Numbered from the stretch's first letter, positions 1-64,000 are shown. The stretch is 64,000 bases of DNA from Promethearchaeia archaeon (GCA_029856045.1 JAHQWG010000039.1:56728-120727), one strand, 5' to 3'. Notes: generated from the letters alone by a model not told the origin. Made by a program: numbers and translations.

Positions 1-439
1 TTTGGAAGCACTCGAATATTATGAACATCTTATTGCCACTTTATCACATGGAAATAAACAAAAAATGCAAATTATTGCTGCGATTCTACATGACCCAGAT
101 TTACTTATTATGGATGAACCTCTTGCAGGTCTCGACGCAAAATCTGTTAGAGTAGTCAAGGAAATATTGGAATTACATACTCAACAAGGTGGTTCAGTTC
201 TTTTTTCTACCCACATTATGGAAGTTGCACAAGAATTATGTGATAGGATTGGAATATTAAATAAAGGTAAATTGGTAGGAATCGGTACAATTGAGGAGTT
301 AAGACATCAAGCTAATAAATTAGGTGAAAATTTAGAAGATGTGTTTTTACGCCTTACTGAACAAGATACATCAGTTGAGGAGATTGTAAAAAAATTACAT
401 AAATCATATAAAAAGAGAATAAAGGAAGAAATGATTTAA
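1..439 (+). CDS. ABC transporter ATP-binding protein (5'-truncated by window edge)
   Basis: Signature LSHGNKQK, Walker B LLIMDEP, H-loop STH. Confidence 0.92.
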   Translation, partial: LEALEYYEHLIATLSHGNKQKMQIIAAILHDPDLLIMDEPLAGLDAKSVRVVKEILELHTQQGGSVLFSTHIMEVAQELCDRIGILNKGKLVGIGTIEELRHQANKLGENLEDVFLRLTEQDTSVEEIVKKLHKSYKKRIKEEMI

Positions 440-440
440 T

Positions 441-2192
441 ATGGAAGAGCAAAAATTCAAATCTTACTCACTTTCAAAATACACTAACTACGAGATATTT
501 CTTGAATCTCAGATTCAATCTGCCGGAGCTCATCAAGCTCGATTTTTAGAAAAACTCGAAAAAAATGCAAATTACATTAGAAATGTATCAATGATGATGA
601 AAGTTATTTACTCATTCCTCTTTGTTTTTTTACCCGTCTTACCATTAGTTACTTATTTGCAACTTGTGGATTACCTTTATAGCAGAACATACACGATAGG
701 AACCATATTATTTGTTGCTAGTTTTCTTTTTGGGATCTTTTTTGCGATGGTAATCATGTATCTTATTGTCTTAGGTATGTTGCCAATCAGCTCTTTAATG
801 ACAGGTAATGCTTTCAAATGGTTGCAAACTTTACCTATCCCAAAAAAAAATTTAAAAAAGTTAGGTTTTATGACCATTTTTCGTTCTTTGAACATCCCAC
901 TTATTGTTTTGGGTGCTGCTTTTCCTATTATTATGCTTATTGGAACACAGAATATTTTGCTCTTCTTTATCTGCATTGCCACATCGATTCTCAATTTGAT
1001 TTTTAGCTTTAGCGTGCTTGTTATTATTTCGGAACGCTTAAGTCGTATTTTGAATAATCCTAACCGCCAATCTAAAAAAGCAAGTTTAGCCAGAATTTTA
1101 AGTATGACTGGTTATATGATTATCGCTATGGGATCTGGATTCATTCTGTCATGGGGTATCAGCGCTATTGATGACCTTCTTATCATTTTTGCCACATTTG
1201 AGCATTCTAATATATTAAATTTTATTTTAAGCTTAATCCCTTATCCATTTGCCCCAGGTTACTTAATATCATTGATTACCGCTCCAGATCAAATACCTAT
1301 AGGACTATTATTTACTACTATTATTGGTGTCGTGATATTTATCTTTATAACATGGGGAGCTTATAAGGTTGCCATTCGAAATCTAATAAGCGCAACATCT
1401 GCAGAACCTGAAGGAATTAAAGCTGGAGAACTTTTTATTCTCCCTGAAGAAGAAATCCAAGTTGAGATTAAAACAAAATCTCCTCTTAAGTCATATATCC
1501 AAAAAGATCTGATTTCAGCATCTCGTGATTTTCAGACATTAATTTTTTTAATTATGCCAATTATAATTCCACTTATAATGATTTTTTCGATTGTTGGCCC
1601 ATTTGGGAGTGATTTATCATCACCAACGGGTATAATGATAACTTGGTCGATAGTATTGATTTTCTCTATAATTGTACCTGCGATGTTAATATCGGGTCTT
1701 CTCAATATGGAAGAGTCTGGTGCAACCACACTAGCATCATTACCAGTTATTCCTCGAGATCAAGCGAAAGCTAAATTGATATTAATGTCAGTAATTCAAT
1801 TAATATCATTTACTATACTTACAGTAGTGCTTACAATAATTACAAATTCGATATTATTATTGGTATTGTTTTTAGCTACAATTCCGATTGTTTGGGTTTT
1901 CTTATTTTTGATGTTCGAGATGAAGATACGATTATTTGGTAAAATGAAATACAAATATGTCATTGAAGAATTAAACAAAGAACATAAAGTAGGAAAGTGG
2001 TTTTTAATGCTTCTCATCCAAATCGTTCTGTATTTTGTGTTTTCAATTTTGAGTTTTACTTTATTTAATATATTTGGAATAGAAGGTACGACACTTGGAT
2101 TATTTATTATTGGAATCATGGGATTTATGAGTTTGGTTTTTTTGTTCACCAAAATGTTTCCAAAAATCGGGAAAATAGATTTAAAAAAATAA
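441..2192 (+). CDS. Multi-pass membrane protein, putative ABC exporter permease
   Basis: About 12-14 hydrophobic segments; starts 1 nt after the ABC ATPase stop; LxxLPI/LPV motifs typical of ABC-2-like permeases. Confidence 0.75.
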   Translation: MEEQKFKSYSLSKYTNYEIFLESQIQSAGAHQARFLEKLEKNANYIRNVSMMMKVIYSFLFVFLPVLPLVTYLQLVDYLYSRTYTIGTILFVASFLFGIFFAMVIMYLIVLGMLPISSLMTGNAFKWLQTLPIPKKNLKKLGFMTIFRSLNIPLIVLGAAFPIIMLIGTQNILLFFICIATSILNLIFSFSVLVIISERLSRILNNPNRQSKKASLARILSMTGYMIIAMGSGFILSWGISAIDDLLIIFATFEHSNILNFILSLIPYPFAPGYLISLITAPDQIPIGLLFTTIIGVVIFIFITWGAYKVAIRNLISATSAEPEGIKAGELFILPEEEIQVEIKTKSPLKSYIQKDLISASRDFQTLIFLIMPIIIPLIMIFSIVGPFGSDLSSPTGIMITWSIVLIFSIIVPAMLISGLLNMEESGATTLASLPVIPRDQAKAKLILMSVIQLISFTILTVVLTIITNSILLLVLFLATIPIVWVFLFLMFEMKIRLFGKMKYKYVIEELNKEHKVGKWFLMLLIQIVLYFVFSILSFTLFNIFGIEGTTLGLFIIGIMGFMSLVFLFTKMFPKIGKIDLKK

Positions 2193-2488
2193 TAATATAA
2201 TTAATTCTTGTATTTCTTTTTTTATATATTTAATCTGCTAGATTCTTTTAATAGTGATGGAAACATCCACTATTATTGCAAATTGAATTGGTTTTAAGTA
2301 TATTTTATAAAATTAAGCTTTTAATTGAATAATCTTTTCAATTTTCGAAATTATTCCATTAATTCCAATATCTTTACTAAATACATCCATTAAATCTAAA
2401 TCAATATCATAATTAGAAAGATAGTCAATTTCTAAGCCGGTTATTAATATATCTTGAATTTTTACACTTTTTTTATATAAATATTGCC

Positions 2489-3712
2489 TTAAATCCTTTC
2501 AATGATTGTAGCAACCCCTTGTCCTCCACCCACACATGCCGTAGCGAGACCAAGGTTCCCTTCTTCAAATTGTAGAATCCTTGCAAGAGTTCCGATTAAT
2601 CGCACACCCGTCATTCCCAATGGGTGTCCAAGAGCAATAGCTCCACCTTTCACGTTTATTTTTTCATGTGGAATACCCAGCATTTTCTTTGCATATAATG
2701 GAACAATTGCAAATGCTTCGTTGATTTCCCAAAAATCGATATCCTCAACCCGTAATCCAGCGCGAGTAAGAGCTTTTTTACTTGCAGGAACAGGACCTTG
2801 TCCCATAACACTGGGATTAACACCTGCCCATGCCATCGCCTTAATTTTTGCTAGGGGTTTGATTTCGAGCTCGTCAGCACGAGACAATGATATAAGGACA
2901 CAACATCCTGCCCCTGTATTCAATGGAGATGAATTTCCTGGGGTAATTTGAGCATTCCTTTCAATTCCTTCTGAAACAAGACGGAGTTTTTTCATAGTTT
3001 CCATATTGGATCCTTCTCGCATTGATTGGTCATATTTGATTATTTTTTTAGTACCATCTGGGAGAGTTATTTCGATAGGAAGGATTTCTCCGTCAAAAAA
3101 TCCATCTTTTCGCGCCTTGACAGCTCTATTATGGGAAGTAAGACTCCAATAATCCATATCCTCCCGAGTTATATCAAGATTCTGTTCCCATAATTTTTGT
3201 GCCGTCTGAACCATTGAGTATCCGGTTTTTAAATCGTATTTTGTATGGTTTGGATAGATTTTTTCATCGGTTAATTCATAATGCCGGGCAGTTAAATCAG
3301 TTCCACGGGGAATTCTTGTCATATGTTCCATGCCACTTGCAATAACTATTTCTGAGTTACCTGTTGCGATCTCCATTGCCCCGATATGAATACTTGTCAT
3401 ACTTGATGCGCATTGTCTATCAATACCCATAGCAGCGACCGTTTCAGGTAATTCTGCTAAAAAAACAGTATGGCGTCCTCCATAAAGAAAGTTTTCTTTT
3501 ACTTGATTAGCACAACCTGTGATAACTTCATCAATTTCGGCTGGATCGAATTTTGCTCTTGCGATTATTTCTTTAATTACTAAGGATAGTAATTTATCAG
3601 CTGGAATTTTATAAAAAACATCTCGCTCTGGTTGGTTGGGACGACTTCTAGACATTGGGGTACGTAAATAATCCACAATAACAACTTCTCTTAATTCTGG
3701 CATTTTTATCAT
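2489..3712 (-). CDS. Acetyl-CoA C-acyltransferase (thiolase)
   Basis: QCASSM nucleophile, NEAF, GHPLG and CVGGG motifs. Confidence 0.95.
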   Translation of the reverse strand: MIKMPELREVVIVDYLRTPMSRSRPNQPERDVFYKIPADKLLSLVIKEIIARAKFDPAEIDEVITGCANQVKENFLYGGRHTVFLAELPETVAAMGIDRQCASSMTSIHIGAMEIATGNSEIVIASGMEHMTRIPRGTDLTARHYELTDEKIYPNHTKYDLKTGYSMVQTAQKLWEQNLDITREDMDYWSLTSHNRAVKARKDGFFDGEILPIEITLPDGTKKIIKYDQSMREGSNMETMKKLRLVSEGIERNAQITPGNSSPLNTGAGCCVLISLSRADELEIKPLAKIKAMAWAGVNPSVMGQGPVPASKKALTRAGLRVEDIDFWEINEAFAIVPLYAKKMLGIPHEKINVKGGAIALGHPLGMTGVRLIGTLARILQFEEGNLGLATACVGGGQGVATIIERI

Positions 3713-3722
3713 TTAAACGATA

Positions 3723-4520
3723 TTATTTTCCAATAAAAAAGGGTTCCTTTTTTTCGTTTAATGCAAATACACCAATTTTATAATCTTCTGATTCAGCTGA
3801 TTTTATTTGCATTTGTCTTTCATTTTCAAGATGTTCTTCAAGTGGTGTGCTAAGTGCTTCAAAAAATAATTTTTTAGTTCTTGCATAGGTTAAGGTTGGT
3901 CCTTTAGCAAATCTTTGAGCCCAATTTAGTGAAGCCTCTTCTAATTTTTCTGCAGGGACAATTTCATTAATAAATCCAAGTTTTTTCATTTGTTCTGCAG
4001 AATAAGTATCTCCAAAAAAAGACACTTGTACAGCTTGTTGCCAAGGGATTTGGCGACTTAATAAGATTGTTCCAGCAAATCCAGGAATTAAAGCAAGTTT
4101 ACAAAAGGATTGTCTAAATTTTGCATATTCTGAAGCAATTATAATATCACATGAAAGCGCAAGGTTCATCCCTGCTCCAACAGCCCATCCATTTACGGCT
4201 GCTATAACTGGTTTTGGATAAAGGCGCAAAATTAATGCAATTTTGTAAAGATCTCTTGTTAAATCATCCATTAATTGACCTGGTGTTCCATTTTCAATAC
4301 TTAACTTAAATTGTTTTATATCTCCGCCTGCTGAAAAAGCCTTTCCTGAGCCAGTAATTATTACACATCTTATATCACTATTGTCTCGAAGAGATTCTAA
4401 AACATCTAATAATTTTTTTCCCGTATCTTTATTTAATGGATTGGAATTCTCTGGATCAATGAATTTTATCGTTGCGATATTATCTTTGATTACTAATTTA
4501 ATTTTTTCTTTCATCATCAA
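3723..4520 (-). CDS. Enoyl-CoA hydratase/isomerase (crotonase family)
   Basis: AFSAGGDI and PKPVIAAVNGWAVGAG motifs. Confidence 0.93.
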   Translation of the reverse strand: MMMKEKIKLVIKDNIATIKFIDPENSNPLNKDTGKKLLDVLESLRDNSDIRCVIITGSGKAFSAGGDIKQFKLSIENGTPGQLMDDLTRDLYKIALILRLYPKPVIAAVNGWAVGAGMNLALSCDIIIASEYAKFRQSFCKLALIPGFAGTILLSRQIPWQQAVQVSFFGDTYSAEQMKKLGFINEIVPAEKLEEASLNWAQRFAKGPTLTYARTKKLFFEALSTPLEEHLENERQMQIKSAESEDYKIGVFALNEKKEPFFIGK

Positions 4521-4535
4521 TCTCCTTTTTTTTAT

Positions 4536-5756
4536 TTATTTGCCCCACATTCTAACCATTTCTCTTGAAATAAGGTATCTCATAATTTCTACAGTACCAG
4601 CTGATATTTGTCCAACTTTTGCATCTCGATAATAGCGTTCTAATGGATATTCTTCAGTGTATCCAAGTCCACCAACAACCTGTATGGCTTCTTGAGTAAT
4701 TTTAACTGCATCATCTGCAGTTCGGGCCTTAATTGCAGCTACTGAAGCTCTACAATAATGACCATCATCAAGCATTCTGGCAATTTGAATTACAGCCATT
4801 CTATTTATCTCTATAGACATAAACATTTCACTAAGTTTAAATGAAATCCCCTCAAATGAATAAAGAGGTTTTCTAAATTGCACACGTCTATGTGCGTATT
4901 TGTATGCCACTTCAAATGCACTTCTTGAGATGCCGATATATTGAGACGCAGTAAAAGTTCGTTCCCCATCAAGACCAAAAAGCAATACATCTAATCCCGC
5001 ATTTTCTTTATGAAGCACATTTTCAACTGACACCTTACAATTATTAAATCGCAGATGTGAATTAGGCATTCCTCTGCGTCCCAGATGTTTATAATCTTTG
5101 ATAACTTCAAAACCAGGAGTATCAGTTTCAAATATAAATGCTGTAATACCTTGATGAGGTCTTACTTTATCATTTGTTATTGCATATAAGCAAATATAAT
5201 CAGCCACACTGCCATTTGTTATGAAACACTTCTCTCCATTGAGGATATAATGATCCCCTTCTCTTTTAGCTTTTAATTTCATTCCACCAATTGCATCAGA
5301 TCCCCCTGTAGGTTCTGTTACACCTATCGCACCAATTTTTGTGCCATCAGCAATTCCTGAAAGAAATTTCTTCTTTTGCTCTGGAGTTCCAAATTCTATA
5401 ACAGGACCAGCAAATAAACATGAAGATGCTCCAAATGTACTTGCTAAAGCATAATTGAAAGCAGTTAATTCTTCACCAAAAATAGTACGATATAAAACCC
5501 CTTTACCAAGACCTCCAGCCTCTTCTGGGATAATTATATTTAAATAAGGCTTCATTTTTCGTAAAGTTTCAACTACAAGCTCATAATTTCTCTCCCTATC
5601 AATTTTTTCTACAACAGGTTCAACATTTTCTTTACACCACTTGCGTACTTCCATCCGGAAATTATTTTCTTCATTGGAATAATAGTGCAGAGTTTTAGGC
5701 ATACAAGAATATCCATATTCCAAATTCAAATCTTCAAAATGAACATGTCCTTCCAT
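4536..5756 (-). CDS. Acyl-CoA dehydrogenase (isovaleryl-CoA DH-like catalytic arrangement)
   Basis: TEPTGGSD, NGEKCFITNG, RVQF, GGLGY; Glu in GLDGER and Ala in ISAGT, as in IVD/LCAD. Confidence 0.92.
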   Translation of the reverse strand: MEGHVHFEDLNLEYGYSCMPKTLHYYSNEENNFRMEVRKWCKENVEPVVEKIDRERNYELVVETLRKMKPYLNIIIPEEAGGLGKGVLYRTIFGEELTAFNYALASTFGASSCLFAGPVIEFGTPEQKKKFLSGIADGTKIGAIGVTEPTGGSDAIGGMKLKAKREGDHYILNGEKCFITNGSVADYICLYAITNDKVRPHQGITAFIFETDTPGFEVIKDYKHLGRRGMPNSHLRFNNCKVSVENVLHKENAGLDVLLFGLDGERTFTASQYIGISRSAFEVAYKYAHRRVQFRKPLYSFEGISFKLSEMFMSIEINRMAVIQIARMLDDGHYCRASVAAIKARTADDAVKITQEAIQVVGGLGYTEEYPLERYYRDAKVGQISAGTVEIMRYLISREMVRMWGK

Positions 5757-5907
5757 TTACATCACAATTAAAATAGTACGATTTATTGAATTAGTAAATT
5801 ATTAATTCGTTTAAAGGATATTTAAATTGTAATTCTTTAACATTTTTCTTACTTTTAAAAATATCTATAGAAAGGATTTAAAGTGTGAAAAAGTTTTTAT
5901 AAAATTT

Positions 5908-7566
5908 TTAAAAGATAGTTGTCATTTTATAAGTGCCATAAACTTCTTTTAATATATCACAAATTTCCCCAGTAGTAGCATATACTTTTACGGCATTTAT
6001 CAAATAAGGCATTAAATTCTCATCAGTTTTAGCAACTTCTTTGATTTTAATAAGTTTCTCATGCACAAGATTGTTATCTCTTGACTCTTTAATTTTCTTT
6101 AATTTATCAATCTGTTGTTGCTCAATTTCCGGATCTGATTTTAAAATCTCCAACTTTAAATCTTCTTTATCAATTTGAAATTTATTTACTCCAATTACAA
6201 TTTGTTCTCCCTTCTCAATGGATTGTTGTATTTTATATGCATTTTCTTGGATTTCTTTTTGAATATAACCGTTTTCTATCGCATTAATTGCGCCTCCTTG
6301 TTGTTCAATTTTTTTAATTATTTTAAACGCTTCCTCCTCCATTTGATTTGTTAGTGATTCCAAATAGTATGATCCGCCAATTGGATCTATTACATTTCCA
6401 GCACCAGTTTCATATGCGATTATTTGTTGAGTTCGTAATGATAAACGTACAGAATCTTTACTTGGAAGACTTAGAGCTTCATCTCTACTACTCGAATGAA
6501 TTGATTGAGCTCCTCCCAATACAGAAGCAAGAGTTTGAATGGCAACTCTTATTAAATTTACATCGGGTTGCTGAGCGGTTAATGAGGAACCGATAGTTTG
6601 AGCATGAAATCTTAATTGCATTGATTTTAAATTTTTTGCTTTAAATCTGTTTTTTATTATTTTAGCCCATATTCTTCTTGCAGCTCTAAATTTAGCAATT
6701 TCTTCAAAAAAGTCATTATAAGTACAAAAGAAGAAAGCTAATCGACTTGCAAATTGATCAATATCTAAACCCCGTTTTAATACTTCTTCCACATACGCTA
6801 TTGCATTTGTTAAAGTAAAGGCAATCTCCTGAACTGCTGTTGCTCCAGCTTCTCGAATATGATACCCTGAGATGCTTATTGTATTAAAATGAGGGAGTTT
6901 TTTTGAACAATACTCGATTACATCGGCGACTAACTTCATAGATGGGATGGGTGGGAAAATATAGGTATTTCTAGCAATATATTCTTTTAAAATATCATTT
7001 TGCACAGTTCCACGTAATTTATCTATAGATACACCTTGTTTTTCAGCCAATGCGATATACATCGCAAGAATTATAGCAGTAGGAGCATTGATGGTCATAG
7101 AGGTGCTAACTTGGTCTAACGGAATACCTTCAAAAAGATCTTCCATATCCTTTAATGAGGAAATTGGTACTCCCGTCTTTCCAACCTCTCCTTGAGCTAA
7201 AATATGGTCACTATCAAAACCCATCTGGGTACATAAATCAAAAGCGACGCTTAGGCCAGTCTGACCATGTTCAAGTAAATATTTATAACGTTGATTCGTT
7301 AATTTAGCGTTCTGAAAGCCACTATACTGACGCATCGTCCACAATCTCCCTCTGTACATTGTTGAATATGGTCCTCTTGTGAAAGGAAACTCCCCCGGTA
7401 AATTGATATCACCATAAGTAGTATCTTTCAGATCTAAAGGTGTATATATGGGTTTTAATTGAAAATACGAACTATTTTCAATTTTTTCCAAGTCAAATTT
7501 CTTAATTTTTCCTTTCCATCTTTTTAAATCTTCGGAAAGTCTTTTTTCTTCTTCCTTATCAATCAT
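5908..7566 (-). CDS. Methylmalonyl-CoA mutase, substrate-binding (large) subunit
   Basis: PGEFPFTRG, WTMRQYSGF (Tyr), QNDILKEYIARNTYIFPP (Arg), SISGYHIREAG; no C-terminal DxHxxG cobalamin domain. Confidence 0.93.
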   Translation of the reverse strand: MIDKEEEKRLSEDLKRWKGKIKKFDLEKIENSSYFQLKPIYTPLDLKDTTYGDINLPGEFPFTRGPYSTMYRGRLWTMRQYSGFQNAKLTNQRYKYLLEHGQTGLSVAFDLCTQMGFDSDHILAQGEVGKTGVPISSLKDMEDLFEGIPLDQVSTSMTINAPTAIILAMYIALAEKQGVSIDKLRGTVQNDILKEYIARNTYIFPPIPSMKLVADVIEYCSKKLPHFNTISISGYHIREAGATAVQEIAFTLTNAIAYVEEVLKRGLDIDQFASRLAFFFCTYNDFFEEIAKFRAARRIWAKIIKNRFKAKNLKSMQLRFHAQTIGSSLTAQQPDVNLIRVAIQTLASVLGGAQSIHSSSRDEALSLPSKDSVRLSLRTQQIIAYETGAGNVIDPIGGSYYLESLTNQMEEEAFKIIKKIEQQGGAINAIENGYIQKEIQENAYKIQQSIEKGEQIVIGVNKFQIDKEDLKLEILKSDPEIEQQQIDKLKKIKESRDNNLVHEKLIKIKEVAKTDENLMPYLINAVKVYATTGEICDILKEVYGTYKMTTIF

Positions 7567-7800
7567 TAATTTCAGCTCAAATAAATAACCGAATAAAAAT
7601 AATTATGAAACCAAATTAAAAATTAGCATTTACATTAGGATAATTTTTTTTGATCTTGTTTAAATTATTCATAATTTGTCAGAAAAATTAAAATTAAATA
7701 AAATTAAATAAAAATTTTGTCAATTAAAATTAATTCAAATTAAATTTCAAAATAAAATATACGCAAAAAGTTGAATAAATCACATAGGAGATAAAAAAAA

Positions 7801-8994
7801 ATGGAACTTAAATTTACTGAAGAGCAAGAAATGTTCAGAGAAAGTGTAAGGGAGTATTGTCAAAGGAAAATTGCACCCGTTGCTCTTGAAATGGAAAAAA
7901 CCAGGGAGATATCAATAGAAATCAAGAAAGGAATGGCCGAACTTGGTCTTCTTGGATGTACAGCCTCACCAGAATATGGTGGTTCAGGACTTGATGCCGT
8001 GAGCGCTGGTGTTATAGGAGAAGAGCTGGCAAGAGCAGATCCTACGGGTTCAATACCCGTTTTCTATCTCGTTCAAGCAGCATGGGGTTTTGTTCTCAAT
8101 AAATATGGAACAGAAGAAGCAAAAAAAGAGATATTTCCAAAAGTTATTGCGGGAGAATATTTTCTTGGAATCGCTACAACTGAAAGTGATGCCGGGTCAG
8201 ATGTAGCAGGAACTAGAACTATGATCAAAAAGGAAGGTGATGGTTATATTGTAAATGGAGAGAAAATGTATATAAGTGGGGTACGCGAAGCTGCAGAAGG
8301 TGGTGGAGGACATCTTACGATTGCGAAGCAGAACCCAGAACTTGGCACTAGAGGTATGACAATGTTTTATTTACCTCTTACGGCTGATGGTATTACCCCA
8401 ACATACATTGATGATTTAGGCAGAGAGGGTATATCCTGTGGTGGATTTGCAATAGATAATGTAAAAATTCCGAAGTATTATATATTAGGAGAAGAAAATA
8501 AGGGGTTTTACATTGTTCACGAGGGGTACGAATTTGCAAGGGGATTAATTGCAGTAATATGCGCAGCAGCAGGTCTAAAATCATTAGAAAACGGTATGAA
8601 TTACATTAAAGAAAGAAAATGTTTTGGTACTGCTATTGGAAAATTTGAAGAAATTAACTTCAGACTAGCCGAACATTATACTAGGCTTAATATGTTAAGA
8701 GATTTGGCATATAAGTCATTATGGACTATTGACAAAGAACAACAAGGAAAGGGATCCAGATTTGAAACAAGTAAAGCAATCGCTATGGCAAAAATGTTTG
8801 CATCTGATTGGGCTTGCAATGCTATAAATGATGTAATGCAATGGCAGGGAGCATTTGGCTATTCTAGAGAGTGTCCAGACCAAGCCGCTTGGAGAGCTAT
8901 AAGGTCTTTTGCGCTTGCAGAAGGTTCAAAAGAAATGATGAAGATGATCGTAGCTAGAGAACTACTTGGCAAGGAATTTATTGCCTACAAGTGA
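7801..8994 (+). CDS. Acyl-CoA dehydrogenase
   Basis: TESDAGSD, NGEKMYIS, GAFGY, LAEGS; GGAG ribosome-binding site upstream. Confidence 0.93.
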   Translation: MELKFTEEQEMFRESVREYCQRKIAPVALEMEKTREISIEIKKGMAELGLLGCTASPEYGGSGLDAVSAGVIGEELARADPTGSIPVFYLVQAAWGFVLNKYGTEEAKKEIFPKVIAGEYFLGIATTESDAGSDVAGTRTMIKKEGDGYIVNGEKMYISGVREAAEGGGGHLTIAKQNPELGTRGMTMFYLPLTADGITPTYIDDLGREGISCGGFAIDNVKIPKYYILGEENKGFYIVHEGYEFARGLIAVICAAAGLKSLENGMNYIKERKCFGTAIGKFEEINFRLAEHYTRLNMLRDLAYKSLWTIDKEQQGKGSRFETSKAIAMAKMFASDWACNAINDVMQWQGAFGYSRECPDQAAWRAIRSFALAEGSKEMMKMIVARELLGKEFIAYK

Positions 8995-9069
8995 AAAGAA
9001 TAATTTTTTAAAATTTTTTTTATTATTTTATATTATTATTTTAAGGAAATAAAGATTAAAAAAATTTTA

Positions 9070-9867
9070 GTGGATATTATTGTGAGATTTATAGTTTGTG
9101 TGAAAGAGGTTCCAGAATCAATAGATGTAAAAATTGATCTTAAAACTAATAAACTTCAGGAAGAAGGCATTTCAACCACTTTAAATCCCTTTGATCAATT
9201 CATATTAGAGGAGGCTTTAAAGTTGAAGAAAAATGAGGATGAAATCATTGCAATATCAATAGGAACACCTCAAACAAAAAAGGTTTTAATGAAATGTCTT
9301 GCACTTGGTGCTGATAAAGCTATTTTGCTCAGTGACAATGTCTTTATAGGATCTGATTCTTTTGCCACAGCCTACACTCTTTCTAAAGTAATTAATAAGA
9401 TTGGAGATTTTGATATAATTTTTTGTGGACAACAAACAGTTGATGGTAATACAGCTCAAGTTGGTCCCGAATTAGCCGCTCAACTCAAAATACCGCAAGT
9501 CACTTATGTAGAAAGTGTAGAAAAATTTGAAGGAAAGAAATTATTGGTAAAATCACAAACAGATGATGGATTTAAAATAGTAGAATCACAAATCCCGGTA
9601 CTTTTAGCGGGGATTCCTCCATCATCATTTACACCAAGCCTCCCACCTTTGCGAAATATAATAGCAGCTCAAGATAAACCATGTATCATATGGAATTTTG
9701 AAAATTTAGATGGTCCCAAAGATAAATATGGCTCGGTAGGATCGTTAATACAGATTACTAAAGTTTATTATCCTCCTCCAAGAGAAAAAGGTATTATGAT
9801 TGTTGAAGAACCTATAACTGCAGTTGAAAAGCTTATTGAATTATTAACTAAGGATAAGGTGATTTAA
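9070..9867 (+). CDS. etfB: Electron transfer flavoprotein beta subunit
   Basis: VCVKEVP, NPFD, ALGAD, GQQTVDGNTAQVG motifs. Confidence 0.93.
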   Translation: MDIIVRFIVCVKEVPESIDVKIDLKTNKLQEEGISTTLNPFDQFILEEALKLKKNEDEIIAISIGTPQTKKVLMKCLALGADKAILLSDNVFIGSDSFATAYTLSKVINKIGDFDIIFCGQQTVDGNTAQVGPELAAQLKIPQVTYVESVEKFEGKKLLVKSQTDDGFKIVESQIPVLLAGIPPSSFTPSLPPLRNIIAAQDKPCIIWNFENLDGPKDKYGSVGSLIQITKVYYPPPREKGIMIVEEPITAVEKLIELLTKDKVI

Positions 9868-9868
9868 A

Positions 9869-10885
9869 ATAGAGTCCACAAAAGATAATTTTTCTAGTTA
9901 TCAAGATGTATGGGTATTTGCCGAGATTAAGAATAATGAAATAAGAGAAATTACTTTAGAATTGCTTGGTAAAGCAAAAGAACTTGCAAATGAGTTAAGC
10001 CAAGATATTTGTGCTGTAATTATTGGAAGCGAAATAAGAAAATTCTGTAATGTACTCTCTACTTTTGGTGCAAATAAAATATATATTGCTGAAGATGGTG
10101 CCCTTAAAGAATATAACACAGAAATATATACTTCCATTCTTACTAAAATAATTCTAAAGCATAAACCAAATATTTTGCTATTCCCTGCCACAAAAATTGG
10201 AAGGGATTTAGCCCCAAGAGTCGCCTCCACACTAAAATTGGGGCTCGCAGCTGATTGTATAAAATTGACTATACAAAATGGTAAATTATTAATGACTCGC
10301 CCGGTGTATGGCGATAATATCTTAGCCGATATTATTTGTCCAAATACTCGACCACAAATGGCAACAATCAGAGCTAAAATGATGGAAAAGGCAGAACCAA
10401 AACAAAATGAAAGTGCTGAAGTTATTAAAGAACCTGTTAATATTAATGTTGATTCTTTTAAGACAATTGTAAAAGAAAAGAAAAAGACATCAATACCGGG
10501 TGTAAAATCAATTGATGAAGCTGATATTATTATATCTGGAGGCAGAGGTGTTGGAAGTAAAGAGACATTTAAAATTATCGAGGAATTAGCTGATGTATTG
10601 AATGCTGCTGTAGGAGCAAGTAGGACTGCGGTTGAAGCTGGCTGGAAACCAAAATCATGTCAAGTAGGACAGAGTGGTACAACAGTTTCACCAAAAATAT
10701 ACATTGCCTGTGGAATATCAGGGACAACCCAGCATCTAGTAGGAATGAAAGGGAGTGATGTTATAATAGCAATAAATAAAGACCCCGAGGCACCGATATT
10801 TGAGGTTGCAAATTATGGTATTGTCGGAGATTTGAAAGAAGTTGTACCGCTATTAACAAAAGCATTAAAGGAAAAAAAGATTTAA
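9869..10885 (+). CDS. etfA: Electron transfer flavoprotein alpha subunit (start extended to ATA at 9869)
   Basis: GGRG, GASR, QVGQSG, GISG, AINKDP motifs; conserved N-terminal VWVFAE lies upstream of the first TTG (9962). Confidence 0.9.
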   Translation: MESTKDNFSSYQDVWVFAEIKNNEIREITLELLGKAKELANELSQDICAVIIGSEIRKFCNVLSTFGANKIYIAEDGALKEYNTEIYTSILTKIILKHKPNILLFPATKIGRDLAPRVASTLKLGLAADCIKLTIQNGKLLMTRPVYGDNILADIICPNTRPQMATIRAKMMEKAEPKQNESAEVIKEPVNINVDSFKTIVKEKKKTSIPGVKSIDEADIIISGGRGVGSKETFKIIEELADVLNAAVGASRTAVEAGWKPKSCQVGQSGTTVSPKIYIACGISGTTQHLVGMKGSDVIIAINKDPEAPIFEVANYGIVGDLKEVVPLLTKALKEKKI

Positions 10886-10941
10886 AAAAACAGACATTTT
10901 TTTTCCTTGTCATTGGGGAAGATAAGAAGCTGTGAAATTAG

Positions 10942-11610
10942 ATGATGGAATTTAACTATTTATTTATTGAACAAAAATTAGCAAATTTTCCGCCATTGGA
11001 GTTAAATTCTTCTTTTTTAAAAAAATCTGCTGTAATAATTCCAATTAAACCAACGAAATCGAGCTATAATATAATTTTTACTTCTCGTTCTCCAAAATTA
11101 AAACATCATACAGGCGAAATGAGTTTTCCTGGAGGCACTTTTGATTCAAATCTTGATAATCAACTCCAAGATACTGCTTTAAGAGAGATATATGAAGAAA
11201 TTGGTATCCCTCGTGAAAATTTAAAAATTATTGGAAGACTTGATGATTTGCCTACACTTACAGGTTTTATAATTCGCCCTTTTGTAAGTTTAATTAAAAA
11301 TACAAATGAAATAAAATTCAAAATTAATCATAATGAAGTAGCAGAATTAGTTGAAATACCAATTGAATATATTGCTCAAAAAAATCTTTTTTATGAAATT
11401 CCATTTCCAAAAGATCCTAAAAATTGGAAAATGTTATGTTTTAAATATAGAGATCCTAATATAAATAATATATTTAATATTTGGGGCGCTACAGCACATA
11501 TGCTCCAAGAATTTATGAAAAAGTTATATGATATAAAAGTCATTAATCCTGAATATGAAAGACCTACTCTTCCAGAATGCGTAGAATTTTTGCAAAAAAA
11601 GAAATCATAA
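10942..11610 (+). CDS. Nudix hydrolase, CoA pyrophosphatase (NudL/Pcd1-like)
   Basis: LKHHTGEMSFPGG, TALREIYEEIG Nudix box, IWGATA. Confidence 0.9.
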   Translation: MMEFNYLFIEQKLANFPPLELNSSFLKKSAVIIPIKPTKSSYNIIFTSRSPKLKHHTGEMSFPGGTFDSNLDNQLQDTALREIYEEIGIPRENLKIIGRLDDLPTLTGFIIRPFVSLIKNTNEIKFKINHNEVAELVEIPIEYIAQKNLFYEIPFPKDPKNWKMLCFKYRDPNINNIFNIWGATAHMLQEFMKKLYDIKVINPEYERPTLPECVEFLQKKKS

Positions 11611-11713
11611 AAATTACAAAAAGAAAAATTGAAAAAAAATATAAAATTAGAAATTTCAAACAATTTTTTTTAATTAATTAACGAATTCAATATTGCAGAG
11701 TGAAGTATAGAAA

Positions 11714-12304
11714 ATGTTTGAGAATTCTGAAATTTCAGAAGAATTTAAATTGAAAGATGGTAGAGTTGTTTTGATTAAACGACTGTTAATTGAGGATTAT
11801 GAAAAAAATAACAATTATGAATTTGTCCACGATTGGCTTAATAAAGTAAATAAGTATCTATTAGGAGAATTTGAGAAAGAAGATTTACAGCAAAACAGAG
11901 AATATTTTTACAACAAATTATCTAATAAAGCGGAGGACTTAATGATAGGGGCAATTTATAATCAGAGAATTATTGCTTCAGCAGGTATTAGCGTAAATCT
12001 GAAATTAAAAAAAATAAAGCATATTGGTAATTGGGGTATATCTATACATCCAGATTTTCAAAATCAAGGATTGGCTACGAGAATAATGAAGATCCTTGAA
12101 TATATTGCAACAGATGGAGGGTTAAAGAAACTTGAAGCAGATTTTTTTGAGGGAAATGATATTGCAGAGCACCTCTATGTTAGAAAATTAGGGTATGAGA
12201 TTGAAGGTAGACGAAAATATGCAGCTCTTTTAAAAGATGGAACCTATGTTGATAAATTCATAATGGGTAAAATAATAGATAAATCTATAAAAAAAAATAA
12301 ATAA
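11714..12304 (+). CDS. GNAT family N-acetyltransferase
   Basis: IHPDFQNQGLA acetyl-CoA motif; N..A..LY..LGY. Confidence 0.88.
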   Translation: MFENSEISEEFKLKDGRVVLIKRLLIEDYEKNNNYEFVHDWLNKVNKYLLGEFEKEDLQQNREYFYNKLSNKAEDLMIGAIYNQRIIASAGISVNLKLKKIKHIGNWGISIHPDFQNQGLATRIMKILEYIATDGGLKKLEADFFEGNDIAEHLYVRKLGYEIEGRRKYAALLKDGTYVDKFIMGKIIDKSIKKNK

Positions 12305-12337
12305 AATTTCTATCTTTCGATAGCATAAATTATATGT

Positions 12338-14860
12338 TTATCCTGATTCTTGTTTCAATTTTTTAATTTCTGAAAGATAATTTTCTGCTTTTTCAATCCA
12401 ACATGTTTTTGTTTCAAGTTCACATATCATCCTATTTGAAATCATTTTTCCTTTTTCAATATATTCAGTTGCTAAATCATATTTACCAAGCTCTTTATAA
12501 CAATTACCCATTTTGATACATGTCTCATAAGAAAAGAAACCATATGGCTCAAGTTTTAATGCTTTTTGAAATTCTTTTATGGCTTCTTTATATTCATTAA
12601 ACATCATTAATATTTCACCATAAGAATCATGGTAATTTCCATTATCTGGAACTAGTGTAACTAATTTTTTAGCAGCTTCTATAGCTTCTTCTTTTTTCTC
12701 TAAGTATGCTAACCCATAAACTTTACTATTCAAAAGTACGTAATCTTCAGGGTATAACTCAATTAAACTGTCAAGTATTTTTATTCCTTCATCAAATTCT
12801 TTCATTTTAAAAAATATGTGTGTTTTTTTCCATAAAAGATCCTTCCTTTTCTCTGGAAATTCCTTAATACCTTCTTCTAATAAGGCTAATATATTATCAA
12901 ATTTATTAACTGAAATTAAAATGTGTATTTTGGTGAAATAGAGATGTATATTTTTTGGATTTAGATCAATAGCAATATCGATTGCACTAAATGCTTCTTC
13001 ATATCTTTTCAATTCTCGCAAAATAGAACTTTTTAATTGATAAAATAGGGATTTATTGGATTTATTAGGCTCTAATGAAATAGTTTTATCAATCATATCT
13101 AGGGCAATATCCTCATGTGCTTTTAGTATATCAAATCTATAAATAATATTATAACCAAGCACTATTGCTTTTGTGGCATAGGAAATAGGAATGTTAGAAT
13201 AAAGTTCAAGTAATTCATTAGCAACATTTAAAGCCTTCTCAAATTTTCCAAGAGTCATATAACAAAAGGCTATTATGAAAGAAGAGGAAGCGTAAATCTC
13301 TTTTTGAGCAAGATTAATATCTATTTCTTTATTCAACAATTCAATGGCATCATTATGTCTATTGGATACACATAAAATTATTGCTTTCAGAAGATAAAGT
13401 TCAAAGTTTTTTGGATTCAATTTAATATCAGAATCTACAATCTTTAAATCTTCATTAACTTCTTTCTTCTTTTCAAATTTGTCTTGTTTTATTAAGTAAT
13501 CTAATTTAAATGAAAAATAAGGTTCTAATGTTTTAAATATCTGCAGGTCTAAATAATACTTAAATTCACTTTGTTCAATAAAATCATATTGGGAATCAGT
13601 AGAATCATATGTTTGAAATACATCAGGAATATTTTGCCAAACAATACCTTCTAATTTATCTAGTGGATCAATTAAACTTTTTTCAGTTTCGATTTTATAA
13701 GCCAAATATTTAATATATTCTGGTAAAAATTCTCTTAATGGTTTTTTCAGATTATTATTAAATACACTATTACAGATATCATCTAAGATATTATCTAGTA
13801 AATGTGTTAAATCTAAAGACGGATTATTGTAAAAAGTTTTTTCATAAAGCTTATTCAAATAAGTAAATTTTATGATAAAATCTTTTACCATAGCTCTTAA
13901 TACTTTCTCTATTCTCTCATTTACATGAAAAAAATAAATTTTATCTTGTTTAGTTTCTAATTTGAAAAATTTTATTGGATAAAAATTCTCTTCTATAATT
14001 TTATAAACGTAATAATCAAGAATTGTTTTTTTAATATCATATTTGCCAGAGAATTCCTCAGGTGAAATATATTCAGGATATTGATTCGGATGATTTAGGG
14101 AAAGAAAAAGTAAAATTTTGTCAAAATCTTCCTCATTACTTAAAGTATTTTTAACTTTAGCATAATCTAATTTTAACTTGTTATTTAGAAATCGAAACTT
14201 TAATTCGTCTTCTTCTATTTCATATTTTTCGAAAAATTTTATGGTTTTTTGTGTAATATCTTCAATTCTCTTACTTTCTTCTTCCAAAATTGATTGTCGG
14301 TCTAGATCATATAATTTCAACATTTTAGAGTATTCCGTCTTACCCTCTGGAGTAATCTTATATTGCTTATTTTCGTTTATTACAAATCCTTTGGTCATTA
14401 ATAAATTAAGATTTTTTGATAAAGAAGATTGATTAATTGAAAGAGGTTCTTCACGAAAATCTGACCATTTGCAATAATCATTGTTATTTACCATCCAAAG
14501 TGCAACATGATCATAATTCCTTTTACTTATAATTGCTTTTGGGGGATAATTTAATTTTCTTCTACCAGATTCTTTTAAATAGACCAATTCACTTAGTCTT
14601 TCTTTGCCTGCTGGTGTAATTTGATAGTAATCTCGCTCAGGTTTTTCAACAAGACCTTTACTAATAAGATTATTTAATTTACCTGATAATGTTGACTCAC
14701 TTATTTCAACTTTAAAATCTGACCATCTACAAAACTTATTGTTAGAAAGCATCCATAATATGATTTGTTCATTATCTCGGTTACCATAGGGAGGACTTAA
14801 AATATCTTCAGGTGGATACATTATATTTATTTTTTCTGAGCGACTCATTAAAAAACACAA
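12338..14860 (-). CDS. Multi-winged-helix plus TPR protein
   Basis: Tandem wHTH repeats (STLS..L..L..KG.V..Y.ITP.GK) at the N-terminus; TPR repeats at the C-terminus; likely start at Met5 (14848). Confidence 0.8.
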   Translation of the reverse strand: MCFLMSRSEKINIMYPPEDILSPPYGNRDNEQIILWMLSNNKFCRWSDFKVEISESTLSGKLNNLISKGLVEKPERDYYQITPAGKERLSELVYLKESGRRKLNYPPKAIISKRNYDHVALWMVNNNDYCKWSDFREEPLSINQSSLSKNLNLLMTKGFVINENKQYKITPEGKTEYSKMLKLYDLDRQSILEEESKRIEDITQKTIKFFEKYEIEEDELKFRFLNNKLKLDYAKVKNTLSNEEDFDKILLFLSLNHPNQYPEYISPEEFSGKYDIKKTILDYYVYKIIEENFYPIKFFKLETKQDKIYFFHVNERIEKVLRAMVKDFIIKFTYLNKLYEKTFYNNPSLDLTHLLDNILDDICNSVFNNNLKKPLREFLPEYIKYLAYKIETEKSLIDPLDKLEGIVWQNIPDVFQTYDSTDSQYDFIEQSEFKYYLDLQIFKTLEPYFSFKLDYLIKQDKFEKKKEVNEDLKIVDSDIKLNPKNFELYLLKAIILCVSNRHNDAIELLNKEIDINLAQKEIYASSSFIIAFCYMTLGKFEKALNVANELLELYSNIPISYATKAIVLGYNIIYRFDILKAHEDIALDMIDKTISLEPNKSNKSLFYQLKSSILRELKRYEEAFSAIDIAIDLNPKNIHLYFTKIHILISVNKFDNILALLEEGIKEFPEKRKDLLWKKTHIFFKMKEFDEGIKILDSLIELYPEDYVLLNSKVYGLAYLEKKEEAIEAAKKLVTLVPDNGNYHDSYGEILMMFNEYKEAIKEFQKALKLEPYGFFSYETCIKMGNCYKELGKYDLATEYIEKGKMISNRMICELETKTCWIEKAENYLSEIKKLKQESG

Positions 14861-14872
14861 AAAAAATATTAT

Positions 14873-14909
14873 TTCAATTACATTTAAAAATAGTTCAATT
14901 ACATTTAAA
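14873..14909. repeat. 16-bp direct repeat TTCAATTACATTTAAA x2, 21-bp period
   Basis: Copies at 14873-14888 and 14894-14909, in the divergent promoter upstream of the wHTH-TPR gene. Confidence 0.7.
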
Positions 14910-15035
14910 TACTTTGCACTTCACATCGGCTCTTGAACTTCGTATGGAGTTCGGCTTCAAAACTTATATATGAATTATTTTCTTAATTTAAATTAATAAT
15001 AAAAAATTGAAAAAAATTAGAAGGGATAAAAAAAA

Positions 15036-15278
15036 ATGGCCCAAGTATGTGCAAAAGATGAAGCACTTCTCGATTGTGCTGAAATAGAAATTGCTTTAGA
15101 AAAACTCCCTAAATCAAGAAAGCAAATCGAGATAAAAAAAGTTGAAGATAAACAAGATAAATCACGATTATTGAAATTATATGAGGAAGCAAAGTATAAC
15201 GTAAAATGTTATAAAGAGTTAATTCAAATAAAGAAAGTTAAAAGCAAGATTCATTTTAGAAACTATGGAGTTTTTTAA
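15036..15278 (+). CDS. Hypothetical protein (80 aa)
   Basis: ATG preceded by AAGGGA plus an A-run; fills the intergenic gap. Confidence 0.6.
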   Translation: MAQVCAKDEALLDCAEIEIALEKLPKSRKQIEIKKVEDKQDKSRLLKLYEEAKYNVKCYKELIQIKKVKSKIHFRNYGVF

Positions 15279-15343
15279 GAAATCTAATTTTTTGTATTAA
15301 ATATTAAAAAAAAAATAAAAAATCACAAAAGAGGGAAAAAAAA

Positions 15344-15430
15344 ATGAATAAAAAAAGAAATAAAGAAAAACAAGTAAAAAATATAAAAAATTATCCTACA
15401 GGATATAATCCTCAGTATTTTCGATATTAA
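15344..15430 (+). CDS. Possible 28-aa basic peptide MNKKRNKEKQVKNIKNYPTGYNPQYFRY
   Basis: ATG preceded by GAGGG plus an A-run, the same start context as the upstream ORF. Confidence 0.35.
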   Translation: MNKKRNKEKQVKNIKNYPTGYNPQYFRY

Positions 15431-15538
15431 ATAATCTGTTTTTTTATTTTTAGTATATTTAATTTTTGGTAAGAATTGCTTCTACTTAAGATTATCATTT
15501 TCGTGTTAATTTTTTGCATTATTTAAAATAATTTAGTA

Positions 15539-15937
15539 TTAATGGTCATGCAAAAAACCATTGGGAAGTATTTCTCCACATAAACATTGGTTTGGATGGC
15601 TATAAGCTTCGCAAATTCTTTCTATCAAATCACAAGAAATAACATTTGCAATTTTTCTGGCTTCTTCATGAGCAAATTCTTCGGGAAGATTTAACACATC
15701 CATTAAGAAATGGGCAACCAGATGTTCATGCAATTTAAAATGCTGAGCTTCTTTCTTTCCGGCAGCAACTAACTCAACACTTCTATAAGGTTCCCATCTT
15801 ACAAATTTTTTTCCAACTAAACGTTTCACTGCACTATTCACAGTGCTATGTTTGAAATTTAAGGCTTTAGCGAGAGCACCTACACTTATTGGTTTGTTAA
15901 TTTTCTCTAAATAATTCAAAATTTTATCTTCAAGCAT
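15539..15937 (-). CDS. DtxR/MntR family metal-dependent transcriptional regulator
   Basis: HTH (STV...VKRL), wing PYRSVEL, dimerisation domain FL..VL....AHEEA, P..C..G tail. Confidence 0.88.
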   Translation of the reverse strand: MLEDKILNYLEKINKPISVGALAKALNFKHSTVNSAVKRLVGKKFVRWEPYRSVELVAAGKKEAQHFKLHEHLVAHFLMDVLNLPEEFAHEEARKIANVISCDLIERICEAYSHPNQCLCGEILPNGFLHDH

Positions 15938-15985
15938 AGTAAATCATATTTTATTTTATTTTATTTTCCTTTAAAATAATTAAAA

Positions 15986-16765
15986 TTACATATGCAGTTG
16001 AAAGACTAATATCATGGTTCCTATCCCTGCCATCATAAAAATAAATTGCCTAAGCGTATGTTTTAATTCTATGTTTCGATGTTGTAATTCAGGATATAAA
16101 TCAGATAAAGCAATGTAAATAAAACTAGCAGCTGAAAATGCCAAGATATAAGGAATCGATGTTTTAACAATATCTAAAATAAAATAACTTATAATCGCTG
16201 CAGGAATGGTCGATGAGCTAGATAAAGTATTGTAAAATAATGCTTTCTTTTTTGAATAACCCTGATCAAGTAAGATCCCGAAGTCCCCTACTTCTTGGGG
16301 CACTTCGTGAGCAATAACAGAAAGGCTTACAGCTATACCCATTGCAAAATTAATTAAGAAACTAGATGCAATAATAACACCATCAATAAGATTGTGGAAA
16401 GAATCTCCAATGAGAATAATTGGACCAGGAGCACCATGCACTTCACAATTTGTTACATGACAATGGCGCCAAATTATTAATTTTTCAAGAACAAAAAAAA
16501 CAATAACTCCCATTAAAATAGTTGCTAATATCAATGATATATTTTGATTAATCTGTTCTATTATGGTAATATTTTCGTTAGCATACCCGATAGCATGCGG
16601 TATCATTCCTAAAAAAGCTGCTGAAAGTAATGTTCCAGTAGCGTATGAAATTAAAACGGGAATAAGTGTATTTTGTACTTTATCATTAAATAGCAATAAT
16701 GCACCTGCTGATAATATTGCTCCAACACTGCCTAAAATACTGAATAGAATAACCCATATTAACAT
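15986..16765 (-). CDS. ZIP family metal (Zn) transporter
   Basis: GDSFHNLIDG (TM4), HEVPQEVGD (TM5), His/Cys loop HCHVTNCEVH. Confidence 0.93.
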   Translation of the reverse strand: MLIWVILFSILGSVGAILSAGALLLFNDKVQNTLIPVLISYATGTLLSAAFLGMIPHAIGYANENITIIEQINQNISLILATILMGVIVFFVLEKLIIWRHCHVTNCEVHGAPGPIILIGDSFHNLIDGVIIASSFLINFAMGIAVSLSVIAHEVPQEVGDFGILLDQGYSKKKALFYNTLSSSSTIPAAIISYFILDIVKTSIPYILAFSAASFIYIALSDLYPELQHRNIELKHTLRQFIFMMAGIGTMILVFQLHM

Positions 16766-16811
16766 TTTTTCATTATCTTCTATAATTTATTTTAAATATT
16801 TATAATAAAAA

Positions 16812-16879
16812 TTACGATATATCGTAAACTAATATAATTAGAAGATAAGAAGATATTTAAACTTTACGATATGTCGTAA
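16812..16879. promoter_or_regulatory. Two 16-bp palindromic operator candidates flanking a minus-strand TATA box
   Basis: TTACGATATATCGTAA (16812-16827, perfect palindrome) and TTACGATATGTCGTAA (16864-16879); TTTAAATA on the minus strand at about 16854-16861. Confidence 0.75.
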
Positions 16880-16915
16880 TTATACAATTTCGTTAATTCC
16901 AATCTTAATTTAAGA

Positions 16916-18616
16916 TTAAACAAATGAAGATGCCAAATATATTGATGTACCGATTATAGTTGCAACAACCATTATTACAATAATCAATAATCTTAAAAGA
17001 AATGTTCTTTTAAGCGGTTTTGATAATATTGCTTTAAAATTAAACCTTTTTCGAGATTTTAAAGTCACTGGTAGGAAATAAGTTATTGTAGAAGTCTTAA
17101 ATTTTACTTGATCCAAAGGAACACAGAGATACATAAAAATTAGAACGCAAACAACGACCATAAAAATCGTGCTGATGATTGAATTAAGAATTAAAACAAG
17201 TGATGTTGCAAAAGCCCAACTTTGTGTTAATTGTAAAGAAATAAAAAATAACAATCCCGGGATGGCAGCTACATCAAAAAAATCTAATTTTCTAAACTGT
17301 TTAACAAGTTCTAGTTCAGTAGGTTTATATGTGCAAATTTTGAAGAATTTATAACGAAATTTTCTTTGAAATCTTAAAATTTTATCAGATTGATTATAAT
17401 CAATTGAATCTCCATTAACATCACTGAAATCCTGAGAAATTGCTCTTATGACTAAAATTGAACCGAAAATGATTGCAAACCACCAATAGAGAGTGCCAAA
17501 TAAAACAAAAAAATTCCACATTATAACGGATGTAGCAATAAAGAAAATACCCAAAATGAGATTAGTATAATGACGATGAGTCGCATTAATTTGATTGCTT
17601 TTCATAAATTCTGAGGATTCATTGCTACTTATTGCGCAATTAAGAACATTTGATATTTCATCACATACTATTGGGATTTCTTTCAATTCTATTTTTAATG
17701 GTTCTGGCGTGAACCACATTTCATATAAATCATCCTTTGTTGCAATTTCAAAATAATGTTGAGGAGTTAAAACCAAAAAGAACAAAGCAAAACATTCCAT
17801 AATAGCAGAAAAAATTAATAAAATTCCCTGAACTGGGATTTCTAATCTCGGAATTGCGATCATGTTTATAAGATAAAAACCTTCAATAAATGACAAAATG
17901 ATAAAAGGCATTAATAGAACCACCCAAATAAGTTTAGGTCCTAATTGATTGTTTTGATACCGTAATGCTTCAATATCATTTTTCAGAATTTTTGTAGTCC
18001 ATGGAGAGGTGGGTCTGAATTCGTGGAGATACAAATTATTTTTTGAATTTGAGAAGGCACCTCGGAAAGAACTGATAACTACATATAAAAATAAACCGAT
18101 CCCAAAAAGACTGGGAAAAAGACCAACAGTATAGAAATAAGAAGGACCACCTAAAACTATTGCTTGACCGAATGGAGCTGAGTGGTGAGAAAGACCTCCA
18201 GTTAAAATGAATAGATCTACGAAACCCAAAATAAGGAATAATAATGAAGCAATTAATCTACTGAGGGCAAATGAATAAAATCTTATGGACTTTTCTGGTT
18301 TCTCATTAACTTCGAAAAACTTATCCAAATAATAAGAAACTATATGTGGTTTTGGAATTTTCATTATTGTAATCTTTATACACATAAATAAACCTACTCC
18401 AAATAAAATCCACCCAAGAATGAAAGCAACCTCAAAATCAATACCTACATCTATAAATTCTACAGCATAACTTAGAACAAGAATAAAGAAACCAAGAATT
18501 AAAAAAAATGCTCCTAAGATAAGAATTATTAAAATTAAACGTCTTGGCTTTTCATATAATTCCTTAATTATATCAATTTCAACGGCTTGGTTTCTTTCTT
18601 CCATTTTAACCATCAA
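16916..18616 (-). CDS. Hypothetical multi-pass membrane protein
   Basis: 566-aa ORF with about 12 hydrophobic segments separated by short beta-rich soluble stretches. Confidence 0.75.
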   Translation of the reverse strand: MMVKMEERNQAVEIDIIKELYEKPRRLILIILILGAFFLILGFFILVLSYAVEFIDVGIDFEVAFILGWILFGVGLFMCIKITIMKIPKPHIVSYYLDKFFEVNEKPEKSIRFYSFALSRLIASLLFLILGFVDLFILTGGLSHHSAPFGQAIVLGGPSYFYTVGLFPSLFGIGLFLYVVISSFRGAFSNSKNNLYLHEFRPTSPWTTKILKNDIEALRYQNNQLGPKLIWVVLLMPFIILSFIEGFYLINMIAIPRLEIPVQGILLIFSAIMECFALFFLVLTPQHYFEIATKDDLYEMWFTPEPLKIELKEIPIVCDEISNVLNCAISSNESSEFMKSNQINATHRHYTNLILGIFFIATSVIMWNFFVLFGTLYWWFAIIFGSILVIRAISQDFSDVNGDSIDYNQSDKILRFQRKFRYKFFKICTYKPTELELVKQFRKLDFFDVAAIPGLLFFISLQLTQSWAFATSLVLILNSIISTIFMVVVCVLIFMYLCVPLDQVKFKTSTITYFLPVTLKSRKRFNFKAILSKPLKRTFLLRLLIIVIMVVATIIGTSIYLASSFV

Positions 18617-18651
18617 ATATTTTTACTTAACTCTTTTATTTTTATTTTTAT

Positions 18652-20190
18652 TTAACTTGAAGGTGGTGGAATAATTCCATAAGCGCGACCCATCCAATAA
18701 ATGCAATTATATGTTCGACCATCTCCTTCGGTTAAGCCATTTCCCTGACGTCCACCATCTTCTTCAAATGGATTATCACCCCAGAAGTTCCCAGGGTCAT
18801 AATACATCATATCAACTGTGGCAGGTTGCAACCAAAGTTCATCATCAAAATCAATTTCTAGTGAAATAGGTGCATACAGAATCCCTAATGGTCCATTTAG
18901 AATTTCACTCCACTTTTCTGGTGCTGGATTCCTTGTATGCCATGAGGGACGTTCTGTTGCATTAAAGTTTATATATGCTCCCTGTCCCCATTCTATATTA
19001 TTTTGAAACCGCATTAACTGGTCATAGATATCATTTCGAATAGTTAGATTTTCATCTCCCGTCCAAACAAGATAAATCATATTAAAAAAAGCATTACGAT
19101 GATATCTTATGAGCGGATAAGTGCCTTGAATATATTCATTAATAAAATATTGCTTTAAGTTAGGATCTTGTGTAGTCATAATTAAATTGAAGAGGTCCAT
19201 GTGTCCAAAATTCCATCCGTAGTACTCTTCAATTATGTTGAAAGCAGAACCCTCTCCAATACCATTCATATACATGTTTTTAGTTGCATAATAGTGCCAT
19301 AAATCATCATATAATCCAGGATATGCTATTCTACCCAAATTTAATAGAGATAAAATCCATTCTCCTGAGCCTAAGGTTGCTTTCAAGTCAGTTCCGCAAG
19401 GATTCCCATCTCCTCCAATAACCAGCCAGTTGGTTTCTCGAAAACCCTCAATTAATTGAGCGATTAATAGTTTTACACGTTCTTGAACCCATGGGTCATC
19501 ACATAACTGAAGTGCGCGCCCTAAACCAAACAAATAACCGCCCATTTCATCCTTTGAGGTATATAACCTACAGCGCCAGTTTTTATAATCTCCAGAACCA
19601 TTAAAATGCCTTACATGGGGGCTTAGCATCCAGTTGCTGACATGTTCATATCCTGGGATATTTTTATGCTCAGGAGCCCAATAAAATCTTGCCGGTATTC
19701 CCGGATAATCAGGACCAATTCCACCATTGGGAACAGCGAGCATATAAGAGAATCCGGTTAGTAATCCCTTTATTATTTTCAATGCATCTTCCATCATTGT
19801 TTGGTTTCCTTCATCTTTCGTTGCTTTGTATTTAAAGCAATAAGTAGCTAGTGAAGTTCCAGTTGATAACCCAGCATTATCGGTAGAATGGTAATATGCA
19901 GGTATCGTGTAGTTATAATCTGTGAATGTAATTGTTAAGGATAAATTTGAAGCCATATGGTATTGTTCAAATCGATCATCTATTTTTGCAGACCACTGAG
20001 CCATTTTGTTGAAATCGGGCTCAATAAAATCAGTCGTATTTAATCCGATAGTATAAGTAAAGGAGGCTATATCATCCAAAATATAAAATACACCGCCAGC
20101 GTATCCCAAAAATGAACCAAATGGGAGAAAAAATAACAATACTACAAGTAAATTATGTCGTTTTAAATGTTTTCTTGATCGAATTCTCAT
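18652..20190 (-). CDS. Secreted or membrane-anchored hypothetical protein, possibly alpha/alpha-barrel (glycosidase-like)
   Basis: N-terminal hydrophobic signal, N-x-S/T sequons, aromatic-rich helical body (TSKDEMGGYLFG, YWMGR). Confidence 0.6.
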   Translation of the reverse strand: MRIRSRKHLKRHNLLVVLLFFLPFGSFLGYAGGVFYILDDIASFTYTIGLNTTDFIEPDFNKMAQWSAKIDDRFEQYHMASNLSLTITFTDYNYTIPAYYHSTDNAGLSTGTSLATYCFKYKATKDEGNQTMMEDALKIIKGLLTGFSYMLAVPNGGIGPDYPGIPARFYWAPEHKNIPGYEHVSNWMLSPHVRHFNGSGDYKNWRCRLYTSKDEMGGYLFGLGRALQLCDDPWVQERVKLLIAQLIEGFRETNWLVIGGDGNPCGTDLKATLGSGEWILSLLNLGRIAYPGLYDDLWHYYATKNMYMNGIGEGSAFNIIEEYYGWNFGHMDLFNLIMTTQDPNLKQYFINEYIQGTYPLIRYHRNAFFNMIYLVWTGDENLTIRNDIYDQLMRFQNNIEWGQGAYINFNATERPSWHTRNPAPEKWSEILNGPLGILYAPISLEIDFDDELWLQPATVDMMYYDPGNFWGDNPFEEDGGRQGNGLTEGDGRTYNCIYWMGRAYGIIPPPSS

Positions 20191-20402
20191 TTTTTATACA
20201 CAAGATTACATTAAATAAAAGATTGGATTTATAATTATATAAATTTTAAATTTTAGATTTGTTAATTTAGAATAATTATTAAAGAGATTTTTTACAATAT
20301 TTTTAAAAATGTAAGTTAAAAATTAAAAATAATTCATAAAAAAAGAAATTATTTTAAAAAAGAGGATTTTCAGAATTATAAATCTTATTTAAAACAGCCT
20401 CT

Positions 20403-21020
20403 TTAAGTATTTAGTAAATATTTTATTGAAAAACCAGCTATATTTGAAAGATATTTAATTAATTTATCATCTGTATCAAATAATTTCATTAAAGATAAAT
20501 GATGAAATATAATCGCATTAAGAAGATTAAAAAGAAATATAAATACTTCAATCAATTTTTCTTCAGGTATTACACTAAAGTCTTTATTTATCATTCTTAA
20601 TTTTTGCGCTAGATCTTTAAAAATTTTAAAAATACCTTTTTTATGTGCTTCGAGTAATGTTTTATCAGATTGAATAGCAGATCTAAATGCTATATTATAT
20701 CCCTTATTTTCCTCATGATTTTTAAATAAATCAAAAATGAAATTATTAAGAAATTCTATGGTATTTTTATTACTAAGCTCAATTAAATCTTCTCTATCTA
20801 ACATAGTTTCCATTGATTTTTCGAAATATTTTCTTACAATATCTTCTTTACCTTTTGGAAAATATTTATAAATGGTTCCTATACTAAATTTAGCTGCATT
20901 TGCCACATGATTTGTGCTTGTTTTATGATAACCATTTTTTAATACAAGATCAAAAAAGATTTTATAAATTTGATTTATTTTTTTTTGTTTATTTCGAGAA
21001 AATTTTTTTCTTGTCATCAT
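20403..21020 (-). CDS. TetR/AcrR family transcriptional regulator
   Basis: GYHKTSTNHVA..A.FSIGTIYKYF HTH; probable start at ATG 21020 rather than 21074. Confidence 0.9.
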   Translation of the reverse strand: MMTRKKFSRNKQKKINQIYKIFFDLVLKNGYHKTSTNHVANAAKFSIGTIYKYFPKGKEDIVRKYFEKSMETMLDREDLIELSNKNTIEFLNNFIFDLFKNHEENKGYNIAFRSAIQSDKTLLEAHKKGIFKIFKDLAQKLRMINKDFSVIPEEKLIEVFIFLFNLLNAIIFHHLSLMKLFDTDDKLIKYLSNIAGFSIKYLLNT

Positions 21021-21031
21021 AATAATATAAA

Positions 21032-21074
21032 ATGAGCAATGGCTCATAAATTTTATAAGTAAGCAAATACTCAT
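21032..21074. promoter_or_regulatory. Candidate TetR operator(s)
   Basis: Inverted repeat ATGAGC-N4-GCTCAT (21032-21047) and a degenerate copy GTAAGC-N4-ACTCAT (21059-21074) between the divergent genes. Confidence 0.5.
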
Positions 21075-21107
21075 TTATTTAAATATTAATTAAAACAGTT
21101 TAAAAAA

Positions 21108-21983
21108 ATGCCCCAAGGAGATTTAATAAAATTTCATAGATCAAATCATCAGAATGATCTTGATGTTCTCGAAGGTCTAATTTATCCTATATTTTCTAAG
21201 AAAAACAAAAAAAATAAGCAACATTGGAAGGAAATCCGCTCATTATTATTATCTTCCATGAAATGTGCTAAGGTTAATAAATTTAAAAGAACTATATTTT
21301 GGTTTTATGTAAATAGAACAATAACTAAAGGCTTGAAAAAAGGAAAACGATTTATTGAGGTTGAACATATACTACGAAAATTTATTAGAAAATACGTGGA
21401 TCATGAAAAAGATCGAAAGATCAATGCAATCAAACGCGCAAAAAGGAGTTTTGAAAAAGTTAAAGACTACATCGTAGGAGATAGGATACTAGATCTTGGT
21501 GCAGGAGATGGATTTTTGTCTTTAGAAATAAAAGAACAACTTGGAAAAGAAGTTGTGCTTATTGATATTGTAGATTACAATTATACAGACCTTCCATTAA
21601 TTTTGTACAATCCAGATGGAGAGATACCGTTAGCAGATGAGGGAGTAGATACTACCATTCTTTATACTGTTTTACATCATGCGGATAATCCAGAATATTT
21701 ATTAAAGGAAGCAGTGAGAGTAACGAAACATCGCTTAGTAATTTTAGAAGCATATGCTGAGGATGACGATATAAGAGTGACCAATAGCTTTTTCGATTGG
21801 TTTTACAATCGAGTAATTGGGGATGAAGATATCAATGTTCCTCTTAATTTTCGCAATCTGGACGGATGGGAAAAAATTTTGAAAAAATATGGATTTGAAG
21901 TGATTGAAAGTAAATATATTGGACTTGATGAACCTATTGTACCAGAATATAAAGTAATTATTATAGCTAAACATGCCAATTAA
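21108..21983 (+). CDS. Class I SAM-dependent methyltransferase
   Basis: ILDLGAGDG motif I, VLHH, LLKEAVRV. Confidence 0.88.
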   Translation: MPQGDLIKFHRSNHQNDLDVLEGLIYPIFSKKNKKNKQHWKEIRSLLLSSMKCAKVNKFKRTIFWFYVNRTITKGLKKGKRFIEVEHILRKFIRKYVDHEKDRKINAIKRAKRSFEKVKDYIVGDRILDLGAGDGFLSLEIKEQLGKEVVLIDIVDYNYTDLPLILYNPDGEIPLADEGVDTTILYTVLHHADNPEYLLKEAVRVTKHRLVILEAYAEDDDIRVTNSFFDWFYNRVIGDEDINVPLNFRNLDGWEKILKKYGFEVIESKYIGLDEPIVPEYKVIIIAKHAN

Positions 21984-22275
21984 TAAATCTAATATTAAAT
22001 TAGACGAGAATTATCGAAAAAAAAAGAGACCTATGAATTTAGATTTATCAGGGTTAATATTATTCTTTCTTCAATAATGCTTGTAGGATTAATTAATACT
22101 CTAGGTTTTGAAGAAATAAATAAATTTTTTTTTCCGTTATCTTCAATATTATTTTTAGCAATAGGGATAATTATTAAAAAGATGAGATAGAAAGTAAATA
22201 TTAAAAATGTGAAAATTCAAATAATAATTGTTCTAAGAATAATATTTAGTTAAAAATATTTAAAAGGTTTTTAGA

Positions 22276-23052
22276 GTGTTTTTTCAAGTTAGTCAGTTGG
22301 CTCACGTTTCCGGGATAACTGCACTTATATCTAACTTTGCGGCTTTACTTTTAGCGGGAATTATATTTATTAAAGCATATAATGAGAAATCTCGAATTTT
22401 GTTTGAATTTGCTTTATGTGTAATGTTCACGTCTTCACCATGGTATCCAAGTGGATTCGGATATCTTAATCTTTTAATTACTGGTTCTCCACTTCCATAT
22501 GATATTTATATTATAATTGGAAATCTTTTACTTCCTCTCGCAATAATCTTCTGGCTTGATATATATCTTACGACAGTTAAACCAAGAAAGAGAAAGTTAA
22601 TATTAAGTATATATGTTATATTTTCGCTAATTTTCTGGATATATTCTTTTTATTTCTTATATTTTTCTCCAAATTCTCCTGTTGAAGAGATGTTAGGAAT
22701 AATAGATGACCCAACAAATCCATTTGATATTGATTATAAAGGATTTGTTTTAGTGTATTTAGCAGTTAGTATATTTACATCATGTGCAACCGGCTTTCAT
22801 TTTGCTGCAAAATCTTTAAAAATAGAAGAAAAAGAAATCCAATGGAAGGGGAGATTTTTATTAATCGCATTTTTATGCTTCGGTATAGGTGCTATCGCAG
22901 ATTCAGTTATTCCAATGAATGAGATCTCATTGGTGATTTTCAGAATAATATTAATTTTAGCAAATTTGTTTTTCTATATCGGTTTTATTCTGCCTAAGTG
23001 GATAAAAAAGATTATCTTTCGTGAAAATAAAACCCTGACAGTCGGAATATAA
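22276..23052 (+). CDS. Hypothetical 7-TM membrane protein
   Basis: Seven hydrophobic segments; ends YIGFILPKW. Confidence 0.7.
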   Translation: MFFQVSQLAHVSGITALISNFAALLLAGIIFIKAYNEKSRILFEFALCVMFTSSPWYPSGFGYLNLLITGSPLPYDIYIIIGNLLLPLAIIFWLDIYLTTVKPRKRKLILSIYVIFSLIFWIYSFYFLYFSPNSPVEEMLGIIDDPTNPFDIDYKGFVLVYLAVSIFTSCATGFHFAAKSLKIEEKEIQWKGRFLLIAFLCFGIGAIADSVIPMNEISLVIFRIILILANLFFYIGFILPKWIKKIIFRENKTLTVGI

Positions 23053-23151
23053 ATTTTTATTGAATTTGAGATTTTTTTTTATTATATATTAAATTTCATT
23101 AATGAATTTTACATTTTAAAATGAAAGAGAATTTTTTGGGCATAAAATGAA

Positions 23152-23526
23152 ATGCGACTAAATAAAAAATTTTTAAAAGAATTTCAGGATTACGATTTTT
23201 CCCTAATAAAAGAAAAGGATATATTTTTAGTGGGATCAGCAAGGTTTCATGATTATTTCGTTAAAATTGAGTCGATCTTACAAATAAAATATAAAAAATT
23301 AGTTTCTATTGCCTCGGTGGATGGACTCTTGAATAAAGATATGTTTTCAGAAGATGAATGGGAAATTTTACAAGACATTGCATTTTCTAAATTAAAAGAT
23401 CAGAAAGCAATTTTAGTTTTAGATATAAATGGTTATATTGGAGATCATACAAAACAAGAGATAAAATTCTTTCAGAATGAAATACATAGACCTATATATT
23501 ATTTATCACGATTAAGAATTTCTTAA
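23152..23526 (+). CDS. Nucleoside deoxyribosyltransferase-like (DUF4406-like) small protein
   Basis: IFLVGSARF ... AILVLDINGYIGDHTKQEI pattern. Confidence 0.55.
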   Translation: MRLNKKFLKEFQDYDFSLIKEKDIFLVGSARFHDYFVKIESILQIKYKKLVSIASVDGLLNKDMFSEDEWEILQDIAFSKLKDQKAILVLDINGYIGDHTKQEIKFFQNEIHRPIYYLSRLRIS

Positions 23527-23636
23527 TTTTTAAGAGGAAGTTTTAGTAATATCTGGATATTCCTTTTTTTTTTTTAGTAATTTAAATATTTAGAATTAGA
23601 ACTAGACTAATTCATACATAATAGATTTTTGGATAT

Positions 23637-24392
23637 TTGATGATTAAGGATATTTTTATTATAAAGGATGGAGTTCCCCTATTAACTGAGCAATGTCCAA
23701 AAGTAAATGGGATCCTAAGTAAAAATGATAATGCACTTATGATTTCTGGGTTTTTCTCAGCCTTGGATTCTCTATCGGACCAATTTCAAGATTTTGGAAA
23801 TATTAGTGAATTAAAATTATCTAATGATATGAAATTATCTTTTATGAGGGACCCCAAAATCGATAATTTAATCTATATAGCATCAACAGATACAAAAAGT
23901 GATGAGAAATCAGTTAAAAAAATATTAAAAAAAATATCTTCTTCATTTTCAAATAAATATAATGCTGATATGTTAGAAAAATGGAGTGGTAAGCGAGCTG
24001 ATTTTAAAGAATTTAAAGAAGAATTAGAAAAAATTTATTCTTATGATGATAATTTAGAAGAGTCTAATAATAATCAAGATATGGAAGAAAAACTGGATGT
24101 TCAGAAAAATCACGAAGAAAATGTTAATGAAGATAAAAATGAACAAGTTATTGAAGTAAAAACTCCCCCTAAAAAAAACTCATTTTCAAATGCCAAACCA
24201 ATATTAAGAATTAAATCAAATTTAAATCCAGAAAGGTTTTTAACTGGAGAAAAGGCTATTAATATCATTAAAGAGATAAATGGAAACAGAACTGTTGCTG
24301 ATATCTCCAGTAAATTACAATACGATGAAAAGGAAGTTTTTAATATATGTAAAAATCTCATGAAAATGGGATTAATGTCATTTTGTATGTAA
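23637..24392 (+). CDS. Longin-like domain plus C-terminal winged-helix protein
   Basis: N-terminal IFII.DGVPL...MISGFFSAL; acidic linker; INGNRTVADIS...L.KMG wHTH. Confidence 0.65.
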   Translation: MMIKDIFIIKDGVPLLTEQCPKVNGILSKNDNALMISGFFSALDSLSDQFQDFGNISELKLSNDMKLSFMRDPKIDNLIYIASTDTKSDEKSVKKILKKISSSFSNKYNADMLEKWSGKRADFKEFKEELEKIYSYDDNLEESNNNQDMEEKLDVQKNHEENVNEDKNEQVIEVKTPPKKNSFSNAKPILRIKSNLNPERFLTGEKAINIIKEINGNRTVADISSKLQYDEKEVFNICKNLMKMGLMSFCM

Positions 24393-24775
24393 TTTATTGA
24401 TTTTTTTAAATTTGAAAGCTTTATAAAATAAAAACTGCCTGAATATGTTCTTTATTTGCTGAATTTTTTTTTAAATTGAAATTTCTCTGGCTTTTTAGAT
24501 AAAGTTTCATAAAGATCTTCGAATTTAAGGTTAAAATATTGTTCTTATTGAAATATTTTATCAAATTCCCAATTTAAATCAATATTTGTTGATTTTTGTT
24601 CAAAAATTTCTACTTCATCTTGATAAATTTTGAAAGATCTTTCAGATTTTAAGAGATAATAAGTGATAATTAAATCACTAATTTTATAACCTGCTCCTCA
24701 AAATGAAACGTTATTTACTGAATCTTTATTTGAAAAAAAAAAAAATTATTAAAATTAAAATATTTTAATTGAAAG

Positions 24776-27700
24776 TTAGTTTCTAAATTTTATTCTCTTA
24801 GATTTATTAGAAATCACAATTAATCCTATTCCTGCAAGCAGTGAAATAATTATCCAGCCAGCAGGATATCCAGGAATCTCTGGAACACCATCACCATTGC
24901 CATCTCCATCACCATTGCCATCTCCATCACCATTGCCATCTTCTGTTATTAAAAAAAGAATATCATCACTAACTGGGGAAGTCTCTCCTATTGCATTTCG
25001 AAATTTCACATAAATTGAATATTCCGTATTGTTTATAGAGTCCTCTAAATACAACTGTTTTGTTGTAGCATATGACTCCCAACTAGTCCAAGCACCGGTT
25101 GTCCCGTTTCTGAAGCACATTTCTATTGCTCCATCAGCTGAGAGCGTGAGATTTACCAAAGTAGAATTAGTACTCCCATCTCCATTATTTATGATAATGG
25201 ATGGATTCAATGGTGGTGTTAATACCAAATATAAAATGCTATCACTAACTGGGGTGGTATCTCCTATTGCATTTCGAAATTTCACATAAATTGAATATTC
25301 TGTATTATTTGTAGGTCCTTCTAAATATAATTGTTTTGTTGTAGCATATGACTCCCAACTAGTCCAAGCACCGGTTGTCCCGTTTCTGAAGCACATTTCT
25401 ATTGCTCCATCAGCCGAGAGCGTGAGATTTACCAAAGTAGAATTAGTACTCGCATCTCCATTATTTATGATAATGGATGGATTCAATGGTGGTGTTAATA
25501 CCAAATATAAAATGCTATCACTAACTGGGGAAGTCTCTACTATTGCATTTCGAAATTTCACATAGATTGAATATTCCGTATTGTTTATAGAGTCCTTTAA
25601 ATACAACTGTTTTGTTGTAGCATAAGGTTCCCAACTAGTCCAAGCGCCGATTGTTTCGTTTCTAAAGCACATTTCTATTGCTTCATCAGCCGAGAGTGTG
25701 AGATTCACCAAGGTGGAATTAGTACTTGCATCTCCATTATTTATAATTATGGATGGATTCAATGGAGGTGACACTAATTTTTTATAAAATATATCGTTAT
25801 CCGTTCCCGAACCGCCATAATTCGTAGAATCATGCCACGCAATGTGTACGCTTCCAGAACCACTCGCTGCTATTGTCGGATAATGAGAATTACCAGTACT
25901 TTCCATGGTGACCACTTCAGTTATGGTCCAGGCTGAAGTAGTCGCATTCCAGCGCTTATAGAATATATCATGATCAGTTCCCGAATTGCCATAATTCGTA
26001 TAATCCTCCCATGCAATGTGCACGTTTCCAAAATTATCTGCTGTTATTGTCAAATAACCAGAATAATCAGTACTTTCTGTGGAGACCACCTCGGTTGTGG
26101 TCCAAGCTGCCATAGTCGCATTCCAGCGCTTATAAAATATATCCTCATCCGTTCCTGAATCATCATAATTCGTCCCATCATACCACGCAATGTGCACGTT
26201 TCCGATACCGTCCTCTGCGATTGTTGGACGCGAAGAATCATCGGTACTTTCCGTGGAGACCACCTCGGTTGTAGTCCAAACTGCCGTGGTCGCATTCCAG
26301 CGCTTATAAAATATATCATGATCAGTTCCCGAACCGCCATAATTCGTATAATCTTCCCATGTAATGTGCACATTTCCAGAACCGTCCGCTGCTATTGTTG
26401 GATAAAAAGAATCACCAGTGCTTTGCGTGGAGACCACCTCGGTCGTAGTCCAAGCTGCCGTAGTCACATTCCAGCGCTTATAAAATATATCCCAATCCGC
26501 TCCCGAACCGCCATAATTCGTCTCATCCTGCCACACAATGTGCAGGTTTCCAGAACCATCTGCTGTTATTGTTGGATCCCGACAATCACTAGTACTTTCC
26601 GTCGAAATCAATTCAGCTGTGGTCCAAGCTGCCGTAGTTGCATTCCAACATTTATAAAATATATCTAAATTCTTTCCAGAACCACTATAATCATACCATG
26701 CAATGTGCACGTTTCCAGAACCATCCACTGTCATTGTCGGATCCCGACAATTATAAGTGCTTTCCGTGGAGACCACTTCAGTCGTGGTCCAGGTCGCCGT
26801 TGTCGCATTCCAGTGCTTATAAAAGATATCCCAATCCGTTCCCGAACTACCATAATTCGTTTCATCATACCACGCAATGTGCACGTTTCCAGAACCGTCC
26901 ACTGCGATTGTTGGACGCCAAGAGTCATCGGTGCTTTCTGTGGAGACTACTTCGGTTATGGTCCAGGAGAATATAAAATATAGAATGCTATCACCGATTG
27001 GGGAAGTCTCTCCTATTGTATTTCGAAATTTCACATAAATTGAATATTCTGTATTGTCTGCATAGCCTTCTAAATACAATTTTTTTGTTGTAGCATATGG
27101 TTCCCAACTGGTCCAAGCACCAATCGTTCCGTTTCTAAAGCACATTTCTTCGGTTAAATCCGCCGAGAGCGTTAAATTCACTAAAGTAGAATTAGTACTC
27201 ACATCGCCATTATTTATAATTATTGATGGATTCAATGGGATGAATACCAAATATAAAATGCTATCCCCAACTGGAGAAGTCTCTCCTATTGCATTTCGAA
27301 ATTTGACATATATTGAATATTCCGTATTATTTATAGAACCCTCTAAGGACAATTGTTTTTCTGTAGCATAAGATTCCCAACTAGTCCATGCTCCTATCGT
27401 TCCGTTTCTAAAGCACATTTCTTCGGCTAATTCTGCTGAGAGTGTGAGAGTCACTAAGGTGGAATTAGTACTGGCAACTCCGTTATTGATAATTATGGAT
27501 GGATTCAATGGAGTTGATGCTAATTTTTTATAAAATATATCCCTATCTGTTCCTGAACCGTCATAGTTCGTCAGATCATTCCATGCAACGTGTACGTTCC
27601 CGGAACCATCCGTTGCTATTGTTTGATACCAAGAAGCACCTGTACTTTCAGTAGAGACCACCTCGGTTATGGTCCAAGTCTCCGTACCACTGTCCCATCG

Positions 27701-28894
27701 TTTATAAAATATATCCCCATCCGTTCCCGAACCATCATAGTTCGTCAGATCATTCCATGCAACGTGTGCGTTCCCGGAACCATCCGTTGCTATTGTTGGA
27801 TCAATAGAACCACTAGTACTTTCCGTGGAGACAACTTCGGTCGTGGTCCAAAGCTCAGCACCACTGTCCCATCGTTTATAAAATATATCCCCATCCGTTC
27901 CCGAACCACCATAATTCGTCCCATCATCCCATGCGATGTGTACATATCCAAAATCCGCTGCTATTGTTGGATTTTGAGAATAATCAGTGCTTCCCGCGGA
28001 GACCACTTCGGTTGTGGTCCAGGCAACCATGGAAACATCCCAGCGCTTATAAAATATATCTATATCGGTTCCCGAACCGCCATAATTTGTATAATCCCTC
28101 CATGTAATGTGTATATTTCCAGGATCGTCCACTGCTATTGTTGGATCATAAGAACTGCTAGTGCTTTCCGTGGAGACTACCTCGGTCGTGGTCCAGGCTT
28201 TCGTGGTTGCGTCCCATCGTTTATAAAAGATATCTCCATCCCCTCCAGAACCACCATAATTCGTATAATCCTCCCACACAACGTGCAAATTTCCGGAATT
28301 GTCCGCTGTTATTGTTGGAACTCGAGAATCACCGGTGCTTTCCGTGGAGACCACCTCGGTTGTAGTCCAGGTCGCCGTGGTCGCATTCCATCGTTTATAA
28401 AATATATCCATATCTGTTCCCGAACCACCATAATTCGTCTCATCCTGCCATGCAATGTGCACATTTCCGGAACCGTCCACTGCTATTGTTGGATAATAAG
28501 AATCACCAGTGCTTTCCGTGGAGACTACCTCAGTCGTAGTCCAGGTCGCCGTGGTCGCATTCCAGCGCTTATAAAATATATCATTATCCACCCATGAACC
28601 GCCATAATCTGTCGCATCATACCATGCAATGTGCACATTTCCGGAACCGTCCACAACTATTGTTGGATGACCAGAATAATCAGTGCTTTCCGTGGAGACC
28701 ACTTCGGTCGTGGTCCAAACCAAAGCAGAATTTTTTAATTCCTTTGAAAAGCTCTCTAAATTTTCAACTACACTATCTTTCAATAAATTGTTGTTATTAT
28801 AGAGATAAATCGGAATGAAGCCATTAAAATAAATAATCAAAGAGAGCAATAAAGCTAATTTAAATTTATTTCGTGTCATAGATTTTACCCCCAT
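24776..28894 (-). CDS. Large cell-surface repeat protein: signal, 7-blade propeller, 2 beta domains, 7-blade propeller, 3 beta domains, DG linker, IPGY-TM anchor
   Basis: 14 repeats of about 58 aa (WTTTEVVSTES...GNVHIAW.D...DIFYKRW); 5 repeats of about 90 aa (LNPSIIINNG...YVKFRN); C-terminal EIPGY, TM helix and basic tail. Confidence 0.88.
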   Translation of the reverse strand: MGVKSMTRNKFKLALLLSLIIYFNGFIPIYLYNNNNLLKDSVVENLESFSKELKNSALVWTTTEVVSTESTDYSGHPTIVVDGSGNVHIAWYDATDYGGSWVDNDIFYKRWNATTATWTTTEVVSTESTGDSYYPTIAVDGSGNVHIAWQDETNYGGSGTDMDIFYKRWNATTATWTTTEVVSTESTGDSRVPTITADNSGNLHVVWEDYTNYGGSGGDGDIFYKRWDATTKAWTTTEVVSTESTSSSYDPTIAVDDPGNIHITWRDYTNYGGSGTDIDIFYKRWDVSMVAWTTTEVVSAGSTDYSQNPTIAADFGYVHIAWDDGTNYGGSGTDGDIFYKRWDSGAELWTTTEVVSTESTSGSIDPTIATDGSGNAHVAWNDLTNYDGSGTDGDIFYKRWDSGTETWTITEVVSTESTGASWYQTIATDGSGNVHVAWNDLTNYDGSGTDRDIFYKKLASTPLNPSIIINNGVASTNSTLVTLTLSAELAEEMCFRNGTIGAWTSWESYATEKQLSLEGSINNTEYSIYVKFRNAIGETSPVGDSILYLVFIPLNPSIIINNGDVSTNSTLVNLTLSADLTEEMCFRNGTIGAWTSWEPYATTKKLYLEGYADNTEYSIYVKFRNTIGETSPIGDSILYFIFSWTITEVVSTESTDDSWRPTIAVDGSGNVHIAWYDETNYGSSGTDWDIFYKHWNATTATWTTTEVVSTESTYNCRDPTMTVDGSGNVHIAWYDYSGSGKNLDIFYKCWNATTAAWTTAELISTESTSDCRDPTITADGSGNLHIVWQDETNYGGSGADWDIFYKRWNVTTAAWTTTEVVSTQSTGDSFYPTIAADGSGNVHITWEDYTNYGGSGTDHDIFYKRWNATTAVWTTTEVVSTESTDDSSRPTIAEDGIGNVHIAWYDGTNYDDSGTDEDIFYKRWNATMAAWTTTEVVSTESTDYSGYLTITADNFGNVHIAWEDYTNYGNSGTDHDIFYKRWNATTSAWTITEVVTMESTGNSHYPTIAASGSGSVHIAWHDSTNYGGSGTDNDIFYKKLVSPPLNPSIIINNGDASTNSTLVNLTLSADEAIEMCFRNETIGAWTSWEPYATTKQLYLKDSINNTEYSIYVKFRNAIVETSPVSDSILYLVLTPPLNPSIIINNGDASTNSTLVNLTLSADGAIEMCFRNGTTGAWTSWESYATTKQLYLEGPTNNTEYSIYVKFRNAIGDTTPVSDSILYLVLTPPLNPSIIINNGDGSTNSTLVNLTLSADGAIEMCFRNGTTGAWTSWESYATTKQLYLEDSINNTEYSIYVKFRNAIGETSPVSDDILFLITEDGNGDGDGNGDGDGNGDGVPEIPGYPAGWIIISLLAGIGLIVISNKSKRIKFRN
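24888..24941. repeat. 18-bp tandem repeat x3 encoding the (DGNGDG) linker
   Basis: CCATCACCATTGCCATCT x3. Confidence 0.9.
25775..26965 (-). repeat. Second block of 7 repeats of about 174 bp (propeller blades)
   Basis: Seven WT.TE units in the translation. Confidence 0.85.
27521..28717 (-). repeat. First block of 7 repeats of about 174 bp (propeller blades)
   Basis: Seven WT.TE units in the translation. Confidence 0.85.
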
Positions 28895-29491
28895 AAAAAA
28901 TTTTCATTATTAACTTCTAATAATGATATTCCTAGAAGGTTCAAGAGAAGAATAGCCATTTGTAAAATTTTTTTAAAATTTTTTTTAGATATCAAATTTT
29001 TCACTTTTTTAATAGATTCAATAAAAATGTGTATTTATGGTTCCATTTATAGTTGAGATTTCGATAATTCAATGGAAGTTTGAAAACTTTCTGGAAGTCT
29101 CCAAATAAATATAAAAAAAATAAATATGCAATAATTTTTTATAATTAAGATCCAGATTCAAGAAAAATAACTTAAATAAATTATTAAGATGTTCTTAATT
29201 TCTCAGATCCAGATAAGATTATTCATAAAGTTGATACGAGAGGAATGTGCCTTAAGATAATGTTAATATCATACTATTTTTCGATTTAGTTTTTTGAAAA
29301 AAATTAAATAGTCCGAAACAAATTTTAATTCGCTCAGAGTTTTATTTTTTTCCTCATTTATTATTTAACATTTTAGTAAGTCCAGAGGAGAACTATTTCT
29401 ACTGACGATATAAAATTAAACATAACCTATTTATTTAGATAAATATAATTATAAAATAAGCGAATTATAAGAACCCAAGCTAAGTTTCAAT

Positions 29492-31489
29492 ATGAATAAA
29501 AAAGATATTGTTAAAAACAATAAAAAAAATCTTCCAAAGAGTAACGAAAAAAAGAGACCCAGTGTAAAATCTAAAGAATTAAAGCTGTCAAAACAACTAA
29601 TGACCGAAGGTAAATATCAAGAAGCCCTTTTGCTTTTAAACGATTTTGAAGGAAAGCAAGAACTAACAGATTTTGACTCTCTTTCACTTTATCTCCTTAA
29701 AAGCTCCGCTTTGAACAGAACGGGTAATCATCAAGAAGCTTTTAAGTTTGCTGAAAATGCTTATCAAATTTGTCAGAAGCTTAATAATATCCCCAAGATG
29801 TTTGATATACTGGTAAATTTGGCATGGTCATTAAGTTGGCTAGGCGATTTGGACAAAAGTGCTAACTTTATTGTTCAAGCTGAGGAGTTATTAAAAAAAC
29901 TCTCATATATTTCACCCTCGGAATATGATAAAAAGGAAGCAGAGATTTCTTTTTGTAAAGGATGTGCTTACTTTTTTCAAGGAAATGCAGATCAAGGTTT
30001 AGAATGTGCCCGAAAAAGCTTAGAATTACGAGAAAAGAGAGGTGATAAGTTTGGAATAGCTCTTTCTTTATATCAAATGGGAAACTATTATACTTTTTTA
30101 AAATGGGATTTTGATCAAGCTCTCAAGAACGCTGAACGCTGTCAGTCTCTTGCCGAAGAATTAAATATTGGATATATAATCACACTTAATTTTATTACTC
30201 TTGGGGTTATTTATATTATGAAAGGTGAATTAGAGAAGGCTCTCATGTATCATAAAAGGGCATTAGATAAAGCTAATGAAAAATACATGATCATGACAAT
30301 TCTTAATAATATTGGCAATATATATATTCAAAAAGGAGATTTAGATCAAGCTTCAAAATATCTCGAAGATTGTTTAGAGCTAGCAGAACAAGTTAAACAT
30401 ATGTATATTTTAGCTAATAGCATCGGGAGCATAATAGAAATATTAGCTTTGAAAAATGAGGTCGAGCAAGCTCAGAAATATTTGAAAAAATTGGAACATT
30501 TAAATAATCAAGAGGATAACAAGATTACTAAAATAATCTATCTCTTTAGTAAAGCATTAATACTTAAGACAAGTCCGCGGATTCAAAATCGGGCAAAAGC
30601 CCAAGAAATTTTTAAGAAAATTTCTCAAGGTGAGACTATATCGGGTGAAGTTACGATAAAAGCTTTAATAAACCTTTGTGCCCTATTGCTAGATGAATTA
30701 CAGATGACGCAAGAATTAGAGATATTAAAAGAGTTAGAGCCTATTATTACACAACTATTAAGCATGGCAGAAAATACAAATTCATTTTGGATTTTAGCCG
30801 AAACTTACATATTACAAGCTAAATTGGCGTTACTAACATTAGATCTCAAGGGAGCTAGACGTCTATTAACACAAGCCCAAAAAATAGCCGAAAAGCATGG
30901 GATTCATCAATTAGCAGCTAAAATTTCCATTGAACATGATGAATTACTTCAGAAATCAAGTATATGGGAGAAATTAAAAGACTCAGAATCTTCATTATCT
31001 GAACGTTTTAAGTTAACTAACGTGAATGAACAGATGAAAAATATGATTCAAAAACGTATAAGTGGAGTTCCCGAGATACTAGAGGAAAAACCTGTTATAA
31101 TTTTAGTAATTTCAAAAGGAGGGGTTCCCATATTCTCCAAATTATTTACAAAAATATTGATTAACGAAGAAGATATCATTAGCAGTTTTTTAGCTACTTT
31201 TAACACATTTAGTAGTGAACTCTTTTCTGAGGGGCTCGATCGCGCAATTTTTGGTCAATATACCTTACTTATGAAGTCAATTTCAACATTTTTAGTTTGT
31301 TATTTATTCAAAGGACAATCTTTTTCTGCTCAAAAAAAAATACAAAATTTTGTAGAAAATATAAAAAATAATGAAGATTTATTGGAAAAGTTTAATAAGT
31401 ATTATCAAACCAACCGAATAATCAAACTTGAAGATGTTCCAATACTCAAATCATTGATAACAGAAATATTTATTGAAAAAAATATTTAA
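29492..31489 (+). CDS. TPR-repeat protein with C-terminal longin-like domain
   Basis: TPRs (LNNIGNIY..KG.LD.A); C-terminal PVIILVISKGGVPIFS...SSFLATFNTFS.E.FSEGLDR. Confidence 0.8.
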   Translation: MNKKDIVKNNKKNLPKSNEKKRPSVKSKELKLSKQLMTEGKYQEALLLLNDFEGKQELTDFDSLSLYLLKSSALNRTGNHQEAFKFAENAYQICQKLNNIPKMFDILVNLAWSLSWLGDLDKSANFIVQAEELLKKLSYISPSEYDKKEAEISFCKGCAYFFQGNADQGLECARKSLELREKRGDKFGIALSLYQMGNYYTFLKWDFDQALKNAERCQSLAEELNIGYIITLNFITLGVIYIMKGELEKALMYHKRALDKANEKYMIMTILNNIGNIYIQKGDLDQASKYLEDCLELAEQVKHMYILANSIGSIIEILALKNEVEQAQKYLKKLEHLNNQEDNKITKIIYLFSKALILKTSPRIQNRAKAQEIFKKISQGETISGEVTIKALINLCALLLDELQMTQELEILKELEPIITQLLSMAENTNSFWILAETYILQAKLALLTLDLKGARRLLTQAQKIAEKHGIHQLAAKISIEHDELLQKSSIWEKLKDSESSLSERFKLTNVNEQMKNMIQKRISGVPEILEEKPVIILVISKGGVPIFSKLFTKILINEEDIISSFLATFNTFSSELFSEGLDRAIFGQYTLLMKSISTFLVCYLFKGQSFSAQKKIQNFVENIKNNEDLLEKFNKYYQTNRIIKLEDVPILKSLITEIFIEKNI

Positions 31490-31582
31490 TAATGTAAGCA
31501 TTAAATAAATTAAATTTTATATTGAAGAACATTTATCCTTAAATTATAATAGATAAATAATCTGGCGATTATAAAGATTTTA

Positions 31583-32134
31583 ATGAACAATAATCAAATA
31601 TTTATATTTAAAATTGTAGTTATTGGGGATGAAGGAGTAGGAAAAACATCATTAATTAAGAAATATACACAAGGATCTTTTGAGAAGGACTATATTAAAA
31701 CAATTGGTGCACAATTTACCAGATACGAAAAAGAAATTAATGGAGATACAATTAAATTAATATTTTGGGATATTGCTGGTCAAAGCGACTTTAATTTTCT
31801 TAATCCTTTATTTTATAAAGAGAGTAGGGCTTGTATAATTGTTTATAGCCTTGAAAAAAATGATTTAGGCAATGAAAGTTTTAAACATATAGAAAATTGG
31901 CACAATGAATTAAATAAGTATTGTAGGAATATTCCTGTAATTTTATTTGCAAATAAAGTTGATCTAGTGGAGGAAAATGAATTGGATACTACTAAAATTC
32001 AAAAAATTTTAAAAAAACAGAATTTTCTTGGCTATTATATAACTTCCGCAAAAACAGGACAGGATGTTATTGCTGCATTTAATACCATCATTAATGAATT
32101 ATATTATAAATTTAAGGCTTTATCTTCGGTATGA
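31583..32134 (+). CDS. Rab-like small GTPase
   Basis: GDEGVGKT, TIG, WDIAGQ, NKVD, SAK. Confidence 0.93.
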   Translation: MNNNQIFIFKIVVIGDEGVGKTSLIKKYTQGSFEKDYIKTIGAQFTRYEKEINGDTIKLIFWDIAGQSDFNFLNPLFYKESRACIIVYSLEKNDLGNESFKHIENWHNELNKYCRNIPVILFANKVDLVEENELDTTKIQKILKKQNFLGYYITSAKTGQDVIAAFNTIINELYYKFKALSSV

Positions 32135-32199
32135 TAAACTAATCTATTAATAATATTTCTATCTAATCTTATTAGAAGTTTTGAAAATTTACTCAGATT

Positions 32200-32559
32200 A
32201 CACATATAAAAAGGTTAAAAAAACAACAGAATATATTGATGTATGTAAGGTACATAATGTATTTACTGTTCTTGAAGCGATCCAAAGTGAAGACATAGGC
32301 GTTTTCAAGAAAGATGAGGGTGCTAAAGCCGCACACGAGGGCTTAACAGAAATATATAGATAAATATCAATCCTTCAGGTGGATTGAAAGCAAGTGGATA
32401 TCCTTTAGATTTTATTGGCGTTGCACAGGGTGTAGAGTTGGTTTGTCAATTAAGAAATGAAGCGGGAAAAAGACAAGTCGATAGTGCTGAAACGAGAATT
32501 CTTATAATTATGGAGGATTTGAAAATAATATTATATCAATTTTAATAGAGGGAAAATAA
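32200..32559 (+). pseudogene. Remnant of a thiolase (SCP-x/archaeal type) C-terminal domain
   Basis: IDVCKVHNVFTVLE..SEDIG.FKKDEG, then frameshifted [14 protein letters not shown]...[15 protein letters not shown], then a second frameshift to NYGGF; 5' half absent. Confidence 0.8.
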
Positions 32560-32622
32560 TTTTAAACAAAAGAAAGGCTATGAAAATAATTAAATATTTT
32601 ACTTAATAAACTAAATCTCTAT

Positions 32623-34515
32623 TTACAGTTGCTCAATTTCGGTTAAGAAAAGATCTGCAATAGCACCCCATTTTTGTTTTGTATCGGGATCAATTGAGCT
32701 TTCATTTATAAGATCTTTTCCTTTTTTAAGATTTTTAACTGCTAAATTATAATTTCCAACCGCTTTATAACAAATTCCCAATTTAATATAAGTTTGGTAA
32801 ATATACCAATCATCACTACCCATTACAAGCGCTTTTAAAAATCTTTTTATGGCTTCTTCATATTCTTCAAAATACATTAAAATTTCTCCATAATTATCAT
32901 AATAAATTCCTTTACCCTGTTCACTATCTATAAGTTTTTGAATAATTTCTAAAGATTCATTTTTTCTATCTAAATATTGGAACCAATAAGCCTTATAACT
33001 AAGAAGTGCCTTATTTTTTGGATACTTTTTAAGTAAATCTTCTATAATGTCTAATCCTGCTCTTAAATTCCTCTTTCTTTTAAGAATAGATGCTTTTTTC
33101 ATCATAATATCTATTTCCTCTTCAGGATATGTTTTTAACATATTATCTAATACCCGTAATACATCATTGTATTGATTAAAGTAAATTAAAATTTTAATTT
33201 TTAATTTATATAAATCGATATTATTTGGATTTAATTCAATTTTCCTATCAATTTCTTTAACTTCTTCTTCATATTGACTTTTTAAATCTTCAGAAATTTG
33301 CAAATCAAAAATTTCTGACAAATCCTGCCAAATTAATACATCTAATTTGTCATAAGAATCTTTTAACTCTCTTTTAATTTCAAACTTGTACGCTAAGTAT
33401 TTAATATATTTTGGTAAAAACACTCTTAATGATTCCATTAAACCTTTATTAAATAAGGTGTTACAAATTTCTTCTAAGATATTGTTTATTAAAGATTCCA
33501 ACCTCTCAGATCCTCCAAATTTTTGCATATATTTGTTTTTTTTTATATATTCTTCAGTAATCGCCTGAAGCATCTTCTCTAATTTTTCATCTGATTGAAA
33601 AAAATAATGCTTATCAGGGGGAACATCTAATCTAAAAAACTTTGTTTCATATAAATCTCCTTCTACAATCTCATCTACCCAGAAATCAAGATTTTTTTTT
33701 TTAATTTGATAAAGCACCGAAAATTCTTCAAAAGATATATAGTTAGGGTAATTATTTGGATGATTAATCGAAATAAAAAGTAAGATTTTATCAAAATCTT
33801 CTTTATTTGTTAATACTATACTAACTTTTGAATAATCTAATTTTAGAACTTTATTAAGATATCTAAATTTAATATTCTCATCAATAATATTGTATTTCTT
33901 GAAAAACCGTGTTGTTTCTTTAGTAATTTCATCAATTCGTTTACTTTCTTCTTCTAAAATTGTTTGTCTATCTATATCATAATGTTGCAGTATCTTCGAA
34001 TATTCTACTTTACCTGATTGCGTTATAATGTATTTGCTATCCTTTTTTAGTATAAAACCATTTTCAATAAGAAGAGTAAGATTTTTTGATAACGAAGATT
34101 GATTAATAGATAAAGGTTCTTCAAAAAAATCAGACTTTTTACAAAAATTATTATTGTATACCATCCAGAGTATCCAATGGTTGTAATTCCTTTCACTTTT
34201 TAAGATTATTTCAGGAGGATAACTTAACTTTCGTTCTTTTCCTTTATATCTAGATAATTCGTAATATCTGTTTTTCCCCTCTGGAGTTATTCTATAATGA
34301 CCTCTAGAAATTTTATTTACAAACCCTTTTCTCTTTAATGTAGTTAAATGCCTTGATAGTGTGGCTATAGGAATCTCAATGGGTTTTTCGATAAAATGAG
34401 ACCATTCACAACCATCGTTGTTATATAATATCCAAAGTATAATTTGCTCATAATTCTTCCCAATTAATTTTTGGGAGTTTAGAATCTCTTGAGAGGGATA
34501 ATTTATTTTTTCCAT
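32623..34515 (-). CDS. Multi-winged-helix plus TPR protein (paralog of 12338..14860)
   Basis: Shares EEPLSINQSSLSKNL, ILEEESKRI, EDFDKILLF.S.NHP and D.YGEILM.F motifs. Confidence 0.8.
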   Translation of the reverse strand: MEKINYPSQEILNSQKLIGKNYEQIILWILYNNDGCEWSHFIEKPIEIPIATLSRHLTTLKRKGFVNKISRGHYRITPEGKNRYYELSRYKGKERKLSYPPEIILKSERNYNHWILWMVYNNNFCKKSDFFEEPLSINQSSLSKNLTLLIENGFILKKDSKYIITQSGKVEYSKILQHYDIDRQTILEEESKRIDEITKETTRFFKKYNIIDENIKFRYLNKVLKLDYSKVSIVLTNKEDFDKILLFISINHPNNYPNYISFEEFSVLYQIKKKNLDFWVDEIVEGDLYETKFFRLDVPPDKHYFFQSDEKLEKMLQAITEEYIKKNKYMQKFGGSERLESLINNILEEICNTLFNKGLMESLRVFLPKYIKYLAYKFEIKRELKDSYDKLDVLIWQDLSEIFDLQISEDLKSQYEEEVKEIDRKIELNPNNIDLYKLKIKILIYFNQYNDVLRVLDNMLKTYPEEEIDIMMKKASILKRKRNLRAGLDIIEDLLKKYPKNKALLSYKAYWFQYLDRKNESLEIIQKLIDSEQGKGIYYDNYGEILMYFEEYEEAIKRFLKALVMGSDDWYIYQTYIKLGICYKAVGNYNLAVKNLKKGKDLINESSIDPDTKQKWGAIADLFLTEIEQL

Positions 34516-34822
34516 AATTTATAGAAACAAAAACTTATGTTTTATATAGAAGAATAGAAATTTTTTTATATATATATTTTTAGGAAACTTCTATATAAAT
34601 TTGGAACCTCCATAAATTTTTGAAATCATTAATATAAATGGAACGGAAGATAAATATTTTTTTAATCATCCTTGTTGTGATATATTTTAAGAGAGAGAAA
34701 AGAAGAGTTGACTCTACATTTTTTATATATAATTTAATAAAAATAAAATAAAAAGAGATAATTTCTCGTACTTGTCTCGCATTGCTAAATTCTACCACAA
34801 GTTTGAATTGATAGAGAATCCT

Positions 34823-35119
34823 TCATTTTTTTTTCTTTTTCGCTTTTATATCTTTTTCTTTTGCAAGAATAACCTCTTCCATAGACTCATTAAGTTCTTT
34901 TGATTTTCCTTCTAATCTAAATTTTCCAAAAACCTTACTTTCCTCTTTCTGCCCAGCTGTTGATATTTTTTCAAATGTTAAAGTAACATCTCTCTCGTTC
35001 TTAAGAGCATAATTAATAAAGTTTATGAATCCTATATGTTTACTTGGAGCAATATTAAACTTTATTGAAGAATCTTTTCCCTTCTGATTTTTTACTTTTA
35101 AAACTAACTTTAACTTCAA
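34823..35119 (-). CDS. Hypothetical basic protein (98 aa)
   Basis: Open frame with protein-like composition; divergent from TBP. Confidence 0.6.
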   Translation of the reverse strand: MKLKLVLKVKNQKGKDSSIKFNIAPSKHIGFINFINYALKNERDVTLTFEKISTAGQKEESKVFGKFRLEGKSKELNESMEEVILAKEKDIKAKKKKK

Positions 35120-35372
35120 GATTTATCAACTTATTTAAGAGGAAATTTATATTTAATTATATTTCTACAATTAATAATTATATTAAAAATTAATAGATAT
35201 TAAAAAATACCGATATTAAAAATTTAAGCAAATAAAAATAGAGAAAAGGAGATTTTAAAAAAAAAAGAACCATAAAAGCTTTATTTCTAAATATATTTTA
35301 AGTACTTATAGATAATCTAAAAGTTTATTCTTATTTATAGTTAAAGATCGTTATATTTAGAGTATAAGAACT

Positions 35373-36029
35373 ATGAAAAAAAATTCTGGAAATAAAAAAT
35401 TAAAAGTAGAAGATGAGTGGGAAGCCTATGATTATAATGCTAATTTGACATATAAAGTAGAAAATGTTGTTGGGACAGTAATTACAGATATTATTGAACC
35501 AATTGATTTGAATCTAATTGCACACTACGATGAAAATGTTCAATACAATCCTGAAAAATTTCCGGGGTTAGTTATGAGAATTGAAAAGCCACGTGGCACC
35601 GCATTAATATTTTCTACAGGAAAAATGGTTATTACTGGTCTTAGAGCAGCATCTGAAGCAGATAAAGTTGTTCAAAAAATTATCAAGAATATAAAAAAAG
35701 TGGGAATAGAAATAAAAAATCCGGTAATAACCGTTCAAAATATTGTAGCGAGTGGGGATCTCCATACAAACATAGATTTAAATATGGCTACTGTCGTTAT
35801 GGACGATGCAATGTATGAACCTGAAGTTTTCCCTGGATTAATTTATAGAATGCAAGATCCAAAAACTGTATTTCTTGTTTTTTCAACTGGAAGAATTGTC
35901 TGTACTGGGGCTAAAACCAAATCAGCAGTTCGAGAAGCAGTTCTCAAATTAAACAAGTATGTTCGAGAGATAGGAATTGCCAAGAAGAATTTAGCTCCAT
36001 TTGATAATGATGGATTTGATTTTTTCTAA
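35373..36029 (+). CDS. tbp: TATA-box-binding protein
   Basis: Two repeats: ENVV..YNPEKFPGL..LIFSTGKMVITG and QNIVAS..YEPEVFPGL..LVFSTGRIVCTG. Confidence 0.97.
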   Translation: MKKNSGNKKLKVEDEWEAYDYNANLTYKVENVVGTVITDIIEPIDLNLIAHYDENVQYNPEKFPGLVMRIEKPRGTALIFSTGKMVITGLRAASEADKVVQKIIKNIKKVGIEIKNPVITVQNIVASGDLHTNIDLNMATVVMDDAMYEPEVFPGLIYRMQDPKTVFLVFSTGRIVCTGAKTKSAVREAVLKLNKYVREIGIAKKNLAPFDNDGFDFF

Positions 36030-36310
36030 CTATGTCTATTTTTTTTTTTAAGACATTTATTATGTTTTCTTTCATCGTGGTAGAGCTCTGATTATAATTT
36101 CTACTTTGTTTGTATCTTTCTAATTTATTCCAATTAGGATTATTTTAATCAGATAGGTCTATTTAGATAAATAAAATTTTAGAGTTTATTTTTGGGAGTT
36201 TAATATTTATTATAAAATAATTTTATTAATATAATTAATAGAGTAAAATATTTAATAGAGATCAACAATAATATAAGTTGAAATTATTATTTTAAAACTG
36301 ATTAGAAACA

Positions 36311-37102
36311 ATGTCTTCAAAACTTTTCCCGTATTTATTAAAAAACAATCAATGGATAAAGTTAGATGAAATTTCCAGTGATGATGTAGCAGTTTTAGTA
36401 GATACTTCGAGAGATATCATTTGGTATCTAGAAGGAGAGAAAGCTACAGCAAGAATAAAATTTGATGCAAGGGGGCTTTTAGGAGAATTGAAAAAAAAGT
36501 ATGTACCATATAAATTTAAAAAAATAGATAGTAGAGCCCCCATTGATGTTTTAGACAAAATAGAGGAATTAAAGAAAAGTAGTTCAACTCTAAGTATGAA
36601 ATTTAGAGGTAAAGAAATTCAAGAATTTTCAAAATACCTGTATTCTTTAAATATTATTGCTGGGATATTACAAGTAATTGGCATGATAATCATTACAGGC
36701 GCCCTTTTTTGGCCTCAGGTTTATGATTCCCAATCATATTTGAATTATATTATAGATTCTAATCACTTTGACTTTTATATAGAATTAGATTCACTATTAC
36801 TCTTTTTATCCTTGATAATTTTTATCTTTACATCATTTTTTGGAATAATTGTGAGAAGAAAAATGTTCGCTACGAGTTCAATTTTTTTAGCGGTAATAAT
36901 ATTTTTTTCATTGTTATATATTAGAATTGGACCTGCATTATTATATTTTCAGGCTACCACACCTTTTCCTAATATTTTAATAAGAGTAGATGCTTTCTTA
37001 TTTTTCATTATTGGATTAGAGATTACATTAATTATATCAATTATGGGCTCAATTATCCCAGGAACATATTGCTTAATAAAGAAAAATATTAAAAAAAATT
37101 AA
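36311..37102 (+). CDS. Membrane protein with N-terminal gelsolin-like domain (putative)
   Basis: SSDDVAVLVD...IIWYLEGEKATARIKF resembles the gelsolin-domain core; four TM helices at the C-terminus. Confidence 0.5.
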   Translation: MSSKLFPYLLKNNQWIKLDEISSDDVAVLVDTSRDIIWYLEGEKATARIKFDARGLLGELKKKYVPYKFKKIDSRAPIDVLDKIEELKKSSSTLSMKFRGKEIQEFSKYLYSLNIIAGILQVIGMIIITGALFWPQVYDSQSYLNYIIDSNHFDFYIELDSLLLFLSLIIFIFTSFFGIIVRRKMFATSSIFLAVIIFFSLLYIRIGPALLYFQATTPFPNILIRVDAFLFFIIGLEITLIISIMGSIIPGTYCLIKKNIKKN

Positions 37103-37135
37103 GATTCCATTTAAGTTATTTTTAAATATAAAATA

Positions 37136-37768
37136 ATGCCATCAAAATTTCGTTTACGCTATATTTTTAGACCGTTAATTAATAGATTAGCAAAAATATT
37201 GGCAAAAATTGGTCTTACTCCAAATTATGCTACGGGAATTATGCTCATTTTATCTTTTTTTTGCTTTATATTTCTTACAGTTTTGAAAATTGAATGGTTA
37301 TTTGGTATTTTTGTTTTTTTAGTAGGTATATTCGATGGAGTAGATGGCGCAATTGCAAGATGTTTGGATAGAGAATCAAGATTTGGAGGATTTTTGGATT
37401 CAATTGCTGATAGATTCTCCGAATTTATAATCTTCTTAGCAATTTTACTTCATTTTTGGTACCAAAAATATTGGAATTTGATTGAAATTAATTTTATTAT
37501 TTACATTTCATTGGGAGCTTCTCTTCTTATTAGCTATGCTCGAACACGAGCACAAAATATTTCTCCGGGAGATTATGATATTGGATTAATGGGAAGATCT
37601 GAAAGATTATTTTTTATCTCAATATCTTCTATTTTAGGGTGGCTTTGGGAGTGCCTTCCCATATTTATGATATTAACGGTTAGCACGACCATTTTTAGAT
37701 TAGTTAAAGCCTGTTCAATCATCAAAAAAGAAGAATTTTTAAAATCTAACTCGAATAGTAAATTCTGA
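37136..37768 (+). CDS. CDP-alcohol phosphatidyltransferase (archaetidylinositol-phosphate synthase-like)
   Basis: TPN, DGVDGAIAR...FGGFLDSIADR, SYARTRA, R.ER. Confidence 0.92.
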   Translation: MPSKFRLRYIFRPLINRLAKILAKIGLTPNYATGIMLILSFFCFIFLTVLKIEWLFGIFVFLVGIFDGVDGAIARCLDRESRFGGFLDSIADRFSEFIIFLAILLHFWYQKYWNLIEINFIIYISLGASLLISYARTRAQNISPGDYDIGLMGRSERLFFISISSILGWLWECLPIFMILTVSTTIFRLVKACSIIKKEEFLKSNSNSKF

Positions 37769-37954
37769 AATAGAATGATAATTTTGAGATAGAATAAAAT
37801 ATTAAAATATTACCCAAATAATAATAATTTTTAATAACAATTATGTAAATCTATATAATAACCTATAAGACTAGAGAAGTTTATTTAAATATCACGATTA
37901 GTATATAATATATTAAGTCCAATGAAAGGTTTTTTTAAGATAGTCTAATTTAAG

Positions 37955-38494
37955 GTGAGAAAGATGAGAGATGTCGTTTTTAAGATGTTTATTTGTGGGG
38001 AGGGCGGTGTAGGGAAGACTACATTAACTAATCGATATGTTAAAGGGATTTTTAAAGACCAAACGATGACTATTGGACTTGACTTTTACCTCAAAGATGT
38101 TGAAATTGAAGGTAGAAAGGTTTCTCTACAAATATGGGATTTTGCCGGTGAATCACGTTTCAGAGCCTTAATTGGTGGTTATGTGAGAGGAGCTACGGGA
38201 GGAATTTTCATGTATGACATCACAAGATATTCTACTTTAATAAATGTAGATGAGTGGTTAGACATAATTCGTCGCAATATAAAAGATAGTTATTATAATA
38301 TACCTATTATTTTAGTCGGGGGAAAAGCAGATTTAGAGGAAATAAGATCTGTAACTAAAGAAGATGCAATAGAGGTTGGAAAGTCACGACATTTATACGG
38401 ATTTATTGAATGTTCCGCAAAATCGGGTCAAAATGTAGAAACCGTATTCACTAGCTTAGCACGTGCAATGATGGAAAATGCTAAATTAATCTAG
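37955..38494 (+). CDS. Rab-like small GTPase
   Basis: GEGGVGKT, TIGLDF, WDFAGE, GKAD, SAK. Confidence 0.92.
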   Translation: MRKMRDVVFKMFICGEGGVGKTTLTNRYVKGIFKDQTMTIGLDFYLKDVEIEGRKVSLQIWDFAGESRFRALIGGYVRGATGGIFMYDITRYSTLINVDEWLDIIRRNIKDSYYNIPIILVGGKADLEEIRSVTKEDAIEVGKSRHLYGFIECSAKSGQNVETVFTSLARAMMENAKLI

Positions 38495-38604
38495 GAAATT
38501 TTATTCTTTTTCAAATTTTATAGAAGCAACTCATAATACCGTAACAATAAAAAGATTAAATTAATTTTAGAAAATATCATAAAACTTCAAGGAATAGATG
38601 AAAA

Positions 38605-39279
38605 ATGCTCCATAAATCTAAGAAAAATTCAAATAAAAAAGAAAAAAAAAATCATAAAGTAAAAATGCAAGATCTTTTCATCGAAGCAGCTGAAAAGATT
38701 GAAATTGCAATTAATTATATGTGTGAAACGATAGTGGCACTCTGCAATGAAAATTTATCAGAAGTAAAAAAGTATTCGAATCTTACTATAAAAACAGAAA
38801 AAGAAGCAGATCGTCTTTATGAACAAATTATAGAAAGAATGTATTCACGAGAAACATTAGTATTTTCTCGACCTGATCGTTTATATCTTTCCAACCAAAT
38901 AGAAAAGGTTATAGATAAAGCCGAATTAGTTGTACGGCGAATTGGGAGCTATAAACCAAGCCATATTCCCGAATTAGCAGATTTACTAATAGAAACAACA
39001 AATATTTCAAAACAGATTGGAACTCTACTTAAAGAAACTATCATTAAAGTGTTTACTGATTTTGACGCGGCAGATAACCTTGCTAATAAAATTGAGGATA
39101 TCCGCCGAGAGATAAGAAAATTAGAATGGGATTTTCTTAAGAAATTATATAAAATAAAACCCGATTTTCCAGATCTGCTATTTTATGATAATTTAATTCA
39201 AATAATTGCGATTACTATTGATAAGGCAGAGGAATTTGCAGATGGAATCAACGGATTGATCTGTAAATATCGTCTCTAA
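38605..39279 (+). CDS. DUF47/PhoU-like phosphate transport regulator
   Basis: EKEAD ... RPDR ... D.AE pattern; directly upstream of the PiT gene. Confidence 0.8.
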   Translation: MLHKSKKNSNKKEKKNHKVKMQDLFIEAAEKIEIAINYMCETIVALCNENLSEVKKYSNLTIKTEKEADRLYEQIIERMYSRETLVFSRPDRLYLSNQIEKVIDKAELVVRRIGSYKPSHIPELADLLIETTNISKQIGTLLKETIIKVFTDFDAADNLANKIEDIRREIRKLEWDFLKKLYKIKPDFPDLLFYDNLIQIIAITIDKAEEFADGINGLICKYRL

Positions 39280-39325
39280 TATTATAATACTTAATTTTTA
39301 AGAGAGAAGGAGTATAAAACATAAA

Positions 39326-40333
39326 ATGGATTTAGTTGTTTTAATTTTAATTATTTTAGCAGTAGTTCTTGCATTTGGAATAGGTGCCAACGATGAGACA
39401 ATGGCAAATGTTGTTAGTAGTGGGTCTTTAAAGCTTAAATATGCTGTATTGTTTGGAGGGGTATTAGCATTTCTTGGTTGTTTATTCTTATCTGCAAATG
39501 TAGGTAAGACTATTGGAAAAAGCTTATTGGGCTCAGAGGTAAGCTATAATTCATTTATGATGATGGCTATTTTACTGAGTACATCATTTTGGTTAATAAT
39601 ATCCTCGAAAACTAGCGTTCCTATCTCGACTACCCACAGCGTAGTAGGAAGTGTTTTTGGAATTAGCTTCGTTTGGGCAATTGCTACAGGGCAAAATTAT
39701 TTTCTTAGTATTAATTGGATTAAAATGGGTGAAGTAGCAATTGGTTGGGTCCTTTCACCAATTTTAGGTTTTTGTGGAGCAATTATTGCTCAATTAATTA
39801 TTACACGATTTATGAAATATCGAAGTTCAGGATTAATTCAAGTTGAAAAAACAGAAAAGTTCTTTCAATATATCATTCTGGCATTTGTTTGTATAAATCA
39901 GATAAGTCGAGGTGGAAATGATTCAGCTAATGCACTTGGTATCATATATGGATTGATCAAATCGGGTGATATCGCGCAAGATATAGAAGTAATATTAATT
40001 ATCATAGTAGGATTCATGCTCATGGCAGGTTTAATCATTATTGGAAAAAATGTTATCGAAAACATTGGAACAACTGCTGGGAAAATGCGACCAAGTGATT
40101 CTTTAGCCGCTGAAATATCTGCGAGTCTTATAATATTTGGAGCAACTGTATTTGGATTTCCAGTATCAGGTAGTCACATTTTAATATTTGCTTTAATTGG
40201 CAGTGCTCGCATGAAGGGAATAACTCCCGATAAAAAATCATTCCGTAGAATGGTATCATCATGGTTTTTAACTTTTCCTGTTGCGGCGATTCTTTCAGCT
40301 GTCATATACACTTCACTCCTATTTCTTGTCTGA
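39326..40333 (+). CDS. Inorganic phosphate transporter, PiT family
   Basis: GANDE, PISTTH, GGNDSANA, PVSGSH. Confidence 0.93.
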   Translation: MDLVVLILIILAVVLAFGIGANDETMANVVSSGSLKLKYAVLFGGVLAFLGCLFLSANVGKTIGKSLLGSEVSYNSFMMMAILLSTSFWLIISSKTSVPISTTHSVVGSVFGISFVWAIATGQNYFLSINWIKMGEVAIGWVLSPILGFCGAIIAQLIITRFMKYRSSGLIQVEKTEKFFQYIILAFVCINQISRGGNDSANALGIIYGLIKSGDIAQDIEVILIIIVGFMLMAGLIIIGKNVIENIGTTAGKMRPSDSLAAEISASLIIFGATVFGFPVSGSHILIFALIGSARMKGITPDKKSFRRMVSSWFLTFPVAAILSAVIYTSLLFLV

Positions 40334-40774
40334 TCTTTAAACCCATTTTAAATTTTATTAATGAAAATATTAAAAAAGTTTAAAAAAAAAATGCATAATA
40401 TAAAAACTTATAGGAGTTGATACTAATTACAAAAAGAATCTATTATAAAATTCATTATTAACTATGGAAGTAAGATATCTTATTGCTTTTTAGGTGCAAC
40501 TTTAATTATACTTATCCTATTAACCATAAACATTCCTCTATAATTTTGGGATGATTCACTTTCAGATTTCATGGATTAAATTGTTAATAGACCTTTAACG
40601 CTAGTAGGAATTTTTATTACATTTTTTTCAGCAATGATTAAAGCAATAGTTGCTAATAAAGAAAAAGCAGAGCAAAAGTGAGAAAATTAATTAAATCCAC
40701 AAATAATTAACCAATTTAATAAGTAAAAAGAAGTAAGTAAGATAAATTATTAAAAGATATAATCCCATTTTCTT

Positions 40775-41485
40775 TTAATTTGTATTATTTAGCAATATAA
40801 CTACTTTATCTCCATCCTTTATATTTAGATAATCTCTTAAGTATGGTTCTGAAATGATTTCAACTACATGCTTTTTGTGGAAAGTTCTTTCAATTTGTAG
40901 AACTGCCCCCATACTTGTAATACTTGGATTATGTAATTTATAAACAATTGCTGGAAAACATAGAACAGCACCAAACCCACGATTTTCTTCTGTAAAACCT
41001 TCAATTACCACAGGTCTAATACGATCCAATTTTTGCGTGAGGATCATAAAATGATGATCTGAGAGTTCCAAATTTAAAGTTCCTTTATAAGGATTATACC
41101 CTAATTTTTTTTTAAATTGCTCATAATATCCCTTAATGGAAACGTAATATCGTCCCTGATCAGCTCCAGAAATTAATTTTCCAATTACATGAAATCGCTC
41201 ATAAATGTCTTTAATTTTTTCATAGATCTGAAAAATTATTTGGTAACCATTATCAGTAATCTCAATTTGTTGAGCATTGAACATTTTTTTCCTAATGATC
41301 CATCCCTTTTTCTCAAGATTTTGAAGTCGTCTTGAAGCGGTTTGCTGACTTGTGCCCAAATTTTTACAAAACTCTGTGCTTTTCACTCGAATTTCCGGTT
41401 TTTCAGTTAAAATATGAGCTAAATTGATAAGTGCAAACCACTCAGCGTAGTCATGATAATTAAATTTTGGCTCTTTTTTCTTCAT
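40775..41485 (-). CDS. ribK: CTP-dependent riboflavin kinase with N-terminal HTH (RbkR-type)
   Basis: SQQTASRRL HTH; GRYY, PYKGTLNL, EIIS..YLR..L..KDGD. Confidence 0.92.
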   Translation of the reverse strand: MKKKEPKFNYHDYAEWFALINLAHILTEKPEIRVKSTEFCKNLGTSQQTASRRLQNLEKKGWIIRKKMFNAQQIEITDNGYQIIFQIYEKIKDIYERFHVIGKLISGADQGRYYVSIKGYYEQFKKKLGYNPYKGTLNLELSDHHFMILTQKLDRIRPVVIEGFTEENRGFGAVLCFPAIVYKLHNPSITSMGAVLQIERTFHKKHVVEIISEPYLRDYLNIKDGDKVVILLNNTN

Positions 41486-41499
41486 TTAAATTATGTCCT

Positions 41500-41955
41500 T
41501 TACTTCTTATATTTTAAAAAATCTTTGATAATTTTCTCTTTAATTAATGTAGATGAATGGAATTTGTGCTTATTATAAAATTTCTCTAATCTAATAATCT
41601 TAATTTTTTCAAGACCCTTTTTCTTTAAACCATCTTTGATCATTTTAATAGTTACTTTCTGATTAGGACCCAGCATAATAATATCGGGATTAATTTCTTC
41701 AATAATCTTCAAATAATCTGAATTTATTTTGCCAAATATTGCTTTTTTAACATTTTTTAAATTCTGCACCATTTCAAGTCGTTGATCTTCAGGGATTATA
41801 GGAGATTCACCCTTAAATTTTTTTACATTAATATCCCTAGCTACAATAACATAGACTTCACCCAATTTTGATGCCTCCTTTATTAAAAAAGTATGTCCCG
41901 GATGAACTAGATCAAAAGTCCCCGTAATTACAATTTTCTTTTTTATTTCTAACAC
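41500..41955 (-). CDS. ribL: Archaeal FAD synthase
   Basis: GTFDLVHPGH, VIVARD, PDII.LG; adjacent to ribK. Confidence 0.85.
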   Translation of the reverse strand: MLEIKKKIVITGTFDLVHPGHTFLIKEASKLGEVYVIVARDINVKKFKGESPIIPEDQRLEMVQNLKNVKKAIFGKINSDYLKIIEEINPDIIMLGPNQKVTIKMIKDGLKKKGLEKIKIIRLEKFYNKHKFHSSTLIKEKIIKDFLKYKK

Positions 41956-41980
41956 CTAATTATTCAAATTTCATTTATAT

Positions 41981-42601
41981 TTAATCTTTCAATTCCTTTT
42001 CTTTAAGAGATGAATTTAACCGGTCCATTTGAATTGATAAGGATATATTTCTTCTCAAATTTTCTAATGTTTTTCTTACACCATCGATTTTTGACCTAAG
42101 ATTTTTTAGAAGTCCTTTTGGATAATCCAAATTAAATAAATTATCATAAATCAATTCCATTATTTCAAAATAATGATTTAATTTTGAGATTTTCCCTTCT
42201 CTAATCATATTTAAACACATTCTGTTCATTTCACCAATAAGATCCGCCATACCAAGAATATAAGAAAGAGGTTCTAAATTTAAATCCCTTGAAGAGGGAA
42301 AATCTTTATTTAATAAAACTGCTTCAAAAAGCACGGCTTCGGTGTATTCTTGCTCGGGGGTCCAAAGATATTTGGAAAAATAAAGGGGATTCTTATTAAT
42401 AAGTTTTTTAAGTTGAATATGCTGCTCTTTAATAATCTTAATTTTTATTTTAAAATCTTCATAATCTTTACGATGCAGAGATTTAATAATCTCACTACAG
42501 TTCCTTACCATTTCACGCGAGAGTTTTAGTATATCTTCTCTCACTGTATCTAATTCGTCAAGATCTTTAATTATTTCTGTAAAAATATTGTTTAAATTCA
42601 T
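41981..42601 (-). CDS. Translin/TRAX (C3PO-like) family protein
   Basis: RE.ILKLSRE, QEYTEA, YILGMADLIGEM.R, LR.K.D. Confidence 0.88.
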   Translation of the reverse strand: MNLNNIFTEIIKDLDELDTVREDILKLSREMVRNCSEIIKSLHRKDYEDFKIKIKIIKEQHIQLKKLINKNPLYFSKYLWTPEQEYTEAVLFEAVLLNKDFPSSRDLNLEPLSYILGMADLIGEMNRMCLNMIREGKISKLNHYFEIMELIYDNLFNLDYPKGLLKNLRSKIDGVRKTLENLRRNISLSIQMDRLNSSLKEKELKD

Positions 42602-42671
42602 CTAAAAATAACCCAATAATAGAGATTTACTACTCAATTAATATTAAAAAAAGAATGAATAAGAATTAAAC

Positions 42672-44741
42672 TTATCTGAAATTAATTTTTGTTGAAAATT
42701 TTCGGAAGGGTACCGGTAATTTATGCTTTGGATATCCTTCAGTATCTTTTTTTAGCATTTCCAATAAAAATTTGAGTTTTACATCGTTATAACTCACAGT
42801 TGTTCTTTTATTTTCACCATATGGCTGATTTATAAGTCTTTGGCGAATAGAGATTGTATTGCTTTCTAATTCTTTCTCACCGACAATTACTGTATATGGA
42901 ATCCATTCAATTTCAGAATTTCTTATCTTCTTACCCAATTTCTCATTTCGATCATCTAAATCTGCCCTGTATCCTAAAGTATTTACCTCATTCATCAATT
43001 TTTCAGCATAATCCAAAGTTTTCTCTGAGATTGGTAAAATTCTAACTTGAATAGGAGAGAGCCAAGTCTTGAAACCAGGAATTAATTTATCTTGATTTCT
43101 TATAGCACTCTCTAATAAACCCCAAACGACTCTTTCAACGGCTCCACTTGGTGAATTATGAAGAATAATTGGACGTTTTACTACTCCATCATCATCAGTA
43201 AATTTGATATCATATTTTTCTCTTTTTATATCTCCTTGCATTATATAATCTAAACTGCTCTCAACATCAATTTGAATAGTCCCTAAAGTTGCGCTTTTGG
43301 GACTTTTTCCAGAAGAGATAACATTGCGTTCAAATTTCAAAACGAAATAATAATATCTATCCTCCCATAACTCAAGCAATGCTGGAATTCCTTCTTGTTC
43401 AACTAAATCCAAAATCCATTCTTTATTTTGTTCATAAAATTCTCGTGTTGACCTGAAAGTGATGTAAGAAGGGAGACCAAAATTATCTGAAATTTCTTTT
43501 ACTTCATCATATTGTTTTTTAAACTCATCAATCGAAGATTTCAAATCTTTACAGAGCGTGTGTAAATCTGGCATAATGAAACCTCTTAAACGTCGGAGTC
43601 CGCTTAATTCACCTTCTTGCTCTCGTCTGAAAGCGTATTGCACGTATTCATAAAGTCGTAGTGGAAAATACGTTGGTTTTAAAAACATATCACTAAACAT
43701 CTGAAATTGAAGAAAATCTCCCGCAAACCGTAATAAATAACGATTAGCCCCAGAAATAACCCAATAACTTTTTGCAGGAAAACGTGCTGTTTGAGCAATT
43801 AGTTTTTTATTGCTCGCCGAATACATAATTGGTGTATCAACAATAATCGCTCCAAAATCAATTACTTTATTCTTCACATACTCTCGAATAATTTCTTTTA
43901 AAATAACCCCTTTGGGATACCACCGAAAATTTCCACTATCTGTATTTTTATCAAAATCAACTAATTCAAATTTTTGCATATACTTAATATGAGCGGGTTC
44001 TTCACTTAAATCCTCTCTAGCCTTTCCCAGTTCAGAATCAAAAAAGAATTTAAGATCTCCATATCCTAGCTTGCTTAATTCCTCTGGAAAGATATAATTT
44101 CCATCTAAATCATACTCAATTTCAATTTCTTTTTTCTCGGGAGTTAAAATCTTAAACACTGCGTTCGCGATATGTTCCTCTGGTTCAATATATAGCTTCA
44201 CATCCCTATACATTTCTGCTAATTCATGCCCCAGACAATTAATTTTAAAAGCCTTGTACCACCCGAACGGAGAATATGATGCGTCTATACTCCTATCCTT
44301 TAAAATTTCGGCAATCTTAGGACACACATCCATAGCTTCCTTATCATTGCTCAAAAACTTGCTTAAATGAGCCCAAGGATACACTAATACTTTATCTACT
44401 TTATATTTTGATTTATCAAGAATTAACTCCTTTTTTTTTCTGAGTTTTCCTTTACTTTCACCCTTCTCAACTTTTAAATTGAATTCTTGAATTTCTTCAT
44501 TTTGTTGGCGGATTTTTTCGGGAAACCCTTCAATCTGATAAATTGCATCTTCAATTACATCTGCACCTTGATTAGCAATGACATTAATATCATATGTGTC
44601 TTGATCTTCTACAGAAACATATGCTACAAGAATTAACCCATCTAATTCTATCTTATCTTTCTCAAATTTCTGTGGTTCCGCTGTAGCTGGCTTTTTTTTA
44701 TATACTTCTAAGCCTTCTGAGTGTATTAATAACATTTTCAT
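42672..44741 (-). CDS. thrS: Threonine--tRNA ligase, archaeal type
   Basis: MLLIHS and YPWAHLS/PFGWYK editing domain; FRREQEGELSGLRRLR, MPDLH, SPIQVR; probable start at ATG 44741. Confidence 0.95.
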   Translation of the reverse strand: MKMLLIHSEGLEVYKKKPATAEPQKFEKDKIELDGLILVAYVSVEDQDTYDINVIANQGADVIEDAIYQIEGFPEKIRQQNEEIQEFNLKVEKGESKGKLRKKKELILDKSKYKVDKVLVYPWAHLSKFLSNDKEAMDVCPKIAEILKDRSIDASYSPFGWYKAFKINCLGHELAEMYRDVKLYIEPEEHIANAVFKILTPEKKEIEIEYDLDGNYIFPEELSKLGYGDLKFFFDSELGKAREDLSEEPAHIKYMQKFELVDFDKNTDSGNFRWYPKGVILKEIIREYVKNKVIDFGAIIVDTPIMYSASNKKLIAQTARFPAKSYWVISGANRYLLRFAGDFLQFQMFSDMFLKPTYFPLRLYEYVQYAFRREQEGELSGLRRLRGFIMPDLHTLCKDLKSSIDEFKKQYDEVKEISDNFGLPSYITFRSTREFYEQNKEWILDLVEQEGIPALLELWEDRYYYFVLKFERNVISSGKSPKSATLGTIQIDVESSLDYIMQGDIKREKYDIKFTDDDGVVKRPIILHNSPSGAVERVVWGLLESAIRNQDKLIPGFKTWLSPIQVRILPISEKTLDYAEKLMNEVNTLGYRADLDDRNEKLGKKIRNSEIEWIPYTVIVGEKELESNTISIRQRLINQPYGENKRTTVSYNDVKLKFLLEMLKKDTEGYPKHKLPVPFRKFSTKINFR

Positions 44742-44957
44742 TTTGCATACACGCTTATCATTCAAATAAATATAATTTACTTTATCGAGGCTTTCAATAA
44801 AAAATTTGTTAAATTTTTCAGATTTTTTCTCTTCTTGATTAGATTGAAACTATATGTTAAATTAAGGATTCAGTTATGAAGAGTGTTCAAAATAAAAATG
44901 TTTTAAAGAACGTAATTAGTTAGAAAATAAGGGTAAATTCTATTTTTATTAAAAAAA

Positions 44958-45500
44958 TTACATTTGAGAATCCTCAAGACACCTTCTCGCGATAAATTGA
45001 AAAGCTTTCTCTACGTTCTCGCCTGTCTTCGCTGAAGTTTCCAAATATTCACACTTCAAACGCGTTGCCAACTCTTCACCTTCTTCATTACTAACTTTAC
45101 GCTCAAGATCAATTTTATTCCCAACCAATATCATTGGGATTTCCTTGTTTACTGACTTATTAATTGAACTAACCCAGCCTGGTATTTTCATAAGAGAGTC
45201 AGAGCTAGTGACGTCATAAACTCCTAAAGCGCCATTTGAACCCTTAAAGTAAATCCGTCTTAGCTTTTGAAATTGAGCTTGACCTCCTATATCCCATAAG
45301 AGGAGTCTTACTTTTTTATTATCGATATTGACATCTTTGATAAGGAAATTACTACCGATGGTCTTTTTGAGATCTTCATTAAAAGTCTTTTTTATATAAC
45401 GCAACAGAAGGCTAGTTTTACCAACTCCTCCCGCTCCAAAAAGAGTGATCTTATATTTAAAAACTTCATCAGATTGTTCTAAAATTTTAAATCCCTCCAA
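44958..45500 (-). CDS. Rab-like small GTPase
   Basis: GAGGVGKT, TIG, WDIGGQ, NKID, ETSAK. Confidence 0.93.
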   Translation of the reverse strand: MEGFKILEQSDEVFKYKITLFGAGGVGKTSLLLRYIKKTFNEDLKKTIGSNFLIKDVNIDNKKVRLLLWDIGGQAQFQKLRRIYFKGSNGALGVYDVTSSDSLMKIPGWVSSINKSVNKEIPMILVGNKIDLERKVSNEEGEELATRLKCEYLETSAKTGENVEKAFQFIARRCLEDSQM

Positions 45501-45624
45501 TCATTCAAAACTTGGATTTTTTATTATTTAGAATTGTTTTTTAAATGTTAATTATTTTATAATGATTTTCTTATTTAATAATTTACATTAAAATACTGAT
45601 AAAACCAATTTTAAAAAAAAAGAT

Positions 45625-45660
45625 AGATTATTATAAAGAAAAGATTATTATAAAGAAAAG
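45625..45660. repeat. 17-bp tandem duplication AGATTATTATAAAGAAA
   Basis: Copies at 45625-45641 and 45642-45658, in a divergent intergenic region. Confidence 0.75.
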
Positions 45661-45675
45661 AGAAAGTGGTTTAAA

Positions 45676-46143
45676 TTGTTAACATCATTTCTTTCAAAGG
45701 CTAAAGAGGTAAATTATTTCTCTTATATAGGTGTAATTGGTGGGATATTTGTCATTTTATCTGAATTTTTACCATGGTTTAGTGATAATAATCTAATTTT
45801 GATATTTATTTTATCCGCATTTGACCCTGATGCATTTGTGTATTTTTTTCCTCTTATGTCAGGTATAATATGCCTTTCCGGAAGCTTTTTATATATCTTT
45901 CGTCAAGATTTAAAGATTAATTCAATAATAATCCAGTTAATTGGCTTGGGGTTTAACACAATATTCATTTTAGATTTTATTGTAAATCAAATAGTGTTTA
46001 TTTTAACAATTCAGCTTGGATTTTATTTTTTTATAGTTGGATTTTCATTAATTTTTATTGAGATTATTACTAAATTAACTTGGAAAGAAGAGATACCGGT
46101 AAACCAAATAGAAGAAAAAGAAAATACCCAAATCGAAGAATAA
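45676..46143 (+). CDS. Hypothetical membrane protein (about 4 TM)
   Basis: Hydrophobic segments, FLPWF motif. Confidence 0.65.
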   Translation: MLTSFLSKAKEVNYFSYIGVIGGIFVILSEFLPWFSDNNLILIFILSAFDPDAFVYFFPLMSGIICLSGSFLYIFRQDLKINSIIIQLIGLGFNTIFILDFIVNQIVFILTIQLGFYFFIVGFSLIFIEIITKLTWKEEIPVNQIEEKENTQIEE

Positions 46144-46178
46144 TTAAAATTATTCTTAAATTTTATGTGAAATGGATT

Positions 46179-47048
46179 ATGGATTCAGAAAGAAAAGAAC
46201 CCAATCATAAAGAAGAAGATTTCTACTCAGCTTTGAGCCATGAGATTCGACGCAAAATGCTTAAAATTATTGGTGAGCAAGGATATTCATCATTTACAAA
46301 CTTTAAAAAAATATTAGGGGCGAGTACTGGGACAATATATCATCATTTAGAGGCATTAAAAGATTTAATTTTTCAGGAAAAAAATAAAAAGTATTATCTG
46401 ACTACTCTCGGAAGCCATGCTTATAAATTCCTTGATTCAAATATAGATTCAATTGAATCCACGAAAATTTCTGAAAAAGAAATAAAGTCACCTTTTTTAA
46501 GAGGTATTTTGTCATTTACGCCGAAAAAAATGTTACTCGAGAATCCAAGAGAAAATATCTTAACTATAGTTATATCAATAAGTGTAATGATAACAGGAGC
46601 AATTTTAGCGGGTTTATCCGGGTTAAATACATGTATTTTATTTTTTCAAGATTCTGTTGAATTTCCATTACTTTTAGATCCCTATTCTAAATTTATTTTG
46701 GGTCTAATTTTTGTTCTAAATTATTTAATATTCTATTCTTTAATAGAATTATTCAGTTGGCTCTTTTATAAAAAAAGTGAGAATTCTTTTAAAATTTTTC
46801 TTAACTTTGGGTTGGTTTATTTTCCAATTTTAATATATCTAATAATTCATACTATCTTGTTAATTTTAGATCTGAGTTATTTGACAATTTTGGATAATTC
46901 TCTTTTGATATTTTTTCAAGTATGGTCACTTTGGTTAGTAACATATAATCTCAGTGTAAATAAATATATAAAAATTGAGAGAGCCTTAATTATTAGTTTA
47001 GTTATTCACTACGGAGCGTTTATTGCATTATTTCTTATTTCATTATGA
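46179..47048 (+). CDS. ArsR-type wHTH fused to a 5-TM (Yip1-like) membrane domain
   Basis: FYSALSHEIRRKML...STGTIYHHL...Y.LT.LG; C-terminal TMs ending WSLWL...S.....RALII; probable start at ATG 46179. Confidence 0.7.
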   Translation: MDSERKEPNHKEEDFYSALSHEIRRKMLKIIGEQGYSSFTNFKKILGASTGTIYHHLEALKDLIFQEKNKKYYLTTLGSHAYKFLDSNIDSIESTKISEKEIKSPFLRGILSFTPKKMLLENPRENILTIVISISVMITGAILAGLSGLNTCILFFQDSVEFPLLLDPYSKFILGLIFVLNYLIFYSLIELFSWLFYKKSENSFKIFLNFGLVYFPILIYLIIHTILLILDLSYLTILDNSLLIFFQVWSLWLVTYNLSVNKYIKIERALIISLVIHYGAFIALFLISL

Positions 47049-48347
47049 AATTATAAGAAATTGTTTAATTTTATTTTTAATTTTTTGCAGTTTATTTTCC
47101 GAATCCATTAAAGTCTTCTCGTTTGTTGCAACGAATGACGAAAAATCAAACCCGTTTATAGATATTGGAGGTGTGATAATTTCTGGAATATTTTTTAGAA
47201 AGAGAAATTCAACTAAATTCGAATCCGGGTGTTTTTTTGAGTTAGTTTTTTCTTTTAAGGAAAAATCCAACCTGCGATAATGTGAGAAGCCAATTGGATG
47301 AAAGTCTAAATCTTTTATATTTCCAAGTTTGGAGTTATAAATAATATCGAAAAGATTTTCTTTGAACACATTTCGGATACCTAAATAACTTGTTGTCAAT
47401 CTGGGATTAATTTCAATGAAGTATAAGGGATTTGGATTTGAAGTATATTTAATGAAGTCAACGCCAAAATACCCTTCTACTTTGAATTTTGATAATGCTG
47501 AAACTAATTGGTTTAAATAATTCATTGGAACACTTACTATAGGTGAATATCCACCAAAATATTGGCTTGGTTCAGTTGATTTTGAAATATTTAGGATTTG
47601 GGCATTAATACAGATGGGTAAAGGTTTATAAGAATTTTCAGTTAAATTTAATTTCCTCCCAATAAAAGAAACACTAAGATCTTGTCCGGAAACATATTCT
47701 TGAATTATAAAAGGTCTCTCGATAAAACTTTCCTTATTGGAATTCATTTGTTTTATAAATTCATTTAGTTTTTCAACATTATCGATAAAAAAAATGGATT
47801 CTGCACCGACTCCATCTTCTGGTTTTAGAATAATTGGTTTTCTTAATTTTTCAAAAATGTTATTTAAAACTTTAATATTTAAACCATTGTTATTAGATGG
47901 AATTAAATATGTTTTAGGAGTGTTTAGTTTCGATGATTGAAAAAATTCATATGTTCGATATTTTGAAGAGAATTGTTGAATAAAGTCTGAACCGACACTT
48001 AAGAGATTTTTTTCATTGTCTTCGACCAACTTCGTGAGATTATATAAAATATTTTGAAATTCTGGCGCAATTATAAATACATAATCATTATTTATGAGAA
48101 TTTTTTTAAATATTTTAATAAAATCATCATTTTTTTTTACAAATGAAATAGTATTTGCCACAAGAATTCCATTTAATTTTGAGATTCGATCATCTAGAAG
48201 GGTTTCAATTTCAAAATCAATTGACTTAAAATCTTCTATACATGCTCGAAGCATAGCAAATCCTTCACAAAATAAAGAGATTGGTAAAGTTGATTTATTA
48301 AAACCACCTCCCGAGACAAACTCAAAAATAAAAATCTTGTTAGACAT
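47043..48347 (-). CDS. ATP-grasp ligase, MfnD (tyramine--L-glutamate ligase)-like
   Basis: FEFVSGGG, EGFAML, IIAPE, KPEDGVG, GVD, EINPRLTTSY. Confidence 0.8.
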   Translation of the reverse strand: MSNKIFIFEFVSGGGFNKSTLPISLFCEGFAMLRACIEDFKSIDFEIETLLDDRISKLNGILVANTISFVKKNDDFIKIFKKILINNDYVFIIAPEFQNILYNLTKLVEDNEKNLLSVGSDFIQQFSSKYRTYEFFQSSKLNTPKTYLIPSNNNGLNIKVLNNIFEKLRKPIILKPEDGVGAESIFFIDNVEKLNEFIKQMNSNKESFIERPFIIQEYVSGQDLSVSFIGRKLNLTENSYKPLPICINAQILNISKSTEPSQYFGGYSPIVSVPMNYLNQLVSALSKFKVEGYFGVDFIKYTSNPNPLYFIEINPRLTTSYLGIRNVFKENLFDIIYNSKLGNIKDLDFHPIGFSHYRRLDFSLKEKTNSKKHPDSNLVEFLFLKNIPEIITPPISINGFDFSSFVATNEKTLMDSENKLQKIKNKIKQFLIIS

Positions 48348-48463
48348 TATCTATTATTGAAAAGATCATATATTAAAATGGATAAGGATATATTTTATAA
48401 ATAATAATATAAAAAAAATTTAACAAAAAAAAATCTAACAAAAAACTAAGGATATTGATTGGA

Positions 48464-49681
48464 ATGCCTTTTTTTGAACAAGAAGAAGTGCAGAAAATTA
48501 GATTTCTGCATTTTACTATTAAAAAATTAGAAGATAAGTTTAAAAATGACGAAGTTTTTACCGTTGATGAACTAAACAATATTTTAGATTATACTATGCT
48601 ATTAAACAAGAATTATGGAAATATTAATCACTTGAGAATCTTAAATGAAATGGATATTACGAAAGAGTATATTGATCCATTGGAAAGTAAGCCAATCCAA
48701 ATAAGAGACCTATATTATGAATGTGCTCGTGTATTAGAGGTTTTAGGCCAAGGTTATGAGAGATTATCACAAAAAAGAGAAGAGGAAGATTACCCCGAAG
48801 ATGCGATAATTGCAATGTTAGAGAGTAGTAAAATTTATAAGGCATCTGCATACTTTTCAGCTGCAGCCATGCATCAAAATTACAAGGGAAAATCATTACT
48901 TCCATTAAATTTAGAGATAAAATCTGAAGAAGCACGCTTGTTTGCACAAAGTATTTCTGCTCTTAATGAAGAAATGAAGGGAAATTTAATATTTGCTTCC
49001 AAATTATATGCTGGATTAAGTGCTTTATCAAAAAGAATCTTTTATTTGAAGGAACATGATGAAATTAAGAAACATCAATTAAGAGCACAAATGCATTTTG
49101 ATATGGGAAAAGCATGTACATTAATTGTTGAAGTTGCCTTGGATTACCATATAGATGAAAATCGAGTAGATAACCTCAAACAAAAAGCATGCTTCTATTT
49201 TAATAAAGCAAAGGAGATTTGGGAAGAAATGATAAATACAATCCCAAATTTGAAAGAAGAAGAAATACATAGTATTAAAGATAATATTACTGTATCGGAT
49301 GATATTTTTAAAGAAATAAAAATCGAAGATCTCCCTTATGAGAAAATTAAAAAGATCCAAGATCCAGAACCTGTTATTATTATTCCGGAAAATCTTGCAC
49401 CTTTTGTACCTAAAGCAACTATTTATTTATCTAAAATAGTCCCCAAAGATCTAAATATTACAAGGTTCAAAAAATTTAAAAATAAGAGAATCGAGAAGAA
49501 AACATCATATTCAGAACAGGAAAAACTAGAGAGTCAAAAATTCGGAATTTCCAGAACGATATTGGAACTAAAAAAAATGAAGAAAGAAGGAGAGATTGGT
49601 TTAGAAAATTACACCGAACTATATGAAAAATATAAAAATAAACTTAATGAAATTGAAATAAAGATAAAAAATTTGAAATAA
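48464..49681 (+). CDS. Helical hypothetical protein, possible BRO1-like domain
   Basis: Long ORF; LYYECARVL..LG..Y and P..L...S......AQ...SKL motifs recall the BRO1 domain. Confidence 0.55.
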   Translation: MPFFEQEEVQKIRFLHFTIKKLEDKFKNDEVFTVDELNNILDYTMLLNKNYGNINHLRILNEMDITKEYIDPLESKPIQIRDLYYECARVLEVLGQGYERLSQKREEEDYPEDAIIAMLESSKIYKASAYFSAAAMHQNYKGKSLLPLNLEIKSEEARLFAQSISALNEEMKGNLIFASKLYAGLSALSKRIFYLKEHDEIKKHQLRAQMHFDMGKACTLIVEVALDYHIDENRVDNLKQKACFYFNKAKEIWEEMINTIPNLKEEEIHSIKDNITVSDDIFKEIKIEDLPYEKIKKIQDPEPVIIIPENLAPFVPKATIYLSKIVPKDLNITRFKKFKNKRIEKKTSYSEQEKLESQKFGISRTILELKKMKKEGEIGLENYTELYEKYKNKLNEIEIKIKNLK

Positions 49682-49697
49682 AAAATATTAGAAAATC

Positions 49698-51308
49698 TTA
49701 TTCAATTTTACCTAATTTTTTAATGCCAAAGAATAGTAAGGGAATAGCAGCCCCACCTCCTATAAGGAATAAAGGAAATGGTAAAATGAATTTTATTAAT
49801 TCAAGAGGTGGATCTATTATTACAATTATTGCTATATAGAAAAATATAGTAACGAACATTGCAGCCATATTAATTACAACTATTAGAAGTATATTTAATT
49901 GCATATCAGCACCTTTCTCTTCGAACGCAGGATTAATACATTGTAATCCTATCGCCTGAGAAAGCGTTAACATGCAGTAAATTACAAAGAGGAAAAAGAA
50001 ATATATTGAGGTAAAGAGGTCGTATTGAAAGAAAATAGTTAAAAAGATCGTAAGTCCTAAACTAATAAAGATTACTAAAATTAGCATCATTCGCAAATAG
50101 GAATAAACAAGAGCATACACATTTCTAGGAGATCTTTTATACACCCATAATAAATCCTTGGAACCAACGAAAATATAATTACCAATCATTACGCCAAACA
50201 TCATACCTCCTATCATGATAATCATTATCATATACAAATCTATTTCACCTAAATCCATTTCGCCACCACTTATAAAAGAAAAAATCACCCCTTCTGCTGC
50301 AGCAAGTCCTACTACATAAACAAGTTTCATAATACTTTCTTTCCTTCTAAAGAATTCCTTAAATTGAGTAATAACCAATCCCTCCCATTTAGATCCTGTA
50401 ATTTTTCTTATGAAGCCATATAGTTTATTTTCTTGTTCAATAATTGCCGAAATTCTTTCTATTCCACCCTCTAAGGTAAAAAACGCATCCGCTCTTTTAA
50501 ACGATATATATAAAACTAATAATGGCACAAAAACAGCTACCAATAAACTATACCATATATCTAGAAAATAAGAACTAATTAATACTGGATCTATAATGTA
50601 TAAAATAATATTAGAGAACCATAAAGAAGGATAAAACATTAACCAATTTTTTAATTCAGGATTGTTCATAAGTTGGTTGAATAGAAACATTAATGAATAC
50701 ATGACAATCATCATAGCAATAGAAAGTACAAACATTAAAGCTTTCCCTAAATCCCTTGCCCTCTCACTTTTAGCAATTTTATGCTCGAGCCAAGCGGTAA
50801 TAATTGATCCAAGTAAAGCGGCAAAAAATACAAGCCCAATTACACTCAAATAAATTAAAATATACTGAATAATATTCAAATCAATTATTGGATTGATAAG
50901 ACCCATAAGTATTGGTGTAAAAATTAAGATAAAGGCTAAGAAAATTGGCAGTTTGCCTATGTATTCTCCTAAAAAAATATCACCTGCTGTGGCTGGAGAA
51001 GCTAATAATATCTCTTTATAACCTATCTCTGTCTTACGATAAATATTTTGTAGGGGATACGTTATGAGCATTAAAAAAAACATCATCAACAAGAATTCAA
51101 TAATTAAAGCGATGGCGGGTATAATTATTTCTGCAGGAAAGGCACCTACTATATTTGGTATAAATAGATCGAATAGGAAAGGAGCTAAAAGAAATGCCCA
51201 TATTAAAAGGAGGGAATATATTATTATAAAAAATCTTATTCGATGATTTCGCTGGCCGCTTGTCCTGCGCCTAAGTTCATTTTTCGCAATCACTTTCCAT
51301 AGAGTCAT
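49698..51308 (-). CDS. Putative ABC exporter permease
   Basis: Many TM segments; its start overlaps the ABC ATPase stop (ATGA). Confidence 0.75.
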   Translation of the reverse strand: MTLWKVIAKNELRRRTSGQRNHRIRFFIIIYSLLLIWAFLLAPFLFDLFIPNIVGAFPAEIIIPAIALIIEFLLMMFFLMLITYPLQNIYRKTEIGYKEILLASPATAGDIFLGEYIGKLPIFLAFILIFTPILMGLINPIIDLNIIQYILIYLSVIGLVFFAALLGSIITAWLEHKIAKSERARDLGKALMFVLSIAMMIVMYSLMFLFNQLMNNPELKNWLMFYPSLWFSNIILYIIDPVLISSYFLDIWYSLLVAVFVPLLVLYISFKRADAFFTLEGGIERISAIIEQENKLYGFIRKITGSKWEGLVITQFKEFFRRKESIMKLVYVVGLAAAEGVIFSFISGGEMDLGEIDLYMIMIIMIGGMMFGVMIGNYIFVGSKDLLWVYKRSPRNVYALVYSYLRMMLILVIFISLGLTIFLTIFFQYDLFTSIYFFFLFVIYCMLTLSQAIGLQCINPAFEEKGADMQLNILLIVVINMAAMFVTIFFYIAIIVIIDPPLELIKFILPFPLFLIGGGAAIPLLFFGIKKLGKIE

Positions 51309-52141
51309 TTTTTATCTTTCCTTTTCTTCTTCTTTTTTTTACTTATTTCATTATTATTGGGCGTTTCTTCCCTCCAAGCCAATAAATCTTCAATTTTAGT
51401 CGTACCCATAATTTTTAAATATGCATCTTCTAAATCCTCAGCATTTACAGAATTTATTATGTCTCTTGGTGTTCCTTCCACCTTTAGTACTCCTTTATCA
51501 ATAATTCCAATCATATCACATAAATCTTCAGCAGCATCAAGAAGATGTGTGCAAATAAAAATAGTCTTATCCGCTTTTTTTGCAAGATCGGAGATTAGAT
51601 CTTTTACCATTTTTGCTGCAACAGGGTCTAAATTTGATGTAGGCTCATCTAAAAAAATAATCTTCGGATCTTGTATCAATGCGGCACATAAACATACTTT
51701 TTGTTTCATACCTCGAGAATAACCCTCTAAAAGATCATTCTCTCTATCCTCTAAGTCAAATAACTCTAATAATTCATCAATACGTGATGATATTACTTCT
51801 TTAGGCAAGTAATATAACTCACCTATAAATTCTAAAAATTCAACCGCTGTTAATTTCTGATATAACCCAGGAGATTCTGGTAAAAAACCACAATTCATTT
51901 TAACCTCTTTACTTTGGGTAATTATGTCATAACCAGCAACTTGTGCGGTACCCGAAGTAGGAGATATAATTGAATTAAGCATTCTAACAGTTGTGGTCTT
52001 ACCAGCTCCATTAGGTCCTAAAATTCCGTAGGTTTTACCATATAATATTTTTAAATTAAGATTTTTAACAGCGATTACATTTCCAAAATCTTTAGTTAGA
52101 TTTTGAGTAATTATCGCATAATCCATAGTCATCTTTATCAT
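51305..52141 (-). CDS. ABC transporter ATP-binding protein
   Basis: GPNGAGKTT, YSRGMKQK, FLDEP, CTH; true start near 52141/52132 rather than 52240. Confidence 0.93.
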   Translation of the reverse strand: MIKMTMDYAIITQNLTKDFGNVIAVKNLNLKILYGKTYGILGPNGAGKTTTVRMLNSIISPTSGTAQVAGYDIITQSKEVKMNCGFLPESPGLYQKLTAVEFLEFIGELYYLPKEVISSRIDELLELFDLEDRENDLLEGYSRGMKQKVCLCAALIQDPKIIFLDEPTSNLDPVAAKMVKDLISDLAKKADKTIFICTHLLDAAEDLCDMIGIIDKGVLKVEGTPRDIINSVNAEDLEDAYLKIMGTTKIEDLLAWREETPNNNEISKKKKKKRKDKK

Positions 52142-52226
52142 ATCCAAATTTTTTTTAATCGTATATTTCTTTAAATATTTTAAGTATTTATACAATTTTT
52201 TTATACATATTGATTTATTTTTATAA

Positions 52227-52637
52227 TTATTTTTTATCAAATTCGATAAGGTCTTCTAATTTATACTTTAATTGTTTTGCAATTTTTTCTATAAAATCTG
52301 GTGGCTTATCTTCTTCTTTAAATTCTTCATTTTCTATTTTCTTTATTTGTTCTACTGTTACTCCAATTAAAGTTGCTAACTGTTCTTGGGTAAGATTAAA
52401 CTCTGCTCGTCTTATTTTCATTACTGACTCATATTCAAATATATCATCAATTGATTTTCCAAAATGCTTCGCTATATCATGCGCTATTTTCAGTGATGGA
52501 TTGTAATCTCCCTTTTCTAAATATGAGATGGTTTGTCTCGAAACCCCTATGGCATCCGCTAATTCTTGTTGTGTCATAAAATTATTTGCTTCTCTTAATT
52601 CCTTTATTTTGGATACTAATTTTTTCGCTAATCTCAC
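52227..52637 (-). CDS. Tandem XRE/Cro (HTH_3) regulator
   Basis: TQQELADAIGVSRQTI..LEKG.YNPSL and a second LTQEQLA.LIGV..IE domain. Confidence 0.9.
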   Translation of the reverse strand: MRLAKKLVSKIKELREANNFMTQQELADAIGVSRQTISYLEKGDYNPSLKIAHDIAKHFGKSIDDIFEYESVMKIRRAEFNLTQEQLATLIGVTVEQIKKIENEEFKEEDKPPDFIEKIAKQLKYKLEDLIEFDKK

Positions 52638-52691
52638 AGAATCACCTTACTATAGGCAAATAATTATAAAAATTTAAAAAAAAATTAATTA

Positions 52692-53540
52692 TTAAAATTT
52701 AAATAAATCTTCGATTCTAACCTTTAACTCTTTCGCAATTTTATAGGCTAATGACAAAGATGGTGTATATTTACCTGACTCTAATTGTTCTATAGTTACT
52801 TTCTTAACACCGACTTTCTCTGCTAAATCTAACATGGATAGATTTTGATTTTCTCTCAATTCTTTAATACTATTCTTTAGTAAATCATCCTTATCTCTCA
52901 ATTTCGTTAAAACATATGATATAAAGTTATCAAACGCCAATTCTTGTGGCTTAAAGATTTTATCTTCCAGTCCAGATGGCAAGACGTTATATTTATCCAA
53001 CATTTGTTTTAACTCTTTCTCAAATGTGAAGGGATCTTTTATACCTGGTATGTATCCCTCCGGTTTTCCATAACCTTTTGCTGCTTGGGTATAAGCGCTT
53101 CCTCCAGCAGTTTCAATTTTCACCGTATAAAGACCAAAAATTCTATCGAAAAGACCATTTACAATATTAATATTTTGAATCCGAGAAAAAGGTATTGTTG
53201 CTCTGTTCTTAGTCCAAATTCCATGTTTAATCTCCAAATGAGAACTCATCATTCTATACGAGAAATTTTTGAGATAATATTGTATATATATATCATTCAC
53301 CACCAAGATAATTACACTCGGAATTATTACAATATACAGTAATAATTGGATAAAGAGAGATTGCAGAAACGCTGGATTCACATATCCAATTTCAGGATCT
53401 AATTGCACCAACGATAATATTAAAACAACTAGTAGCCATGAAAGGGCCAGAATTACAACGCAACCAAATATCGCCTTTACATCTGATTTTTTTCTTAAGG
53501 AATTATCGATTCTTTGCTCATCAGCTTCTTTTGTTTCCAT
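52692..53540 (-). CDS. 2-TM plus bacterial PH (bPH_2) domain plus XRE HTH fusion
   Basis: IPFSRIQNI...RIFGL..V.IETAG (bPH_2); C-terminal LAEKVGV..TI..LESGKY.PSL. Confidence 0.85.
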   Translation of the reverse strand: METKEADEQRIDNSLRKKSDVKAIFGCVVILALSWLLVVLILSLVQLDPEIGYVNPAFLQSLFIQLLLYIVIIPSVIILVVNDIYIQYYLKNFSYRMMSSHLEIKHGIWTKNRATIPFSRIQNINIVNGLFDRIFGLYTVKIETAGGSAYTQAAKGYGKPEGYIPGIKDPFTFEKELKQMLDKYNVLPSGLEDKIFKPQELAFDNFISYVLTKLRDKDDLLKNSIKELRENQNLSMLDLAEKVGVKKVTIEQLESGKYTPSLSLAYKIAKELKVRIEDLFKF

Positions 53541-53594
53541 TTTTTATTTTTCAACTCCTTTTTATTTTTTTTTTTTTATGTAAATATTTTTGGA

Positions 53595-53613
53595 ATGCAA
53601 ATATATTTGACAT
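53595..53613. promoter_or_regulatory. Candidate XRE operator
   Basis: Palindrome core CAAATATATTTG (53598-53609) between a minus-strand TTTAAATA (about 53643-53650) and the PH-XRE start codon. Confidence 0.4.
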
Positions 53614-53884
53614 TTTCTTTACTTAACTATAATAATACTTACATATTTAAAGGTTTTGATCAAAATTTTAATTGAAGAAAAGAAAGTAAGAGAAATTTAG
53701 TTTTGATTTGGAGTTGCAACCTAATGTACAATTCTTTGAGCTTTATAAAACCATCCTGGGCTATATCTTTTGATAATTTGTCCTTTTATTGCAATATGCC
53801 ACACAATTTCTCCTTTCAATTGTTAATTCCATAAAGTTTCAGAAAAAAGTAAAATATTTATTTTAAATCATAGAAATTAATTAT

Positions 53885-54709
53885 ATGAAGTCTGATTTAC
53901 TGAAAGATAAAATTGCAATTGTAACGGGCGCTTCAGGTGGAATTGGTCGAGAAATTGTTAAATTATTGGATCAAAACGGAATTCGCTTGGTTCTTACTGA
54001 TATTAATGAGGAAAGACTTAATGAAATTGGGAAAGAACTTTCTCAGGAACCTTTAACAATTCTATGTGATATAACTAAACTTGATCAAGTAAAAAACTTA
54101 ATATCTCAAACTTTAGCAAAGTATGAAACAATAGATATTCTTGTAAATACAGTAGGGATCATAATACCTGCACTTTTTGAAGATGCTACTTATGATGACA
54201 TAGAAAAACAGATTAATGTTAATTTAGTGGGTATAATTCGCTGTATCAAAGAAGTGATTCCGGTAATGAAAAAAGCTGAAAAGGGAAATATTGTAACGAT
54301 ATCATCTCTCGCTGGTATTGCTCCCGAAACCTATAGTTCTATTTATACTGCAACAAAGTTTGCTCTTAGGGGGTTATGTTTTACTCTAAACCTTGAGCTT
54401 AAAAAATACAATATAGTGGTTTCTACTATTTTTCCAGATTCAGTTGATACTCCTATGCTTGAATTCGAAGCAAAACATGGAGGCTCTCCTCTAACTTTTC
54501 GGGCTGAGCCAATAAAACCTGAAAAGGTTGCGAAATTAGTATTAAAAGCTATCATTAAAAAAAAAGTTGAGCTGTACATTCCCAGATTTGACGCATTTCT
54601 CTCTAAATTTATTATGTGCTTTCCTAAGGTAATTCAAAAACTCTGGCCGAGATTTGAAAAGAAGGGAGAGAAGAAAAAAGAGGAATTTTTAAGAAATTTA
54701 GAAAAATAA
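53885..54709 (+). CDS. Short-chain dehydrogenase/reductase
   Basis: TGASGGIG, catalytic Ser, YTATK. Confidence 0.93.
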   Translation: MKSDLLKDKIAIVTGASGGIGREIVKLLDQNGIRLVLTDINEERLNEIGKELSQEPLTILCDITKLDQVKNLISQTLAKYETIDILVNTVGIIIPALFEDATYDDIEKQINVNLVGIIRCIKEVIPVMKKAEKGNIVTISSLAGIAPETYSSIYTATKFALRGLCFTLNLELKKYNIVVSTIFPDSVDTPMLEFEAKHGGSPLTFRAEPIKPEKVAKLVLKAIIKKKVELYIPRFDAFLSKFIMCFPKVIQKLWPRFEKKGEKKKEEFLRNLEK

Positions 54710-54727
54710 TTCCATAAAAGTTTAAAT

Positions 54728-55480
54728 TTATGGCATTTTTTTGCTTTGATCTTTTACAGCCTGAATGGCTTTCTCAATTTCTTTTGGATCGCCAAGATAA
54801 TAATGTTTGAGAGGTTTTAAATCTTTATCTAATTCATAAATTAATGGAATACCTGTTGGAATATCCAACTTTGGGATTTCTTCATCTGAAATATTATCTA
54901 AATCCTTAACTAAACCTCGTAAGCTGTTACCATGGGCAGAGATCAAAACTTTTTTCCCTGATTTGATTGTTGGTGAAATGACATTTCGCCAGTACGGAAG
55001 AACACGTGCTATAGTATCTTTGAGACACTCGGTTAAGGGAATATCCTCCTCTTTTAGATGTTTATATTTTGGATCATGCCCAGGATAACGGGAATCTGAT
55101 TTATCCAACGCTGGAGGAGGAATATCAAAACTTCGACGCCAAATATAAACTTGTTCTTCACCCTTTTCTATGGCGGTTTCAGCTTTATCCAACCCTTGTA
55201 GACTTCCGTAATGGCGTTCATTTAGCCTCCAGGAGCGAAACACCGGAATCCACATCAAATCCATCTCTTCAAGAACGATCCATAACGTTCGAATGCCTCT
55301 TTTCAAAACTGAAGTATATGCAATATCAAAAGTATAACCTCCATTTTTTAGGAGAAGTGCTGCTTTCCTAGATTCTTCAATACCTTTTTGAGATAAATCA
55401 ACATCTGTCCAACCAGTAAATTTGGATGGAATTTTATTCCATACACTCTCACCATGTCGCAATAAAACGAGTTTAAACAT
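54728..55480 (-). CDS. gpmA: 2,3-bisphosphoglycerate-dependent phosphoglycerate mutase
   Basis: [31 protein letters not shown]. Confidence 0.96.
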
Positions 55481-55608
55481 AATTTGAAATTGACACCCTC
55501 GAAATTTTAATAATTTGATAGATTAATAATCTTCAATTAATGTGAAATACTTTATGATTCTTTAAAAAAATTTTTTAAAAAAATTATCCTATAATTAGTG
55601 ATTCAAAT

Positions 55609-56658
55609 ATGAATACTATAGAAAAGTTAGAAGAAATAAGGAAAAAGTTGGAATTTAGACCAAAAATTGATGAAGCAAGTTTTTCTAAGATTAAATTGAA
55701 AGATTATACAATTCCTGAGGTGGATTATGACTCAATTGATTTATCAACAGAATTTCTCGGAAAAAAACTTAAAATACCTCTTGTAATCCTCGGATGGACA
55801 GGTGGCTCTGAATATATAAAACAAATTAATGAAATTCTAGCTGAAGCAGCAGAGAGAATGGGAATTGGGTTTGGGTGTGGCTCTCAATATGCAGCAATAG
55901 AAAACCCGGGAATTCAGAGTAGTTTTACAGTAATTAAAGATTTGGCTCCAAATGTATTAAAAATCGCTAATATATCCGCTACACATCTGAAAAAAGAGAA
56001 TTTCGGTGTAGAAGAATTAAATAAATGTATTGATATGATTGATGCAGATGCAATAGCTCTGTATTTTAATACATTACAAGAGGTTCTTAAACCAGAAGGA
56101 GAAAAAAATTTTAAAGGCTTACTCGGGAAAATAAAAGAATCAATTCCGCACGTTAAAAAGCCAATTATTGTGAAAGGATATGGAGATGGAATAACCAGAA
56201 TGGATGCAATAGCTTTACATGATATTGGTATTAAATATATTGATATTAGTGGATATGCGGGACCAAATAAATATGTAATTGAAGAATATAATTTATATAA
56301 GGATTCATATGATTTTTCCAGAAATTTAGCAAAGGTTTTTGAGAAATGGGGGACTTCTACTGTTCGTTCAATCTTAAATGTTAGTGGAATATATGACAAT
56401 TCTCAGGTGAAAATTATTGCATCTGGGGGTATCAGAACAGGGATAAATATTGCAAAGTGTATCTGCTTAGGTGCAAATATAGCAGGTGTTGCATCACCAT
56501 TTTTAAAAACTGCTGAACAGGATATAGAAAATGGAAAAGGTCCCCTTATATCAATAAGATTGATTAAAACATTTTTAGAAGAATTAAAAATTGCTATGTT
56601 TGTATCTGGCTCTGAGAAAATTTCAGATCTGACCGTAGATAAAATTGAATCTTTTTAG
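55609..56658 (+). CDS. Type 2 isopentenyl-diphosphate isomerase family flavoprotein (divergent active site)
   Basis: IDLSTEFLGKKL..P, TGG, GSQ, N..QE...PEG, ASGGIR; several substrate-binding residues changed. Confidence 0.8.
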   Translation: MNTIEKLEEIRKKLEFRPKIDEASFSKIKLKDYTIPEVDYDSIDLSTEFLGKKLKIPLVILGWTGGSEYIKQINEILAEAAERMGIGFGCGSQYAAIENPGIQSSFTVIKDLAPNVLKIANISATHLKKENFGVEELNKCIDMIDADAIALYFNTLQEVLKPEGEKNFKGLLGKIKESIPHVKKPIIVKGYGDGITRMDAIALHDIGIKYIDISGYAGPNKYVIEEYNLYKDSYDFSRNLAKVFEKWGTSTVRSILNVSGIYDNSQVKIIASGGIRTGINIAKCICLGANIAGVASPFLKTAEQDIENGKGPLISIRLIKTFLEELKIAMFVSGSEKISDLTVDKIESF

Positions 56659-56721
56659 TTAGTATCTAATTTCCAAATTTTTTATTATTATACTATTTTT
56701 TGGGAAAAAAGAAAAAACCCG

Positions 56722-58758
56722 ATGAATCTTAAATCAAATAGTTTCCAGAAAAAGGCAGGAATATTCTATACTCCAGAGTACATTAGTGAATTCATTGTAA
56801 AAAACGCAATTTTTGAATATATATTAACATTCTTTGAAAAAAGATATCAGAATATTGATGAATTAATTTTATCAGACAATCTTGATGACTTAAAAAAATT
56901 AAATAACATTATTATACATTTGAAAATCTTAGACCCAGCATGCGGAGCTGGCATATTTTTATTAAAATCGGGACAAATATTATTTGAATTAACGAGTAAA
57001 ATTGCAAAAAGATTAAATCTTAGAGAACCGACCTCCAAGAATAAGGTTGAGATATTAGAAAATAATCTTTACGGTGTTGATATATTTGAAGAAATTGTTC
57101 AAGAATGCAAATCCCAAATGAAAAAATGGTTGATTTCAAACGATCAACTTAATTTTAATAATTATGGAAATAAAAATATAAATTTTAATATAAAGGTTGG
57201 AAATAGTTTAATTAGCAGTTTAAATGAAGAAATAAATGGGGAAGATGCATTTAGTAAAGATTTTTCAATAGATTGGAAGTTATTCCACTGGAGTAAAGAA
57301 TTTCCTGAAGTAATTAAGAGCGGAGGATTTGATATCATTTTGGAAAATCCGCCCTATATTTTTACAAGAGGAGAGAATTTTTCTCCTTTACAGAAAAAGT
57401 ACTTCAAAAATTATATTTCTAAGTTAGGGTTAATTCAATCAAAAAAAGGAAGGCAAATTCAATCCAATAAATTAAATACGTATTCTCTATTTATCTTAAG
57501 GTCTTTAGAATTATTAAAAGAGGGTGGAAAATTAGCGGCAATAATTCCAAATAATTTTTTACGCAATACTAATCTCGATATTTACAGAGATTACATACTT
57601 AGTAATTATTCAATCAATCGAATTGTTGATTTATCTAATAGTGTTTTTCGAAATGTAGTTGCATCTATTGCCTGCTTATTTATTGAAAACAAAAAGCCAG
57701 ATGAGGAATTCAAGACGCAAATTATATCAAATATTGAAAATCTTAATGAAAACATTTATACAGAAAATAAGAGAACACAATCCAGTTTTCTGAAAAATAA
57801 GAGCTATGTAATTAATATTTATCTTGATGACACAGCACATAAAATTTGTGAAGAAATTATAAATAATTCAATAAGGTTAGGAGAAATTACTGAGTATATT
57901 ATTGAAGGAATTATCTGCTCTAAAAAGAGAAATGTCTTTGAAACTCGACTGATGTCCATAGATATGCCTTTTTTAGAGGGAAAAAATATTGATCGGTATA
58001 TTACTAAATGGTCTGGAAAGTTTATTAGATATAAAAGAGAAAATTTGCATAGGGCAAGACCTAATGAAGTATTTACTAGCAATAAATTGATATTACAAAG
58101 AATTAGTGGAGGACCTAAACCATTAAAAGTGAATTATGACCCTGGGATTTTTTATACATTTTCATCGATAAATAATATAATCATTAGTGACGAATACCGA
58201 AAGAAATTTCCTTTAAAACTTGTTTTAGTAATTTTAAACTCCAATCTAATGAACTGGTATTATGCAATAAATTTCTCAAATAGGTCAGAACTTACAGTAA
58301 ATATATCAAAAACTTTTTTGGAAGAAATACCTATTGTTAGACCTAAAAATAAATCCCTTTTTGAAAATATCGCAGATTATTTGATGTTTCTATTTCAGTA
58401 TTATAATATTGAAAATGAAAATTTAATTTTCAACGATGCGATGATCCAATTTTTTTATGAATTAAGTAATGGAATAGTTTATGAACTATATATGAATGAA
58501 AAAACTCATTCAAATTTATTAATTAATTTAGAAAATAAGTTAATGCCAATAGAATTTGATGATTGGATTTATGGAAAATTTAGTAATCTCATTTTTAAAG
58601 AAGAGCTATTTCATTTTAAAAAAATTGAAAAGATTAATCTTGAAAAAATAGAGAAGGTTTATGAGATTTTAATTAAAGATAACACGATTCGGACTAATTT
58701 AACTGAAATATTTGAAAATAAGTGGATAAAGTTTATTGAGAGAGGGGTTAAAAGGTGA
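56722..58758 (+). CDS. N6-adenine DNA methyltransferase, gamma class (TaqI/Eco57I-like), no nuclease domain
   Basis: GIFYTP, ILDPACGAG, FDIILENPPY, then a TaqI_C-like TRD (ILNSNLMNWYY). Confidence 0.88.
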   Translation: MNLKSNSFQKKAGIFYTPEYISEFIVKNAIFEYILTFFEKRYQNIDELILSDNLDDLKKLNNIIIHLKILDPACGAGIFLLKSGQILFELTSKIAKRLNLREPTSKNKVEILENNLYGVDIFEEIVQECKSQMKKWLISNDQLNFNNYGNKNINFNIKVGNSLISSLNEEINGEDAFSKDFSIDWKLFHWSKEFPEVIKSGGFDIILENPPYIFTRGENFSPLQKKYFKNYISKLGLIQSKKGRQIQSNKLNTYSLFILRSLELLKEGGKLAAIIPNNFLRNTNLDIYRDYILSNYSINRIVDLSNSVFRNVVASIACLFIENKKPDEEFKTQIISNIENLNENIYTENKRTQSSFLKNKSYVINIYLDDTAHKICEEIINNSIRLGEITEYIIEGIICSKKRNVFETRLMSIDMPFLEGKNIDRYITKWSGKFIRYKRENLHRARPNEVFTSNKLILQRISGGPKPLKVNYDPGIFYTFSSINNIIISDEYRKKFPLKLVLVILNSNLMNWYYAINFSNRSELTVNISKTFLEEIPIVRPKNKSLFENIADYLMFLFQYYNIENENLIFNDAMIQFFYELSNGIVYELYMNEKTHSNLLINLENKLMPIEFDDWIYGKFSNLIFKEELFHFKKIEKINLEKIEKVYEILIKDNTIRTNLTEIFENKWIKFIERGVKR

Positions 58759-59014
58759 AAAATCTTATTCCATTTACTTATTTAAAATTCTAAAAATAAT
58801 TAAAATTACAAAATCTTAGAGCACTAATCTTTGATATGAGATTTTAAAAATAATTTTTGTAGTTAAAAATTTTTAATATTTAATTTGATAATTTAAATAT
58901 TATTGTCGGAAATATATCTATCGAATAATACCTTAAAGGTAAGATTGTTAATACGCAAAATTTTAAATATTAGAATTTGTTCTTAATAAAAATAAATATC
59001 AAATATCACAATAA

Positions 59015-60331
59015 TTGCGGGGAAATATCATAAAAAATTTAAACATAAATCAGAATAATCAACTGAAATATTTAATAATAAAAAACCCATTAGATTTACA
59101 AATTGAAAGAAAAGATATATTTTATCGCGAATCTTATTCCGAAATTATTGATTATATAAAATTTTTATTGAGTTCTGAGGTTGTATCATCAGAAATTAAA
59201 ATAAAGAAGATTAAAGGTTCAATTTTGATTGATGCTCCTTATGGTTCAGATATACTACGTTATATTAAATTGATTGCAAAGACATTCACTTTAAAATTTG
59301 TAAAATTAAATTTTTCCGAGATTAGAAAATCTCCTGATGATTTTATATTAAATTTTCCAAATATTTTTGATAATTTGGCTAAAAATTATAGGGATGCTAA
59401 AAAATTAGAGCAAGAACTTAAAGAAAAAGATAAAACCATTGAAAGAGCTTTAAAATTTATATTTGTTGTTGAAAATCAACAAGAATTTTTTCAGAGAAAC
59501 TATAAAGATATTCATTTTGATATATTCGAACATTTATATTATGAATTAAAAAATAAGATGGAAAATTTCAATTTTAACGAGAATGGGATTATTTTCCTAG
59601 GAATTAATCATCTGGAGAATTCTTTATGCCGAGCAAGTTTTAAATTATTTGATTTTTATTTAAAAATTCCAACTATCGCTGAAAATGAAAGAAGGATTAT
59701 CTTAGAAAAAATTAGTGAAGAGATATCTACAAATCATACTTTTGATGTGGGCAGAATTACTTCCTTAACTGATGGTTGGGAAGTAAAAGATATAAGGGAA
59801 TTGATAAGCACTGCATATTTACGGAATGTGGCAAAATTAAATGATTCTATTAATGATATTACAGAAACAATAGAAAAAATTATTGACAAAGGGGAATTTA
59901 TTCCTTCATATTTAATTTCATTAAATTCTATTCAAAATAAATTAGGGGAATTTCAAACTCCTATAAATTCCTCAATAGTTCAATCAATAAATCAAAATAA
60001 GAAATTTAAAATAGAACTTTCAAAAGTAGATCACAAAAAAATTCCAGAACTTGAATCCAAATTAAGAGCTGAAATAGAAAAGATTAAATCACAAAGAATT
60101 TCAAATTTTATGGTACAACAATTATATGAGGATGCAGCCTCAGAAAATTATACAGAGCTCTTAGTCATATTAGATAAGATGAAAAAGAAAGAACCCCTTG
60201 AAGATTACGATCGAAAATTATTAGCAGAATATTCTTTTATTTTGAATGACCCTCCAAATATCGCTTTAATACTGTTAGAAAAGGCAAAAAAAAGAATTGA
60301 TAATATTAAAAAAGCATTTAGGAAGGAATAG
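59015..60331 (+). CDS. Degenerate (probably inactive) classical AAA ATPase-fold protein
   Basis: Follows the CDC48/PAN pattern, but Walker A is DAPYGSDI, there is no DE Walker B and no Arg finger; lid ERRIIL...LTDGWEVKDI retained. Confidence 0.7.
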   Translation: MRGNIIKNLNINQNNQLKYLIIKNPLDLQIERKDIFYRESYSEIIDYIKFLLSSEVVSSEIKIKKIKGSILIDAPYGSDILRYIKLIAKTFTLKFVKLNFSEIRKSPDDFILNFPNIFDNLAKNYRDAKKLEQELKEKDKTIERALKFIFVVENQQEFFQRNYKDIHFDIFEHLYYELKNKMENFNFNENGIIFLGINHLENSLCRASFKLFDFYLKIPTIAENERRIILEKISEEISTNHTFDVGRITSLTDGWEVKDIRELISTAYLRNVAKLNDSINDITETIEKIIDKGEFIPSYLISLNSIQNKLGEFQTPINSSIVQSINQNKKFKIELSKVDHKKIPELESKLRAEIEKIKSQRISNFMVQQLYEDAASENYTELLVILDKMKKKEPLEDYDRKLLAEYSFILNDPPNIALILLEKAKKRIDNIKKAFRKE

Positions 60332-60364
60332 AAAATTTCGACAAAATCAAAAAAAATCAAGCCT

Positions 60365-63300
60365 ATGAAATCATCGGATAACCTAGACCAAGATGTCTAT
60401 ATTAAGGAAATCATATTAGAGAACTTTTTAGCCTTTCAGAGAGATAAAGCAGAATTTTCTAAAGGATTGGTACTGATTGTTGGTCCTAATTGGTCCGGTA
60501 AATCTACAATTTACCAAGGGATAAAGTTTGCCTTGGGTAGCAATGAACGGGATGAGAGATATTCAAAATGGTCTGATTTTATAAGATCCGGACAAAATCA
60601 TGCTCTAATCGAACTATATATTCAGACACCTGAGAATTTAATTGGAATACGAAGGACAGTTCTTAGAGGAAAAGCTCCGTTTTTTGAAATAAAGCAAAAA
60701 AATGATAAAGAATTCAAAAAAATTAATTCCCTTGAAATAAGAGATCTCGTGAAATCATTAAATTATAATCCGGATAATCAATTTTCTTTTGTCAGTCAAG
60801 GCAAAATCGATGCGTTTAAAGATATGAAACCTGAGGAATTATGTATTTTCTTAGAGGAAGGAGTGGGTTTAAAAGGATTAAGGCAGGAAATTTTAAATCA
60901 AAAAACTCAAGTAGCCAAATTACAAGAAAAATTAAAAGCATTAAAAACAGAGCAAAATAGTTGGAATTTTGAATTAAAATTATTGGAGCCTAAGTTAAAA
61001 AGATTAGAAGATAAGCGAAATTTGCTTAAAGACAGAGAAAACCTTACAGATGAGTTATTATGGGCTAATCGAGATAAAATAGAGAAAGAGATTTATATTC
61101 TCGAAGAAAATATTAAGAAAATTACTATTATAATTAATGATTTACAAAAGCAATTAGAAGATTTTATATCACAAACAAATGAAATCATTAAAAAAATTGA
61201 TAAAATTAATAAAAATTCAGAAAAACTGTCTGAGAATATTGGTAAAATAAGGGGTAGAATTTCAGAACTAGAGAAGATAATTCAACAGTGGAAGATTGAG
61301 CAACAAAAAATAAAGGTACGTTTAGAAGAATTAGAACAAAAAAAAAATAAATTAAAAAGTAAATTAAACAACAATAAAGCTAAAGGAAATAAAATCTCAG
61401 AAGAATTAAAAATCATTCGCAATAATATTAAAATACTAGATTCTGCAATCTCTGATATTTTAAAAGAACAAAATGAATTAGTAGAAAAGGTATCTATTCA
61501 CAAAGATTTTCTTGAGAAATTTAAGGGGACAAAAGGGGAATTAAGTAAAAAACAAGATGAACTTATTCAGAATACCCAAAAAATAACAGAAATTAATGAT
61601 GAAATCGATAGTATTTTCGCCGAATTAAGAGATGTGAAACATCAACTTGAGCAAAATAAATGGTTTCTTAAAGATAAGGATGAGAATTTACAAGAAAAGC
61701 TGATTAATCAACGTAATAATTTGGATAATAAAATTCATGATTTGAGAGAACAACTAAGTGAAATAAGAAAGGATCATGATAAAAAAGTTAATGCTTATAA
61801 AAGATTAAATTATTCCATTAGAGAAAAAAGATTATTCTTACCTTCAAATATCATATCTTTAAAAGAAGAAATTTATAATAGAAATCTAAACGCAAAAGGC
61901 CCAATAATTGAATTATTACAATATAATGATAAATTGGGGTTTGCAATTGAATCAGTTTTAGGAAAGAAAGTATTATTTAGTTTTATTGCAGGCGATTGGA
62001 ATACTTTTATTCTACTAAAAAAATTAAAAGATAGCCATAATGTTTATTGCAATATATATATACCAAAGGAAGTAAGTATTCGTCAATTTTCAAAATATGA
62101 AAAAATTGATGGAGTATTGGGCTATCTCGCAGAATTAATTAAAATTAAAGGCAATGATGAAGATGTAAGGAAATTAATTTTTTCTAAAGTGAAAAATTGT
62201 CTTGTAGTAGAAGATTTTACTACAGGAACACTTATGCATAAAAACTACAAATTTAGAGGTAAATGCGTTACATTAAAAGGCGAACAAATCATATCATATG
62301 ATTATGTTGTTGAAACCCCATATTTAAAGAAATTAGAAGGATTATTAAGTCCAACTAAACAAATGGATCAATTGTATCTATTAGAAATGGAAATAAGTAA
62401 ATCGAATGATGAAAGAAAGGATTTAGAATCCTTAAAAACTAAAATAGATCAAAAATATCGAGAAATTTCTAAGAAAATTGATGCCTTACCTACTCTTGAA
62501 TTATTATTTCGGCAAGAACAAAAACTTTTAAGCAAAAAAGATAATCTCCTTGAAATAAGAAAAAAAATGAACGAATTGAATGATAATATTGAAATACAAA
62601 TCGATAATTTGTTAAAAGAAGTAGAAATTTTAAAGAGAGAACAAAAACCAGAGTTTTTTGAATGGCAGAAGCGTTTAGAAAAGATTCCAGAAGAATTTGA
62701 TTTAAAAAACAGTGAAAAGAAGCATTGGTCAGAAATTAATGATGAAAAACAGAAATCATTATCTGAAATTCAAGAAATTATAAATAAAGAAACCGCTGAA
62801 TTTACAAAAATAAACGTTAATTATAAAACAACTAAAAAAGAGTTTCAAGGTAGAGATCAGAAGGCATTTGAAGTATTTCAAGAACTAACTGGACTTGAAA
62901 ATCAAATTAAGGATTTAAAAATTCAGAAAGAAAAATATGAGTTAGATAAAAAGACTCTAAAGGAAGAAGAAAATAAAATTAGACAAGAAAATCTTGAATT
63001 TAATTTAAATTATGAAAGAAAACAAGACCAATTGAGTTCACTACAAAATGATCTCCAATCTAAAATCTTAGATCTAGAAAAAGTTAATAAAGAGATTGGT
63101 CCAAAAATATTGAGTAAAGAAATAGAAATACGTCCAATTGAAGAAATTGAAAATGATCTTCTCGAATTGAATAAAAGATTAATGAAATACGCAGATATTG
63201 ACGATACTCTAGATTTAGAAAAAGAGAGAATTATTCAAACACTCAAAAAAATTGCTCAAAATCAAGCACAAATTCAGAGAGACCTTATTGAAGCAGAAGA

Positions 63301-63796
63301 AACCGAAAAAAATTTAGAAAATACATATTATAAAAAGTTTAATAAAATTATCAAAAAACTAGAAGATTTAATTAATAAAAAATTTGAAATCTCTGAAATT
63401 AAAGCTCAGTGTTCGATAGATTTATCGGGAAAATTTGAAAATTTAGGTATTAAAATTAAAGCAGCTTTATTAAAAGAACAGCTACGAGATATAACCGCAT
63501 TAAGTGGAGGGCAACGCTCTATTATTGCAATTTGTTTAATACTATCTTTACAAGAATTTAAATCAAGTAGGATAATTGTATTAGACGAAGCAGAATTATA
63601 CTTGGATGAAAATAACGCTGAAATCGCTTATAAATTAATAAAGAGCGCAATTCAGATGAATAAAATACAAATAATAATATTTGTGCCAAAAGCATCTAAA
63701 TATATTTTTTCAATGGCAGACAAACTTATTGGAGTTGCACGAAATGGAGCAATAGGTCCATCAACGATACTCCAACCTAAGATAAAAAGAACTTAA
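60365..63796 (+). CDS. SMC protein with SMC5/6-like (coalescin-like) signatures
   Basis: Walker A GPNWSGKS, Q-loop FVSQGKI, long coiled coils, central hinge GPII...AIESVLG, LSGGQR, VLDE, FVPK. Confidence 0.9.
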   Translation: MKSSDNLDQDVYIKEIILENFLAFQRDKAEFSKGLVLIVGPNWSGKSTIYQGIKFALGSNERDERYSKWSDFIRSGQNHALIELYIQTPENLIGIRRTVLRGKAPFFEIKQKNDKEFKKINSLEIRDLVKSLNYNPDNQFSFVSQGKIDAFKDMKPEELCIFLEEGVGLKGLRQEILNQKTQVAKLQEKLKALKTEQNSWNFELKLLEPKLKRLEDKRNLLKDRENLTDELLWANRDKIEKEIYILEENIKKITIIINDLQKQLEDFISQTNEIIKKIDKINKNSEKLSENIGKIRGRISELEKIIQQWKIEQQKIKVRLEELEQKKNKLKSKLNNNKAKGNKISEELKIIRNNIKILDSAISDILKEQNELVEKVSIHKDFLEKFKGTKGELSKKQDELIQNTQKITEINDEIDSIFAELRDVKHQLEQNKWFLKDKDENLQEKLINQRNNLDNKIHDLREQLSEIRKDHDKKVNAYKRLNYSIREKRLFLPSNIISLKEEIYNRNLNAKGPIIELLQYNDKLGFAIESVLGKKVLFSFIAGDWNTFILLKKLKDSHNVYCNIYIPKEVSIRQFSKYEKIDGVLGYLAELIKIKGNDEDVRKLIFSKVKNCLVVEDFTTGTLMHKNYKFRGKCVTLKGEQIISYDYVVETPYLKKLEGLLSPTKQMDQLYLLEMEISKSNDERKDLESLKTKIDQKYREISKKIDALPTLELLFRQEQKLLSKKDNLLEIRKKMNELNDNIEIQIDNLLKEVEILKREQKPEFFEWQKRLEKIPEEFDLKNSEKKHWSEINDEKQKSLSEIQEIINKETAEFTKINVNYKTTKKEFQGRDQKAFEVFQELTGLENQIKDLKIQKEKYELDKKTLKEEENKIRQENLEFNLNYERKQDQLSSLQNDLQSKILDLEKVNKEIGPKILSKEIEIRPIEEIENDLLELNKRLMKYADIDDTLDLEKERIIQTLKKIAQNQAQIQRDLIEAEETEKNLENTYYKKFNKIIKKLEDLINKKFEISEIKAQCSIDLSGKFENLGIKIKAALLKEQLRDITALSGGQRSIIAICLILSLQEFKSSRIIVLDEAELYLDENNAEIAYKLIKSAIQMNKIQIIIFVPKASKYIFSMADKLIGVARNGAIGPSTILQPKIKRT

Positions 63797-63813
63797 AAAA
63801 AATAGGGATAATT

Positions 63814-64000
63814 ATGGAAAAAAATAACTCCTCTACCCCGTCTATTATTGAAGAAATTCAAGAAATTTTTGAGATAATTCATAGAGGATCCAAACATGCT
63901 CTAAGTGTAGATTTAAATCCAATTTTTCAAAAATTTAAGCGATCCATAAATACACAAAATCTGAACGAATCTTCCTCTGCATTTAGTAAGTTATGTAATA
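63814..64000 (+). CDS. Kleisin (ScpA-like) N-terminal region, 3'-truncated by window
   Basis: ATG 17 nt after the SMC stop; MEKNNSSTPSIIEEIQEIFEIIHRGSKHALSVDLNPIFQKF...NLNESSSAF resembles the kleisin N-domain. Confidence 0.5.
   Translation, partial: MEKNNSSTPSIIEEIQEIFEIIHRGSKHALSVDLNPIFQKFKRSINTQNLNESSSAFSKLCN

Follow-up and report, generated by a model that had tools for sequence, protein, structure and literature searches.

A degenerate AAA-like protein as a putative fourth partner of the SMC5/6-related complex of Asgard archaea

We propose that a four-gene operon of Asgard archaea encodes an SMC complex together with a partner that has so far gone unrecognised. The last three genes (SMC, kleisin and KITE) correspond to the published archaeal SMC5/6-related complex, and the first would encode a non-catalytic fourth subunit or regulator, a degenerate AAA-like protein (pseudo-AAA). 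We put the probability of this reading at roughly 0.7. The four-gene operon is conserved in Lokiarchaeia and in several other Asgard lineages. The core operon has already been described; the novelty lies in the AAA-like gene. Of the eukaryotic SMC complexes, the least understood is proposed to descend from the Asgard SMC5/6-related complex, and an AAA-derived subunit that is active or dead according to lineage would, if confirmed, offer a testable handle on the loading, opening and recycling of the ring before eukaryotes arose. Four genes of the orthologous operon, Promethearchaeum syntrophicum DSAG12_00496-00499, come from a cultured organism.

Organisation and distribution of the operon

The window, the whole stretch of 64,000 nucleotides of Promethearchaeia archaeon DNA analysed here, closes with three co-oriented ORFs separated by gaps of 33 and 17 nt, as the original prediction described (Table 1). 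The first ORF starts with TTG, and the AT-rich stretch before it is presumed from its composition to be the promoter region of the operon. An Eco57I/TaqI_C methyltransferase gene lies directly 5' of the operon within the window. The end of the window is the end of contig C41, and the third ORF is thus cut, with 62 of its 223 residues present. The last 127 bases of C41 are identical to the first bases of contig C6, on which tblastn finds the remainder of this ORF and then a fourth gene, encoding a KITE of 174 aa. This is one of the two kinds of gene (KITE/ScpB or nuclease) that the original prediction advised looking for downstream; a nuclease gene was seen in none of the loci inspected. In a genome of the same genus (G004) the gene order is uninterrupted.

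Table 1 Features of the operon, in window coordinates unless a locus is named
Feature	Position	Strand	Basis
AT-rich intergenic stretch, GC about 21%, 5' of first gene	58759..59014	+	sequence and composition
Pseudo-AAA gene, 438 aa: classic-clade AAA fold with lid and C-terminal helical domain	59015..60331	+	AF2 model, family profile, synteny
Degenerate Walker A, APYGSDIL versus GPPGTGKT, without Lys	59234..59257	+	alignment with motif-intact P0130 and L055
Degenerate Walker B strand, FIFVVENQ versus hhhhDE	59456..59479	+	alignment
FD-x-x-x-K-I-P box, counterpart of RRFD-x-x-I-x-h-P; arginine fingers gone	59639..59671	+	alignment
C-terminal helical domain, residues 362-438, best conserved part of pseudo-AAA	60098..60328	+	conservation, HMM
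SMC5/6-related archaeal SMC, 1143 aa: intact ATPase motifs, two coiled-coil arms, hinge	60365..63796	+	Pfam SMC_N, orthology
SMC Walker A GPNWSGKS, residues 40-47	60482..60505	+	G40, N42, G45, K46 invariant in ortholog alignment
SMC hinge core KGPI...GFAIESVLG	61895..61963	+	Pfam SMC_hinge; G512 and P513 invariant
LSGGQ signature (1046-1050), Walker B IIVLDE (1070-1075), D-loop LYLDE (1078-1082)	63500..63610	+	S, G, D, E invariant
Switch IIFVPKAS, residues 1104-1111; invariant Pro at canonical Smc H-loop His position	63674..63697	+	ortholog alignment
Short kleisin, first 62 codons of 223 aa	63814..64000	+	C41/C6 overlap, tblastn
Short kleisin, remainder	L063:1-612 (contig C6)		C41/C6 overlap, tblastn
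KITE gene after kleisin	L063:596-1120 (contig C6)		tblastn

Synteny across Lokiarchaeia is borne out: within the same family and order, all 20+ loci have the arrangement AAA-like gene, SMC, kleisin, kite, and it recurs in metagenome and MAG contigs. The AAA-like gene also stands directly 5' of the SMC in 14 of 14 loci from five further Asgard families. A kite, a kleisin or both were detected in 12 of these; the exceptions are L055 and L057, the latter of which ends at its contig end. Adjacency of the two genes holds in every locus examined (families f1, f2, f3, f10, f11, f12, f25 and f29, and contigs of Odinarchaeota and Helarchaeales), with a gap of about -35 to +33 nt. The two genes also keep company in their distribution: SMC ortholog and AAA-like gene are present in 52 and 50 of 54 members of f1, 47 and 45 of 59 of f10, 3 and 3 of 5 of f11, in all five of f2, and in the single member of each of f12 and f29.

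The SMC5/6-related core

SMC-kleisin-kite operons related to SMC5/6 have been reported from archaea of the TACK and Asgard groups (van Hooff, Raas, Tromer, Eme, bioRxiv 10.1101/2024.01.07.573240), and an "SMC5/6-related aSMC" was described earlier by Yoshinaga & Inagaki 2021 (PMC8665677). In P. syntrophicum the former work identifies genes 495, 496 and 497 as SMC5/6-related SMC, Nse4-related kleisin and Nse1/3-related kite, the last assigned with an iterated Nse1/3 profile, and genes 810-808 as a condensin-like operon. The same organism (G038) carries the four-gene order as DSAG12_00496, QEE14684.1, DSAG12_00498 and DSAG12_00499. The SMC of the operon matches QEE14684.1 at E 3e-146, and the kleisin ortholog, QEE14685.1, corresponds to gene _496. 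The long SMC of this genome follows after 319 kb, or ~313 genes at 1 kb each, in agreement with the numbering of the paper. By sequence comparison, then, the SMC-kleisin-kite core of the operon is the ortholog of the published genes 495-497 and is not new; membership in the archaeal SMC5/6-related group follows because the P. syntrophicum ortholog belongs to the published clade. The original prediction, which knew of no such system, goes too far here (PMC8665677; 10.1101/2024.01.07.573240) and holds for the AAA-like gene only. Neither publication mentions this gene, and the word AAA is absent from their main and supplementary text. An AAA-like gene directly before the SMC is thus a part of the operon that we did not find described in the literature. 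The present and published operons share the order SMC, short kleisin, kite and coexistence with a condensin-like Smc-ScpA-ScpB operon; they differ in the AAA-like gene and in a third, canonical SMC next to a ScpB in the present genome.

The 1143-aa protein is, judged by its hinge, its head motifs and the lack of a zinc hook, an SMC proper. Pfam SMC_N matches it. The hinge string KGPIIELLQYNDKLGFAIESVLG occupies residues 511-533; Pfam SMC_hinge covers residues 511-621 at E 0.0023, which is under the cut-off for this sequence, and its orthologs have an SMC_hinge match on record. No CxxC hook of the Rad50/SbcC type occurs anywhere in the protein, which has six scattered Cys only. The ATPase motifs, split over the N- and C-terminal halves of the head, are invariant in the 22-28 orthologs aligned. 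Residues 132-148 read LNYNPDNQFSFVSQGKI and include the Q-loop Gln, Q145. Every motif that had been quoted (Walker A, SMC5-like block, hinge string and FVPK switch) is present, and the hinge and the absence of a hook are as predicted. The Trp of Walker A, which had been singled out as unusual, is real but confined to Lokiarchaeial members; the consensus over the wider Asgard alignment is GPNGSGKT.

This protein differs from the other SMCs of its genome, which also encodes a canonical Smc next to a ScpB and a long Smc-ScpA-ScpB operon. At the switch position the two paralogs have ITHR/ISHR versus FVPK here. With TIGR02169 the operon SMC scores 185.1 bits and does not reach the curated cut-off of 729.4 (canonical prokaryotic Smc); the paralog encoded on contig C25 reaches 834.9. 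These results support a separation of the operon SMC from the genome's canonical Smc.

Similarity tests of an affinity to eukaryotic SMC5/6 gave mixed results and do not single out SMC5/6. In phmmer searches with the N-terminal head, yeast Smc5 leads the solved matches and Smc6 ranks above SMC1-4, whereas the heads of the two paralogs match Pyrococcus Smc at about 150 bits with Smc5 absent or low. The SMC5-like block noted earlier is confirmed by the HMMER alignment to yeast Smc5, where LN..DN...F.SQ corresponds, and the Pro-Lys of the switch is common to Smc5 too. The predicted SMC5/6-like character is favoured by the switch, the N-terminal head and the published trees but not by the C-terminal head, whose profile scores 116 bits with Pyrococcus Smc versus 69 with Smc5. 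The full-length profile scores highest with SMC4 and SMC2. Taken by itself, the motif argument for an SMC5/6 affinity is weak.

The closest eukaryotic counterpart would be the SMC5/6 complex (Smc5, Smc6, Nse4 kleisin, Nse1/Nse3 kites, Nse2, Nse5/6), with which the operon shares an SMC, a putative kleisin, a tandem-winged-helix kite, an N-terminal head best matched by Smc5 among solved structures, and a switch without the canonical His. It differs in a predicted SMC homodimer, in a single 174-aa kite without RING finger, and in lacking Nse2 and Nse5/6. Eukaryotic SMC5/6 has no AAA-derived partner, whereas the archaeal operon encodes a putative one.

The third gene lies between SMC and kite, as expected of a kleisin gene. 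Its product matches the NCBIfam ScpA C-terminal model weakly (E 0.004, residues 162-214), and Atlas suggests Nse4_C and ScpA clusters as leads (0.82-0.90). No Pfam model matches it significantly, and a Pfam scan of 29 kleisins returned neither ScpA nor Nse4. Against PDB sequences the kleisin and kite profiles gave chance-level matches only, and hhalign of both against the ScpA-like and ScpB-like proteins of the genome was not significant. The AF2 model of the fourth protein (pLDDT 89) has full-length matches to ScpB (4i98_C, Z 11.9 over 148 residues) and Nse1 (7dg2_A, Z 9.4 over 158), and Foldseek retrieves ScpB, MukE, JetB, Nse1 and Nse3. The model thus identifies a KITE with a predicted tandem winged-helix fold. 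ScpB outscores Nse1/Nse3 in both fold searches; Pfam ScpB matches 4 of 32 kites and Nse1 or MAGE none of the 32, a MAGE cluster being an Atlas lead only (0.81).

The AAA-like protein

The original prediction of a short kleisin of its own and a degenerate AAA-derived neighbour agrees with the genes, the loss of motifs and the fold. The AF2 model of pseudo-AAA (pLDDT 69) is matched by Foldseek to Vps4, p97 D2, PAN, Msp1/ATAD1 and FtsH with E of 2e-6 to 4e-5. In common with the classic-clade AAA proteins (Vps4/CdvC, Cdc48/p97 D2, PAN, Msp1/ATAD1, FtsH; PF00004) it has a predicted alpha-beta core with lid, and it keeps the FD-x-x-I-x-h-P box and the lid motif T-E/D-G-W. It differs from them in the loss of the Walker A Lys, the Walker B Asp-Glu, the arginine fingers (FKLFD occupies their position in the alignment) and the pore loop, alignment with relatives revealing no aromatic pore loop 1. 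Pfam AAA finds the ortholog from the same genus at E 0.24 only. The family profile matches 32310 proteins of the representative library at E<=0.001; among the matches listed beyond the pseudo-AAA family are proteins in which as many as six separate stretches match, interpreted as probable multi-domain AAA proteins.

Pseudo-AAA also departs from the classic clade in being encoded with an SMC and in its C-terminal helical domain, which lies outside known families. The domain is modelled at pLDDT 79-91. Its HMM finds about 50 representative clusters, all of the pseudo-AAA/operon type, and a Pfam scan of ten such domains from the AAA-like family gave no match.

Some relatives that share this C-terminal domain and this position in the operon keep ATPase motifs. 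The Odinarchaeota relative P0130 keeps all the catalytic motifs (GPPGTGKT, LDEFD, the pore loop SSYLGE and RRFD), and the Helarchaeales relative P0106 keeps Walker A. Because these relatives retain ATPase motifs, the AAA partner was probably once catalytically active. The AAA gene of family f25 (L055) is an exception in having no C-terminal domain, and the SMC at that locus has diverged much further.

Proposed model and alternatives

By analogy with solved SMC complexes, the SMC would form a homodimer joined at the hinge, with the kleisin bridging the ATPase heads and itself carrying a KITE dimer. Such a complex may entrap or extrude DNA with ATP, and would work beside the canonical Smc and the long Smc-ScpAB complex, whose genes lie at other sites in the genome. 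The first gene would derive from an active classic-clade AAA ATPase already coupled to the operon. In Lokiarchaeia nucleotide binding, hydrolysis, arginine fingers and pore loop would have been lost, with the C-terminal helical domain strongly conserved. Pseudo-AAA probably docks via this domain, with a possible effect on loading, unloading or turnover. Gene content, folds, motif states, orthology and synteny are what we observed; complex formation and any role of the AAA-like protein we infer, and pseudo-AAA is probably an unrecognised fourth partner of the SMC complex. A bolder form of the model, to which we give slightly less than even odds, makes the AAA protein a true fourth subunit: an ancestral, active substrate-threading remodeller, as in Odinarchaeota, would open, load or recycle the SMC-kleisin ring, and its descendants in Lokiarchaeia and in several further lineages would have become pseudo-enzymes that regulate the ring by binding alone.

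The AAA-like gene could instead be merely a conserved neighbour that shares a promoter with the SMC genes and does unrelated work, for instance in protein quality control or in remodelling of the ESCRT type. Its nearest folds, Vps4, p97 and PAN, all act on unrelated substrates, and no SMC-binding counterpart of its C-terminal domain is known. Yet the adjacency persists at all loci examined while the flanking genes change, the two genes are separated by tiny gaps or overlap, they occur in the same families and are missing from the same ones, and each cluster with the C-terminal domain whose context was examined adjoins an SMC. We consider a mere neighbour unlikely. Quite unlikely, too, is that the operon is a fast-evolving duplicate of an archaeal Smc-ScpAB whose resemblance to SMC5/6 is a long-branch effect. 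Smc-ScpAB has the same architecture, Pyrococcus and Bacillus Smc are nearest to the C-terminal head, the kite is structurally nearest ScpB, the sole family match of the kleisin is ScpA, and in the published SMC tree the AU test leaves monophyly of all eukaryotic SMCs unrejected (p-AU 0.317). Two independent published phylogenies nevertheless group these archaeal SMCs with SMC5/6, and the published kleisin tree joins their kleisins to Nse4 with strong support. Smc5 best matches the N-terminal head, unlike the heads of both paralogs, and the aligned block and the Pro-Lys of the switch are shared with Smc5. The operon differs from Smc-ScpAB in its low TIGR02169 score and in its Pfam matches, ScpA finding none of the 29 kleisins scanned and ScpB 4 of the 32 kites; true Smc, ScpA and ScpB genes sit elsewhere in the same genome.

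Preferring the SMC5/6-related complex with its putative AAA-derived partner, we regard it as highly improbable that the operon is a mobile Wadjet- or Lamassu-type defence system directed against plasmids or viruses. Eukaryotic SMC5/6 restricts extrachromosomal DNA. Wadjet JetABCD and MukBEF likewise combine SMC, kleisin and kite in one operon, and JetB and MukE are among the structural matches of the kite. The cluster, however, has no JetD- or LmuA-type nuclease, nor has any locus inspected; JetC models match weakly, and PADLOC returned generic ABC-ATPase matches of at most 60 bits for the SMC and none for the AAA-like protein, kleisin or kite. A tie to the Eco57I-type methyltransferase upstream was considered and dropped: P. 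syntrophicum and GCA_021498095.1 have similar genes at a distance of 3-5 kb, making three genomes with one near the operon, but the loci of the family's other genera lack it. The SMC itself is present in 39 of 41 relatives, nearly always in single copy and with identity that drops in step with kinship, a distribution resembling that of core genes inherited vertically.

An operon divided between two contigs

The original prediction described three co-oriented ORFs separated by 33 nt (AAA-like gene to SMC) and 17 nt (SMC to third ORF), and the plus-strand coordinates bear this out (table). The window ends where its contig, C41, ends, in an assembly of 3.34 Mb and 55 contigs. The last 127 bases of C41 are the start of contig C6, where the third gene is completed and, on reading past the window as had been proposed, the gene for a KITE protein is found. 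In the same-genus genome G004, whose SMC is 90% identical to that of the window, the same four genes run uninterrupted and are followed by an MFS transporter. The counterpart of this transporter in the genome of the window matches the 476-aa G004 protein at residues 1-83 and 360-476 only, the two pieces being adjacent; this gene appears either to have lost a large internal stretch or to be a pseudogene.

Coordinates of the operon, its neighbouring genes and the other SMC genes of the genome (C, contig; L, locus)
Feature	Location	Strand	Remarks
FMN-dependent dehydrogenase / IDI-2-like gene	window 55609-56658	+	Pfam FMN_dh, E 5e-18
N6-adenine DNA methyltransferase gene	window 56722-58758	+	678 aa
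AAA-like gene	window 59015-60331	+	438 aa, TTG start
SMC gene	window 60365-63796	+	1143 aa
Third (putative short kleisin) gene, 5' part	window 63814-63999	+	ORF open at window end
Third (putative short kleisin) gene, remainder	C6, end at C6:612		223 aa in total
Fourth (KITE) gene	C6:596-1120		174 aa; overlaps end of third gene by 17 nt
MFS transporter gene	L063:1223-1806		after the operon
Canonical Smc gene	C25:29216-32764 (L039)		overlapping ScpB gene, no adjacent ScpA
Long SMC gene	C27:98965-103344 (L040)		1476 aa; ScpA-like then ScpB genes downstream

On its predicted structure (pLDDT 89, two winged helices), the product of the fourth gene is a KITE. At the structural level, matches over the full length were limited to ScpB (Z 11.9, 148 residues) and Nse1 (Z 9.4, 158 residues), and Foldseek additionally returns MukE, JetB and Nse3. 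Pfam ScpB is matched by 4 of the 32 kite family members, Pfam Nse1 or MAGE by none of the 32. Several hints point to the third gene product being a kleisin: a weak ScpA C-terminal match (E 0.004), Atlas leads to Nse4_C and ScpA clusters, the position of the gene and the published ortholog assignment.

One ortholog each of the SMC is present in 39 of 41 related genomes; identity falls with distance, being 90% within the genus, 40-46% across the family and 25-32% elsewhere in the order. The synteny across Lokiarchaeia to which the original prediction had looked was found: an AAA-like gene, SMC, a 210-270-aa protein and a 170-190-aa protein follow one another at every locus with sufficient flank. 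At all 14 loci fetched from five other Asgard families, the SMC gene is immediately preceded by the AAA-like gene, with kite and/or kleisin downstream at 12; neither was found downstream of the SMC at loci L055 and L057, the latter ending at its contig end. By source name the carriers include Baldrarchaeia, Odinarchaeota and Helarchaeales, and one Atlas row suggests that Thorarchaeota also carry the operon. The AAA-like gene and the SMC ortholog occur in the same families at almost equal rates.

In Lokiarchaeia of the Promethearchaeum syntrophicum type (L041-L043, L061), a GH77 amylomaltase gene is kept upstream of the operon, and downstream there is a 106-115-aa ORF, which was not detected in L061, together with genes for a cold-shock protein and an alpha/beta hydrolase. 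The AAA-like protein of this family is longer (421-603 aa), with low-complexity N-terminal extensions.

The SMC protein and its published relatives

The genome encodes three SMC systems, the operon included. On TIGR02169 (cut-off 729 bits) the window SMC scores 185 bits and the C25 paralog 835 bits, and by sequence the former is distinct from the organism's canonical Smc. At the switch position it has FVPK, versus ITHR/ISHR in the C25 and C27 paralogs, and the Pro of FVPK is unvarying throughout the SMC clade. The ATPase motifs are complete and unvarying among the 22-28 orthologs compared. The hinge gives a weak Pfam SMC_hinge match (E 0.0023) and is recorded for orthologs. All the motif strings first quoted for this protein are present and CxxC is absent from it. 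The Walker A Trp is likewise real but confined to Lokiarchaeial members, the consensus of the wider Asgard alignment being GPNGSGKT.

The resemblance to Smc5 that had been noted can be seen in the alignment of the two proteins as an LN..DN...F.SQ block. When solved structures were searched with the N-terminal head as a single sequence, yeast Smc5 was the best match (40.5 bits), with Smc6 (35.6 bits) also ahead of SMC1-4; the C25 and C27 paralogs find Pyrococcus Smc at ~150-159 bits, the former without any Smc5/6 match and the latter with a low one (47 bits). The C-terminal head profile ranks Pyrococcus Smc (116 bits) and SMC1-4 (73-85) over Smc5/6 (56-70), and with the full-length profile the highest scores go to SMC4 and SMC2. 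Since the outcome of our similarity tests is mixed, we rest the SMC5/6 affinity on published trees. Monophyly of all eukaryotic SMCs was not rejected by van Hooff et al. (10.1101/2024.01.07.573240).

The P. syntrophicum MK-D1 orthologs are DSAG12_00496 (AAA-like, annotated 'hypothetical'), QEE14684.1 (SMC, annotated 'AAA family ATPase'), DSAG12_00498 and DSAG12_00499. Genes 495, 496 and 497 of this organism have been described as an SMC5/6-related SMC, an Nse4-related kleisin and an Nse1/3-related kite, and genes 810-808 as a condensin/cohesin-related set (10.1101/2024.01.07.573240). Locus tags equal the gene numbers of that paper plus two. In MK-D1 the long SMC lies 319 kb beyond the operon, across the origin, and because this spacing fits ~313 genes, the mapping of our orthologs onto genes 495-497 is secure. 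The 'condensin/cohesin-related' example of van Hooff et al. is the counterpart of the long SMC, not of canonical Smc. The 'SMC5/6-related aSMC' had been defined earlier by Yoshinaga & Inagaki (PMC8665677). The original prediction that no such SMC system had been described therefore does not hold where the core is concerned, as both the orthologous SMC-kleisin-kite operon and the SMC group were already published.

The AAA-like protein

No paper reporting an AAA gene next to an archaeal SMC operon was found in the literature searched. The AF2 model of the AAA-like protein (pLDDT 69) matches Vps4, p97 D2, PAN, Msp1/ATAD1 and FtsH. The family profile retrieves its own members first, followed by proteins in which as many as six separate stretches are matched, read by us as multi-domain AAA proteins. 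When aligned, the window protein has APYGSDIL at Walker A, FIFVVENQ at Walker B and FKLFD at RRFD, and lacks the pore loop; it has kept the FD-x-x-I-x-h-P box and the motifs of the lid. Its C-terminal 75 residues form a helical domain, the most conserved region of the protein, which matched no Pfam family. The domain occurs in ~50 representative clusters, whose genes lie immediately 5' of the clade SMC wherever context was examined.

Two members with this domain keep Walker A. In P0130 (Odinarchaeota), the first gene of a matching AAA-SMC-244 aa-175 aa cluster, LDEFD, the SSYLGE pore loop and RRFD are also kept; in P0106 (Helarchaeales) Walker A is the sole motif kept. Regain of a full ATPase motif set is unlikely, and therefore the family probably descends from an active ATPase that was already tied to the operon, with the Lokiarchaeial protein probably a derived pseudo-enzyme. 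The AAA protein of family f25 (L055, genome G234) has intact motifs and is missing the C-terminal domain; its gene precedes a far more divergent 1075-aa SMC (141 bits against the clade profile), and this locus may represent a distinct branch of the AAA-SMC pairing.

Proposed function and flanking genes

The analysis establishes gene content, folds, the state of the motifs, orthology and synteny. Beyond this, we propose an SMC homodimer that would be closed by the kleisin, decorated by a kite dimer and act on DNA with ATP alongside the canonical complexes. The AAA-like protein would bind this complex, most likely via its C-terminal domain, and modulate it without ATP hydrolysis. That the operon is instead a defence system is unlikely, given the absence of a nuclease gene, PADLOC matches that are generic only and a core-like distribution.

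The methyltransferase encoded immediately 5' of the operon is of Eco57I/TaqI_C type, and no endonuclease domain was detected in its 678 aa. In P. syntrophicum and in GCA_021498095.1, genes of a similar Eco57I/MmeI type are found 3-5 kb downstream, on the opposite strand; such genes are absent at the operon loci of the family's other genera. Both the methyltransferase gene and the FMN_dh gene are conserved in G004.
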